DNA of 64,000 nucleotides, taken from contig OX597814.1 of NCBI GenBank assembly GCA_951406725.2, positions 33,294,001-33,358,000 on the forward strand, read 5' to 3'. Below are positions 1 through 64,000 of the stretch, in pieces. Origin of the DNA: Octopus vulgaris (taxonomy: Eukaryota). The first letter of the stretch is position 1. Each line of letters opens with the position of its first letter. The notes beneath the pieces are model-generated. The model made no database searches. It was not told the DNA's origin and saw nothing but the letters and a program-made list of their open reading frames with translations. The position numbers and the translations under genes are program-made.

Positions 1-290
1 GAGCCAACCAAAGGCTTGTGAGTGGATTTGATGGACAGAAACTATGACGAAACCCATCATATAACTCTGTGTGTTTTTATATGCGTGTTTTTCTACATAT
101 ATTTGTGCCTCCTACTGCTTGACAACCGGTGTTTGTTTGTTTATGTCCCTGGAGCTGAGCTGTTCAGCAAAGCAGATCTATAAGACTAAGTACATTCATA
201 ATAATAGTACAAAGGTCGATTTCTTCGACGAAACACGTCAAACCAGTGCAGCAGTATGACCGCAATCCAATGACTGAAACAAGGAAAGAA
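1..290 (+). mobile_element. SINE family A, head cut by window edge
   Basis: Body (CCTTGTGAGTGGATTTG...GAAACT) and tail (GACAACCG...AATGACTGAAACAAG) match other copies in the window. Confidence 0.85.
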
Positions 291-306
291 AAAATATTCT
301 TCAATA

Positions 307-612
307 GCTGCGGTGTGGTAAAAATCTTGTTTCCCAACCACATGGTTCCGGGTTCAGTCCCACTGCATAGTACCTTGGGCAAGTGTCTTCTGCTATAGCC
401 TCGGGCCAACCAAAGACTTGTTAGTGGATTTGGTAGACAGAAACTGAAAGAAGCTCGTCGTATATATATATATTTGTGTGTGTGTCTTTGTGCCTGTGTT
501 TGTCCCGCCACCATCGCTTGACAACCGATATTGCTGTGTTTACATACCCGCATGTTAGCGGTTTGGTCAAAAGACCGATAGAATAAGTACTAGGCTTACA
601 AAGAATAAGAGA
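307..612 (+). mobile_element. SINE family A, 3'-truncated
   Basis: tRNA-like head with B box GGTTCAGTCCC, CORE-like ACCTTGGGCAAGT, internal (TA)/(TG) tract. Confidence 0.9.
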
Positions 613-651
613 TTAGGACATGTATCCCTTCATAAATAATTTGTATATGTG

Positions 652-686
<35 letters not shown>

Positions 687-704
687 CACACACACATACA
701 CACA

Positions 705-950
705 CAGGGTGTGGCGAATAAACTGTTGTCTAAATTACGCGGAAATGAAAATTACGCTCACATCTCATTTTAATAGAAATTACATAAAAAGATCTCGAAA
801 TACTAAAGTGTAAATTTATTCAATAAAGTCGCCATTGGCTTCACCCACGGCATCCAGACGACTTCTCGGGATCTCCTCCAACTCTTCTGGACGGTCTCTT
901 TGTTTAAGTTGGTGAATGCTGCCATAATCTTTGCCTTCAGTTCGCCGCGC
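705..950 (-). mobile_element. Tc1/mariner-superfamily transposon 3' end fragment
   Basis: CAGGGTG terminus; minus-strand translation ELKAKIMAAFTNLNKETVQKS followed, after a frameshift, by EANGDFIE*, resembling a transposase C-terminus. Confidence 0.7.
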
Positions 951-1437
951 CTCAGTACCAAGCATCGAACCCACCATTCTTCGCCATAGTCTCCGCTGGG
1001 CAAGTCACGTCCAGCGTATGAAGCCCTCTCGTCTTCCGAGGATCATGCTCTACCGAGAACTTGCAGCTGGAACAAGACACAGAGGAGGCTCGAAATTCTG
1101 CTTTTTAGATCAGCTCAAACTGACCCGGGTTCAAGCTAACATCGAGCTATCCTCATGGGAATCGATTGCTATGGATAAGACAAACTGGAAGACTGTTATC
1201 CGCACTGGAGCCGGCTCCTTCGAGCAGAAGAGACAAAAGAATGAGGAGGTAAAACGAAGGAAAAGAAAGGAGCGTTTTCAACATCCTCAACTCGCACCTG
1301 CAATCCTATACGAATTCTGCCCACGACTCTTTCAGCACCGGCTTGGACTCCAAAGTCACATTCGGCACACACGTTTGCAGAGGAGACTGAATGGAGACTG
1401 ACGAAGCCAATGCTCTGATACGAGCTCGAGCCGACGA
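951..1437 (+). mobile_element. RTE-clade LINE, 5'-truncated 3' end
   Basis: ORF 931-1401: LRWASHVQRM..SRLPRIMLY.EL..G.R.RGG, WESIA.D...W and a decayed C2H2 finger (CPRLF...GLQSHIRH), typical of the RTE ORF C-terminus. Confidence 0.9.
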
Positions 1438-1445
1438 TATATATA

Positions 1446-1493
<48 letters not shown>

Positions 1494-1496
<3 letters not shown>

Positions 1497-1609
1497 ACTG
1501 CTCGCTTAGCCAGCGGAGTGGCGTCATTTGAAGGGTAAAACAATGCGAAACGCATTGCGACCAGCGATGTGTAGCAACATCTGATAGCCTGGTCGGTCAC
1601 GGTGATACG

Positions 1610-1613
<4 letters not shown>
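1494..1613 (+). mobile_element. Short SINE/LINE 3'-end fragment within (TA)n
   Basis: GC-richer island ending in a short tandem tail GGTGATACGGTGATA, flanked by (TA)n. Confidence 0.5.
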
Positions 1614-1656
<43 letters not shown>

Positions 1657-1682
1657 GGTGGCATACGAGTGGGTATATATTT

Positions 1683-1996
1683 ATAAAAAGAAGTTTGAAA
1701 ACGCCACTATATAAGATAAATTTTAATTTTCTTAGAGATTTTACATGTTACCACAGTTACAGCCAACGATTCAGTCAACACACAAGACAGTCATTATGCT
1801 CCTCACCCCTACAGAACACCACGACGTGGTCTCTGTTGAGACTAGTAAGAAACAATTATGAACTTTTTAAATTACACTTAACTTTTATGAATATTTTTGA
1901 TAAGCCTCGTTTTTTCAAGAAGAACCGAAACATGTAAAATCTCTAAGAAAATTAAAATATATCTTATATAGTGGCGTTTTCAGGCTTCTTTTTTAT
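1683..1996. repeat. Fold-back element (arms 1683-1749 / 1929-1996) with decayed hammerhead motif at 1893-1940 (+)
   Basis: Arms are reverse complements; ATTT-TTGATAA...GAAAC-AT-GTA-AAAT. Confidence 0.75.
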
Positions 1997-1998
1997 CA

Positions 1999-2490
<492 letters not shown>

Positions 2491-2494
2491 GTAA

Positions 2495-2670
2495 CTACAT
2501 GTGGACTTTGGGGGGTATTTTTCCAGCGCTTTCCTTTTCTCTTGGACTTTTGTCCCCTGTTTCTGAAGAAGAGCTTTACACGAAACGAAAAACACCCTTT
2601 CTTTCCTTCATATCCTCGTGTTGTATTTTCTGCGTTTGTTTTTTATTTTATTTTGTGGACTAATTATTAT
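2495..2670 (+). mobile_element. PLE terminal-repeat-like fragment with decayed hammerhead motif (2559-2593)
   Basis: GTTT-CTGAAGA-agagctttacac-GAAAC-GAA-AAAC; T-rich tail resembles the reverse complement of 35950-36010; flanked by microsatellite. Confidence 0.55.
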
Positions 2671-2752
2671 ATATATGCATACATCATCTCTCTCTCTCTC
2701 CGGCATATATATATAGCATATATATATACATATATGCATATATGCAATATAG

Positions 2753-2792
<40 letters not shown>

Positions 2793-2838
2793 CATATATA
2801 GGTATGTGTGTGTGTGCATATGTGTGTAGCATACATGC

Positions 2839-2878
<40 letters not shown>

Positions 2879-3873
2879 CATATATGTGTATGTATATATA
2901 AATATTTTAAATATATATATTACTGACACCGTTTTCTATACACCTTGCCACTCACCGAGACATTTTTGCTATCGGTGTAATATATTTTATCGACCCTAGA
3001 CAGTTGACTCACACAATGGAATCCTGTGGGTTTTCTTATCTTAACTAATGTGTGAGAAAGATATAAAGAGAATATTGCAAATTTTTGAGCCAATGGCAAG
3101 TCTTTCTACAGCAAATACAGCTTTTAGCTAATTTAGAAACACTCATTGCTCCTGTTTCCTTTGCATCGTGAACGAGCGATAACCTAGATTAACTCTGAGA
3201 CCAGTCGTATTACTTAGAACTCAATATTTTTTTATATTTTCATAGTTGATATATTCTATCAACTGAATTTTATTTTTAAGCACCATCCAGAAGAATATTT
3301 ATAGAAGTATCACTCTACTGAACATGATAAAAAATTAAATATTACTGTTACAATATATTTCGATTTTAAGTAACACGTAGAAGAAATCTGTTATAGTAGT
3401 ATTCTATGAGTGGTGGTGATTGGTCAGTGGTCAGTGGTCACTTGGTACGCAGAAACTTAATTATCAGCGGGGTTCAACATTTAATATTTTAATGTTTCTT
3501 TAAAATTAGTTCTACTCGTTATTGCAATTTATTAAAGGCTGCAATTTATAAAACTGTATATCAAAGGATCTTTTGCTTCCACTTATTCAATTTAACTTAT
3601 ACCTACTCGATCTTCACTACTATCAGCAAAATTCGCCAAGCTTCTTATGTAGGAAGTAGAGTTTCCTTCTCTCATGTCTGCTCCTATAGATATTTTCAAC
3701 ACTACTATTACTCCGAATCAAACCATCTCCAAGCAAACTACATGGACCACATAGCATTTCAACTTTCTGACTTATTAGTAGTGTTATCGAAGGCAGAACC
3801 AAACATCAGACTTTATATAGAAAATTTAATCGGTTAGAAATAAAAGTTATATTTTCTTATATTTCTAACAGAA

Positions 3874-4455
3874 ATTATATGAGACAGAAGCAGTGTTAAT
3901 ACCAAAGCTTAATATTTATCTCCGTTTCAATGTAGACACTATGTTAGATCACGGAATATTGTGATATTTCCCATGAAAGAACCTCTCATATGGGTTTGTG
4001 GTGCATCCAATCGCATCTATTCTAGGCATGAGGCGTTTTGACACAGCAGCTTTGGCGTTGCACATTTCGCGTCACTGATCCGACGTACACATATCTGACA
4101 TCAAATATATTGCTTTTCTCTTTCTTTCTCCCTCTTTGTCCCTCACCGCTCTCACTCTATTTTTTCTGTTTATGTTGTCGAACATATTTCTCTTTATGTC
4201 TATGAGGTGAAGAAAAATATTTATGTCACTCGTGTTCGATTAATAAATTGTAATATCTCTTCCTTTTTTCTCTCTCACATTCTCTTTGTATATCCGACTA
4301 TATTGCTGCGTGCACATGTCTGTGTGCGTATTTGCGCGTTTGCCATTAGTGGCAACACAGGTTGAACGCCTAGTCGTCCTTCAAAAATCGTCTGCGCCTA
4401 AGCAGCCACGCCCAGCCGTAAAATTCCGTGCACTCACGACACACACACACACACA

Positions 4456-4522
<67 letters not shown>

Positions 4523-4934
4523 CCTCCTCCTTTCATCGCCCATACCGTTTACCCAAGTCCAGGCTCTGATCTAACCAATACCACCAGTCATTTCTTCCCA
4601 GGACATCAGCCTCACAGGAATTAGCTTCGTACACTTGTGGTTTTTTTATTTTAAGTCATCTACTTATAATAGTTTAAGCACTGCGTTAATCACACCAATG
4701 TCACTGATTTCAGAGATGTTCTGAACGCTACAACAATTACCCGTCCTCAAGATTAAATTAATCAAAGAGAAGCATTATTCATGTGACAATTTTAGCCTTG
4801 CTTGGAAATATAAATATAAGTAAGCAAATATATTTATCTCCATGAGATATAAAAACTGGTATCGATGGGAACGATTTCAAGTCGTTTTGGAACCTCATCA
4901 GAAAACAAGTAATGTATTTTTTCTGCTAACGGAT

Positions 4935-5014
<80 letters not shown>

Positions 5015-5266
5015 GAAAAGCAATATATTTGATGTCAGATATGTGTACGTCGGATCAGTGACGCGAAATGTGCAACGCCAAAGCTGCTGTGTCAAAACGC
5101 CTCATGCCTAGAATAGATGCGATTGGATGCACCACAAGCCCATGTGAGAGGTTCTTTCATGGGAAATATCACAATATTCCGTGATCTAACATAGTGCCTA
5201 CATTGAAACGGAGATAAATATTATTTATAATACTTTGGTATTAACACTGCTTCTGTCTCATATAAT
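3874..5266. repeat. Long inverted repeat, arms about 255 bp (3874-4129 / 5004-5266)
   Basis: Arms are near-perfect reverse complements with a few substitutions and one small indel. Confidence 0.95.
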
Positions 5267-5345
5267 CTCTTTAGCTAATCACAGGTTTGTTTAAAGTACA
5301 ATTTGTTAATAGCCTTTCTCTGTCAGCACACACAGAGTGTAATTG

Positions 5346-5386
5346 TTATCTGATGAGACTCTAATATGAATCGAAACCAGTTAGAA
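5346..5386 (+). ncRNA. Hammerhead-ribozyme-like motif, stem I decayed
   Basis: CTGATGA-gactc taatat gaatc-GAAAC-CA-GTT. Confidence 0.55.
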
Positions 5387-6250
5387 AGATCCCAGTATTT
5401 CCACCCACAAATGAATAAATATATTTTCATTTGTTTAGAATTCAGAGCAAGACAATTTCGTAGTTTTTATGTTAAATTAAAGGTGTACTTTTAAACACAT
5501 TGCAAATTATATATCTACGTAAGCACTCCATCACTATATATGTAAGTGTGTGTGTGTATGTGTACGTGTGTGTGCGCGTGCGTATGTGTGTATATGTGGA
5601 TGGGTGCTAGTGTGTGTGGGGAGTGTTTCATTTTGCTTGTCAGTCTATATAGTTTTCTTTTCATGTGACATACTGCAGTTTCTCAGTTATTCAGATTGAT
5701 TTTCCTCCAAACATATGTTGACTCAAATACAACTTCAATAGATATTGCTACTCACACATTTTATTTTATGTCAGTATTTCTCTCCACTATCACAATTTCA
5801 CCCCTTCCCCTTTCTCTTTCCTTCCCACTGTCTATATTTATATATACATATACATATATATGTATGTATATGTATGTATGTACGTATGTATGTATGTAGG
5901 TATGTATGTATGTATGTACGTATGTACGTATCTATGTAGGTATGTGTTCGATGGTGTTGTCTGTGTGTGTTTTCATGCATATATACATACACACACCCAC
6001 ACACATACACACATACATATATATGTGTGTGTGTGTGTGTCTATCAGTCTTAATATCTTCTAAATTGTTTAAAAAATCTATCAAGTTATTAACACTATTC
6101 CATTACCAGTTTTCCATTATCTCTGAAAACAAGCATTCTGATTTGAAAATAAAACGAAACCACTTACCAATTAAAAATAGAAAAATCAACAAAGAACAAC
6201 ACAATACCTGCAACGAAAATAAAAAAATAATCATAAGAGAAAGAACACTA

Positions 6251-6336
<86 letters not shown>

Positions 6337-8838
6337 AGACATCATCGGCCAATGAATTTGGCAGCCATTTTGCTTTTCCTTTTTATATTGTAAAGTAATA
6401 TTCGAAGCACGTTGTCTCTAAGCTTGAAGCATTGGATGTTTTCCACTATATTAAGCGCTAACATTGAGTTCGTTTTCTTTGTACAAAATTCCGTGGAAAC
6501 ATATGCTAGTCGCCTTAGCAATGGTAAGCAAAAAGCCCTTTTTAGAGAGATAACTAAATAGAATATATATTGATTTTTGCTTTGAGCTATGGTGAATAGA
6601 TACATTTTAAGTTGTAAAACTTCGTAATAGCTATGTACATTATTAGATTAGTTTTATAATTTAAGAATTATTGATTCTGTTCAAAACGCTAAGAATGAAC
6701 ATTTATTTAGAGACCATTTACAAGAGCTTTTCTTGTAAAATCTTTTTCTTTTGTTACTTTACTCGATATGATTATTGTATGGTCATTTTTCTACTGATTG
6801 TGATCCATCAATTTTATCCTATTTGAGACAGAAACCAGTAAAAGGTTAAAACATTCGATAATTTTCTTATTAAGATATAAAGTAAATCTGCATATCATAT
6901 ACTTCTCATCACCATTTCTTAAATAAAATAAGTCATTTCACGTTATTTTGCTGGTAAAATCCTAAGCTATTTTGCTTTGTTGTACGCCGTAATTTTGTTA
7001 GAACTGTTTCATTATTTATCTATTACCATCATATAAATTTCTTTTCATAAGTAAAATATGCACTTTATCATTCTCTAATTCATCAAAGTGAAGCATTTTC
7101 TTGGCTGGGAGAAGGCTGTAGTGATTCAAGTTTGCTATTTCATTTCTTTCAACGAAATTATTTCATTCAAACATTATGTCTGAATGTCTTACAGAACTCA
7201 AATATTACCCATATAGGTATCACGTTCGTTTGAAGCCACCCCGATCACCTGAATCGCCTACCAATTGCACAATGAGGGAAAAACAATGTCTTGATTTAGA
7301 CATCTTCCTTATACTCACTGATTTAACGTTTTCTCTTACAGCATCACATCTTTTCATCACTCAACTCTCTCACTCTCTTTTTCTTTCATTCTCTCTCCTC
7401 CCTCACTCTCTATATATTTATCTCTCTCTATTTTTCTCTCTTTCACTCTCTCTCTCTTTCTCGCTCTCTCTCTCTCTCATATTTGAATATAATCCAAAAA
7501 TTTTGATTTTACTGTTATCTAATAGAGATTGAAGACGTACTGGCCTATCGCCTGCTTCTAAAATCAACGAAAAAATCGAACGTTATCGGCTAATTAAAAG
7601 TCTGGCAACGATATTTGTATAAATCCTCCATTTATACATCGCCAGCTGAATTAGGCATTTCAACCTTAATTGTGCTATATGAATCCTGTCTCACTTAAAA
7701 GCATTAACCGCTTGGTATTTTACTAAATCTGCCCATCTGCCGCCCTCAAATAATTGTTTCTAACATAAGCACAAGTCCAGCAATTTTTAGGGAAAACGTG
7801 AATCAATTGTACTTTAAATACTTTACTGATATTTCATTTTGTCAATCCCAGAATGTTGATAGGCTAGGTTAGACACAATAGGAAATTAAGTAAAATCTGT
7901 GTAACCAAATGCAGAAGTTTCTGTTGAGGTTACCCATAGGGACGATTATACAATTGAGGGTGCCTGCCTGTAGGCCATTAATATATACGTGGAAGAATGA
8001 AGGAAAATAACTGGACCTTACTGGCTCCCAATAAAATCTACAGTCGATGAATCTGTTCCGCACACATCGTTCAGTTTATATGTATTGGTGACTTGTGAAG
8101 TCTTGTTGAACATCTGCTTTTGTGCGTGGAACAGATCTGGAAATATAACAAATAGGAAGGTACTCAAAACATGTATCAGAGTTTATTCTTTTCAAGTGGC
8201 GATCTATTCAATCAGACTTTTACTAAATGAAACAAATAAATTGATGAAGCAACCAAAAATTTGCCATTTTCTAAATCTCGTACCGCTAGATTTAGTGAGT
8301 ATTTAAGCAATGTGTTCGTGGATAATTAATGGGTTAGATGCATTACTGATGAAAGAGCAATAACGCATAAAATATGCATATACACTCATTACTTTTCTTT
8401 CTATCTTAGACTGCGTTGTTTGCATAGATACATTGATATACGAAACGTCGTAAATTTCTGTGCTGGCTCTGAATTCTATAGAAAATTTGTACAGAGGTAA
8501 ACTTAAAAGTTAGAATATTACGCTGCTAACACAAAAATAGAGCAAGTTATTGTAAATTTTTATATATTTGGTTTAATATATTGTGGTTGTAAAATGATAT
8601 GCTGTGTCCTAGTCAGAAATTAGTAATAATAATAATAATGCATTATGTATGTGAGTGTGCGTGTGTGTGTGTGTTTGTGTGTGTGTGTGCGTGTGTATGT
8701 GTGTGTGCGTGTGTGTGTGTGTGTTTGTGTGTGTGTGTAGAAGATTGAAAAATGACACACGAGTTGATATGTATAAGGAAAGTAAGACATGGTAGAAAAT
8801 GCTAAAATAATTTTATCATGAAATACATTTTGTAACTG

Positions 8839-8876
8839 TTAGTACCGGTTTCAGTCTTTTCGACTTTTTTAACTAA
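8839..8876 (-). ncRNA. Decayed minimal hammerhead motif
   Basis: Minus strand TTAG-TTAAAAA-AGTC gaaaa GACT-GAAAC-CG-GTA-CTAA: stems I and II intact, core is three transitions from CTGAAGA. Confidence 0.55.
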
Positions 8877-9131
8877 GAGTAAAACAAAGGTGGATATCAA
8901 TTAAAAAGAAAAGCAATTAAATTGATGAAAAAGCTAAATGAAATGTTTTGTAAATATTTCCATAGTCTTCAAATAGGTAGCACATTTTTCTGTTTTCTCT
9001 CTTTCTTTCTCTCTCTTTTCCTTTGTAAAGGCTCGCTAAGTAGAAGCAGATCTGGAAAAAATAGACTTTATGGGCGCAGAGAAATATTTTGATTCTGAAG
9101 TCTGTTGGTTTAAGCAGCCGAGGAAGAGGGA

Positions 9132-9215
9132 AGAGAAGAAGAAGAAGAAGAAGAAGAAGAAGAAGAAGAAGAAGAAGAAGAAGAAGAAGAAGAAGAAGAA
9201 GAAGAAGAAGAATAA
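9132..9215. repeat. (AAG)n microsatellite
   Basis: Directly visible. Confidence 0.98.
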
Positions 9216-9299
9216 GAAGGAGGAGGAGGGGAAAGGGGAGGAGGAAGAGGACGTGGAAATTTATGGGATTAATATACTAACAACATACCAATTGAAAAA

Positions 9300-11345
9300 C
9301 CAGCCAAGAGAAGATCTCAAAACTATGGAAAGAGGATTGTGACAACGGAATGAAATCTCTCCATCGCTGCGAAAGACGCGTCACTTGGTTTTTAAACTAT
9401 GAAACTGTCTTTCAGCTACCCTTTTCTAAAAATACGAAAATCAAAACAACACTCAAACGCAGGTTCACACCCATCTAAAAATACAGAACCATCTCCCCTA
9501 TCAAAAAAAGGATACAAGATCTAACCCTAACTTCATAACTCACCCGCGAAATAACAACGGGGGTTCCCCAGCAACAAACAAAGCAATAAGAAATCACTGC
9601 ACACAGGATAGACATTACAACCTCCCCCAACCGCTACCACAAGGGGATACCAACGTAATTTTTATTCCAACAATCCGCTTAACAACCACGCACAACAAAC
9701 CTATACCACACGAAATAATTACCAACGATGGCCCTCTAAAGCACCAAATCTGAACACCAAATGTAGGGACACTTTTCAATCCCCATCCAAGAACCCGCAC
9801 CATAAATCACAACAGGACCCTACACAACAGGGGACAACTACATAACAACTACCGCCCCAACCATCTCAATCATTTTTTAAACCAAATACACAGACACAGG
9901 GATAAGAGATAGCACCAGTCATACAGAAGAAACCAAAAGTGATACAAGTTATCAATCTAACTCACAAAGAACTAACACAAGACCAAATCAACATACCCTC
10001 CAAAGGGCTCAAATTTACACACACACACCCCCACAACGTCCCAGCTATACGAAATGACAGATGACGTTGCAGAATTCTGCAGAAAATTACCACTCACCGA
10101 GGAACTATACGACAAATACAACGAAATAGAAGTAACTATACCCCATCAAAATCTAAGAACAAAATTCTTGACCATTTCTCTGAATACATCACGAATTACA
10201 CATTCACGAACAAAAATAAAAACCAAACTTCAGTAAGAAAGAATGGGCTGAGCTGAACAGATTAAAATATAGTAAAGCAATGACAATCAAAAAGGCTGAT
10301 AAAGGGAGTGCAGTAGTCTTAATGGACACGGTATACTATATAACTCTAGAGCTATCCATATTAGAAGACACAACATATTATGAAAGACCCAACACTAGAG
10401 TCTGCAGAAAATAATGAGAATATGAATAATCATCATAGAAAACTCAAGAAATACACGATTTGCGACCAACAATCCCATACATCCTGAATGGTCCAATAAA
10501 CATAGAAGATGGGAAGAAGACAGAACCTATAGACAATGAAATACGTACAAAGAACATGAAACATCCCCTCACCTACGAGGGAAACAGAATCCTGGAAACA
10601 ACAACAAATGGAAACACAGTAAAAAAAATACCACAACCTCGGTATACCATTTTAGAAAAGTATCTATGGTAAATCTACAGATTAATTTATTAGAAAGGCG
10701 AGGAACCCCATAAGTTATCCTCTCGCTAGATCCTCATATACGGAGAACAATTGTATAGTATGTAGGTTGAACCCACAAGTTAATTGCAAGATTAGGAATG
10801 TAGTCTAAATCTTACGATGTACTGAAAGACAGCGTAGAAACAAGACAACTTACTTACGTTAGGGAGACGGTACGTAGCATAGGGGAACAAATAGGCAAAA
10901 CACTGGTAGGAGCTCAAAGAGGATAGAAGTTCGTCAGTGAACTACCAACATGCTAAAGTAGAACATAGAATTTCGCTAAATAACATAGAACTTAACGTAT
11001 TATCAATGCATAGAATATAAACAACTCTTAGACAGATTACAGAGGCCACACACACAGTAATAGACAGTCTGTGTCTCAACAGAAAACACGAACCGAACAA
11101 TAATACCCATGGAATGATATCACACCCCGCAACACGGTGACTAAAGTCAGAATGGAAAAGACACAGATACAAATAATATAATATGCATACAAAAGACACA
11201 CATGATGAAATATAAGAAATAGAGATAAATAAGTAGAGATAAATAAGTAAACAAACACAAACAAAAAAAGCTATATAAAGGGCACTGATACAAAGCAAAC
11301 CCATATACACACACACAAACACACATCCAAAACATATAAACACCA
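9300..11345 (+). mobile_element. Penelope-like retroelement remnant, internally deleted and frameshifted
   Basis: KGLKFT (10002-10019), IKKADKGSAVVLMD (10286-10327; PLE DKG motif), YVRET (10855-10869; YIGET-like motif of GIY-YIG endonuclease). Confidence 0.85.
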
Positions 11346-11360
11346 TAAACATGCGTACAC

Positions 11361-11418
<58 letters not shown>

Positions 11419-11529
11419 ACACACACGCACGCACACGCAGATACAGGCGTTGATAATACCTTAATCTCAACTCCCCTTGTCAGCGGATAAGATACACTGA
11501 TTTCATAAATGGTAATAGGTGTAAATTAT

Positions 11530-12278
11530 AAGTAATTGACCAGCCAACATCAAGCGGAGAAAAGATTAGGCCAGTGAGATGGTAGAGATGCCACTAGCAT
11601 TTTGTGACACTGTCATATTCTCTGATGAGTTCAGATTTGGTGTATTTCGTGACAGTGGTCGATAGTGGGTTTGGAGACTCTGTGATCAAGAATTTGATGT
11701 AAAAAGATTGCAGCCAACAATGAAACACGACAGTTATTCTGGCGAGCAATTTTGAGCAATGGTTGATCAGAGCTGGTAGAGTGTGAGGGTAATATAAACT
11801 CAGATAAATGTGTCCCTATTGCAAATAGGACTCCTTCCAATCTTCTGCAGTGGTGAAATTATTAAAGTATACTCTTTATTTATTGAAGATGGGGTTCCTT
11901 GTCACACGGCTAAAATAACACAGGATTGGTTGGAAGAGAATGGCATTAAAAAGCTTCATGGCCAAGCCAGCCACTAGATATGAACCCTATCAAACACTTC
12001 TGGGACATAATGGACAGGACACTTCATAAAAGCAAAGCATCTTCAAAACCAGATCTTTTACTGCATGAAACTTGGCAAGAAATTCCTCAAGAGAATGTTC
12101 GTCATCTGATCGGTAACATGCCTAATAGGGCCCTTGGATTGAAAAGTCCAAAGGACATGTCTACACAGTATTAAATATTCACATTATAACAATAAATAAA
12201 TAATTCGAAAGTGTAATTTCAGATTTAATGAATTTTTAATGATTATAATGGGGTCTACTTACTTCTGTCATATCTGTG
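11530..12278 (+). mobile_element. Tc1-like transposon remnant (DDE domain and right TIR)
   Basis: VIFSDE (~11612), FIEDGVPCHTAK, frameshifted W..Q.LDMNPIKHFW; ends CATATCTGTG like the Tc1 end at 58751. Confidence 0.9.
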
Positions 12279-12281
12279 AAT

Positions 12282-12330
<49 letters not shown>

Positions 12331-12334
<4 letters not shown>

Positions 12335-12900
12335 TGTATGAAAGAATGGAGTTGAACGACTAGTTAACAAATATCCTTTATTCTCGACATATGTTTCGAA
12401 GGCTGCATATTCCTAATTCGGAAGGAATAAGGAGTACATTATGCAGATTTCTCATCAGGAAAATCAAGGAACTTATGTCGACATCAAAATGCACAAAAAA
12501 CTTTTAGCTGACCGCTCTCAAGGAGTCCATGGCGATAATGAGTGTCTCTTTATAAGGAGTGACGTCAGAGTGGCTGAATGTAGAAGAATCTAGAAGGTTC
12601 TAAAGGTTCAAGGGTTCAAACGAATGAGAAATCTGCATAATGTACTCCTTATTCCTTCCTAATTAGGAATATGCAGCCTTCGAAACATATGTCGAGAATA
12701 AAGGATATTTGTTAACTAGTCGTTCAACTCCATTCTTTCATACACTTATAATTTTAAAATAAACATACAAATTTCCGCACAAAGACACGTAGTCTATGCC
12801 CTAGGGACGTAGCTTCAACCGTGTTCTTTCTGATGTGAATTTGCTACCCAGGTATCGGTTATCTTTCGAATTATCCTTAATAAGATCATTCATTCAACTA

Positions 12901-12903
<3 letters not shown>
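12331..12903. mobile_element. PLE-derived fold-back element in (TA)n (arms 12329-12455 / 12624-12750)
   Basis: 127-bp arms with one mismatch, 168-bp spacer, carries a hammerhead motif, (TA)n on both sides. Confidence 0.8.
12380..12464 (-). ncRNA. Minimal type-I hammerhead ribozyme, apparently intact
   Basis: AUUUUC-CUGAUGA-GAAAUCUGCAUA...UAUGCAGCCUUC-GAAAC-AUAU-GUC-GAGAAU: 6-bp stem I (one G-U), 10-bp stem II with a 2x2 internal loop, palindromic stem III, GUC triplet. Confidence 0.85.
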
Positions 12904-12956
<53 letters not shown>

Positions 12957-12957
<1 letters not shown>

Positions 12958-13340
12958 GGAAGCACTCCGTCGGTTACGACGACGAGGGTTGCGGTTGATC
13001 CGATCAACGGAACAGCCTGCTCGTGAAATTAACGTGTAAGTGGCTGAGCACTCCACAGACACGTGTACCCTTAACGCAGTTCTCGGGGATATTCAGCGTG
13101 ACATAGAGAGTGACAAGGCCGGCCCTTTGAAATACAGGTACAACAGAAACAGGAAGTAAGAGTGAGAGAAAGTTGTGGTGAAAGAGTACAGCAGGGATCA
13201 CCACCATCCTCTGCCGGAGCCTCGTGGAGCTTTAGGTGTTTTCGCTCAATAAACACTCACAACGCCCGGTCTGCGAATCGAAACCGCGATTCTATGACCG
13301 CGAGTCCGCTGCCCTAACCACTGGGTCATTGCGCCTCCAC
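12957..13340 (-). mobile_element. SINE family C (tRNA-derived, Arg-like head), full length
   Basis: A box TGACCCAGTGG, B box GGTTTCGATTCGC; near-identical to 40958-41342. Confidence 0.9.
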
Positions 13341-13375
<35 letters not shown>

Positions 13376-13376
13376 G

Positions 13377-13433
<57 letters not shown>

Positions 13434-13637
13434 ATAGATAGAGAGAGAGATAGATAGATAGATAGCTATATGTATATACATATATGCATACATGCATCCA
13501 TACGTAAGCACACACATACATACAGACAGACAGACAGGCAGGCAGGCATGCATGCATACATACATACATACATACATACATACATACATACATACATACA
13601 TACATACATACATACATACATGCATGCATATTTGTAA

Positions 13638-13765
13638 GGATGCATGGCCTAATGGTTAGAGAGTTGCACTAAGGATCACAAGCTTGTGGCTTCAGTTCCT
13701 GGAACGGGTGGCGCGTTGTGTTCTTGAGTAAAACACTTAATCTCACATTGATCTGCAATCACTTC
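13638..13765 (+). mobile_element. Diverged tRNA-derived SINE head with CORE-like segment
   Basis: TGGCCTAATGGTTAG A box; GCGTTGTGTTCTTGAGTAAAACACTT. Confidence 0.65.
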
Positions 13766-13789
13766 TACTCAGTTCCAAAAGTGAGTATT

Positions 13790-15060
13790 AGCAGTCAAAT
13801 TACCCATTACACTGACATTCAGATTTCAAGCTTCATAAGAGCTTACACATTTACTTTCAAACAGAGGTAAAAATCCCACCTTTTTTCGCTTAATGCATCT
13901 AAGGTTATATTATTCAATGTACAATTTTTGTCTGTGGGTGTGATTTTTGGTTTGATATCGACTTCGACAATATTGCTTTCCATAAATTTCTCAAAAGTGA
14001 GAGCCCACTGCTGGGCATAAGAACGTGGTTTCTATGATAGGACCTGACTTTAGAGAAACTTTGCTTGTCAGAAAAGGGAATTTCATGGTGTTATGTTGGA
14101 GAACGCCATCTTAATGTCAATCTTCGTTAATATGGCAACTGGAAATGAAAGCAAATAGTTGGTAGATTTAGTGAAGTTGCCTTTCATGAGAATAGGAGCC
14201 GTTGTAGCATGTTTCCAAAGATCGGAGCTAAACCCTGTAGAGGAGGAGAGACTCAAGACTTTGCTGAATATATGAGCTAGCACTTGATGACAAAGCCTAG
14301 GATAAGGAAACGCCATTTTTATGTATGTTAGCTTTGTGCGTTTGAAGCAATCAAATGTACATTCGCACTTTGCGGAAGTGTACATGATGGTAAATCTGAA
14401 AGAGTGAAAGAAAAGAGATTTTAATAACTATCATGTTTATGTAGTGTGAAATGACTACAAAGCACACAGCGAAGTTGAGGGGGTTTTTTTTCCTGTGATC
14501 ATGACTCTCACAGAACTATCATTGTTGCGAAAGGAAGAAAAAGAGGGTCCTGCAAGATTGATAGAAATATTTTTGGCAAGGATCCAAAAGGAGCGACTGT
14601 GGTTTGGAAGACGGCATATATTGATGTACTATGTCTGAAAAATCTCTTTGTGACAAGAATAGTGGTTCTACGAGGAATTGCATTCCTGCAGTAAATTCTC
14701 ACAGCTTTTTGGCGGCTTTCTTGAGGGTTGAGTTCCTCCAGGTATTGTTTTTAGTCTAAATCAATTTCAACACAACCATGAATGAACCACATGAGAGAAA
14801 TGTTGGAACATGCTCCAAATGGTAGCTTCACTCAGGCGCCTGGCTGCTTCTGTATGGTCACTTGTGGAGCACATATGCTGCCAGCTACCATTAGTAGTTC
14901 ACATAAAAACATTCAGAGTTCCAACCAGTCAGATAGCTTTATGTGCTCTAGGCTAGGGGCGTTACGTGATTTGCGCATGTGTAAAGGGTAGAGGCGCTAT
15001 GGTAAACCGGCGAAGGCGATAGGTTCGGAGACAGATTTTGGTAAAAATTAGGTTTCAAGA
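13790..15060 (-). mobile_element. Decayed LINE (CR1/L2/Jockey-like) ORF2 fragment
   Basis: LWKHATTAPILMKGNFTKSTNY resembles the RT N-terminal motif WK.A...PI.KKG......NYRPISL. Confidence 0.65.
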
Positions 15061-15272
15061 TGAGAAAGTTATCATTGGTATTTCGTGTTCTTGTATGTTA
15101 ATCTGTGATACATGTAGGGAATAAAATAAGCTGATGCAAGAAATTGATGTTTAAGTAAAATTCAATTTCTGTATTAGCGTCGTTATTATTTGAGTGAGAG
15201 AGAACCACGATAAACTACAACAGTTGAAATTCACCAAAGGGGATGACCTTAGAGAAGGTAAAGTAAGATATA

Positions 15273-15492
15273 AGGTGGCGAGCTGGCAGAAACGTTAGCA
15301 CGCCGGGCGAAATGCTTAGCGGTATTTCGTCTGCGTTACGTTGTGAGTTCAAATTCCGCCGAGGTCGACTTTGCCTTTCATCCTTTCGGGGTCGATAAAT
15401 TAAGTACCAGTTACGCACTGGGGTCGATGTAATCGATTTAATACCTATGTCTGTCCGCTCTGTGTTTAGCCCCTTGTGGGTAATAAAGAAAT
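15273..15492 (+). mobile_element. SINE family B, full length with 17-bp TSD
   Basis: B box GAGTTCAAATTCC, central GCCTTTCATCCTTTCGGGGTCGATAAATTAAGTACC; TSD AGGTAAAGTAAGATATA at 15256-15272 and 15493-15509. Confidence 0.92.
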
Positions 15493-16101
15493 AGGTAAAG
15501 TAAGATATATGTCTTCAATACAGGAGACGATATGGTCAAAAAGATGGCCGTGTTTCGAAGAAGTAAGAACGCGGTAGAGGATGTAGTTATATTAGGGGGG
15601 AATAAAAGAAGGGAGACTTTGAATCAGAGCAACTGGAAGAAATGAGTGACTAGGAGAGTGAAGTCAACATATGTGCAGGTAATAGATTCACGTTGAAGTT
15701 GGAATAAAACGTGTGGCCTCGTCAGCAAAGATATATTGGAGAGAGGGTTTGAAGCATATCTCAGAAAGACAACATGCGTGGTCTCCGCGTGAGTATGAGG
15801 TGACAAGTGGAATCCAGATTGCTACGAAATACACGAATATTGGATAAATGAAGGGAAATAACTGTGCTTCTGGCTTTCACTATTTTGTAGCTGAGTAGAA
15901 CTTTGCGATGTGTGGAACGAACACAGTAGCTCCTTGGCAGATGCTTGCCTTCAATGCTTAAAATAGAGTGAACTCCGCTAGATGCTCTCAAGGTCCAGGT
16001 GGTAGTGTGACATGCTTACAAACTGAGCTAAAGAACCAATTATAATTGTTGCTCATACTTGCAATGCATAGAGTGACGGTTGTGTCACAGCAGGATGTAC
16101 A

Positions 16102-16318
16102 CTCTCTTTACTCTTTACTCTTTTACTTGTTTCAGTCATTTGACTGCGGCCATGCTGGAGCACCACCTTTAGTCGAGCAAATCGACCCCGGGACTTATTC
16201 TTTGTAAGCCCAGTACTTATTCTATCGGTCTCTTTTGCCGAACCGCTAAGTGACGGGGACGTAAACACACTAGCATCGGTTGTCAAGCAATGCTAGGGGG
16301 ACAAACACAGACACACAA

Positions 16319-16409
<91 letters not shown>

Positions 16410-16576
16410 TACGACGGGCTTCTTTCAGTTTCCGTCTACCAAATCCACTCACAAGGCATTGGTCGGCCCGGGGCTATAGCAGAAGACACTTGCCCAAGAT
16501 GCCACGTAGTGGGACTGAACCCAGAACCATGTGGTTGGTTAGCAAGCTACTTACCACACAGCCACTCCTGCGCCTA
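16102..16576 (-). mobile_element. SINE family A, full length
   Basis: Head, internal TA/CA tract, (GTAAAAGA)n-type tail. Confidence 0.95.
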
Positions 16577-17559
16577 CACGTAGATAAAAATTATAAAATG
16601 CGTAGCCAGTGGAAGTCGAACCTATCTAACAGCTAACACGTGAGAGGTGACTTCCATTTCAATCGGGTGCTACGTTAGATTTTCTTTCATATACGTTATT
16701 TATATTTGCAGCCATATTGGTATTAAACTATAAAGATATATGTGCCCGTACGTATAAACGCAGGAAACAAAGAAAGATAGGGTAGCATCAAACATCTAAC
16801 TATCTAGTTTTTTCATATAACAATCAAACCTCGTTTCGTTTTCTTTACGCTGTTTAACGTTAAACAGGAAGAGAACTTTAATGCCATGGGATTGAATAGT
16901 GCTTAACAAGATATCTTTCTTTTCAAATATATATATAACACTAGAGAGTTTATATTGTGAACGAAAACATGAGAAGTCACAGAAAGTGTGAGCATATGTG
17001 TATATTCAAATGAAGAAAGCGAGAAAGAAATATTTGATATGGAAATAATAATTTCCTTCATATTGCTGAATTATGTTTCCATTCTTTTTTTATCAAAACC
17101 AAACAAAATATATAAAATGCAAACTAAAATATACAGACATATACATAAAAATATATATTTACATATATAAACATACAAATATATATAAATATATATGTAT
17201 AGACATATACATACATGCATGTATACATATATACATACACACACGCACACACACAAACACACACACACACATATCAAATAGGAGGAGAATGATAAGATAA
17301 TATTTTTAAACTTCCAAGCCAAGCAAACATATATATACTAAATGGACTTCTTTAGCTTATAATTCTATATTTTTCGTTTTATATATTTATTTTAATACCT
17401 CAGTATTCTTTCCTTTTTTATTATTATTATTATTTTGATTGAATGGTGAGGCGATCAAGTAAATTCATTGTTCATTTTCCGAAAGTGTTAAAAGTATATT
17501 TAGGATTCAGCTACACTTTGCTTTTACCTTAAACATTTTCTGTAATAATTATATTTCCT

Positions 17560-17984
17560 CTACTCTTACTCTTTACTCTCTTTACTCTTTTACTTGTTTC
17601 AGTCATTTGACTGCGGCCATGCTGGAGCACCGCCTTTAGTCGAGCAAATCGACCCCGGGACTTATTCTTTGTAAGCCCAGTACTTATTCTATCGGTCTCT
17701 TTTGCCGAACCGCTAAGTGACGGGGACGTAAACACACCAGCATCGGTTGTCAAGCAATACTAGGGGGACAAACACAGACACACACACACACACATATACA
17801 TATATATATATACATATATACGACAGGCTTCTTTCAGTTTCCGTCTACCAAATCCACTCACAAGGCATTGGTCGGCCCGGGGCTATAGCAGAAGACACTT
17901 GCCCAAGATGCCACGCAGTGGGACTGAACCCGGAACCATGTGGTTGGTTAGCAAGCTACTTACCACACAGCCACTCCTGCGCCT
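17560..17984 (-). mobile_element. SINE family A, full length
   Basis: Near-identical to 16102-16576 apart from the microsatellite. Confidence 0.95.
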
Positions 17985-18019
17985 ATATATATATATATTG
18001 ATATATAAAATAATAAAAA

Positions 18020-18063
18020 TATTAATAATAATAATAATGATAATAATGATAATAATAATAATA

Positions 18064-18109
<46 letters not shown>

Positions 18110-18164
18110 TAATAATGATAATAATAATGATAATATTAATAATAATAATAATAATAATGATAAT

Positions 18165-18259
<95 letters not shown>

Positions 18260-18280
18260 TGATGATGATGATAATAATCA
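18020..18280. repeat. (AAT)n/(GAT)n microsatellite
   Basis: Directly visible. Confidence 0.98.
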
Positions 18281-18524
18281 GGTCCGTTTCAATTCTATAA
18301 ACGCATATAAAGATAACTCCGTACTCCAGCAACTTCAACAACAATTCTTTCATATATATATTTCGAACGCAATGCAAAATTCTATATTCTTCCCGCTCAT
18401 TTACTTTCTTTCTTTCTTTTAAAGTAAAAAAAAAAAGCAGCAGTTGCCTTTTTGACAGATAACTTTTCCAAAAGAAATTTTGATTTTGTCATAATTTTTT
18501 CTCTTTTAACCATCGATTCCCTTC

Positions 18525-18580
<56 letters not shown>

Positions 18581-18727
18581 AGCTTTCCTAATTTTTCTTA
18601 TTTCTTCTCTGCTTAGCTTCAATTGTAGCATGAGACTTCGAAAAACGTTTTTTTTTTTATTTCCTTATTTCAAATTCTTTTCACTTTTCTAAACGCTTAA
18701 CGTTCGATATTTTATGCAATTATCTTA

Positions 18728-18783
<56 letters not shown>

Positions 18784-19599
18784 TAATAATAATAACAACA
18801 ACAACAGCAACGATAACAAATATAGCATGACGTATAAGAAAAGATTTCTGTCATTCTTTTTTTAGAGGGAGGGTTGAATTTATTTTTTGTCTTTTGTTTT
18901 TTATTTTTTTTTGTTTTTTTCCCCTATATTTCAAATCTCGTCTCTTATCGACAACTGAATCGGTATAGAATTTCGTTGCAGCTTATCATCTTTTCAGTAT
19001 TAATTCATCAAAGACAAATTTCAACTCGCTAATTTCTTTTTTCTCTTAATATCGTTTTTTTTTTTAAAGATAGCAATAAACGCACACACACCCACATACA
19101 CTCAAAGACACAGATGTACACCCACGTTCACATACATGTGCATATACATATCTATATTGTATACACACACACGCACATACGTACACGTATATATGAACAT
19201 ATATACATATACGCACGCATATATGTATGTTTTAGGTATAATTTTAGTTGGGCTTTTTTTTTCTATTTCCCTTGTTTAGTAGACTGATATTTTATATTCG
19301 AAAATTCTATTATCAATTTTAATTTCTCTTCGGCTTTTGCTAATCATAGATAAGAGCCGCCATTTTACTTGCGTAGTAAGCTGCGTTGATGCATTGGCAG
19401 CCATACTAGACATTAGCGTTTTATTTTTGAATGTATGAGTGTATTCATGTAAGTAAGTATATGCTGTATTCCTCTTTTTTTTTTCCTCATCATTCACTCT
19501 TTCTTCTCTTTTCTTCAATACAATTAACGACCATTGAACTTTGTTTCATGATTGTCTAGATTTAGTGAAATCTATTTTGGTTAAAATAATAATAACAAT

Positions 19600-19652
<53 letters not shown>

Positions 19653-19995
19653 TAATAATAATGGCGAGAAGTAAAAGAGAAAAAAAATTAGGAAAAAGTT
19701 TGCTGCTACATGAAATTTTAGGAATTCTAAGTGCAAAATTGCCTGTAGCAGATGAGATTGATGCGCTCCGAATACACTGCCTTTAGCAGAACGGTGTGTG
19801 TGCGCATGTGACGGAAAGAAAGGAAGAGAGAATGTGTATGCGTGTGTGTTCGTGTATGTGAATGTTATGCAGCGTGTTATGCATCTATATGTGTTGTACC
19901 TCTGTGTGTACTGTAATGTGCACATGCACATGTATTTAAGTATATGGGTATGTGCGGCCTTGTACGATTATTTGTGTGTGTATTTGTGTGTGTGT

Positions 19996-20071
<76 letters not shown>

Positions 20072-20389
20072 ATAGATAATGGAAACATAATGGTGTCCCT
20101 ACGGTGAACACAACATGACCTCGTGCTAATGCAACAATAGAGAGATACACGTCAGTTCTCTTTGAAAAGAATTTCGAAACGCACGCAAAGCCTAAAGGAA
20201 AAAAAATTTTGGATAGTTATTTAATAAACTAGGTAATATCGCAGACAAGACTTCATGATGTATCCAGAGGCGTCAAAACTGGAACGAGAAAAGGAAGTGT
20301 GAAGAATCAAAAAACGATTGAAAAACACACATATGCACACACAGTACACGTATGCGTACAAAACACATAGTATAATATAATAAAAACGT

Positions 20390-20390
20390 G

Positions 20391-20427
<37 letters not shown>

Positions 20428-20477
20428 ACATATACATGTATATAAACATGCATACATACTCGCATGTATACATGTAT

Positions 20478-20522
<45 letters not shown>

Positions 20523-20563
20523 TACACATATATATACATATATACATATACATACACGAATGA

Positions 20564-20628
<65 letters not shown>

Positions 20629-20704
20629 TATATACACAAATGTATATATTTATATATATACGTATGTTTGTATATATATATATATATATATATATACAGT
20701 AAAG

Positions 20705-20740
<36 letters not shown>

Positions 20741-20811
20741 GTGTATATATATGTGTATATATATATATATGTATGTATAAACGTATATGTATATGTATAT
20801 ATACATCTATA

Positions 20812-20849
<38 letters not shown>

Positions 20850-20895
20850 TATATATATATAGATACGTGTATATATATATATGTGTGTGTGTGTA
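20390..20895. repeat. Compound (TA)n/(TG)n microsatellite
   Basis: Directly visible. Confidence 0.97.
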
Positions 20896-21297
20896 TTTGT
20901 GCGTGTGGGACGCGTGTGTAAGTGTGTATGTGTCTCCGTATCTGCAAGTGAAATAAATTTCAATTGGTATTACAAAATTTATCTCACCACTTTCTAACGT
21001 TTAAACACGAATATTTGTTAGACAATGAAGAGACGAAACTTATAATTGTAGTGATAGTAATTTTATTGCACCATAGGCAGGAGGCCACACATTTTGAGAG
21101 AGAAGTATATTCGATTTAATCGGATGCTGTACTTGATTGAGTGAGATTTTATTGAGGCCGGAAGAAGGACAACTAAATTTAATCCCAGCAGGAGTTCAAC
21201 ACTCAACATGAAAAAAGATTTAAAATTTGCGCACTGCAGATCTTCCTATTCCATATTATTACTGCTACCATTATTACTACTACTACTACTGCTACTA

Positions 21298-21338
<41 letters not shown>

Positions 21339-21394
21339 ACAGTTATTATCATTGCCATAGTCGTAATTGTTATTGCCAGACCGTAAATTGTTAT

Positions 21395-21985
21395 CAGGTC
21401 GAGCAAAACAACGGCATTTCGTCGCTCATCACATTCTGAGTCAAAATTCTGCCCAGGTAGACTTTGCCTCTCATCCTTTGCGGGACAATAGATTAGATTA
21501 AATACCAGTTGAGCACTAGGATCAATATTATCGACTATCGCCCTCCCCAGAAAATCTAGGCCTTGTGCCTATAGAAAAAAGAATTATTATTATTATTTTT
21601 AATAAAGCGGCGAACTGGCAGAATCGTTAGCACGCTGTGCAAAATGCCTAGAGATATTTCACCCGTCTCTGCGTTCTGAGTTCGAATTCCGGCAAGGTTG
21701 ATTTTGCCTTTCGTCCTTTCGAGGTCGATGTGATCAAGTATCCCCCTCCCCTAAATATAAGGCCACGTGCCTCTCGTAGAAAGGTTTATCATTACTATAA
21801 TTTAAGGCAGCGAACTGACAGGGTTTTTAGCACACTGGCCAAAATGCTTAGCGGCATTTCGTCCGTGTTTAGCTTCTGAGTTCAAATTCCGTCGAGGTTG
21901 ACTTTGCTTTTCGTCCATCGGGATTCGATAAATTAAGTACCAGTCAAGTACTAGTGTCAGTATGATCGACTACCCCCCACCCCGC
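21395..21985 (+). mobile_element. Cluster of three diverged SINE B copies separated by (TTA)n
   Basis: Repeated TTCTGAGTTC(G/A)AATTCC and GACTTTGCCT..CATCC motifs near 21435, 21675 and 21875. Confidence 0.85.
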
Positions 21986-21995
21986 ATTACACGTC

Positions 21996-22032
<37 letters not shown>

Positions 22033-22227
22033 TACTATTACTATTATTATTATTATCATTATTATCATTATTATTATTATTATTTTTATTATTATTATCA
22101 TTATCATTATTGCCTTTACACAGCTTCTAACGCTGGAGTTGTACTACGGTGTCAGCTGTTCAATACCAGTAAACTAAGGTAACACCTCTTATGAACAAGC
22201 CTTGCTATATTGCCGTGGCGTCTCTTA

Positions 22228-23945
22228 TATTATTGAGTGAGAAAGCAGTGCATGCCATCAAAGTGACAATGTGGTAAAATATACGAAGCCCAGTATACCC
22301 ATCGTGACTACCCGTATGATAAGGGTACACTAGGCACATGCATCACAACCATATGTGCGCGACATGGTGATCTCATATCAAGATAAAAAGCGCATGACCT
22401 TGCATATGGGGCCTGGTTAGAATTTTCTTCTGGTCGAGTAGCCCATCCCACTCAAAAGGTCGCCGAATAAGGATTGTTTAAGGATGTTGAACGAACCACC
22501 CGTGTTTCCAAAGGTGAATTATCCAAACCTCTAAGAATTTCTTTCAACACACGTCTATGATGCTCCCTCATTACTTCTGCTCATGATCAGAGATACACAT
22601 ATCGTCAGCCACAAAGGGAACATGCTCAACTGGTTATGGTCAAACAACTGACAAGCAAATCTATGGTATTGAGCAGAATATTTGCTGTAGCAAATTCAGT
22701 CATACAGCACTTTCTATTCTCTTTATCTATTACTACTAAATCAGACCTTCTAGCTTCTATTACTCTGTCATTCTGAATGTTAAAATCCCACAGCATCTTG
22801 TATTTCTAACTTTCTAGTACTTTACTAGGTTCATGTTCATACCATTTTGTAGTGTGTTCAAATCCTAGATTTCTGCATGACTCCCAGCGGATTGCTATCA
22901 CTAGATTGTCATGTCTTTTCATGTATTCTTTCTGTGCCAGCATGCTACATTCACTTACAATATGAGTAACGCCTTCCTCTTTTTATTGGCATAGCCCACA
23001 TTGGGTATCTATTCTGTTTTTGTCTCTCTAAGCTTTTGTCCAACTGCTTGATCTTGTGCTGCTGCTAATAAACTTTTTGTCTCCCTGTTCAGCCTTCGTT
23101 TCTGCGACCATAACCATGTCTCACAAATATTATTTGCTGCAACTCTCTTTGGGAATCTACCATGAAGCGACGTCTGCTGCCAGTCTGAAACTTTCTGTTC
23201 ATTTTTCTGGTTAACTTCGTTTGGGTTTTTGGTTTCCTTATGTCTTGCAGTGACTCTAACAGCTTTTAATAAACTTTCTCTACTATTACCTACATGGGAG
23301 TCTAGCTCACTACAGGCAGTCTTCCACTGATATTAACCTTCTTTCGCGTTTCTTTCTAGCTAAGTATAATTTTGCTACTCCTGTTCTTGAGTGGAATTCT
23401 CAATTCATATTGAATTCCTTCCTAGTTTTTTCTGTTTAGCTTTACTAGTTCAGATTTTGTTCAATCTACAAAAGTAGCTGAGTATCTAAGTAATGATACT
23501 GCTTGAGTATCTACTGCCTTCACTAGATTCGGGCCATTTACCTTTGATTTTATTAGTTTCCTCACCCTTCTGATGTACTCCTGAATTTTCGCTTTCACTT
23601 CTCTTGTTAGTACTCTGTCAGATTCTAATACTCCTGGATACTTATAACTCTCTCCTCCTTTCAATGATTTTAATTTTTGGCCATCTAGTAATTGGATGCC
23701 TTCGCTGTTAACTACCTGTCTCCTTCTCATGACTAATAATGTACACTTATCTATGCCAAATTCCATGCCTACGTCATTGCTGAAGAGTCTTACAGTTTCT
23801 ATTAAAGAATCTATCTCTTTCGCATTCTTACTAAGCTTCAAATCATTCATATAGCGCAAATGGTTAATTTTTCGCTTACTATTTCTGAAATGATATCCTG
23901 CCTTTGACTTCCTTAATACTAAACTGAGGGGGATAAAAAACATAA
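22228..23945 (-). mobile_element. R4/Dong-like RLE LINE remnant (RT, CCHC, endonuclease, probable 3' UTR)
   Basis: INHLRYMNDLKL...VGMEFGIDKC (RT); CGLC...THIVSEC; KRHDN; LWDFNIQNDRVIEARRSDLVVID (RLE). Treating 22228-22695 as 3' UTR is an inference. Confidence 0.88.
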
Positions 23946-24385
23946 GAAAAATACAACAGGTATTATCATAGTCTTCAGGTTTCACATTTTACCAATCTCT
24001 GTTTCAAGATCTATATATTTGTTCAGATTTTGGTAGGCTTTGACAGATACATTTATGACAATTGGAACAGTCATATCGATGAGGTGACACGACTTTTGTC
24101 TGAAATTCTTCAGTATAATTTCTGGCTTATTTGCATCTATATTTCTGTCAGTTTAAACGGTGAAGTTCCAAAGGAGTGAGAAGGAGTCATTTTCAAGCAC
24201 TGGCGGGGGTTAATGTTCCCACCACTTTTTAACATGGGGCAGGTCCATACTTTACGGGTGCAAGAAAGCTGCACATGAAGACAATATAATCAATGGTTTC
24301 TGCTTGTTGTTTGCATACACATGTTGAGCTACTGCCGTTCTCTAAGATGTTGGCCTGGTAGTTTCTTGTTGGTAGGCATTGCTTT
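23945..24385 (-). mobile_element. Second R4/Dong-like LINE fragment (CCHC and RLE)
   Basis: CLPTRNY...CKQQAETIDYIV.MC; LLWNFTV.TDR.IDANKPEII; KYIDLETEI. Confidence 0.8.
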
Positions 24386-24537
24386 ATCATTATTATTATT
24401 ATGGAACTCAGGAATACACCAATCGTTTCTTTTCTGGAAACAAATATTAAACACACCTTCTCGAACATACATATAAGTGCTCAACATTTAACAAGTATCT
24501 GTTCATATATCGAAATGTGTCAATGTTAAGAAACATA

Positions 24538-25048
24538 CCGTAAATCCTCGAGTATAGTCCGCCCTTGAGTATAATACGCAGGGAATTTTTAGGGGGTTGT
24601 ATCTCTGAAAAAACTAAACCTTGTGTATAATACGCACCCCTTCTTTAACTTGAGTCAAGGAGGTCTATATTACGTCCTTGGTTTGTAAAACTGTATACGA
24701 TGACGTCCTTTATTATTATTGTATATATGACATAATGCAACGTGTAACATTTTTGTGCATTTTGTTTGCAGAAAATAAAGAAGTAACAGTAATAACGTTT
24801 AATAAATTTTGCTTATTGCAAGTTATGGATGATTCTTTTATGACTTCATTGCTTTCTGGCTTAGCTTAAGGTATTTTCGCGCCCGACATCACAAAATATG
24901 TCTTAATAAACATTGCCGGACAGCAAATAGAGACTCGGACATTGCTTAGAAAATAATTTTCATTTTTAACCTCGTATATAGTACGCACTAGGGATTTTGA
25001 TCTTGAAATTTTGAGAAAAAAATGCGGATGTTACTCGAGGATTTACGG
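24538..25048. mobile_element. pogo/Tigger-type MITE
   Basis: 17-bp TIRs CCGTAAATCCTCGAGTA / TACTCGAGGATTTACGG, TA TSD, subterminal GTATAATACGCA repeats. Confidence 0.9.
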
Positions 25049-25619
25049 TATTCAAGATTAATAAGATTAACAAGATTGTTGTATTAATCTCGACTGTACT
25101 TGAATGCAAAACGTAGAGAGCAGGAACATATACCGCAAAGTATTTTGCCATTCTCCCATCGTTAAAGCCTCGGGATATCCCTTGCTGTATTTGTTCCGGC
25201 TCTTTAATTTCTGAATTCATATCCCTCTGAGATCAACCTTGCCTTTCGTCTCTTGTGTTATCAAAGTATTAGTTAAGTTCTGGACCCGATGGTATCAACT
25301 GGCCCCGTCACGCCAAAATTTCAGGCCTTGTACCTATGTTAGAAACAACTATTATTGTTGCTGTTGTTGTTGTTGCTGTTGTTGCAGAGGAGGGGGGAGG
25401 AGGAGGAGGCGAAGGAGAAGGAAGACGATGACGACGAAGTGGAGAAGGTATTGAGGGAGAGAGGACGACGACGATGACGAAGACGATGTAGTGGAGAAGG
25501 AAGTGGGGCAGGAGGAGAACGAGGACGAAAAGAAGAAGACAAAGAAGAACGAGGATGAGGAAATTATAGGTATTTCATTGACTGAAGTAGATGTACTATG
25601 CAACAGAGTTCTGAGAAAT

Positions 25620-26290
25620 GTTTAAGAAAATCATGCATGTCTATTAGATGTAAATTGTTTTGTTATGAAATGAAATATGGCGACTGCTCTCTATTTTAGG
25701 TGTGATTTTCCTTAGTTTAGTAGACAAGCACTTTCCCCGTACGAATAAGTCCAGCAAAATATTTAATAGGCACACCCTGATAATTTCATTTAGCTCTGCA
25801 CTTAATGTATGAAAGAATTTTAGTAGATATACCCATACCTGAGACAGAGAAAGAATACCCATATAGGGGGAACACAACATCACCACTGAACGAACACTGT
25901 AATACAGAGGCCATTGATACGAGGCAGGGGTAAACGGCAATAGGATGAAATCGGAAACCAAACGTGTGAAGGTACGTGGGAGCAACTTAACCCGCCTTCA
26001 GAACCTGCTATAGCAGCCACAAGTCCCCCTTCAAAATACTGTCGAGACGTAATGCCACGCCCCTGGCCAAGCACATATGGTAGCTGAAAGAAAGTGCCAC
26101 TGAGTATAGCATAAGGTGGAGGTTTCTAGAGAAATATAAAGCGTACTTCAATGGCAGCAAGAAGTGCAGATTATGCCTGGCTGAGAAAAGAGCGACTTTA
26201 AAGACCTCCCCGCGCCCAGGCATTTACCTTAACAGCAGAAGTGAAATTTTTAATCCTTGCCCATATGAAAGGAAGTACATTCTATCATAG
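25620..26290 (+). mobile_element. Penelope-like element (Neptune-type) 3' coding remnant, GIY-YIG region
   Basis: LVDKHFPRTNKSSKIFNRHTL; YVGAT; KHIW*LKE...YSIRW...KKCRLCLAEK...LNSRSEIFNPC. Confidence 0.88.
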
Positions 26291-26902
26291 TTGCATGTCT
26301 CATCGTGACTATAAACACCACTCCACCAGTTTCGGCTCTTCACCAATACCTGGGAGTCCGACAAAGAGTTTGACCAGAACATACACAAACGCACCCACAA
26401 ACACACGCTTCTAGAACGGCAGACATACCCTCAATAAACTTGTTTCCACCACCCACAATATAAGCCCACACACACATTGTACCTCTAAACTCACAGCATG
26501 CGTACATAAATTCCTATTGTTATTAAATAAAACATAAAAGAAAGAAAAGTCACTACCGAACACTGGTGTATATTCCCATCTCCGCAAAGGTTATACATAT
26601 AGTACCACTACACATATTCCATTTCCACAAGAAACCAACCTTAAAGATAGACATTTTCCATAAACTCTTTCCCAGAAAACTCTTGTTGACTTGCAACAAA
26701 ACTACCCTAGAGATGATTCTTTTGATACCAAGGGACCTAACTCTTAACTCAAACCCTGCTGGATTCTTTTCATCGTCGTTTTCACAGCAACCACAAATCG
26801 AATGTGTTTGTTCACCTGCAGTCGCCATATTTCATTTCATAACTGCTACTTCTGAAGCGCGCAAGGTTACATAATGAGATTTTTTCCTAACACTATGGGG
26901 TT

Positions 26903-27057
26903 TTTTCAGTTTCCTTCAACCAGATCAACTCATAAGTCTTTGGTCGGCCTGAGGCTATAGTAGGAGAAATTTACCTGAGGTGCCATGCAGTGGAACTCAA
27001 CTTGCAACCATGTGGTTGGGAAGCAAACTTTTTACTACACATCCACGCCTGCGCCTG
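26903..27057 (-). mobile_element. SINE family A, head half only
   Basis: Matches the head/CORE-like portion of other copies. Confidence 0.8.
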
Positions 27058-27819
27058 TTCAAGAAAAGTAACAATACATTGAACAAGAATAACTTGAAAA
27101 ACAACAGTTACCTCTGAAATAACACCAATAAAGATATGAACAAAAGAAGGATCTTAAAACTGTAATGATAATGTGGTTCCAAGAACAAATTTCACCATCA
27201 CTAGATACACCGCAATAAAGATACAACGAAAACAGTGGCAATAACAGCAGCATGAACTATTAAACAGGATTACATATATGAAGAAATCAGTGATGAGAAG
27301 AGCAAGATCAAAACCTCTTTTTCAAGAGATCTCTTTCGTAATTAGACGGATATTCCGCCCCAGACAAGATTGTCCAAAACAAAAAAAAAAAAAAAAGAAA
27401 AATCGAACCACATAATGCACTCCGGTCATGTTACCTTTTCTGAGAAGGTCGAAGATGTGAAATGGAAGGTAATTACCTGGCACTTCCTGTCTGCTAATGG
27501 TACAAACGCCTCAATTTGTGAAAATTAGCTCAAGAAGAGCAAAAACAAAAAAAAAGGAAAACGTAGTATGGTAAATGTAATATTTAGTAGCCTCAAAAGG
27601 CTATTAAATATCCGACTACACTACGTGTCACTGAGGAGCCAATGCTTGCTCTATGTTATATAATTGTTGGAATACTGGGGTAAAGGTAGTGGAGGCATCA
27701 CTGTTGCTGGAATCTCAGTTGGTGATGACTACAGTTAAAAACTGTTAGGGACTTATGAACTATATTGTCTTCTTCCAAGAACGCTTGTCCAATATAACAA
27801 CGTATTTCAGGTATTGATT

Positions 27820-28049
27820 ACTCTTTACTCTCTCTTTTACTCTTTTACTTGTTTCAGTCAGTTGACTGCGGCCATGCTGGAGCACCGCCTTTAGTCGAGC
27901 AACTCGACCCCGGGACTTATTCTTTGTAAGCCCAATACTTATTCTATCGGTCTCTTTTGCCGAACCGCTAAGTGACGGGAACATAAACACACCAGCATCG
28001 GTTGTCAAGCAGTGCTAGGGAAACAAACACAGACACACAAACATACACG

Positions 28050-28103
<54 letters not shown>

Positions 28104-28271
28104 TACGACGGGCTTCTTTCAGTTTCCTTCTACCAAATCCACTCACAAGGCTTTGGTCGGCCCGAGGCTATAGTAGAAGACACCTGCCCAAGGTGCCACG
28201 CAGTGGGACTGAACCCGGAACCATGTGGTTGGTAAGCAAGCTACTTACCACACAGCCACTCCTGCGCCTAT
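27820..28271 (-). mobile_element. SINE family A, full length
   Basis: Matches the family. Confidence 0.95.
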
Positions 28272-29732
28272 TAAACTGAAATTTCGAAATATTCTCAAAT
28301 GGGAAACACCGAAATCACGGATTTGGAGATAAAGATACTTTTAAGTGCGAGTGGAAATAATCTAGAACGTTTCTTCCCTTTATAAAAACAGCTAAAACTT
28401 TTACAAGGACAACCCGAATTCAAATTACCAATGTCTTTCCCACGGCAAAATCATTTAAAATTGGTGTCAATGACACTACAGCCATTATAGCAGAAGCAAT
28501 AGAAGCATCAAGAAAGGAAACGCCAGTCATTAACATCATTGGATATTACAAAAACAACACTGGAGTAAATAAACATACTGGGTGCAAAGAGACGAAACAT
28601 TTACAACATTTATCTCCCTTCTGTCGTACAAAATGTGTAATACCTGGGAGCTCTATAAGGTGACTTATGTAAAAACCCAGAGTCATTGCATAAGGTAGTC
28701 TTAGATACCAATATGCCTGAAGAAAAGATAGGATAGTTACGAATTTAATGTTCTTGGGTCATATATCTTGTCGATTAGAGGTGTTATAAATTTAAATGAA
28801 TACAATAATAGAGTTAAGGTGATAAAGAAGAAAAACACTTGTTTGCTTTGGTTGCATATTGTTATTTCACACCGTTCTTCATTTTGCAAAATTGAATCAA
28901 AGGTGAAGTTCAGAAAATCCATGTATGCCTAACAAAGAAATGAAGTAATTAAGATAGCAGTACTAGAAAAACAATAACTCTAGTGTTTTCTATATAGAAT
29001 CAAGAACACTAGTTTACTTGCACAAACGATTCCAGCTCTATAAACAACCCCGTGACAGCGCTTTCCATTCAGAGGCAAATACACATCTCAAGAAAGTTAG
29101 TATTAAATATGTAAAGAAGATAATGTCTGCAGTCCGCAGGCACTTACTGGCTTTTAAGATCACTTACAGTTCTCGTTATTTTATCTACCAACTGTATTTA
29201 ATGTTGCATAATTGATGAAGGACATAAATTGAATCTTTGCTACATTTGATTACGTCACTACGTTTGAAGTTCAAATCCGACGAGCTCAGCTTTGTTTAAT
29301 ATTTGTCCAAGACAGATAAACTAAAAATTATATACATTCAGCCGGCTACAGTCCTTTACTACAAATATCTGGAATTGTGCCACTACAAGAAATCCTGCTG
29401 ACGTGGGGTTTATAAACGAAATGGCTAATCCTTTTTTTTTTATGGCTGCCTTAATACTTTTGCAATGTTGCAATTCAGCTTGAAACAATACTGCCGGTAC
29501 CATTGAATTTGAGAAGTAGGAGATGCGGGGATTATTGTGCCCTCACAAAAACTTCCTACCGCATTAAGTTATGTTTGAGTTCTAACCAAGTCGAGGTCTA
29601 TTTTGCCTTATATACTCGATGAAAAGTACTCAAATTGACTGTGCGTCATTCTATGTTGAATTGACAATTAGCAAAAGGCGTTCAATGTGCATGAATTCTT
29701 GTGTGCAAATATATGCTTATATAAATAAGTTT

Positions 29733-30140
29733 AGGCACAGGGGTGGCTGTGTGGTAAGAAGCCTGCTTTCCAACCATAAGATTCCGGGTTCAGCCCCACT
29801 GCGTGGCACCTTGGACAAGTGTTTTCAACTATAGCCTTGAGTCGATCAAAGCCTTGTGAGTGGATTTGGTTGACGGAAACTGTAAGGAGCCCATCGTATA
29901 TTTATGTGTGTGTGTGTGTATTTGTGTTTGTTTTTGTTCCACCACCACCACCACCATCGCTTGACATCCGATGTGGGTGTGCTTACGTCCTCGTAAACTA
30001 GCTGTTCGGAAAAAGAGACCAATAGAACAAGTACTAGGCTTACAAAGAATTAGTCCTGGGGTTGCTTTGCTCGACTAAAGGCGGTGCTCCAGCATGGCCG
30101 CAGTCAAAATTACTGAAACAAGTAAAAGAATAGAATAGAA
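29733..30140 (+). mobile_element. SINE family A, full length
   Basis: Matches the family. Confidence 0.92.
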
Positions 30141-30205
30141 AAGAATATATAGATATAATCCTTACATATATACGTACATCCTTATAGATATGTATGTGTA
30201 TATAA

Positions 30206-30253
<48 letters not shown>

Positions 30254-30680
30254 ACAATTGAGGGTAAAATTAATTAGTTATTAATCAATTTCACCAAGTA
30301 TTCAGTATGTAAAAGGACCATTTAAGGCGAATTCAAAATATTACATTATATAAGTAGGGCTTAGTAAAATAAATTACTTTGCCACATACTGAACTTGCTA
30401 GAAATAGCAGCCAAAAAAGTTTTTTTGCCATTTCCACTACTTAAAGAAAATTTCTCTCAGATAATGTTTACTCAAAATAACTCACGAAGGTATGGAGGTA
30501 AAAACAGAAAAATATCACAAGTACAAAGATTATTTGAGAACGTTAACGTTTCTAGATTAGCCAAATAAACTCAGCATATATATATATACACACACAAGAA
30601 ATAATATTTGTCTCTTCTAATAGAAACAAAAGGGCTTAGAGAACTGCAAACGAAGTGCTCAAACACAAATGAGACGGAGA

Positions 30681-31811
30681 TAAAGAAGCATTGGTTATAG
30701 AACAATCATTAAATTTGGGTCAACGACTTTACACACAACACCACCTTTCAAACATTTAATCATATATAAAATTCCCCATGGTTCCCAAACACATAATACA
30801 ATACATATACATAAAATCACAGAAGGTAAAAGTATATAAACGAATAAAATACAAATAGAACGGCTATGAAAAATGTTAAATATAAACGGCTAAAAGTTCA
30901 AAAACTACCAAAAAACCTAATAGACAAATACAAAATAAGTAAAGGTAAAACTTAAAATAAATATCCAGAGTTTTATCAAATGATTAAAATATTTTTTTAT
31001 TTAAATTTTTTTTTTCAATATTTGTAAAAATATTTGAAAAAAGTATTTTCCTTCCCTCATACAAGTACGTCCAAAGTTCATAAGTAAACAGACTTTCACG
31101 GGTCAAGTTCACATACATCATGAAAAAAGTCTTTTACTCCCTCCACACAAGTACGTTCAAAAGTTTATAATGAGCAGACTTCACAGGTCAAACTCAATAC
31201 TCACATATATCTATGGCCATTTCGGGAACTCACCACCGGAATTTATTCACACTAAAGTGCAACACGGCGATGACCCACCTCATTAGGATAAACGAAAAAC
31301 AAGAGACACGCACAGATCAAAATTTTTTAAGGAAAGCTTATACTTTTATGAAAATCTTATATAATTTGAAAGGAAAACCAATAAACGGACCAGTCCATAT
31401 TTTCTAAAAAAAATGTCTATTGCTAAACATTTAGGTGGCTGTAGTTAACAGAAATTCAACTATTGCTAAACCGGCGAGGTTGAATTTCTGTTAACTACAG
31501 CCACCTAAATGTTTAGCAATAGACATTTTTATTAGAAAATATGGACTGGTCCGTTTATTGGTTTTTCTTTTAGATTATTCTTTTACTCTTTTATTCTTAT
31601 ACTTGTTTCAGTCATTTGACTGCGGCCATGCTGGAGCACCGCCTTTCGAGCAAATCGAGCAAATCGACCCCGGGACTTATTCTTTTGTAAACCCAGTACT
31701 TATTCTATCGGTCTCTTTTGCCGAACCGCTAAGTAACGGGGACATAAACACTCCAGCATCGGTTGTCGAGCAATGCTAGGAGGACAAACACAGACACAAA
31801 CACACACACGC

Positions 31812-31844
<33 letters not shown>

Positions 31845-32588
31845 TACGACGGGCTTCTTTCAGTTTCCGTCTACCAAATCCACTCACAAGGCTTTAATCG
31901 GCTAGAGGCTATAGTAGAAGACACTTGCCCAAGGTGCCACGCAGTGGGACTGAACCCGGAACCATATGGTTGGTAAACAAGCTACCTACCACACAGCCAC
32001 TTTCATAAAAGTATAAGCTTTCCTTAAAAAATTTTGATCTGTTCGTGTTTCCTGAGGGGGTCATCGCCGTGTTGCACTTTAGTGTGAATAAACTGCGGCG
32101 GTGAGCTGAGCTCCCGAAATGGCCATAGATATATGTGAATGTTGAATTTGACCTATTATATCTGCTCATTATGAACTTTTGGACGTACTTGTGTGGCAGG
32201 AGTAAAAGACTTTTGCAAATATTTGTTCAACTATTTAAAAAAAAATTTTGTTTTAATAGAAAAATATTTTAATCATCTGATAAAACTTTTTTTAGTCGGT
32301 GGATATTTATTTTTATTTTTACTTTTACTTATTTCATATTTGTCTATTAGATTTTTTGGTAGTTTTTTAACTTTTAGCTGTTTATATTTAACTTTTTGAT
32401 AGGCCGTTCTATTTGTATTTTATTCGATTACATACTTTTAACTTCTGTGATTTTTATGTATATGTATTATTTTTATGTGTTTGGGAACCATAGTGATTTT
32501 TATATGTGATTAAATATTTGAGAGGTGGTGTTGTGTGTAAAGTCGTGGACCCAAATTTAATGATTGTTCTATAACCAATGCTTCTTTA
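30681..32588. repeat. Large fold-back (left arm 30681-31460, 18-nt loop, right arm 31479-32588 interrupted by a SINE)
   Basis: Reverse-complement arms traceable from the loop outwards to TAAAGAAGCATTGG / CCAATGCTTCTTTA. Confidence 0.92.
31578..32001 (-). mobile_element. SINE family A inserted in the fold-back arm
   Basis: Matches the family; arm homology resumes after it. Confidence 0.93.
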
Positions 32589-32662
32589 CACATTAAAAAA
32601 TTAGCAGAATGAGATAAAAAATCCATGGGAAAGAAAGATTTCAGAACATTTATAATGAGAAG

Positions 32663-32710
32663 GCTTTACAGCTGTTTCCGGGATATTTTATATATCCTTT
32701 CATCGGAGAC
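32663..32710 (-). ncRNA. Decayed or variant hammerhead motif in a PLE-terminal-repeat-like segment
   Basis: CCGATGA-aaGGATAT ataaa ATATCCcg-GAAAC-AGCT-GTA. Confidence 0.55.
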
Positions 32711-32922
32711 AGTGTGAGAAAATGGTGGTTAAGCAATACTTATTCTAGTTAGGCTATGAAATAGAGAGTGAAGTGGAGGAATGAAAATAGACGTAAGATA
32801 TGCAGGGATTTTGCATATGCAGTTCCATTATTTAGGCAAAATGGTATACATATATATACATACATACATATAAATGTGTATACATACATATAAACATGTA
32901 AGTATATACATAAACATACATG

Positions 32923-33017
<95 letters not shown>

Positions 33018-33199
33018 GTATATGTATATGTATATGTATATATATACACATATGACACATGTATATACATACATGTCAACACAGTAGCAAAAAGAAAAGA
33101 AGATGAAAATGTACTTTTTCACTTCTCTTTTATGATCGGTTGCGTGAAATTCTGTGTAACAGTTTGTAAAGATTTTTAACTTCAATAAAACACTGCATA

Positions 33200-34091
33200 G
33201 GTGGTCTTATCAATAAGTATCCGGACTGTTGGTATAGTAACGAAGCTAAAGCACGCAGAGTAAAGCCGCTTGACATGGATTGATCTCGAACTCTGCTGTG
33301 TATCCACACTAAGTTTTAACGTTCTGTCTCACTTCTCCTGTTTACAGCAGTGCTTAGATATAACCGATGTAACCTGTGTGGCGTATGATCGTCGCATTGA
33401 CCATTAAAGAGAAAGTTGAGCGGAGAATCTGCATAAGATTTTGCCAAAAGCTTGGCGGTACCTGCTAAGAGGCCTATGCAAAGTTTTCAAAGAGTTTTCA
33501 TCGTTCTCATTGCATTCAAGGAGATCTTGTGCAACTGAGACCCGATGGTCTTTCTGGTCCACTGAAAGCGGTTTTAGCACAAACTGGGCAGACATGCTTC
33601 TCATACCCAAATCTTCATTGATAATGAACTGAACTGAACCGTAACTAATCTGCACATCCTCTGGTAATTAGGGATGGTGATTTTACGATTTCCCCTCACA
33701 GCTGCACAGACATCTGCGACGTTTTTCTCAGTTTTGTTGGTTGCGGGTCTTCCAGAACTTTCGTCATTATCGGCATTTTTTTTCGGCTATCTTGGAGACG
33801 TCTGAACCCCTCGTACACTTGTGTGCTGCTCACATATACCTCTCCATGCACTTTCTGAAACTTTGCGTAAGCCTCTGAGCAGGTATCGCCATGACAACTT
33901 TCTCTGTCATGGTCAATGCGACGATCACATGCTATACACCTTCCTTCCAAGCACTACTGTAAACAGCGGGAGTGAGCTACAACGTTAAAACTTGAGAGAG
34001 TTCAAGGTCAGTTCGGGCTAAGCGGCTTCACTCTTCATGTTTTAGCATCGTTATTATGGCAACAATCCTGATACTTATCGATTAGACCTCG
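33200..34091. mobile_element. Non-autonomous mariner made of two inverted 5' ends
   Basis: TA-flanked TIRs; both halves encode DTC/GTC.EAYAKF; the minus half continues into HTH and linker (EDLGMRSMSAQFVLK). Confidence 0.85.
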
Positions 34092-34561
34092 TATGTATGT
34101 GCGTGAAAACGAAATTATATATATGTATGTGTGCTCACGCGCGTCTATGAATGTATGTGTGTATGTATGTATGTATGTATGTATATGTGTATAAGAACGA
34201 ATGTATATCACTCTTCCTCACTCCTTTTGACTTTTCCGTCGTTCACAAACACACAGACTCCATGCATACGCCACGACACTCTCCATCAACCCCCTTTCCA
34301 TCACTCTCTCTCTCTCTCCCTCTCTCTCTTTCTCTCACTCCCTCCCTTCAGAAAGTTATGCTACTACCAATCTGGTTTTCAAACCTTCTTGTGCGTCCCT
34401 CGGTGTCGCGTATCAGCTGAAAATATCTTCGCATTCATTTATTTCTCAATTTTCATACCCATCCTGACCCTAAACTTTCTCTATTTTCATATTCTTTAAC
34501 ACCCAACTATATTTCACCTTCTCCCTCTTTTCCTTTCTCTCTCTCTCCCTCCACCTCTCTG

Positions 34562-34593
<32 letters not shown>

Positions 34594-34727
34594 CCTTTCT
34601 TAACTTATTCTATCTCTATCTCTGTGTATCTATCTCACTTTTTTCTTTATCCGCAAACTGTATTACGTTCTGTTTCTTTGTATTCCCATCCACTACCACC
34701 ATCTTTGTATTCTATTCTTACACTGTC

Positions 34728-34764
<37 letters not shown>

Positions 34765-35219
34765 TTTGCACTTAGTTTCTTAAGCATCCTTACTTCATTT
34801 TTAAGTGCATACAATAATTCAATAAAAAAATTTTCTTCAAATTTATATTTTTTACTGAAAATATTTAAAATTATACAAAAAAATCAAGTGAATGTTTATT
34901 GCCTGGCATTAAAACTGAAAATCTTTAGGGATTTAATAAACTTTACATATATTTTTCGTTATACATTTTACTCATTTTTTGTAAAGATGAATGACATGAC
35001 TTATTATTTCAAATATAATATGTGTCTTCCTTGTTCGCATTCATCATTTCTTTAACAGAGTTATTTTGGAGATTTTAATATTAATAACAAAATAGGTTAC
35101 ATTAGATATACCAGACACAACCTCATTAAATTTGTTAAAAGACATTTTATGTCTGTTTTATTTTTGTTTATTTTGTTTTATCGTTTTGCTCAGATATGTC
35201 TTTAATGGGTTATTTATCA

Positions 35220-36802
<1,583 letters not shown>

Positions 36803-36807
36803 TTTTT

Positions 36808-36937
36808 TTTATTATATAGAAGGAGCTTCTACAGGACTAGTACTGTTTCATTCAAGAGAAATCTTCAGGAAGCTTCCTGAAGATTTCTCTTGAATGAAAC
36901 AGTACTAGTCCTGTAGAAGCTCCTTCTATATAATAAA
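36808..36937. repeat. Perfect 130-bp palindrome containing a hammerhead-like motif on both strands
   Basis: 65-bp arms, no spacer, centre AAGCTT; CTGAAGA-tttc tctt gaat-GAAAC-AGTACTA-GTC. Confidence 0.95.
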
Positions 36938-37004
36938 TTAATTTTACTCTGCTATGTATTGAGTACCTTACTTACTGTGGTTAACCCCGAATCAACCCGG
37001 GACC

Positions 37005-37078
<74 letters not shown>

Positions 37079-37090
37079 CGTACATGTGTA

Positions 37091-37657
37091 TTGGGTTGTC
37101 CGGAAAGTTCGTGCCGATTTATAGTAGCTTGCTTTTTCGACTTATTTTAGAACATGGTTGAGTCCATAAAATAGAATTTGACTACACCTTCATTTTGAAC
37201 ACAGTTTAAGCTATCTTTTCGTGGAAGAAGATTTATGTTCCTATAACCTGCGTTAATTCTGTAACCCTTTAAAATGGAAGATAAGAAAGTTCATTTTCGG
37301 TACTTGATGCTTTGGGAACCAGACAAAAATTGATGCAGCTCGGCTGGGATGTGTTACCCCACCCTCGATATTCAGCAGATATTGCTCCTTCGGATTTCTA
37401 CTTATTCAGGTCTCTGCAGAATAGTCTTAATGGTAAAAATTTCAATTTATTCGATGACGTAAAAAGATACCTTGATGAATTCTTTGCCATGAAACCACCT
37501 CAATTCTGGGAAGATGGTATTTTCAAGTGAAAGGAAAGAGGGAGACGCATTGTGCAATGAAATGGTTCATATTTGGTTGATTAAAAATGTAATGGCAAGT
37601 ATTTATTGACCTTTTTCTTTCCTTTAAAAATCGGCACGAACTTTCCGGACAACCCAC
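37091..37657 (+). mobile_element. Internally deleted mariner element
   Basis: TIRs TGGGTTGTCCGGAAAGTTCGTGCCGATTT, TA TSD; MEDKKVHFRY joined to WDVLPHPRYSADIAPSDFYLF (YSPDLAPSD motif). Confidence 0.95.
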
Positions 37658-38149
37658 TACATATAAATACACAGATATACATAAATACACAGCTTCATCC
37701 ATATATACATCCCTAGATACATACACATACATACACACATACATGCATACATACACACACAAGCACACGTACATACTTAACTACATACACAGATACATAC
37801 ATAGATGCATTCATATATATTTTGTGCATACAAACATACGTAGGCGGCAATTTGACAGAACTGCTAAAACTTTGGATATAAAACGTTATTCTCTCTTGGT
37901 CTGTGCGAATTGAGTTCGAATTTCTCTGACACTAGTTTTTTTCCTTTCATGTCTCTAACTCCGGTGTTTAAAGTACCATTTCCTTGCTGGTGAATTACTA
38001 TATTTCTTAGAGTCTCTTGCGTTCTGTGTTCAAATCCAACCTAATCGGCTTTATTCAGTGTTAATCCTTCGGTCATGAGAGGTTTCTTTGCGATTTGCAT
38101 TGACAGGTATGCAAACTTGTCGCTAGTATAGAAAAACTAGCAACGACAT

Positions 38150-38945
38150 ATTCTTTTCTACGCTAGGCACGAGGCCCGAAATTTTGGAAGAAGGGGCCAG
38201 TCGATTACATCGACTCCAGTGCGTAACTGGCACTTAATTTATCAACCTCGAAAGGGTGAAAGGCAAAGTCGACCCCGGAGGAATTTGAACTCAGAACGTA
38301 AAGACAAACGAAATACCTAGTTATTTACTGCCCACAAGGAGCTACACACAGAGGGGACAAACAAGGACAGGCAAACGGATTGAATCGATTATATCGACCG
38401 CAGTGCGTAACTGGTACATATTTAATCGACCCCGAAAGGATGAAAGGCAAATTTGACCTCGGCGGAATATGAAATCAGAACGTAACGGCAGACGAAATAC
38501 CGCTAAGCATTTCACCCGGCGTGCTAACGTTTCTTATTTCTTTATTGCCCACAAAGGGCTAAACATAGAGGGAAGAAACAAGGAGAAACGAAGGGATTAA
38601 GTCAATTACATCGACCTCAGTGCGTAACCGTTACTTAATTTATCTACCCCGAAAGGATGAAAGGCAAAGTCGACCTCGGTGGAATTTGAACTCAGAGCGT
38701 AACGGCAGACGAAATACCTATTTTTTTACTACCCACAAGGGGCTAAACACAGAAGGGACAAATAAGGACAGACAAACGGATTAAGTCGAGTATATCGACC
38801 CCAGTGCGTAACTGGTACTTATTTAATCGACCCCTAAAGGATGAAAGGCAAAGTCCACCTCAGCGGAATTTGAACTCAGAACGTAGCGGCTGACGAAATA
38901 TCGCTATGTATTTCGCCCGGCGTGCTAACGTTTCTGCCAGCTCGA
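38150..38945 (-). mobile_element. Head-to-tail tandem array of four SINE B units
   Basis: GAAAGGCAAAGTCGACC...GAATTTGAACTCAGA recurs near 38258, 38442, 38659 and 38843. Confidence 0.92.
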
Positions 38946-39315
38946 AGTCTTTGCTAGCAACAACATATTGTGGCATTCATGTAGCTGTGAACTGAGAACA
39001 GCTGATCGGTCATAGATATATAGGGAGAGTAAGGAGAAAAGGCGGGAAGAGACGATAAAAGAGAGAGGGGATAGAGAGAGCGCAAGAGATTAATAAAGAT
39101 AACATTAGTCTCCAGTTTCTCCCACCATTCTCTCTGCTCATCGTTCTCAGCCGTGTTTAAATCGCCAAATCTCCTTTATCTTCTGTGTATATGGACCATC
39201 CATTCCCATCCTGAAACCTTAACCAAAATATTTAGATTACTTATGTTACACACACACACACTCACTCACACATACAGATAGATATATAGACAGAGAGAGG
39301 GACAGACAGACAGGC

Positions 39316-39401
<86 letters not shown>

Positions 39402-40584
39402 ACAGACAGACAGACAGACCGATAGATGGATAGATAGATAGATAGATAGATAGATAAGAAGAAGAAATTTGAATAGCTAAAGAGCTATTGCAATTAATTT
39501 CCATTCCAGTCAGACTCTATCGATATGCCTCCATTTAGAGAACAGAAGATATTTTGGAAGGAAAGAAAAGAGACATGGACGAAAAAGGAGGGAAGAAGAA
39601 GAGAAAATTAAAGAAAGCAAAAACGAAGGAAAACGACAAGAAATAACGAAAGGAAAATTTGAAAATATAACCTAGAAGAAAACGAAAAGAAAAATATAAA
39701 GAAACAAAATGGCGGATTATTAGAAATTAAGATTTTAAGGCATTTTCTATCGCAATATCAAGTTCTTATTAAATCAGTGTTAAATTGTCCTCCCTATTCA
39801 CTAATTATCTCTTTAAAAATGACAACACCTTTTTCTTTTCATTTCAAAATGACATTTATTAGACTAGTCGCAGAAACGAATTGCAAATTACTAAATCTCT
39901 GCATTAAATAAGAATCAAATGACTTTTATTCACATTATAATTTATTTGTTCATTGTTTTGCTAGTTTTTTTTTAGTTTGTTTTTGTTTTGTTTTTGTTTT
40001 TGGTTTTTGTTTTTTTTATCGTCGGTTTCAATAACAAATCTTTCAATCGTTATCAGACATATACACGTCGATGCCTGAAGGCTAAACATAAAAATGTTAC
40101 ACTTGATTAGCGATTATCTTTATGTAATATTAATAACAACGATTTCAAACAATGACATAAGACCACAAATTTCCGGGTAGAATAAATTCGATTAAACTGA
40201 TGTAACTTCTGGACTGGTACTTACTTTATAGACCTGGGAAAGCTCAAAGGCATATCGAACGTAACTAAATACTTCAAGGTATTGGGTCTGGCGCACCATC
40301 AATATTGCCGCTTCACTGGATTGAGAATAGCAATAACAATTTTTAACATAGGTATATGATCGTGCTTCTCGGGGAAGTGGACGGTTGAATAAATCTAACT
40401 AGCTTCATATGTTATATGCACGAAAATATGAAATGCAAAGTCTTTCCTCTCAGAATAGTGAACTCTGAATTGAAGAACGTAAGCAGATGCTGTGAGGCAT
40501 TTCATAACGTACTCTACCGATTCTTCTAATTTTCCATCTCTGTGGATACCATCCCTGTCGATTAATAGTAATGATAATAATATT

Positions 40585-40793
40585 TTCTACCAAAGGCCCA
40601 ATGAAATTCTAGAGGGAGAGGACAAGTCGATTACATCGACCCCAGTGTTTCACTGGTATTTCATTTATCGACTCCGAAAAGATGAAAGTCAAAGATAACC
40701 TCGGCGGAATTTGAACTCAGAACGTAAAGACGAACGAAATGTTGCTCAGCATATCGCCTGGCGTGCTAACGATTCTGCCAGCTCGCTGCCTTA
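40585..40793 (-). mobile_element. SINE family B
   Basis: Matches the family. Confidence 0.88.
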
Positions 40794-40957
40794 AAGAATC
40801 GGTATTATTTGGAACTGCACGCATATTGTGTAAAGTACTGTCTGTCTGGGGTTCTTATTGTGACTTGACAGACAGTACAAATCCCCGGTAGACACAATGT
40901 CTTCAGTCAACAACATCACGATATTGGATACTATGTGACGTCTTTAATAATAATACA

Positions 40958-41342
40958 TGGAAGCACTCCGTCGGTTACGACGACGAGGGTTCCGGTTGAT
41001 CCGAATCAACGGAACAGCCTGCTCGTGAAATTAACGTGTAAGTGGCTGAGCACTCCACAGACACGTGTACCCTTAACGTAGTTCTCGGGGATATTCAGCG
41101 TGACACAGAGAGTGACAAGGCCGGCCCTTTGAAATACAGGTACAACAGAAACAGGAAGTAAGAGTGAGAGAAAGTTGTGGTGAAAGAGTACAGCAGGGAT
41201 CACCACCACCCCCTGCCGGAGCCTTGTGGAGCTTTAGGTGTTTTCGCTCAATAAACACTCACAACGCCCGGTCTGGGAATCGAAACCGCGATTCTATGAC
41301 CGCGAGTCCGCTGCCCTAACCACTGGGCCATTGCGCCTCCAC
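40958..41342 (-). mobile_element. SINE family C, full length
   Basis: A box TGGCCCAGTGG, B box GGTTTCGATTCCC; flanked by a TTAATAATAATA direct repeat. Confidence 0.92.
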
Positions 41343-41423
41343 TTAATAATAATAACAACAACAACACCAATAATAATAATATCAATAATAATAATTCTAT
41401 CTGCCAGCCGCCTTGATGACAAC

Positions 41424-41495
<72 letters not shown>

Positions 41496-43458
41496 AATAA
41501 CAACAACAAGAACAACAACAATAAAATAATAGTAATAAAAGTAATATGGATACTTATGATAAAACGCTTACAACAGTAACAGCAGTGACACAGGAGATAT
41601 TGGGAATCAAAAGAGACAAGAAAATAACAGAAGGGATAAAAAAAAAATGGCGACAGTGAAAACAAAAATACAGTTGTTCCGACCTTATGTTCACACTTTC
41701 CTCTGGACATCAACATGATGGTCAGAAAAGATGAAAGCATTACAGCCATACATCACCAAAGAACAGGGAATACTCATGCCAGAAGCATTGTATGAAGAAA
41801 GAATGGTAAATGTAATTATGTTCAGAAGCATTTCCCTCAGGAGAATGTGACACCTATGCGAGATTTCGAAGATATATCTATGCTGGATATTAAATCATGT
41901 ATTAGCCATGATAGGAAAGAGGCTGATCTCTTTTAGGTGGATGCAAGTTTTCATTTGGTAGTACAAGTGTATGAAGAGAGTAGTGTGTGGCCGAAAATAC
42001 CTTGCTGGAGTTAAAGGATTTGTGAAAGTCAGGGCAGTGGTAGCAGTGGTGGTAGTAGTGGCATAAGTGAAGTATCGACTTGCTATGGCTTTGACAAATA
42101 CTTTCGGGAAGTTGATGGAGGTCAACACAGAAAAATATGAAGACTAACATGAGATGGACCTTTATATTGACGTAACGGTAGCAAAGAAGAATGCTGGGCT
42201 ATTCTGGATATTCTTCATTGATGGATATGAAAGGAGATTAATGAATCGCTAACTGTAAAAGTAACAATAAACACAAAATCAGTGAAATCAACCCTAAACT
42301 ACTATAAAGCAGACTCACGAAAAAGTCAGTAAACAATAAACGTTGTCTTTAGATGATGTCATACATCGTTGCATGTTGATGTTACATCAGAGAAGAAGTC
42401 CCTTGGATAAATACTGATGTTTTACACATACGTACATTCATTCTCACACGTATCTGTGTGTTAGAAAATAATAAAAGACGAAAATGCGCTATTTCTTTTA
42501 TGTTGCAATAGATTAATTTCAAAGTACATTATTACAATCAAATTGCTTCAAAACGTAATAATATGTATCCAAAAAGAAATTAACGCAATGAACTCATTTC
42601 AATATATATTATTACAAATTCCAAAATATTATAACGTATCCAGAATATATTTCTACAGTTAAGACATGTTCTCGATTACGTACCTCAAAGTTCATTTTAA
42701 CGTACAAATCGTTTCAAGATATATTATTAACGACTGTAATGCACATTATTAAATATTATAAAGTATATAATTACACACCGGTTTCACTTCTCATGGGAAT
42801 CATTCATTCTAATGTACGTATGTAATGGCAAGCTCCAAGCCATCTTTTAATATACAGTGTATCTACCGAAAGTAACGTCGTTATAAACTCACTAGGTTAC
42901 AAGGGAGGTAATATTATGTTGGTAGACCCAAATTAAGAAGAGATATAAATTCTTTTCCTTTATCTATTTAAAAAGATGTGGGAAAATGTATTTTATAAAT
43001 ATCGATAAATGAATGAAAAGTAAATGTCGACAGCTGACTAAAGGTTTAAATTTGATTCATCCATTTCAATTATAGGAAAGGTTTATATTGATAGCAATAA
43101 TCATTGACAGAAACGCAGAGAAACAGGATAAAACAATAAAGAGCCAAACTATGGGAATTGCAGTAACAAGTTTTGTACCATGAAAAACATTAAGCCTTTT
43201 AGATCTCATCAAATGGGTGTGTGATAAGGTAATTTTTCGTTATAGGTTTATGACATTTTGTCAAGATTACAAACTAAAGTGCGACTATTGAAGCTGTAAC
43301 GAAAGGAAAAATATAACAAATTGGCAATTTTTATGCAGAGGAATACACAAGCATACACATGTATGTATGTTTGTATGTATGTATGTATGTATGTATGTAT
43401 GTATGTATGCATGTATGTATGTATGTATGTATGTATGTATACACACGCAAACGCACAT

Positions 43459-43517
<59 letters not shown>

Positions 43518-43529
43518 AACTAATCATGT

Positions 43530-43681
43530 ACTCTCTTTTACTATTTTACTCTTTTACTTGTTTCAGTCATTTGACTGTCGCCATGCTGGAACGCCGCCTT
43601 TAGTCGAGTAAATCGACCCCAGGACTTATTCGGTTGTCAAGCAATGTTGGGGGGACAAACACAGATACACAAACACACACA

Positions 43682-43733
<52 letters not shown>

Positions 43734-43905
43734 TACGACGGTCTTCTTTCAGTTTCCGTCTACCAAATTCACTCACAAGGCTTTGGTCGGCCCGAGGCTA
43801 TAGTAGAAGACAGTTGCCCAAGGTGCCCAAGGTGCCACACAGTGGGACTGAACCTAGAACCATATCGTTGGTAAGCAAGCTATTTACAACACAGCCAATC
43901 CTACT
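43530..43905 (-). mobile_element. SINE family A with an internal deletion
   Basis: Matches the family; GACTTATT joined directly to CGGTTGTC. Confidence 0.9.
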
Positions 43906-43909
43906 CTAA

Positions 43910-44420
43910 AGAAAATTACTTGCTAACTGATACCCAGCAAGGTTTCCGACCAGGACGAAGCACTCTGACACAGCTCTTACAACACTAGGACTGGGTGTTG
44001 AAACTTTTGCATAGCCGCTCATATATTGATGTGATACATCTCGACTTTGCGAAGGTCTTCAATAAAGTCGATCATGGAATGATATGTCGCAAACTGCGTG
44101 ATCTCAATATAGTCGGAAAACTAGGAAAGTAGCTAAATGATCTTTTGAATGACAGAAATCAGTTAGTAGCGGCCAAATACAAGAAGTGAGTGGTCTCTCA
44201 CAGTGCACTGTCTTGGGGCTGCGTCTGTTCAAAGTGGCCTTCTCAGGTATGCCCTCATCTATACAGAGAGCTACCCTGAAGGAGTTGAAAACGCTTTATG
44301 TACGGTAGTAGATGTCTTCAAAACAAAATGGATCTCCTACTGTCAAGAGTCCCAGATAAGCTAAAGTCGCGGTAGGAAGATGGGCTGAGGGTAGCAACAT
44401 CTAATTCTCTCGTTCACTAA
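43910..44420 (+). mobile_element. CR1/Jockey-like LINE RT fragment
   Basis: IDVIHLDFAKVFNKVDHGMICRKL; SGLSQCTVLGLRLF (SGVPQGSVLGPLLF motif). Confidence 0.85.
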
Positions 44421-44686
44421 ATGCCAAAAGGAGGATAAAAGGTGTTGAAGCAACACCAGTTAGTAGTGCCCCAGCATGGACAAGGACCTCGAGCTGAAAC
44501 TGATAAAAGTGTAAAGTGCATATAACTCCACACTCGTATATGAGGTGTGGTGACTTAAACATATATGGCCATGTGTTTGTGTGTGTGTAATTACACACAC
44601 ATATATAGAGAGAGAGAGAGTCAGACAGATACAGAAAGATAGATAGACAGAGAGAAAGAAAGTTTTATAAATATATATATATGCAT

Positions 44687-44744
<58 letters not shown>

Positions 44745-44792
44745 TTCAGAGATTTATTATCGCTTATATATATATATATATATATATGGAAT

Positions 44793-45300
44793 TATATACG
44801 AAAGAAGGTTTGAAAATGCAATTTAAAAGATATTTATTTACTTTACCGGTTTTACTCTTTGGAAAAAGATTATCAAAAGTAACATGTGGAAGTTTGGTTG
44901 CGTTATTATTTCTGCTAAAACGGACAGGTCAGTAACAACCTCGCCACTACATTAATGTAAATCTTTTTGAATTCATAATATTCTGTCATGAACTTTTTTA
45001 ATAATTCCTCCTGGAAATTACCCTGAGATGTATAATATATTTGTTTTAATCTTTTCTGCCCATTTTTTCAATGAGCTTGTTAAACCTCTTTATATTCTCA
45101 ACATACTGTTGTACTTTTTTATGTCCTTAACATGTCCCTGTTTCCAAAGACTGTGTATATATTTGTAATGTAGCAATTTGCAACAACCAATAATTAACGC
45201 AACCAAACTTCCACATGTTACTTTTGATAATCTTTTTCCAAAGAGTGAAACCGGTAAAGTAAATAAACATCTTTTAAATTGCATTTTCAAACCTTCTTTC

Positions 45301-45308
<8 letters not shown>
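44793..45308. mobile_element. Fold-back element in (TA)n (arms 44793-44905 / 45195-45308) with hammerhead-like motif at 45218-45262
   Basis: About 113-bp inverted arms; TTACTT-TTGATAA-tcttt ttcc aaaga gt-GAAAC-CG-GTA-AAGTAA. Confidence 0.8.
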
Positions 45309-45345
<37 letters not shown>

Positions 45346-46224
45346 CGCACAAAAATACACATACAGACATATATGCACGCTCGAGTATATATATATATAC
45401 ATATACATATATGTATGTATATATATAAAATAAAATACAAAATGGGACAAGAACGCAAAACATCCGGACGTATACACACACACTAACATACACAAACACA
45501 GGTACAAGACGAAAGAGAATAGTGAAGGGAAAAGGAAAATGAGAGAATTATAAATTGCCTCTGAATAAACAAGAAAAATGAAAACCGATAAATATAATAA
45601 TACAAAGCAGAAAGAAGTATTCTATTAAATCTAACTTAAAATTACTTCCGGCAAGCAAATAAATAACGAACTGAAATAAAGTGGAAGGGATAAAGTAAAA
45701 GCGGTAAGGGAGAGGGAATGACGGAATGGAGAACTAAATGAAGGAGAATGAAAGTGTCATCATTTCTAGACTTGGGAGTATTCTTCGAGCTTTTATAGCA
45801 ACCTACGGTTATTCGGTTATTCGGTTATTCTAGTTTTGTAACGTTGAGATGTGATATGCAAATCTATATGCATGTGCATATGCGTGTGCGTGTGTGTGTG
45901 AATGTGTGTATGTGAGTGTATGTGCGAGTGTGTATATAAAGGCGTATATGGAAGTGTATATATATATATATATATATGTGCGTGTGTGTGTATGTGTGTA
46001 TGTATATGTGTATGTATGTATGTATATATGTATATATGTATATATACATATATTAATATATAGGCATAATATAGATAACATTGTACACACAGATACATTG
46101 AAATAAATAGATCGATCGATCAATAGATACATACATATGTGTGTATATATATACACTACTATATATATATATGTTTGTGTGTGTGTTTGTGTGTGTGTAT
46201 GTATGTATTATGAATATATTTATG

Positions 46225-46726
46225 CTGTAACCTGTGTGTGCAGTGAGGTGGGAAAGAAAGCATGGTGATGCCATTGTCTGAGGCGTAAGTCAGCCCCTCG
46301 ATACTAAGGTCGGAATCGTGATTGTCCAGCAAGAGACTGCTTTGAACATTTCACATTCCTCACAAAGTGTTGAAGGAATTTCACAAACTGCTCCTCACAC
46401 ATCCAACCAGATAGATTAGCACCTCCATCGCTGCCATCATGGTCCATTGTTCAGGAAATGTGGCCTAAAGTTCTTCCGAGGAAAAACAAAAAACGGTGGC
46501 ATGCTGTATCCAGCGGCATTTACACAGCATGACAAATGTGACCAGAGTTCCCCTCTCCGCACTTGTCACCCCCCCCCCCCTTGGTTTGTACCTTTTCTGG
46601 CAATAATTCTATCGGGGCGCTGCACAGTTGTTATGCCAGTTTCATCCATGTTGTAGATATTGAATGGATCAAATTTATACCGAAGCATCACCTCAGCAAG
46701 TTGGTTGAAAAACATAGCAACATTTG

Positions 46727-46769
<43 letters not shown>

Positions 46770-47784
46770 CTGTCTATCTTTCCCTATCTCTGTCTTTCTC
46801 AGTGTCTTGTTCTTTCATGATGTTTCATTTTCGTGCCACCATCATCATCAACATAACTACCATCGTCATCATCATCATCGTCGTCATCATCATCATCATC
46901 ATCATCATCTTCGTCACCATATCTATTAAAACTTCCCTCATCAACACCGCGCCATATCATCAACTACGTCAATCGTTCCTGGCCTGTGGTCCGCGGACCC
47001 CTGGTGATCTGCAAATGTAGTACTGATTGTGGGGAGTCCGTGGACTAAATTATATATATGTATATATATGTATAAACGGTGGCATGATGTATCCAGCGGC
47101 ATTTACACAGCATGACAAATGTGAACAGAGTTCCCCTCTCCGCACTTGTCATTTTCCTCCCTTGCTTTGTTCCTTTTTCTGGCAATAATTCTATCGGGGG
47201 CTGAACAGTTGTTACGCCAGTTTCATCCATGTTGTAGATATTGAATGGATCAAATTTATACCGAAGCATCACCTCAGCAAGTTGGTTGAAAAACATAGCA
47301 ACATTTGTCTTGTTGAAACTTGTTGCTCGTGCCAAGCTTGTTGCCTGTGGACTTCTTATGGATAAGTTCTTGTGTCGTTGAAGATATCCAGAGAACCAGT
47401 CTTCACCTGCCATTTCTGTCTCACGCCAGGTTGGAGGGATATTACATCCATGTGCCTTTGCCATCTGAAAAGCCAATTTCCGCACATCCTTTGGAGCAAG
47501 CCCATAGTAAATTTCTGCGGCAGCACAAAACATAAGCCTCTAACTGATTCTCGAACTTGTCGGCGAGAACTTGCCGTGGTATTTTGTATCCACAAAGACA
47601 GTGATCGTTGTTGTTTGCTTCAGCGGCCTTGGTGCAGTAGCGAGACAGATTTTAAAGGGATGCCAAATGTCCTCGAAGCTTCCCGCAAGGAGATGACACG
47701 AGCTCGTACCTGTTGAATAGCCTGTTGGTTTACATCCTGTGGAAGGGTTGCCCTCTCGGTTTTGCATTTGTAGTGTCGCACCAT
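46225..47784 (-). pseudogene. pogo/CENP-B-like DDE transposase, frameshifted and split by a duplication/insertion
   Basis: AGEDWFSGYLQRHKNLSIR, IYNMDETG, TSAERG, LLDNHDS, SFPPHCTHRLQ motifs; ATG at 47784. Confidence 0.92.
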
Positions 47785-47913
47785 GACAATTGTAGATCTA
47801 GGTCAGTAAAGAGAGAGAGAGAGAGAGGGGGAGAAAAAAAGCAATTTAGCTCATTGCATAATCAAACAGTGAAAGCAAAACGAAGCTCTGAGTGTTTACA
47901 TATATATATATAT

Positions 47914-47976
<63 letters not shown>

Positions 47977-47985
47977 CATATATAT

Positions 47986-48035
<50 letters not shown>

Positions 48036-48469
48036 GTTAGTGCATAAATACACACATATACATAGATATATTCATACATACAAATCAGCTAACGATATAG
48101 TATTATGCATTATACACGCGTAACTTACAACATATATAGAGAAATGTTTTAATGTTTTATACGGACATAAAAGACTTTAATGACTCTCTAAGACACACAC
48201 ACGCGCGCGCGCGCGCGCGCACATATATATATATATATATACACGCTCACACACAGGCACGCACATACATACACATGCACAAATGCTCACAAGGACGCAA
48301 ACATACAGACACGTAATTAGTAAAACCAAAAACAAGCAATACAGAAGACATAAACAGCGGGTGGAGGGGAAAGATACCCCGTTTTCGCTTGTGTTAGCAG
48401 CATGCTGGTGTATTGCCCAGAACCTTTCTTTTCTTCTTTTCTTCTTTCTTTCCGATAGGAAGATATATA

Positions 48470-49190
48470 GATAGAGAGATAGATAGATAAAGAGAGAGAG
48501 AAAGAGAGAAACAGACAGACAGGCAGATGAAGAGAGGAGAGAGAAAGGAGATAGAGAGAAAGAGAGATAGACAGAGACAGACAGACAGACTGACAGAGAG
48601 ACAAACACATACATGCATGCATCGATAGATAGAGAGAGAGAGACAAACAGACAAACAGATAGACAGACAGACAGATAGATAAAGAGAGAGGGAGAAAGAG
48701 GAGAGAGAAAGACAGACATACAGAGACCGACAGGCAGACAGACAGACAGACGGACAGACAGACAGAAAGACAGACAGACAGACAGACAGACAGATAAAGA
48801 GAGAGGGAGAAAGGTTAGAGAGAAAGAGAGAGAAAGACAGGCAGAGACAGAAAGACAGACTGACAGACAGGCAGGCATGCAGGACGGCAGATAGACAGAT
48901 AGATAGATAGAGTGAGAGAGGGGGAGAGAAAGAAGAGAGAGCGAAAGAGAGAGAGAAAGACAGACAGACAGGCAGGAAGGCAGATAGATAGAGAGAGAGA
49001 GAGGGAGAGAAAGAAGAGAGAGAGAAAGACAGACAGGCAGGCAGGCAGGAAGGCAGTTAGATAGAGAGAGAGGGAGAGAAAGAAGAGAGAGCGAACGAGA
49101 TAGAGAAAGACAGACAGACAGACAGATGACAGAGACAGAGAGACAGACAAACACATGCAAGCATAGATGAATTGAGAGAGAGAGAGAGAG
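48470..49190. repeat. Degenerate purine-rich AG/AGAC/AGAT/AGGC repeat field
   Basis: Directly visible; produces the spurious 327-aa ORF. Confidence 0.95.
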
Positions 49191-49529
49191 TGGTGGGGAG
49201 AGAGAAAGGCGATATCATTGCTTGGCCGCTGTGTAATGTCCAGTGAAAAGATTAAAAGAATCTAGTTAGGAAAAGAAAGAGGAAAACAAAGACAAAGAGT
49301 TAGAATGGAAATATAAGCGGGAGAAAGAACATATAGTTTTAAGAGAGGGAAAACAGGAATAGAAACTGGAAGAACAGTGGAAGTAAGAGGGATAGAAAGT
49401 AAAAAAAGAAAGAGGGATGAGGAAGGGGAGTGACGGACGTGTAATATGTATTTCTGACTCTGTAAGAACGTGTGCATCTGCATGATATAATGTGTGCTTC
49501 AGAAATGTGTGTGTGTGAATTTGTGTGCG

Positions 49530-49560
<31 letters not shown>

Positions 49561-49577
49561 ATAAGAGTGTATGCGTG

Positions 49578-49615
<38 letters not shown>

Positions 49616-49854
49616 GGTGTGTGTGTCTGTGTATGCGTAATATGTCTGTGTGTATATACCTGTGCCATACGGGATTTCATGTACGTACGTACGTACGTCT
49701 TGTATGCACATACGTACGTCTTGTATGTACATACGTACACACATAGGAATGTGTGTACGTATGCACAGACCGACAGATAGATAGATAGATAGATAGATAG
49801 ATTTCCATTATATATAAAATTCATGCATGCACGTGCTATATATATATATGTATA

Positions 49855-49962
<108 letters not shown>

Positions 49963-50629
49963 TGTATGTACACGTACACACACATATATACATGCATACA
50001 TATACATTTCACATATAAACATTTTACCATTACATGGTAAAATGTTTTTATTTTTTTCATTTCGTTCCTGTCGACTTTTATCCCTAATTTTGTGGTTATA
50101 GAACCTAGCTGTTCTTTTTAGCGTGTTGAAACCCACGAGTGGATACCTTATGTGTTTAAATGTACACTGTATTTTATATATATGCATGTATGTATGTATA
50201 TGCATATATATATATATGAACATACATATACACAACCACGTACGTATATTCCACTACTAGTACACCTGTGTGTTTTTGTTCAGTAGCAGGTGTGCACGTA
50301 TGTATATATGCGTGTATATACATGCAAAAGCCTACTACATATGCGGTTATGCGTTTGTGTATATGCGTATGTGCCCTAGAGATGTAACAAATTCTCTGTA
50401 CTAGTTTTGATAATTAATCTAGTTTGCCGCTTTACGACTCTGTTCTTGCAAATGTTGTGTGGTGTGGTCGTGTCCGCCAGGTTACATGTAAAGCGCTAGG
50501 TGAGGATGACTGCCTCAAGTGACATTTGCAGCTAACTGTATAATGTTTCTTTCTTCCTCACATATATCCTCCCTTCTATGTTCTGTCAGCCCTCACGTCC
50601 TACCTCCCTTCTACCTCTTTTTCCCTCTG

Positions 50630-50668
<39 letters not shown>

Positions 50669-50865
50669 CTGTCTATCTTTCCCTATCTCTGTCTCTCTCA
50701 GTGTCTTGTTCTTTCATGATGTTTCATTTTCGTGCCACCATCATCATCAACATAACTACCATCATCATCATCTTCATCGTCATTATCATCATCATCATCA
50801 TCATCTTCGTCACCATATCTATTAAAACTTCCCTCATCAACACCGCGCCATCTCATCAACTACGC

Positions 50866-51439
50866 CAATCGTTCCTGGCCTGTGGTCCGCGGACCCCTGG
50901 TGGTCTGCAAATGTAGTACTGATTGTGGGGAGTCCGTGGACTAAATTAAAAATTTCATATGTGTGGCAGTTAGGTAAGTAGCTTGCTTGTCAACCACATG
51001 GTCACGGGTTCAGTCCCACTGCGTGGCACCTTGGGCAAGTGTCTTCTGCTATAGACTCGGGCTGACCAAAGCATTATGGGTGGATTTGATAGACGGAAAC
51101 TGAAAGAAGCCCGTCGTATATATGTATGTGTGTGTGAGTCTGTGTGTGTATATGTTTGTGTGTCTGTGTTTGTACCCCCTCCATTGTTTGACAACCGATG
51201 TTGGTGTGTTTACGTCTAAAGAGACTGATAGAATAAGTACTAGGCTTACAAGGAATAAGTCCTGAGATCGATTTGTTCGACTAAAGGCGGTGCTCCAACA
51301 TGGCCGCAGTCAAATGACTGAATAGAAAAAAATATATATGTACATACATACATATAATATAAGTATATTAAAAGGAATCTGTGAGAAAACTCATTTAAAT
51401 GAAAGGGGGCGTTGTAGGGGAAAAGATTGGGAAACACTA
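50866..51439. mobile_element. hAT (Charlie-like) MITE interrupted by SINE A
   Basis: Ends CAATCGTTCCTGGCCTGTGGTCCGCGGACCCC and AAGATTGGGAAACACTA; imperfect 8-bp TSD AACTACGC / AACTACAT. Confidence 0.7.
50963..51330 (+). mobile_element. SINE family A
   Basis: Matches the family. Confidence 0.9.
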
Positions 51440-51577
51440 AACTACATCATCATTATCATCATCATCACTTCTTCAAGCAGCAAAGTCATCTTCATCACCA
51501 ACATCATCATCTCATTATCTTCATCACCAACATCATCATCTCATCATCATAAGAATCATTATTATTATTCCCATAAA

Positions 51578-52017
51578 CCGACGAGCTGGCAGAATCGTTC
51601 GCACGTTGGACGAAATGCTAAGCGGTATTTTGCCCGGCGAGCTGGCAGAAACGTTAGCACGCCGGGCGAAATTTTGTCTGCTGCTACGTTCTGAGTTCAA
51701 ATTCCGCCGAGGTCGACTTTGCCTTTCATCCTTTCGAGGTCGATTAAATAAGTACCAGTTAAGCACTGTGGTCGATATAATGGACTTAATCCGTTTGTCT
51801 GTCCTTGTTTGTCCTCTGTGTTTAGCCCCTTGTGGGTAGTAAAGAAATAGGTATTTCGCCCGTCGCAACGTTCTGAGTTCAAATTCCGCTGAGGTCGACT
51901 TTGCCTCTCATTCTTTCGGGATGGATAAATTAAGTACCAATTGCGTACTGGGGTCGATCTAATCGACTATCCCCGTCCCCCAAATTTCAGGCCTTGTGCC
52001 TATAATAGAAAGGATTA
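51578..52017 (+). mobile_element. SINE B multimer (duplicated head plus two bodies)
   Basis: CGAGCTGGCAGAA twice; body repeated after AAATAGGTATTTCG. Confidence 0.9.
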
Positions 52018-52422
52018 GTATTGTTTTAAACTTAATAGACTTTTTCTACTCTGAGAATTTTTCTTCTTCCCATTCTGTTACTTTCTGTTAGGCTTGTTGC
52101 GTTATATTATACACACACATATATATAAATGTATGTATATATACACACACATATATATAAATGTATGTATATATACACACACACACATACACATGAAGAC
52201 CCACTTCATATATGTATGCATGTTTATGTATATAACATTCGTGTTGTGTATATATGCGCTTGCATGTGTGTGTGTGCGTGTGTGTGTATGTCTGCTTATG
52301 AATTTGTATATACATTTGTGTGTATGCCTAGCTTAAATTCGCTGCCCTGCAATGTTTACTAGACTGTTATACCTGCTCATGCACTCACTCATGTATGGTT
52401 AAATTTATGCCTACATATCCAT

Positions 52423-52482
<60 letters not shown>

Positions 52483-52559
52483 GCAGGCAGGCAGGCAGGC
52501 AGGCAGAGAGACAGACAGATACATACATACATACATACATACATACATACATACATACA

Positions 52560-52590
<31 letters not shown>

Positions 52591-52694
52591 GCACACATTC
52601 ATTCATGCATACATACATACATACACACGTACATAGAACTATAGAATGAGATACGAGTTTTCTTGCGATCACAAGCATATAACTATACATACGT

Positions 52695-52731
<37 letters not shown>

Positions 52732-52825
52732 CATATATATATACATATATATATATACACACACGCACATATGTATATATACATACATACATAATTTGCA
52801 TATACACACGCGGGCGCATACTACG

Positions 52826-52868
<43 letters not shown>

Positions 52869-53081
52869 GCGTATGTGTGAAGAAAGCCATCTACAGGCTT
52901 GTGTTGTGTATGTATTTGTGTGTACACATACATATATACATGTATATGCATATACAACATATGTACACACACATATTCACGTATACTTTTATCACTTCAC
53001 ACCTCCTGTATCATCATCATCATCATCAACGGTCGTTATCATTGCTATCATTATTATTGTTATTATTATTATTATTGTTGC

Positions 53082-53115
<34 letters not shown>

Positions 53116-53502
53116 CAGCTCGTCTTCATCTCTCCAGTCTCAGCACTCATCCCAGCACTCACTTCACACTTCTGAACTGGCTCTGGGGCAAGTGCTTGTT
53201 TGATCATCCGAACGCTGTAGCACATATAGCGCATCGAATAGGTTGTCGGGGGTTTTTGGCAAGTTCCTAGTTCTCACGTTATTGCTTCTGCCGTCGGTAA
53301 CGCATCCGAGCAAAGGGCACATAAAGGTCACTGCTTCAGTTATGGAGCTGAACCAATGTTTATGGCGTCGAATATTTTAGAATATTCATTCTGCGATGCC
53401 GTTGCCACGGTTACTAGCATAACCGCATCACCGCTTCAAAACAAAACCGCAGCGATTTGTAATTCATTAGCGCATCTCTTTTTGAGTGAGTGAGTGTGTG
53501 CG

Positions 53503-53541
<39 letters not shown>

Positions 53542-53566
53542 ACACACACACACTCACACACACACT

Positions 53567-53606
<40 letters not shown>

Positions 53607-53887
53607 ACATTGTAGGAGTTAACTGTATTTGGTCGTAAATTGAGGTTTTACGTTTCCGATTATTCCAACCATTAACAGAAAAGCAAAGGGGAGAGATATA
53701 AACGATTCTTTGCATAAATACAAAAATCACGTATATACATCTATGCGTATACACAAGCACTTAACATGCATGTATGTGTGTGTGTGTGTGTGTGTGTACG
53801 TTTGTGTGGCTGTGTCTCTGTGCGTAGTACTGTAATATATGTATATATGTAGGAGGGTGTGTGTGTGTGTGTGCATGTATATATATT

Positions 53888-54292
53888 CTCTTTTACTCTT
53901 TTACTTGTTTCAGTCATTTGACTGCGGTCATGCTGGAGCACCACCTTTAGTCGAGCAAATCGACCCGGGACTTATTCTTTGTAAGCCCAGTGCTTATTCT
54001 ATCGGTCTCTTTTTGCCGAACCGCTAAGTGACGGGGACGTAAACACACCAACATCGGTTGTCAAGCAATGCTAGGGGGACAAACACAGACACAAACATAC
54101 ACGCACACACACATATATATGTATATACATATATACGACGGGCTTCTTTCAGTTTTCGTCTACCAAATCCACTCACAAGGCATTGGTCGGCCCGAGGCTA
54201 TAGTAGAAGACAATTGCCCAATGTGCCACGCAGTGGGACTGAACCCGGAACCATGTGGTTGGTCAGCAAGCTACTTACCACACAGCCACTCC
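53888..54292 (-). mobile_element. SINE family A, full length
   Basis: Matches the family. Confidence 0.95.
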
Positions 54293-54787
54293 ATATATAT
54301 GCGTGTGTAAGTTTAGAAGTATATATTATCAGGCTGGGTATTGTGGTGGCTCTCATTTATGTTCCAGGTTACAGCTAACCGCATCGATCAGTATTTACTG
54401 TCTATGACTACTACGATATGTTGCTGACGCTGTAAGTTCTTTCGACGGCTAATTCTGTGTTCGCTTCTCTGGATGGTAATATTATCTGGAGTGTATATTA
54501 GAATTAGTCATAGCGAGAGAGAATATGGAGACTAGATCATCCTCAAAATTTATCTCCTTTTATCTTATATTTTCATACTGTATATCTTTATGGTTATTAC
54601 GACCTACACGTGATAGAGTATGGGCAGTTGTATATGCACTAGAAACACTAGTGTATATTCTAGAATACACTAGAAATATAGCCTCGGAAATAAGCCTGTC
54701 ACACGTGTGTGTGTGCGTGTATTTATGAGTATGTGTATGTATGTGTGTATATCTATGGGCATGTGTATCCATGTGCGTGTGTGAGTA

Positions 54788-54825
<38 letters not shown>

Positions 54826-54844
54826 TGTGGTGTGTGTGCTTGCT

Positions 54845-55035
54845 TGTCATTCTGTTTGTCCCCTACCAAAGCTGGACAAGTGTTCTATTTACATCCCTGT
54901 AACTTAACAACTCGGGTTAATAGAATAAGTACCAAAGTTAAAGGGAAAAAATGAGTCGATTTGTTCCACTAAACCCTTCCTTCAAAGCGATGGCCCAGCA
55001 TTGCCGCAGTCCAAAAACTGAAACAAATAGAAGAC
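54845..55035 (+). mobile_element. SINE family A tail half, diverged
   Basis: ATAGAATAAGTAC...GCCGCAGTCC...ACTGAAACAA. Confidence 0.7.
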
Positions 55036-55097
55036 ATACATACATACATACATACATACATACATACATACATACATACATACATACATACATAAAA

Positions 55098-56228
55098 AGG
55101 AATACCGGTGGAATGTACCAGTGAAGACCTCAATAAAATATAAACACAACAGACCTGATATAATTGTTTGGGATAGAGAAGAGAAACTGTGCACAGTTGT
55201 GGAAATTAGCTGCCGTGCAGATATTGGCATAAAGCTGAAGATCAGTGAAAAAAGAGAACACCTATTCTGAACTATTGAAAAATCTGCAGTTACTCTATCC
55301 AGATTACAAGTTCTAAATACCAATCTTGAGAAATTAGGCTTCTCAAAACCAGAAAGGAGAAAGCTAATTCGAAGACTACATACAATCCATCACTGGAACT
55401 GTAAAGATCTGTAAAACTTTCCAGAAGTTTATCATTTAAATGTATATGGGTATGTCTAGATATGCAACTATATGTATGAGAATACATACACAAAACATAC
55501 ACATCTGCACATACATACAAACAAAAGTCCTGTAATGTTGATGTTGAAATTCCAATGAAGAAACATTGAATCTAGGTTAGAAACCGGTTCTTTCTCTATT
55601 GGCAAGAAATATTGAAATAAACTGAATAATGACATACATACTATCATAAACATAAGAAACTTGACATAGGGATTTGGGACATAAAAGAGATACGGTGTAG
55701 AGTAAAGGACGTTAGCTGCCCAGCGGATGTTAACATTAGTCTAAAGATGAGCGAACAAGAAAATACCTATGCTCAGCTATTGAAAAATCTACAGTTGCCC
55801 ATTACAGATTACAAGTTTAGATTAATACTTGTAATTATAGGGCCACAGGGATATATAGCACATGCCGAATTACCATTCTTGAGAAATTAAGCTTCTCAAA
55901 ACCCGAAAGGAGCAAACTGATTAGAAGACTACAGCTCGAAGCCATCACCGGAACTGCAAATATATGTAAATCTTTAGAGAAGTTTACCATTTAAATTGAT
56001 ATGTGCATGACTAGACATGCGACTAAATGCATGAGAATACATACATAAAGCAAAACATACAAATCTGCGCATCCACTAACACCAGATGTTGCACACATGG
56101 GTGCGCGCGCAAAAGTATCTTGTTATTGTTGTTGAAATTCCAATAAAGGCGCCTTGAATCAGGGTTAGAAACCGACTACTTTTCTATTGATAAGATATCT
56201 TGAAATAAAACTGAATACATACATACAT
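55098..56228 (+). mobile_element. Two tandem 3' ends of an RLE-endonuclease LINE (about 55098-55641 and 55660-56228)
   Basis: WNVPVKTSIKYKHNRPDIIVWDREEKLCTVVEISC (PD-D/E motif); shared 3' UTR ending AAACTGAATA..(CATA)n. Confidence 0.82.
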
Positions 56229-58172
56229 ATTTCAAACATTTTCCTTAATCAGTTCCAAAATACTCCCCTTGGGCGTTCACCTGCTTCTCCTAACGGCTCT
56301 ACCACTGCTGGTAAAAACTCTGGAACGCCGTCACTTTTCTTATAATTTCAATATTTCGACTCAAATCTCTTCCCTTTCATTGTGGTTTTCTTTTTTTCAT
56401 ATATGCCTTTATGTATGTATGTACATGCAAACAGACAGACAGATAGATAGATAGATAGATAGACAATTCTTTTTCTTGACGGATATGTAGTTTTCATTAT
56501 TGGTATATATTTTTGAGTTGTGGTTTATAGCATTTTCTTTTTGTGTATCGTGCAATCAACAGAACGATAGATGTTTCAAGTGCTTCAGTTACCTTGCTTA
56601 CAGTACTGTCATGTATCTTTGTTTCAACGAATCACGGTATGCTCTGCAGGCACATCATGAAATAAAATCTCCATGAATTCTTCACATAATGTCCTGGCAG
56701 TGACCATATATCTCAATGACAAGTGTCAGTCACTGTCTTTTATATCTTCGAGATCTTCATGCAATATTCTTTAAGATGTCTTATGAACTCTTCATTCTTT
56801 TGTAGTGTTCAGAACTGTACACCGATAATAAGCTCCAAGACATGGAAAACCGTTCTTGAAGCCATGTTTCTTAACGTATGACCAGTGTGGGTTTTTTTTA
56901 TTCTTTTCAAAGGTTCGTGGAGTGAGCTAAAGCAAAATTTCAGTTTCCATGAATAATAGCTGAATGTTTGTTCAACTTTCTATGTCTCTTGTTTGAATGC
57001 ATTAGCAATCTACCCTTAAACCACGTATGTTCGTCCTTTGTTTTCAAAGATAACAAATATCATTCAAACTTCATTCCACTCTTTTAAAAAGATATGTAAA
57101 CATTGAACACCCGAAAGAAGGACGAGATAACCATAGCTAGAATGCCTCTGATCTCTGTTCTTCTTTTAAATGAGGGCTGAACTAAGGAAAACAATAACAA
57201 CAAATGGAAGGAAGGTAAATTACGTAGAGCAAGCTTTTATTGAATCTATGACCAATGTACAATAATGATTTTATGAAATCTGTTGATATCGTCTAAAATT
57301 GGATATTAAAACGTGAATATGCAAATGAGCATTGGAAAGTACTTAAACTGTCGCTTAAATATTTCTATCAATTTTACATTCTTTACTTTATGAAAAATGG
57401 CTTTTGCTGAGTAGACACCCAGCGGTTTTCAGTTTTAGATATGGGGAGTCGGAAATGAAAAGTTGGAACAATTAGCAACGTAAATAAAGTAGAATTGTGC
57501 TGTAGTTTCAAACAAGTAGCATCTTATTTGTGTTCTAGAATGTTCGATATCTGTATTTTATACATTGGTTTCTCCGTTTAGCACAACGTGACAATTTTAT
57601 GAAGTGATGATATCTAAGGTGTAAGTAGATTGAATTGACCAGAGAACATCGTTGAAATTATTTAATTGAACCATGAATGATCAAAAGGTAAAGTCAACTC
57701 TAACGGGATTTGAACTTGGAATATAAAGAGACGAACTAATTACCATGAGGAATTTATCCCGGCATTCAAACGTTTCTACTGTTCTACCTCCCTGCTTACC
57801 TTTAGCAAATTCAGTACAAAGCAATTTACACACACAAATATTATCTCAGTTTCTTTGCACGTAAGACTCTGCCAATACTTATGTATTATTCATAGATATT
57901 CACCTGGACATACCCAGCAGCAGTTATTGCTATCTCGAGGTATTCTAACATTGCAGATGATTTATAATATTTAATAGGAGATTAGCACTGCGAGGTGGAA
58001 GGATTAGTGGCGAGTTGAGATCACAGCGAGAAAAGAAAGCAGAAATAGATACTGTGTGAAAAAAAAAAAGAATCATTTCACTTAATTATACCCGTTAATA
58101 ACCTCTGAAAAGGCATTTAAGTCACGATACAACATTCAGTTTCCTTCTCTTTTCCTATAATTATATGACCTG

Positions 58173-58751
58173 CACAGACATGCAGGAAGTAAATAGACAC
58201 GTTTAATTTTCAAAAATCTTTTTTTTTATATTAATTAGTTAAAGGAGAGGTTTTCTTCTAGCTGGTCGTCCATAATACCCAAGTTTATGCAAATATGTAA
58301 CACACGTTCTTGGACTATCTTCTAGCTGTCTTGCAATGTCAGAAGCCTTCGAACGGGGTTCGTTTTCCATAATTTTCTTCAAACAGCGAAGCTTCCTTTC
58401 CGAGGGCCCAGGTCGGCTGGATGAGAATCTGCTTATTTTTTCCCTTGGCTTTTGAATTGCACTATAATTCTATTAACACTAGCAAGAGGAATTTGAAGAT
58501 TTTCGGCAACTTTTCGCTGGCTAAGACCAGCCTTAGACTGCCCAACAATACGACCTCTTTGAAAATCTGACAGTCGTGCTGAATTTTTTGTGCGTGGCAT
58601 AGTTACTCTTCGCAAATGTTTAATATGATGGCACCTGGAATGAGAAAGGAATAATTACATTGTAAATTCTACACCACTGAAAACATATTAAGACACTTAG
58701 ATCAGAAATTTTGAAAATTTAAGGTGTCTATTTATTTCCTTCATATCTGTG
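58173..58751 (-). mobile_element. Internally deleted Tc1-like element
   Basis: About 28-bp imperfect TIRs CACAGACATGCAGGAAGTAAATAGACAC / GTGTCTATTTATTTCCTTCATATCTGTG; paired-like [26 protein letters not shown]. Confidence 0.88.
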
Positions 58752-59234
58752 TATGTCTGGAATGATAAAAGATAACAATGATAACAATTGTGTAAATTAT
58801 GAAACAAAACTGAATGCAGAATCGATTTATATTTCGTTGTTTACATATTTCCTAAATGTTCTGAATCTAATTTTTCACGTGAGTCAACCTCCTCTTTCAC
58901 TTTTCTGTGTTTAGCAAACTAAACCTTAATAATGTCCTGGGAGTTGAATTCGTCGACTAAAATTTTCTCTGACAAATCGGTTTTCATGAGGTTAATGTTG
59001 TTGATGCTATAGTTGTTATGTATAATTACTGGTATATTCTACTATATGTATTCTCAGCCGTCGACGTTCTAATGGAATTACAATATTTCCGAGCTCAAAA
59101 TTGCCTTTCATTCCTCTAAATTTAAAAATAATGTGCACCAACAACCTAACATGGTTGATAAATAAATCTTCACTCCTTCACCGCTAATAAAAAGAAAATA
59201 GGATTATCTTTCAATATATAGAAAAATAGTCAGG

Positions 59235-59610
59235 AATGGATGTTTAGTTGACAAGCTCGTTTTGCAGTCACCTGGTTTCAGGATCACTCTTCTTGTGCGG
59301 CACCTTAGGACGCCAAATGCCTTATGAGTGATATTGGTTGATGGAAACTGTGTGGAATCTCGCTGTATATATCTATGTATATGTCTTTATGCCTGTATTT
59401 GTTCACCATCACTAACATGAACAAATCAGTATTGGTTTGTTTATGTAACGGTAACTTAGAAGTTCGGCAAAAGAGACAGATAGTCCAAGTACCAAACTTA
59501 AAAGGAAATAAGCAGTGAGGTCAATTGTTTCATTTAAACTCTTCAAGGCAGAGCTGCAGCACGACCGCAGTCCAGTGACTGAAACAAGTAGAAAGTATAA
59601 GCTAAAAGAA
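59235..59610 (+). mobile_element. SINE family A, old diverged copy
   Basis: GGCACCTT, GGAAACTG, GTTCGGCAAAAGAGAC, TGACTGAAACAAGTA. Confidence 0.75.
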
Positions 59611-59837
59611 TATAACATTTAATTAGCTGCTGGAACACAATTGAAGTTTTGCTGAAGTGTGAATAAATCACTTATGCAGAATTAATTTCATCTCCAGGCC
59701 ATTGACCACAGTCCAAACTCTTAACTATGATTGATTCAAAGAATTGATTTGTTTTTAGGATCTTATCCACGCTCCAAAATATTTGCTTTTTTTTAAAGAA
59801 GAGAGACTATCGAGGTGTTGTGCCGGAAATGTTAAGA

Positions 59838-59993
59838 AGGAGTGGCTGTGTGGTAAGTAGCTTGCTTACCAACCACATTGTCCCGGGTCCAGTCCCACTG
59901 CGTGGAACCTTGGGCAGCTGTCTTCTACTATAGCTTCGGGTCGACCAAACCCTTGTGAGTGGATCTGGTAGGCGGAAACTGAAAAAGCCCGTC

Positions 59994-60058
<65 letters not shown>

Positions 60059-60268
60059 TGTTTGTGTGTCTGTATTTGTCCCCCAAACATCGCCTGACAA
60101 CCGATGCTAGTGTGTTTACGTCCCCGTGGCTTAGCGGTTCGGCAAAAGATACCGATAGCATAAGTACTAGGCTTACAAAGAATAAGCTCTGGGGTCGATT
60201 TGCTCGACTAAAGGTGGTGCTCTAGCATGGCCGTAGTCAAATGACTGAAACAAGCAACAGAGTAAAAG
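59838..60268 (+). mobile_element. SINE family A, full length
   Basis: Matches the family. Confidence 0.93.
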
Positions 60269-60274
60269 TAGATC

Positions 60275-60403
60275 TACTTAGTTTATCGACTCCGAAAGGA
60301 TAAAAGGCAAAGTCGACCTCAGCAGAATTTGAACGCAAAGACATACGAAATACCACTAAGCATTTCGTCCGGTGAGCTAACGTTTCTGCCAGCTCGCCGC
60401 CTT
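60275..60403 (-). mobile_element. SINE family B fragment abutting the SINE A tail
   Basis: Matches the family B head and centre. Confidence 0.85.
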
Positions 60404-61554
60404 CTATTCAAATCTAGATATTTCATATCCATTTACAATCTGAGATGAAATACCGGGAAGAATGATTGTTTTGTCTGTTATCTTTCTAAGGTTGAAAAAT
60501 AAGAAACAGTTAACTACTTAGATTAGTGTAATCGACGATATTTTTCAAATAAATTGGTTAGCTCTTAAAAAAATAAGTGTCTTTATATCTACTCCGCAGT
60601 GTTTCGATGCACTTCCTTAAGTTGTATTCGAACACCATTCAACTGGGCACAGACTTTCTTGTATGGGCGAGTCGTTAAAATACGTACCAGTTACGTACTC
60701 TGGTTAATTTAATCCATTATATCCCTGAGATGCAATGTGTAGCATTCTGGCAAATGGTGTTACTTATCGCAGTTTTTACAAGTTATCCTCTTCTTATGTT
60801 TCTGTCATTTCTCCCTCTCCTTCTCTCTTTATCGCTTATATTTACTCTCGCTAAGTTTTCTCTCTCCATCACTCTCTCGATCTCATCTCTTCAATCTTTC
60901 TCTCTCTTCTCTTTGACATCAAGTCTGCTTATATATATATTTTTTACAAGATAAAACTCATTTTTGTTAAATTTTCTTTTTGCTATATTAATAATGTAGA
61001 TGATTAAATTCCGACATAGTCTCTCGCCATTTAAGTTAGCTGCAATCAGTTGTCGATAAAATGAATTACCACAAGTGAAATAATTTCGTATTTAGCTTGA
61101 AAGACTGCCAACAACTCGTTAAAAAAAAAGACTCACTTTCATTTTTAAATCTTTCGGGGGAAAAATTTTTTTGTTGATGAAATTAAATGTCTTGTCATAT
61201 CCCATAATAATCGTAAAACTAATTATTCCGTTATTTCTGACGTCGTTGCAAGTAGTAACATTGGCGACAAAGGAAAGTTGAGGTAAAAGCGAGAAAGAAA
61301 TAGAGAAGAAAAAATAAACGAACAAAGAGAAAATAAAGCTGATTTCTATAGCTGTATCAGTGATAAACTATCTTTGCAAGACAATGAAATAAAGTAGAAT
61401 ATATTTGTAACTTACAGCAATCGCCATAGAGTAGAGTTAAGCTCCCGTTAAGACAAAATGGCGATTCAGTTTCCATTCACTTCGAAGTAATTTCATTTCA
61501 CTTTCCCTGCCAATAGATTTTTTTTTCTAATTTGCCACAAAGAACAGCTGCTTT

Positions 61555-62005
61555 GATGGGAGGAAGATAGTCGATACCATTACCCAGTACTTGACTGGTA
61601 TTACATTCTACCGACCCCTGAAAGGATGAAAGACAAAGTTGAATTCAGCAGGACTTGAATTCAAAATGTAAATGTCAGTACAAATACTGCTAGGCATATT
61701 TCCAGCATCCTAATGACTCTGCTAATCTAATACCTAATATATAACTGCCAATTATGTTTGTATATATATTTAATGTATAATAATCCTTTCTAGTATAGAC
61801 ACAAGACCTGAAATTTGTGAGTGGGAGGACTAGTCGATTACATCGACCCCAGTGTTCGACTGGTACTTATTTTACTTATCTCACTCCAAAAGGATGAAAA
61901 GCAAAGTCAATCTCGGCGGAATTTGAACTCAGAACGTAAGGACGGACGAAATGCCGCAGATCATTTTGTCCGACTAACTAACGATTTCGCCTGCTCGCCG
62001 CCCTG
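61555..62005 (-). mobile_element. Two diverged SINE B copies
   Basis: AAAGGATGAAA...GAATT motifs near 61620 and 61890. Confidence 0.8.
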
Positions 62006-63243
62006 TTTAATGTATAATAATGTAACACCAACCTGATTCGTGTTTATCTAAGAAAATCTTTGGTATCATATCAAATCTAAATTAAATCATTTCATTTACG
62101 GCTTAATGTGATCAACAAAGAACAAGTTGTGGCTGTCATTTAACTCCAGGTCAACCCTGTTTACACAGCACTACAATGAAAGGGCATTCCAGCCAACTTT
62201 TAAATATCTATGTTGCTTAATGTGTATTTTTTAAGATGACAGAATGTGCCTTTTCTGTTGAGGTCTAAAGAGACAGAAACATACACGAAATTGTGTTCTG
62301 TACCCACGGTCAAAAAGTTTGAAGCAAATCAATTAGTGAATTAAATTTGTCTTTCCCCTTCATTTCATATTTATAATTAGATCTGTGACGTTCTCTACAC
62401 TTACGCATGTGAAAACATGCGTAGTGAGAAAACGCGTGTAACTTCACTGTTTATTTTCTTAATGTGCTATCTTTTTAGATATCGTATCATCTCGTGTTCT
62501 TTCATCCTCCTAAGAAAAGACTGTCCAAAACTACAGGTACATATCTCACCTCTACTCGGAAAAATATCCATACATAGTTATAGATTTTAATCAACTGTGG
62601 TTCTACTTTCACGTCTTTTGACCGGCGAAAACCTCTAGTAGCCTTAGCTAGCTTGTATTATTGATTGAAAATACGGAGCCAAGATTCTCATTGATTAAGT
62701 AAGCAATAATGTTTTTCAGGTTTTTTTTTGTTTTATGGTTGTTGTGGTTTCCGTCTTGTAATGGTACGCACACTGTTAGATGTTGTTGTTGTTGTTGTTG
62801 CTGACACCGCCACTGCTGCTGATGTCTTGCTGTTGTCATCGTTATTGTTCTTGCTGATTCAACCACTATTGGTCCATACAAAGAAGGTGTATGGCTTTGC
62901 ATCGGTAACAATTACGTTTCGTTTTGGGAGCTCAGCTGGTATTTTTTTTCCAGTTATTTAAGTCTGGTACTTATATTCAGAAAGTGCATAAAATATTCCT
63001 GTATTATATACGCCTGAACGGATGTGATTTCAGGAATAATTTCAGGATGTAATTTTAGGCTATTTTTTTCTAACAAGTCAAGCAATCAGATAGAGTAGAA
63101 GGTGGAGAACCACTGTATATACCACAAGCCACATAACTGCAGAAATCCTGTTGGACCAGATGTAACCTGAAACCAAAACAATTTTAGGAATTCATAGCTA
63201 AATAAATTAATCACATCTTTTGTATTTACAGGTATCATTTATT

Positions 63244-63816
63244 TACTCTTTAGTCTCTTACTCTTTTACTTGTTTCAGTCATTTGATTGCGGCCATGCTA
63301 GAGCACCGCCGTTAGTCGAGCAAATCGACCCCAGGACTTATTCTTTGTAAACATAGTACTTATTCTATCGGTCTCTTTTGCCGAATCGCCAAGTAAACAC
63401 ACCAGCACCGGTTGTCAAGCGATGTTGGGGGGACAAACACAGACACAAACACACACACACACACACGCACACACAAACAAACACGTATATATATACATAT
63501 ATAAAGCCTTTCATCCTCTCGGGGTCGATAAATTAAGTACCAGTTGCGCATTGGGGTCGATATAATCGACTTAATCCGTTTGTCTGTCCTTGTTTGTCCC
63601 CTCTGTGTTTAGTGTGGGTAGTAAAGAAATATATATACATATACATATATACGACGGGCTTCTTTCAGTTTGCGTCTACCAAATCCACTCACAAGGTTTT
63701 GGTCGGCCCGAGGCTATAGTAGAAGAAAGTTGCCCAAGGTGTCACGCAGTGGGACTGAACCCGGAACCATGTGATTGGTAAGCCAGCTACTTACTACACA
63801 GTCACTCCTGCACCTA
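63244..63816 (-). mobile_element. SINE A containing an opposite-strand SINE B fragment (63505-63628)
   Basis: Family A halves are split at the internal microsatellite by GCCTTTCATCC...AGTAAAGAAATA. Confidence 0.9.
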
Positions 63817-64000
63817 TTTATTTATTTATTTATTCCATAAGGGTTTTAGAGATTTTGTCAGAAGACTGTTTTGGACTGAATATCGAGAAATTTTTGCCGC
63901 TTGCAAGTATTTTATGTGGTTACAGGTTTTACATTTTGCCATTTACGAAGTGGACTGGTGAAAAAAGCAATTTGGCAACAAGCACTTTGCTTTTCGGCTG

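Follow-up and report, generated by a model that had tools for sequence, protein, structure and literature searches.

The segment at 12329-12903 of the window (the whole 64-kb stretch of DNA that we analysed) is best explained as the stub of a Penelope-type end module (pseudo-LTR), or of a non-coding derivative of such a module, together with an inverted partner made during insertion; we put the probability of this reading at about 0.8. The 575-bp unit would consist of two 5'-truncated copies of one repeat, set head to head by a single young insertion. In the mechanism that we propose, an element-encoded GIY-YIG endonuclease would nick a TA tract, and reverse transcription of one type of template would yield two cDNAs: the first, of 296 nt, would start at a short 3' end, and the second, of 280 nt, would start 153 nt further out and stop inside the core of a hammerhead ribozyme, the 5' ends of the two cDNAs being joined with one shared base. 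The ribozyme itself would be built for cutting as a double hammerhead. The features of the locus are the following:

12287-12330: left (TA)n tract in the sequence, likely the insertion target; where it passes into the arm is uncertain to within a few bases
12329-12624, minus strand: the longer of the two 5'-truncated copies of the end module, comprising the promoter-like region, the hammerhead and a short 3' end
12329-12455, minus strand: left inverted-repeat arm, from direct comparison
12380-12464, minus strand: type I hammerhead motif with complete core, from inspection of core and stems, a descriptor and Rfam
12387-12394, minus strand: palindromic stem III, 8 nt, predicted as a weak hairpin in the monomer and as an 8-bp duplex in the dimer
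12456-12623, minus strand: spacer of 168 nt, holding the 5' strand of stem I, the core CUG and the promoter-like module
12549-12554, minus strand: TATA-box-like TATAAA, of presumed function
12560-12567: CRE-like palindrome TGACGTCA, found nowhere else in the 64-kb window
12583-12600: four-unit heat-shock-element-like GAA/TTC array with one mismatch, one of three such loci in the window
12624-12750, plus strand: right inverted-repeat arm, with a derived letter at 12660, from arm and family comparison
12624-12903, plus strand: short inverted 5'-truncated copy, which starts in the core at ATGAG and has the longer 3' end
12751-12903, plus strand: one-sided tail-like extension of 153 nt, from family pieces and variants
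12904-12954: right (TA)n tract in the sequence

Several marks of Penelope-like elements are present at this locus: a type I hammerhead in the end module, a (TA)n target and an adjacent inverted 5'-truncated copy. Insertions of such elements are described as lacking part of their 5' end, which is often adjoined by a second copy, inverted and likewise 5'-truncated; a one-ended tail of 30-40 bp, pLTRs that carry hammerheads and, in some clades, a bias for (TA)n are also described (PMC8557442). The one-sided extension found here measures 153 nt against those 30-40 bp. Head to head is the commonest arrangement in another account, which proposes self-priming (PMC3846280), and both strands are nicked and extended at AT-rich DNA in a third, where reverse transcription starts 111-118 nt into the ORF and two internal start sites define the tail (PMC11167929). 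Against the Penelope-like reading, no RT or GIY-YIG ORF is linked to the repeat in the 506 frames of the window or in four scans of sequence collections.

Direct comparison of the arms 12329-12455 and 12624-12750 gives 127 bp with one mismatch (12419 versus 12660) around a spacer of 168 nt. This confirms the initial annotation, which also had the inverted arm start at ATGAG and lack CUG; judged from these letters, the right arm alone cannot be a ribozyme. The end of the unit at 12750, as annotated, is not borne out: the repeat family extends over the 153 nt at 12751-12903, and the whole insertion is therefore 12329-12903 (575 bp), with (TA)n on both sides. A blastn search reveals no other copy of 12329-12900 in the 64-kb window. 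The window is microsatellite-rich, animal-like DNA, and microsatellites swamp a whole-window repeat search. Beside the unit are what we take to be a SINE-like repeat at 12955-13340, directly past the right TA tract, and, at 11500-12170, presumably decayed Tc1/mariner-like transposase fragments, which we recognised by eye and which have no Pfam match. Within the extension, the segment 12812-12861 has a summed contig depth as high as that of the hammerhead, with flanks that are divergent in other subfamilies. It is predicted to fold as a long hairpin and could be a conserved cis element.

Part of the stretch is found in 20 of 24 listed public runs (three organisms, seven studies), in each case to at most 0.51 of its words. 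The runs examined are contigs, and none is recorded as RNA. We compared 12456-12903 with the contigs of four runs at 85% likeness: 1607, 1223, 67 and 80 contigs matched, covering all 30 bins. By these sequence matches, 12329-12903 belongs to a high-copy repeat family present in three organisms, summed contig depth not being equated with copy number. Among the pieces listed, the family form appears to be without the antisense arm: an opposite-strand joint 12456/12624, which restores the whole core, occurs in 14 contigs, spread over all four runs. Before 12624, loose ends finish in the missing CUG (7, 11 and 1 contigs), and loose ends behind 12624 continue upstream as family sequence (4 and 2 contigs), so the long copy is 5'-truncated there. 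The long and short copies share one base at their junction, 12624. None of the 32 listed pieces (32 of 3022) crosses the junction of the locus itself. Two of these 32 (runs X4 and X14) bridge 12750/12751 with at least 31 letters on both sides, and family variants are listed across the extension 12751-12903. In 16 and 15 contigs, the arm gives way to TA-rich letters at 12741; short 3' ends are thus common in the family.

These contigs bear on another reading of the locus, as a MITE that has the 127-bp arms as its terminal inverted repeats and TA as its target. Long and near-perfect inverted repeats would suit such an element, as would TA on the left flank and the remnant just to the left, Tc1-like by its motifs. 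However, the right arm continues into family sequence rather than target, the repeats do not bound both target junctions, and family copies join spacer and arm as one linear sense module. The family contigs largely refute the MITE, to which we give almost no weight.

Variable breakpoints of the inverted partner also speak for the Penelope-type stub. Five other head-to-head joints, each in a single contig and two of them well supported, are found among the 11 joints listed: 12499/12868, 12502/12752, 12528/12624, 12538/12829 and 12552/12732. All five are spacer-to-arm or spacer-to-extension joints, with differing breakpoints. Their short side measures 35 and 49 letters in two cases and 26-28 letters in three, for which the intervening letters are not known and the likeness is 85%. 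The remaining listed joints are two fold-backs, three that are small skips or a step back, and the family form. Against varied breakpoints, one of the five (12528/12624) has the same arm start as the locus. This joint, from one contig of run X3, has an ATG common to its two sides and could be either a deletion allele of the locus or a separate insertion that broke at the same point.

The one mismatch between the arms gives an indication of age. The letter is G in the left arm and T in the right, at a site that is variable in the family, where A, C and G are common and T accounts for less than 0.1% of depth (run X3). Because T is nearly absent from family contigs, it is the right arm that bears the new change. 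One mismatch in 127, a divergence of 0.8% (95% interval 0.02-4.4%), supports the initial suggestion that the structure is young. The letters at 12659 and 12743 are common to both arms and rare in family contigs, which fits a single template for both arms; since no run contains more than 0.51 of the words, these 'rare' letters may be the usual ones in the species from which the window comes.

Near-identical arms fit homogenisation as well as they fit youth. The right arm might then be a later product of gene conversion or of a local inverted duplication, or else an artefact of assembly. We consider this very unlikely. The right copy holds 153 nt of family sequence absent from the left and so was not copied from it; moreover, the mismatch letter is nearly absent from family contigs, and both ends of the structure meet (TA)n.

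The hammerhead at 12380-12464 presents CUGANGA, GAAA and NUH in type I order. In stem I, 11 of the first 12 positions are paired; stem II consists of segments of 3 bp and 7 bp, separated by an internal loop, and is capped by an apical hairpin. On the minus strand, C3 falls at 12458, G12 at 12397 and C17 at 12386, and the predicted cut therefore lies between 12386 and 12385, in agreement with the position first proposed. The full Rfam Hammerhead_1 model (1-45 of 45) matches 12380-12464 on the minus strand with 29.2 bits and an E-value of 8.3e-6 in a 121-nt search. Position check and model match together bear out the annotated complete core, stems I and II and palindromic stem III. The score does not reach the RF00163 gathering score of 34, because 52 nt separate the core halves, far more than in the model; a 50-nt insert relative to RF00163 is placed in the stem II loop. 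A whole-window Rfam scan at gathering level gave no hits, and an E-value scan of 701 nt lists no hammerhead. Matches to miRNA families in the latter scan are below cut-off and reflect the hairpin; we discarded them.

A hammerhead descriptor is passed by one locus in 64 kb, the motif at 12380-12464. In a control of 100 tile shuffles, the mean was 0.03 loci, and a stem I of at least 10 pairs occurred in 0 of 100. As a statement about sequence, the view of this motif as the best ribozyme candidate here stands: it is the sole complete one in the window, and no variant of 10% or more is listed for its core and stems II and III in family contigs. Three variable sites of at least 10% are listed within 12624-12705, two in the region of the apical loop and one that turns a U-G pair of stem I into U-A; with the family variants at 12706-12707, stem I would grow longer. 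This pattern of variants is mild evidence that the fold is kept in the family.

Two degenerate hammerhead-like remnants occur elsewhere in the window, at 5340-5390 (plus strand) and 4860-4901 (minus strand), facing away from each other. Neither satisfies the descriptor; the one at 5340-5390 is a weak match to Rfam Hammerhead_3 (17.5 bits, E-value 0.79). Just upstream of the remnant near 5350 is a second inverted pair, 3865-4129 and 5004-5274 (272 bp, 95% identity), which is possibly another Penelope-type head-to-head structure.

Metazoan hammerheads of Penelope-like elements (PMC4209133; RF00163) have the same core, G10.1-C11.1, palindromic helix III and dimer design as the motif at our locus. 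They too are described in opposite-strand pairs, about 100-700 bp apart (PMC4209133). In comparison with the metazoan type I hammerheads of that source, stem II is much longer here, stem I has at least 11 bp, the Rfam score is below cut-off, and there is no unpaired base between positions 9 and 10.1. The small palindromic helix III is reported to need dimers; a single Schistosoma motif was uncleaved, and dimers cleaved at a low level (PMC4209133).

Predicted folding of a 100-nt monomer gives most pairs of stems I and II a probability above 0.9, stem III about 0.02 and the full active fold a share of 0.9%. When two strands fold without constraint, the double hammerhead is the minimum, at -53.0 kcal/mol versus -45.6 kcal/mol for two monomers. 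Such models point to a plausible dimer-cleaving ribozyme. We would expect a tandem dimer to cleave in vitro with good probability, and cleavage of the monomer seems doubtful; monomer activity is nevertheless possible, since a single repeat of a mussel retrozyme is reported to cleave (PMC7229834). Lacking a tandem partner, the locus could supply a dimer only in trans. Regular cleavage at 12329-12903 in vivo is improbable.

The antisense arm is predicted to change this fold profoundly. For RNAs starting within the spacer, the pair probability of stem I is 0.1-0.77. With a start at 12635, which brings in 12 nt of the arm, it falls below 0.01; at or beyond this start, stems I and II are below 0.02, and with the complete arm the active fold is about 99 kcal/mol away. 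Sequestration of the ribozyme in a read-through RNA, as initially proposed, is thus supported by predicted folding, in which 12 nt or more of the arm abolish the fold. Read-through RNA of the plus strand is without any complete ribozyme.

The initial annotation saw in this sequestration a possible built-in off state. Taken as an evolved device, the antisense arm would be an off-switch that protects a host read-through transcript from cutting by the ribozyme. In its favour are the loss of stems I and II with arm starts at or beyond 12635, the cost of about 99 kcal/mol with a full arm, and one other contig in which the arm begins at the same base. However, the 127-bp duplex would be irreversible, a predicted trap rather than a switch, and a lone monomer is already predicted to have less than 1% active fold. 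The family form has its core whole without the arm, other inversion breakpoints vary, and the locus is young (1/127), with no host exon match among 506 frames. An evolved off state is therefore unsupported; it is also weakened by the known occurrence of such structures as by-products of Penelope-like insertion, by the promoter-like module between the arms and by the lack of a host-gene Pfam match. We regard an off-switch as highly improbable: the off state is likely an incidental by-product of insertion, not evolved control. In the case of a Penelope-type stub, RNA read through the unit in either direction would fold into a 127-bp hairpin, a substrate of the double-stranded-RNA type and not a regulated ribozyme. 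In flies, siRNAs are reported to match Penelope inverted repeats (PMC3681739).

Ahead of the hammerhead, the minus strand carries in order the heat-shock-like array (12600-12583), TGACGTCA (12567-12560) and TATAAA (12554-12549). We name the heat-shock element (12583-12600) and the CRE (12560-12567) by resemblance to such motifs, and the function of the CRE is our assumption. Over 20000 shuffles of the spacer, the array arises at 0.001, TGACGTCA at 0.002 and TATAAA at 0.057, and never all together; the motifs had been seen before testing, which makes these figures post hoc. The array would become perfect with a family variant at 12588 (9, 2, 0 and 1 contigs). An RNA start 25-35 nt past the TATA, near 12519-12529, would yield an RNA without the arm: as the module sits between the arms, the element's own RNA would be free of antisense. 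A TATA box in a pLTR is described in PMC3846280; the internal promoter of Drosophila Penelope is TATA-less, unlike the TATAAA-bearing module here (PMC2377424). Elsewhere in the window, a palindromic multi-unit GAA/TTC array at 36859-36886 lies at the centre of an apparent other fold-back.

We looked for coding content in the window and for relatives outside it. None of 506 non-repetitive frames of at least 42 residues has a Pfam match at the curated cut-off, be it to RT, GIY-YIG or a host gene. Short exons would escape this frame scan, and the locus could therefore lie in an intron. Any ORF would lie beyond the point at which the stub is cut off. The end module has no coding frame: an ATG frame at the core stops after 25 codons, and after 12 in the right arm. 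Pfam matches below cut-off comprise zf-RVT at 24232-24480 (minus strand), a Tc1/Sleeping Beauty HTH at 58242-58654 (minus strand) and five DUF/PDU matches. Four scans of sequence collections (one metagenome, two viral, one prokaryote) reveal no true relative; the viral scans gave 0 and 0 matches and the prokaryote genome scan 0. A gapped hammerhead pattern retrieved three metagenome loci (L001-L003), all of one sequence. We rejected them as chance matches, which have only the 14-nt stem III word in common with the element and no hammerhead fold. The pattern is there antisense to a broken frame that we take to be LINE-like RT, at its YADD motif. We found no paper with a title on an octopus or cephalopod hammerhead ribozyme, and the main text of PMC13282606 does not mention a hammerhead or ribozyme.

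The lack of a coding frame and the type I hammerhead with a dimer-type stem III are also what would be expected of a non-LTR retrozyme in tandem arrangement (a short repeat that codes for no protein, carries a hammerhead and makes circular RNA), of which the locus would be a rearranged fragment. Metazoan retrozymes are likewise non-coding, low in GC, high in copy number and equipped with a type I hammerhead, and they are reported from invertebrates, molluscs among them, with a unit length of about 170-400 nt (PMC7229834). They have been proposed to derive from Penelope-like pLTRs (10.64898/2026.07.22.740005). However, retrozymes are tandem (PMC7229834), and the locus has no such arrangement: a tandem copy is absent from the window, and a head-to-tail link from extension to spacer is absent among the 11 joints listed. 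The module, moreover, is already at least 449 nt long and continues upstream; its 5' end lies outside the stretch compared with the contigs, where a tandem joint may occur. A retrozyme origin thus appears unlikely.

In its architecture, the proposed Penelope-type stub agrees with endonuclease-positive Penelope-like elements: these too combine a truncated, inverted copy set head to head with an extension on one side only, a TA-rich target, and a hammerhead and a TATA-like box in the end module (PMC8557442, PMC3846280). It differs from them in that our scans link no ORF to it, and we assign it to no clade among Penelope/Poseidon, Neptune, Nematis and Hydra. The Poseidon element PAc of Anolis carolinensis offers a further parallel in some respects: it has an ATG at the core and stem II, AT-rich targets and defined 3' ends about 110-130 nt downstream, as does our locus (PMC11167929). 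The PAc ORF runs on from the hammerhead, whereas the ATG frame here soon ends; the PAc ribozyme is reported to need assistance from protein and to be dispensable for insertion in vitro (PMC11167929).

It is conceivable, if rather improbable, that we are dealing with a young, very high-copy Penelope-type family that combines a heat-shock/CRE/TATA promoter with an unusually long-armed, dimer-dependent hammerhead and whose inverted copies tend to stop in the core. If this were true, each stub would make a stress-inducible, self-cleaving RNA from within, and any read-through RNA would become a long hairpin feeding silencing or editing. As the locus is likely to be read, it matters little: it is another stub of a described kind, clean and young, with an intact core that suits a cleavage assay. 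Its weight would grow with evidence that stress induces the promoter-like module, or with a genome-wide excess over chance of inverted arms that end at the core. Either outcome would bear on the role of the hammerhead in the Penelope life cycle and on how inverted copies arise.
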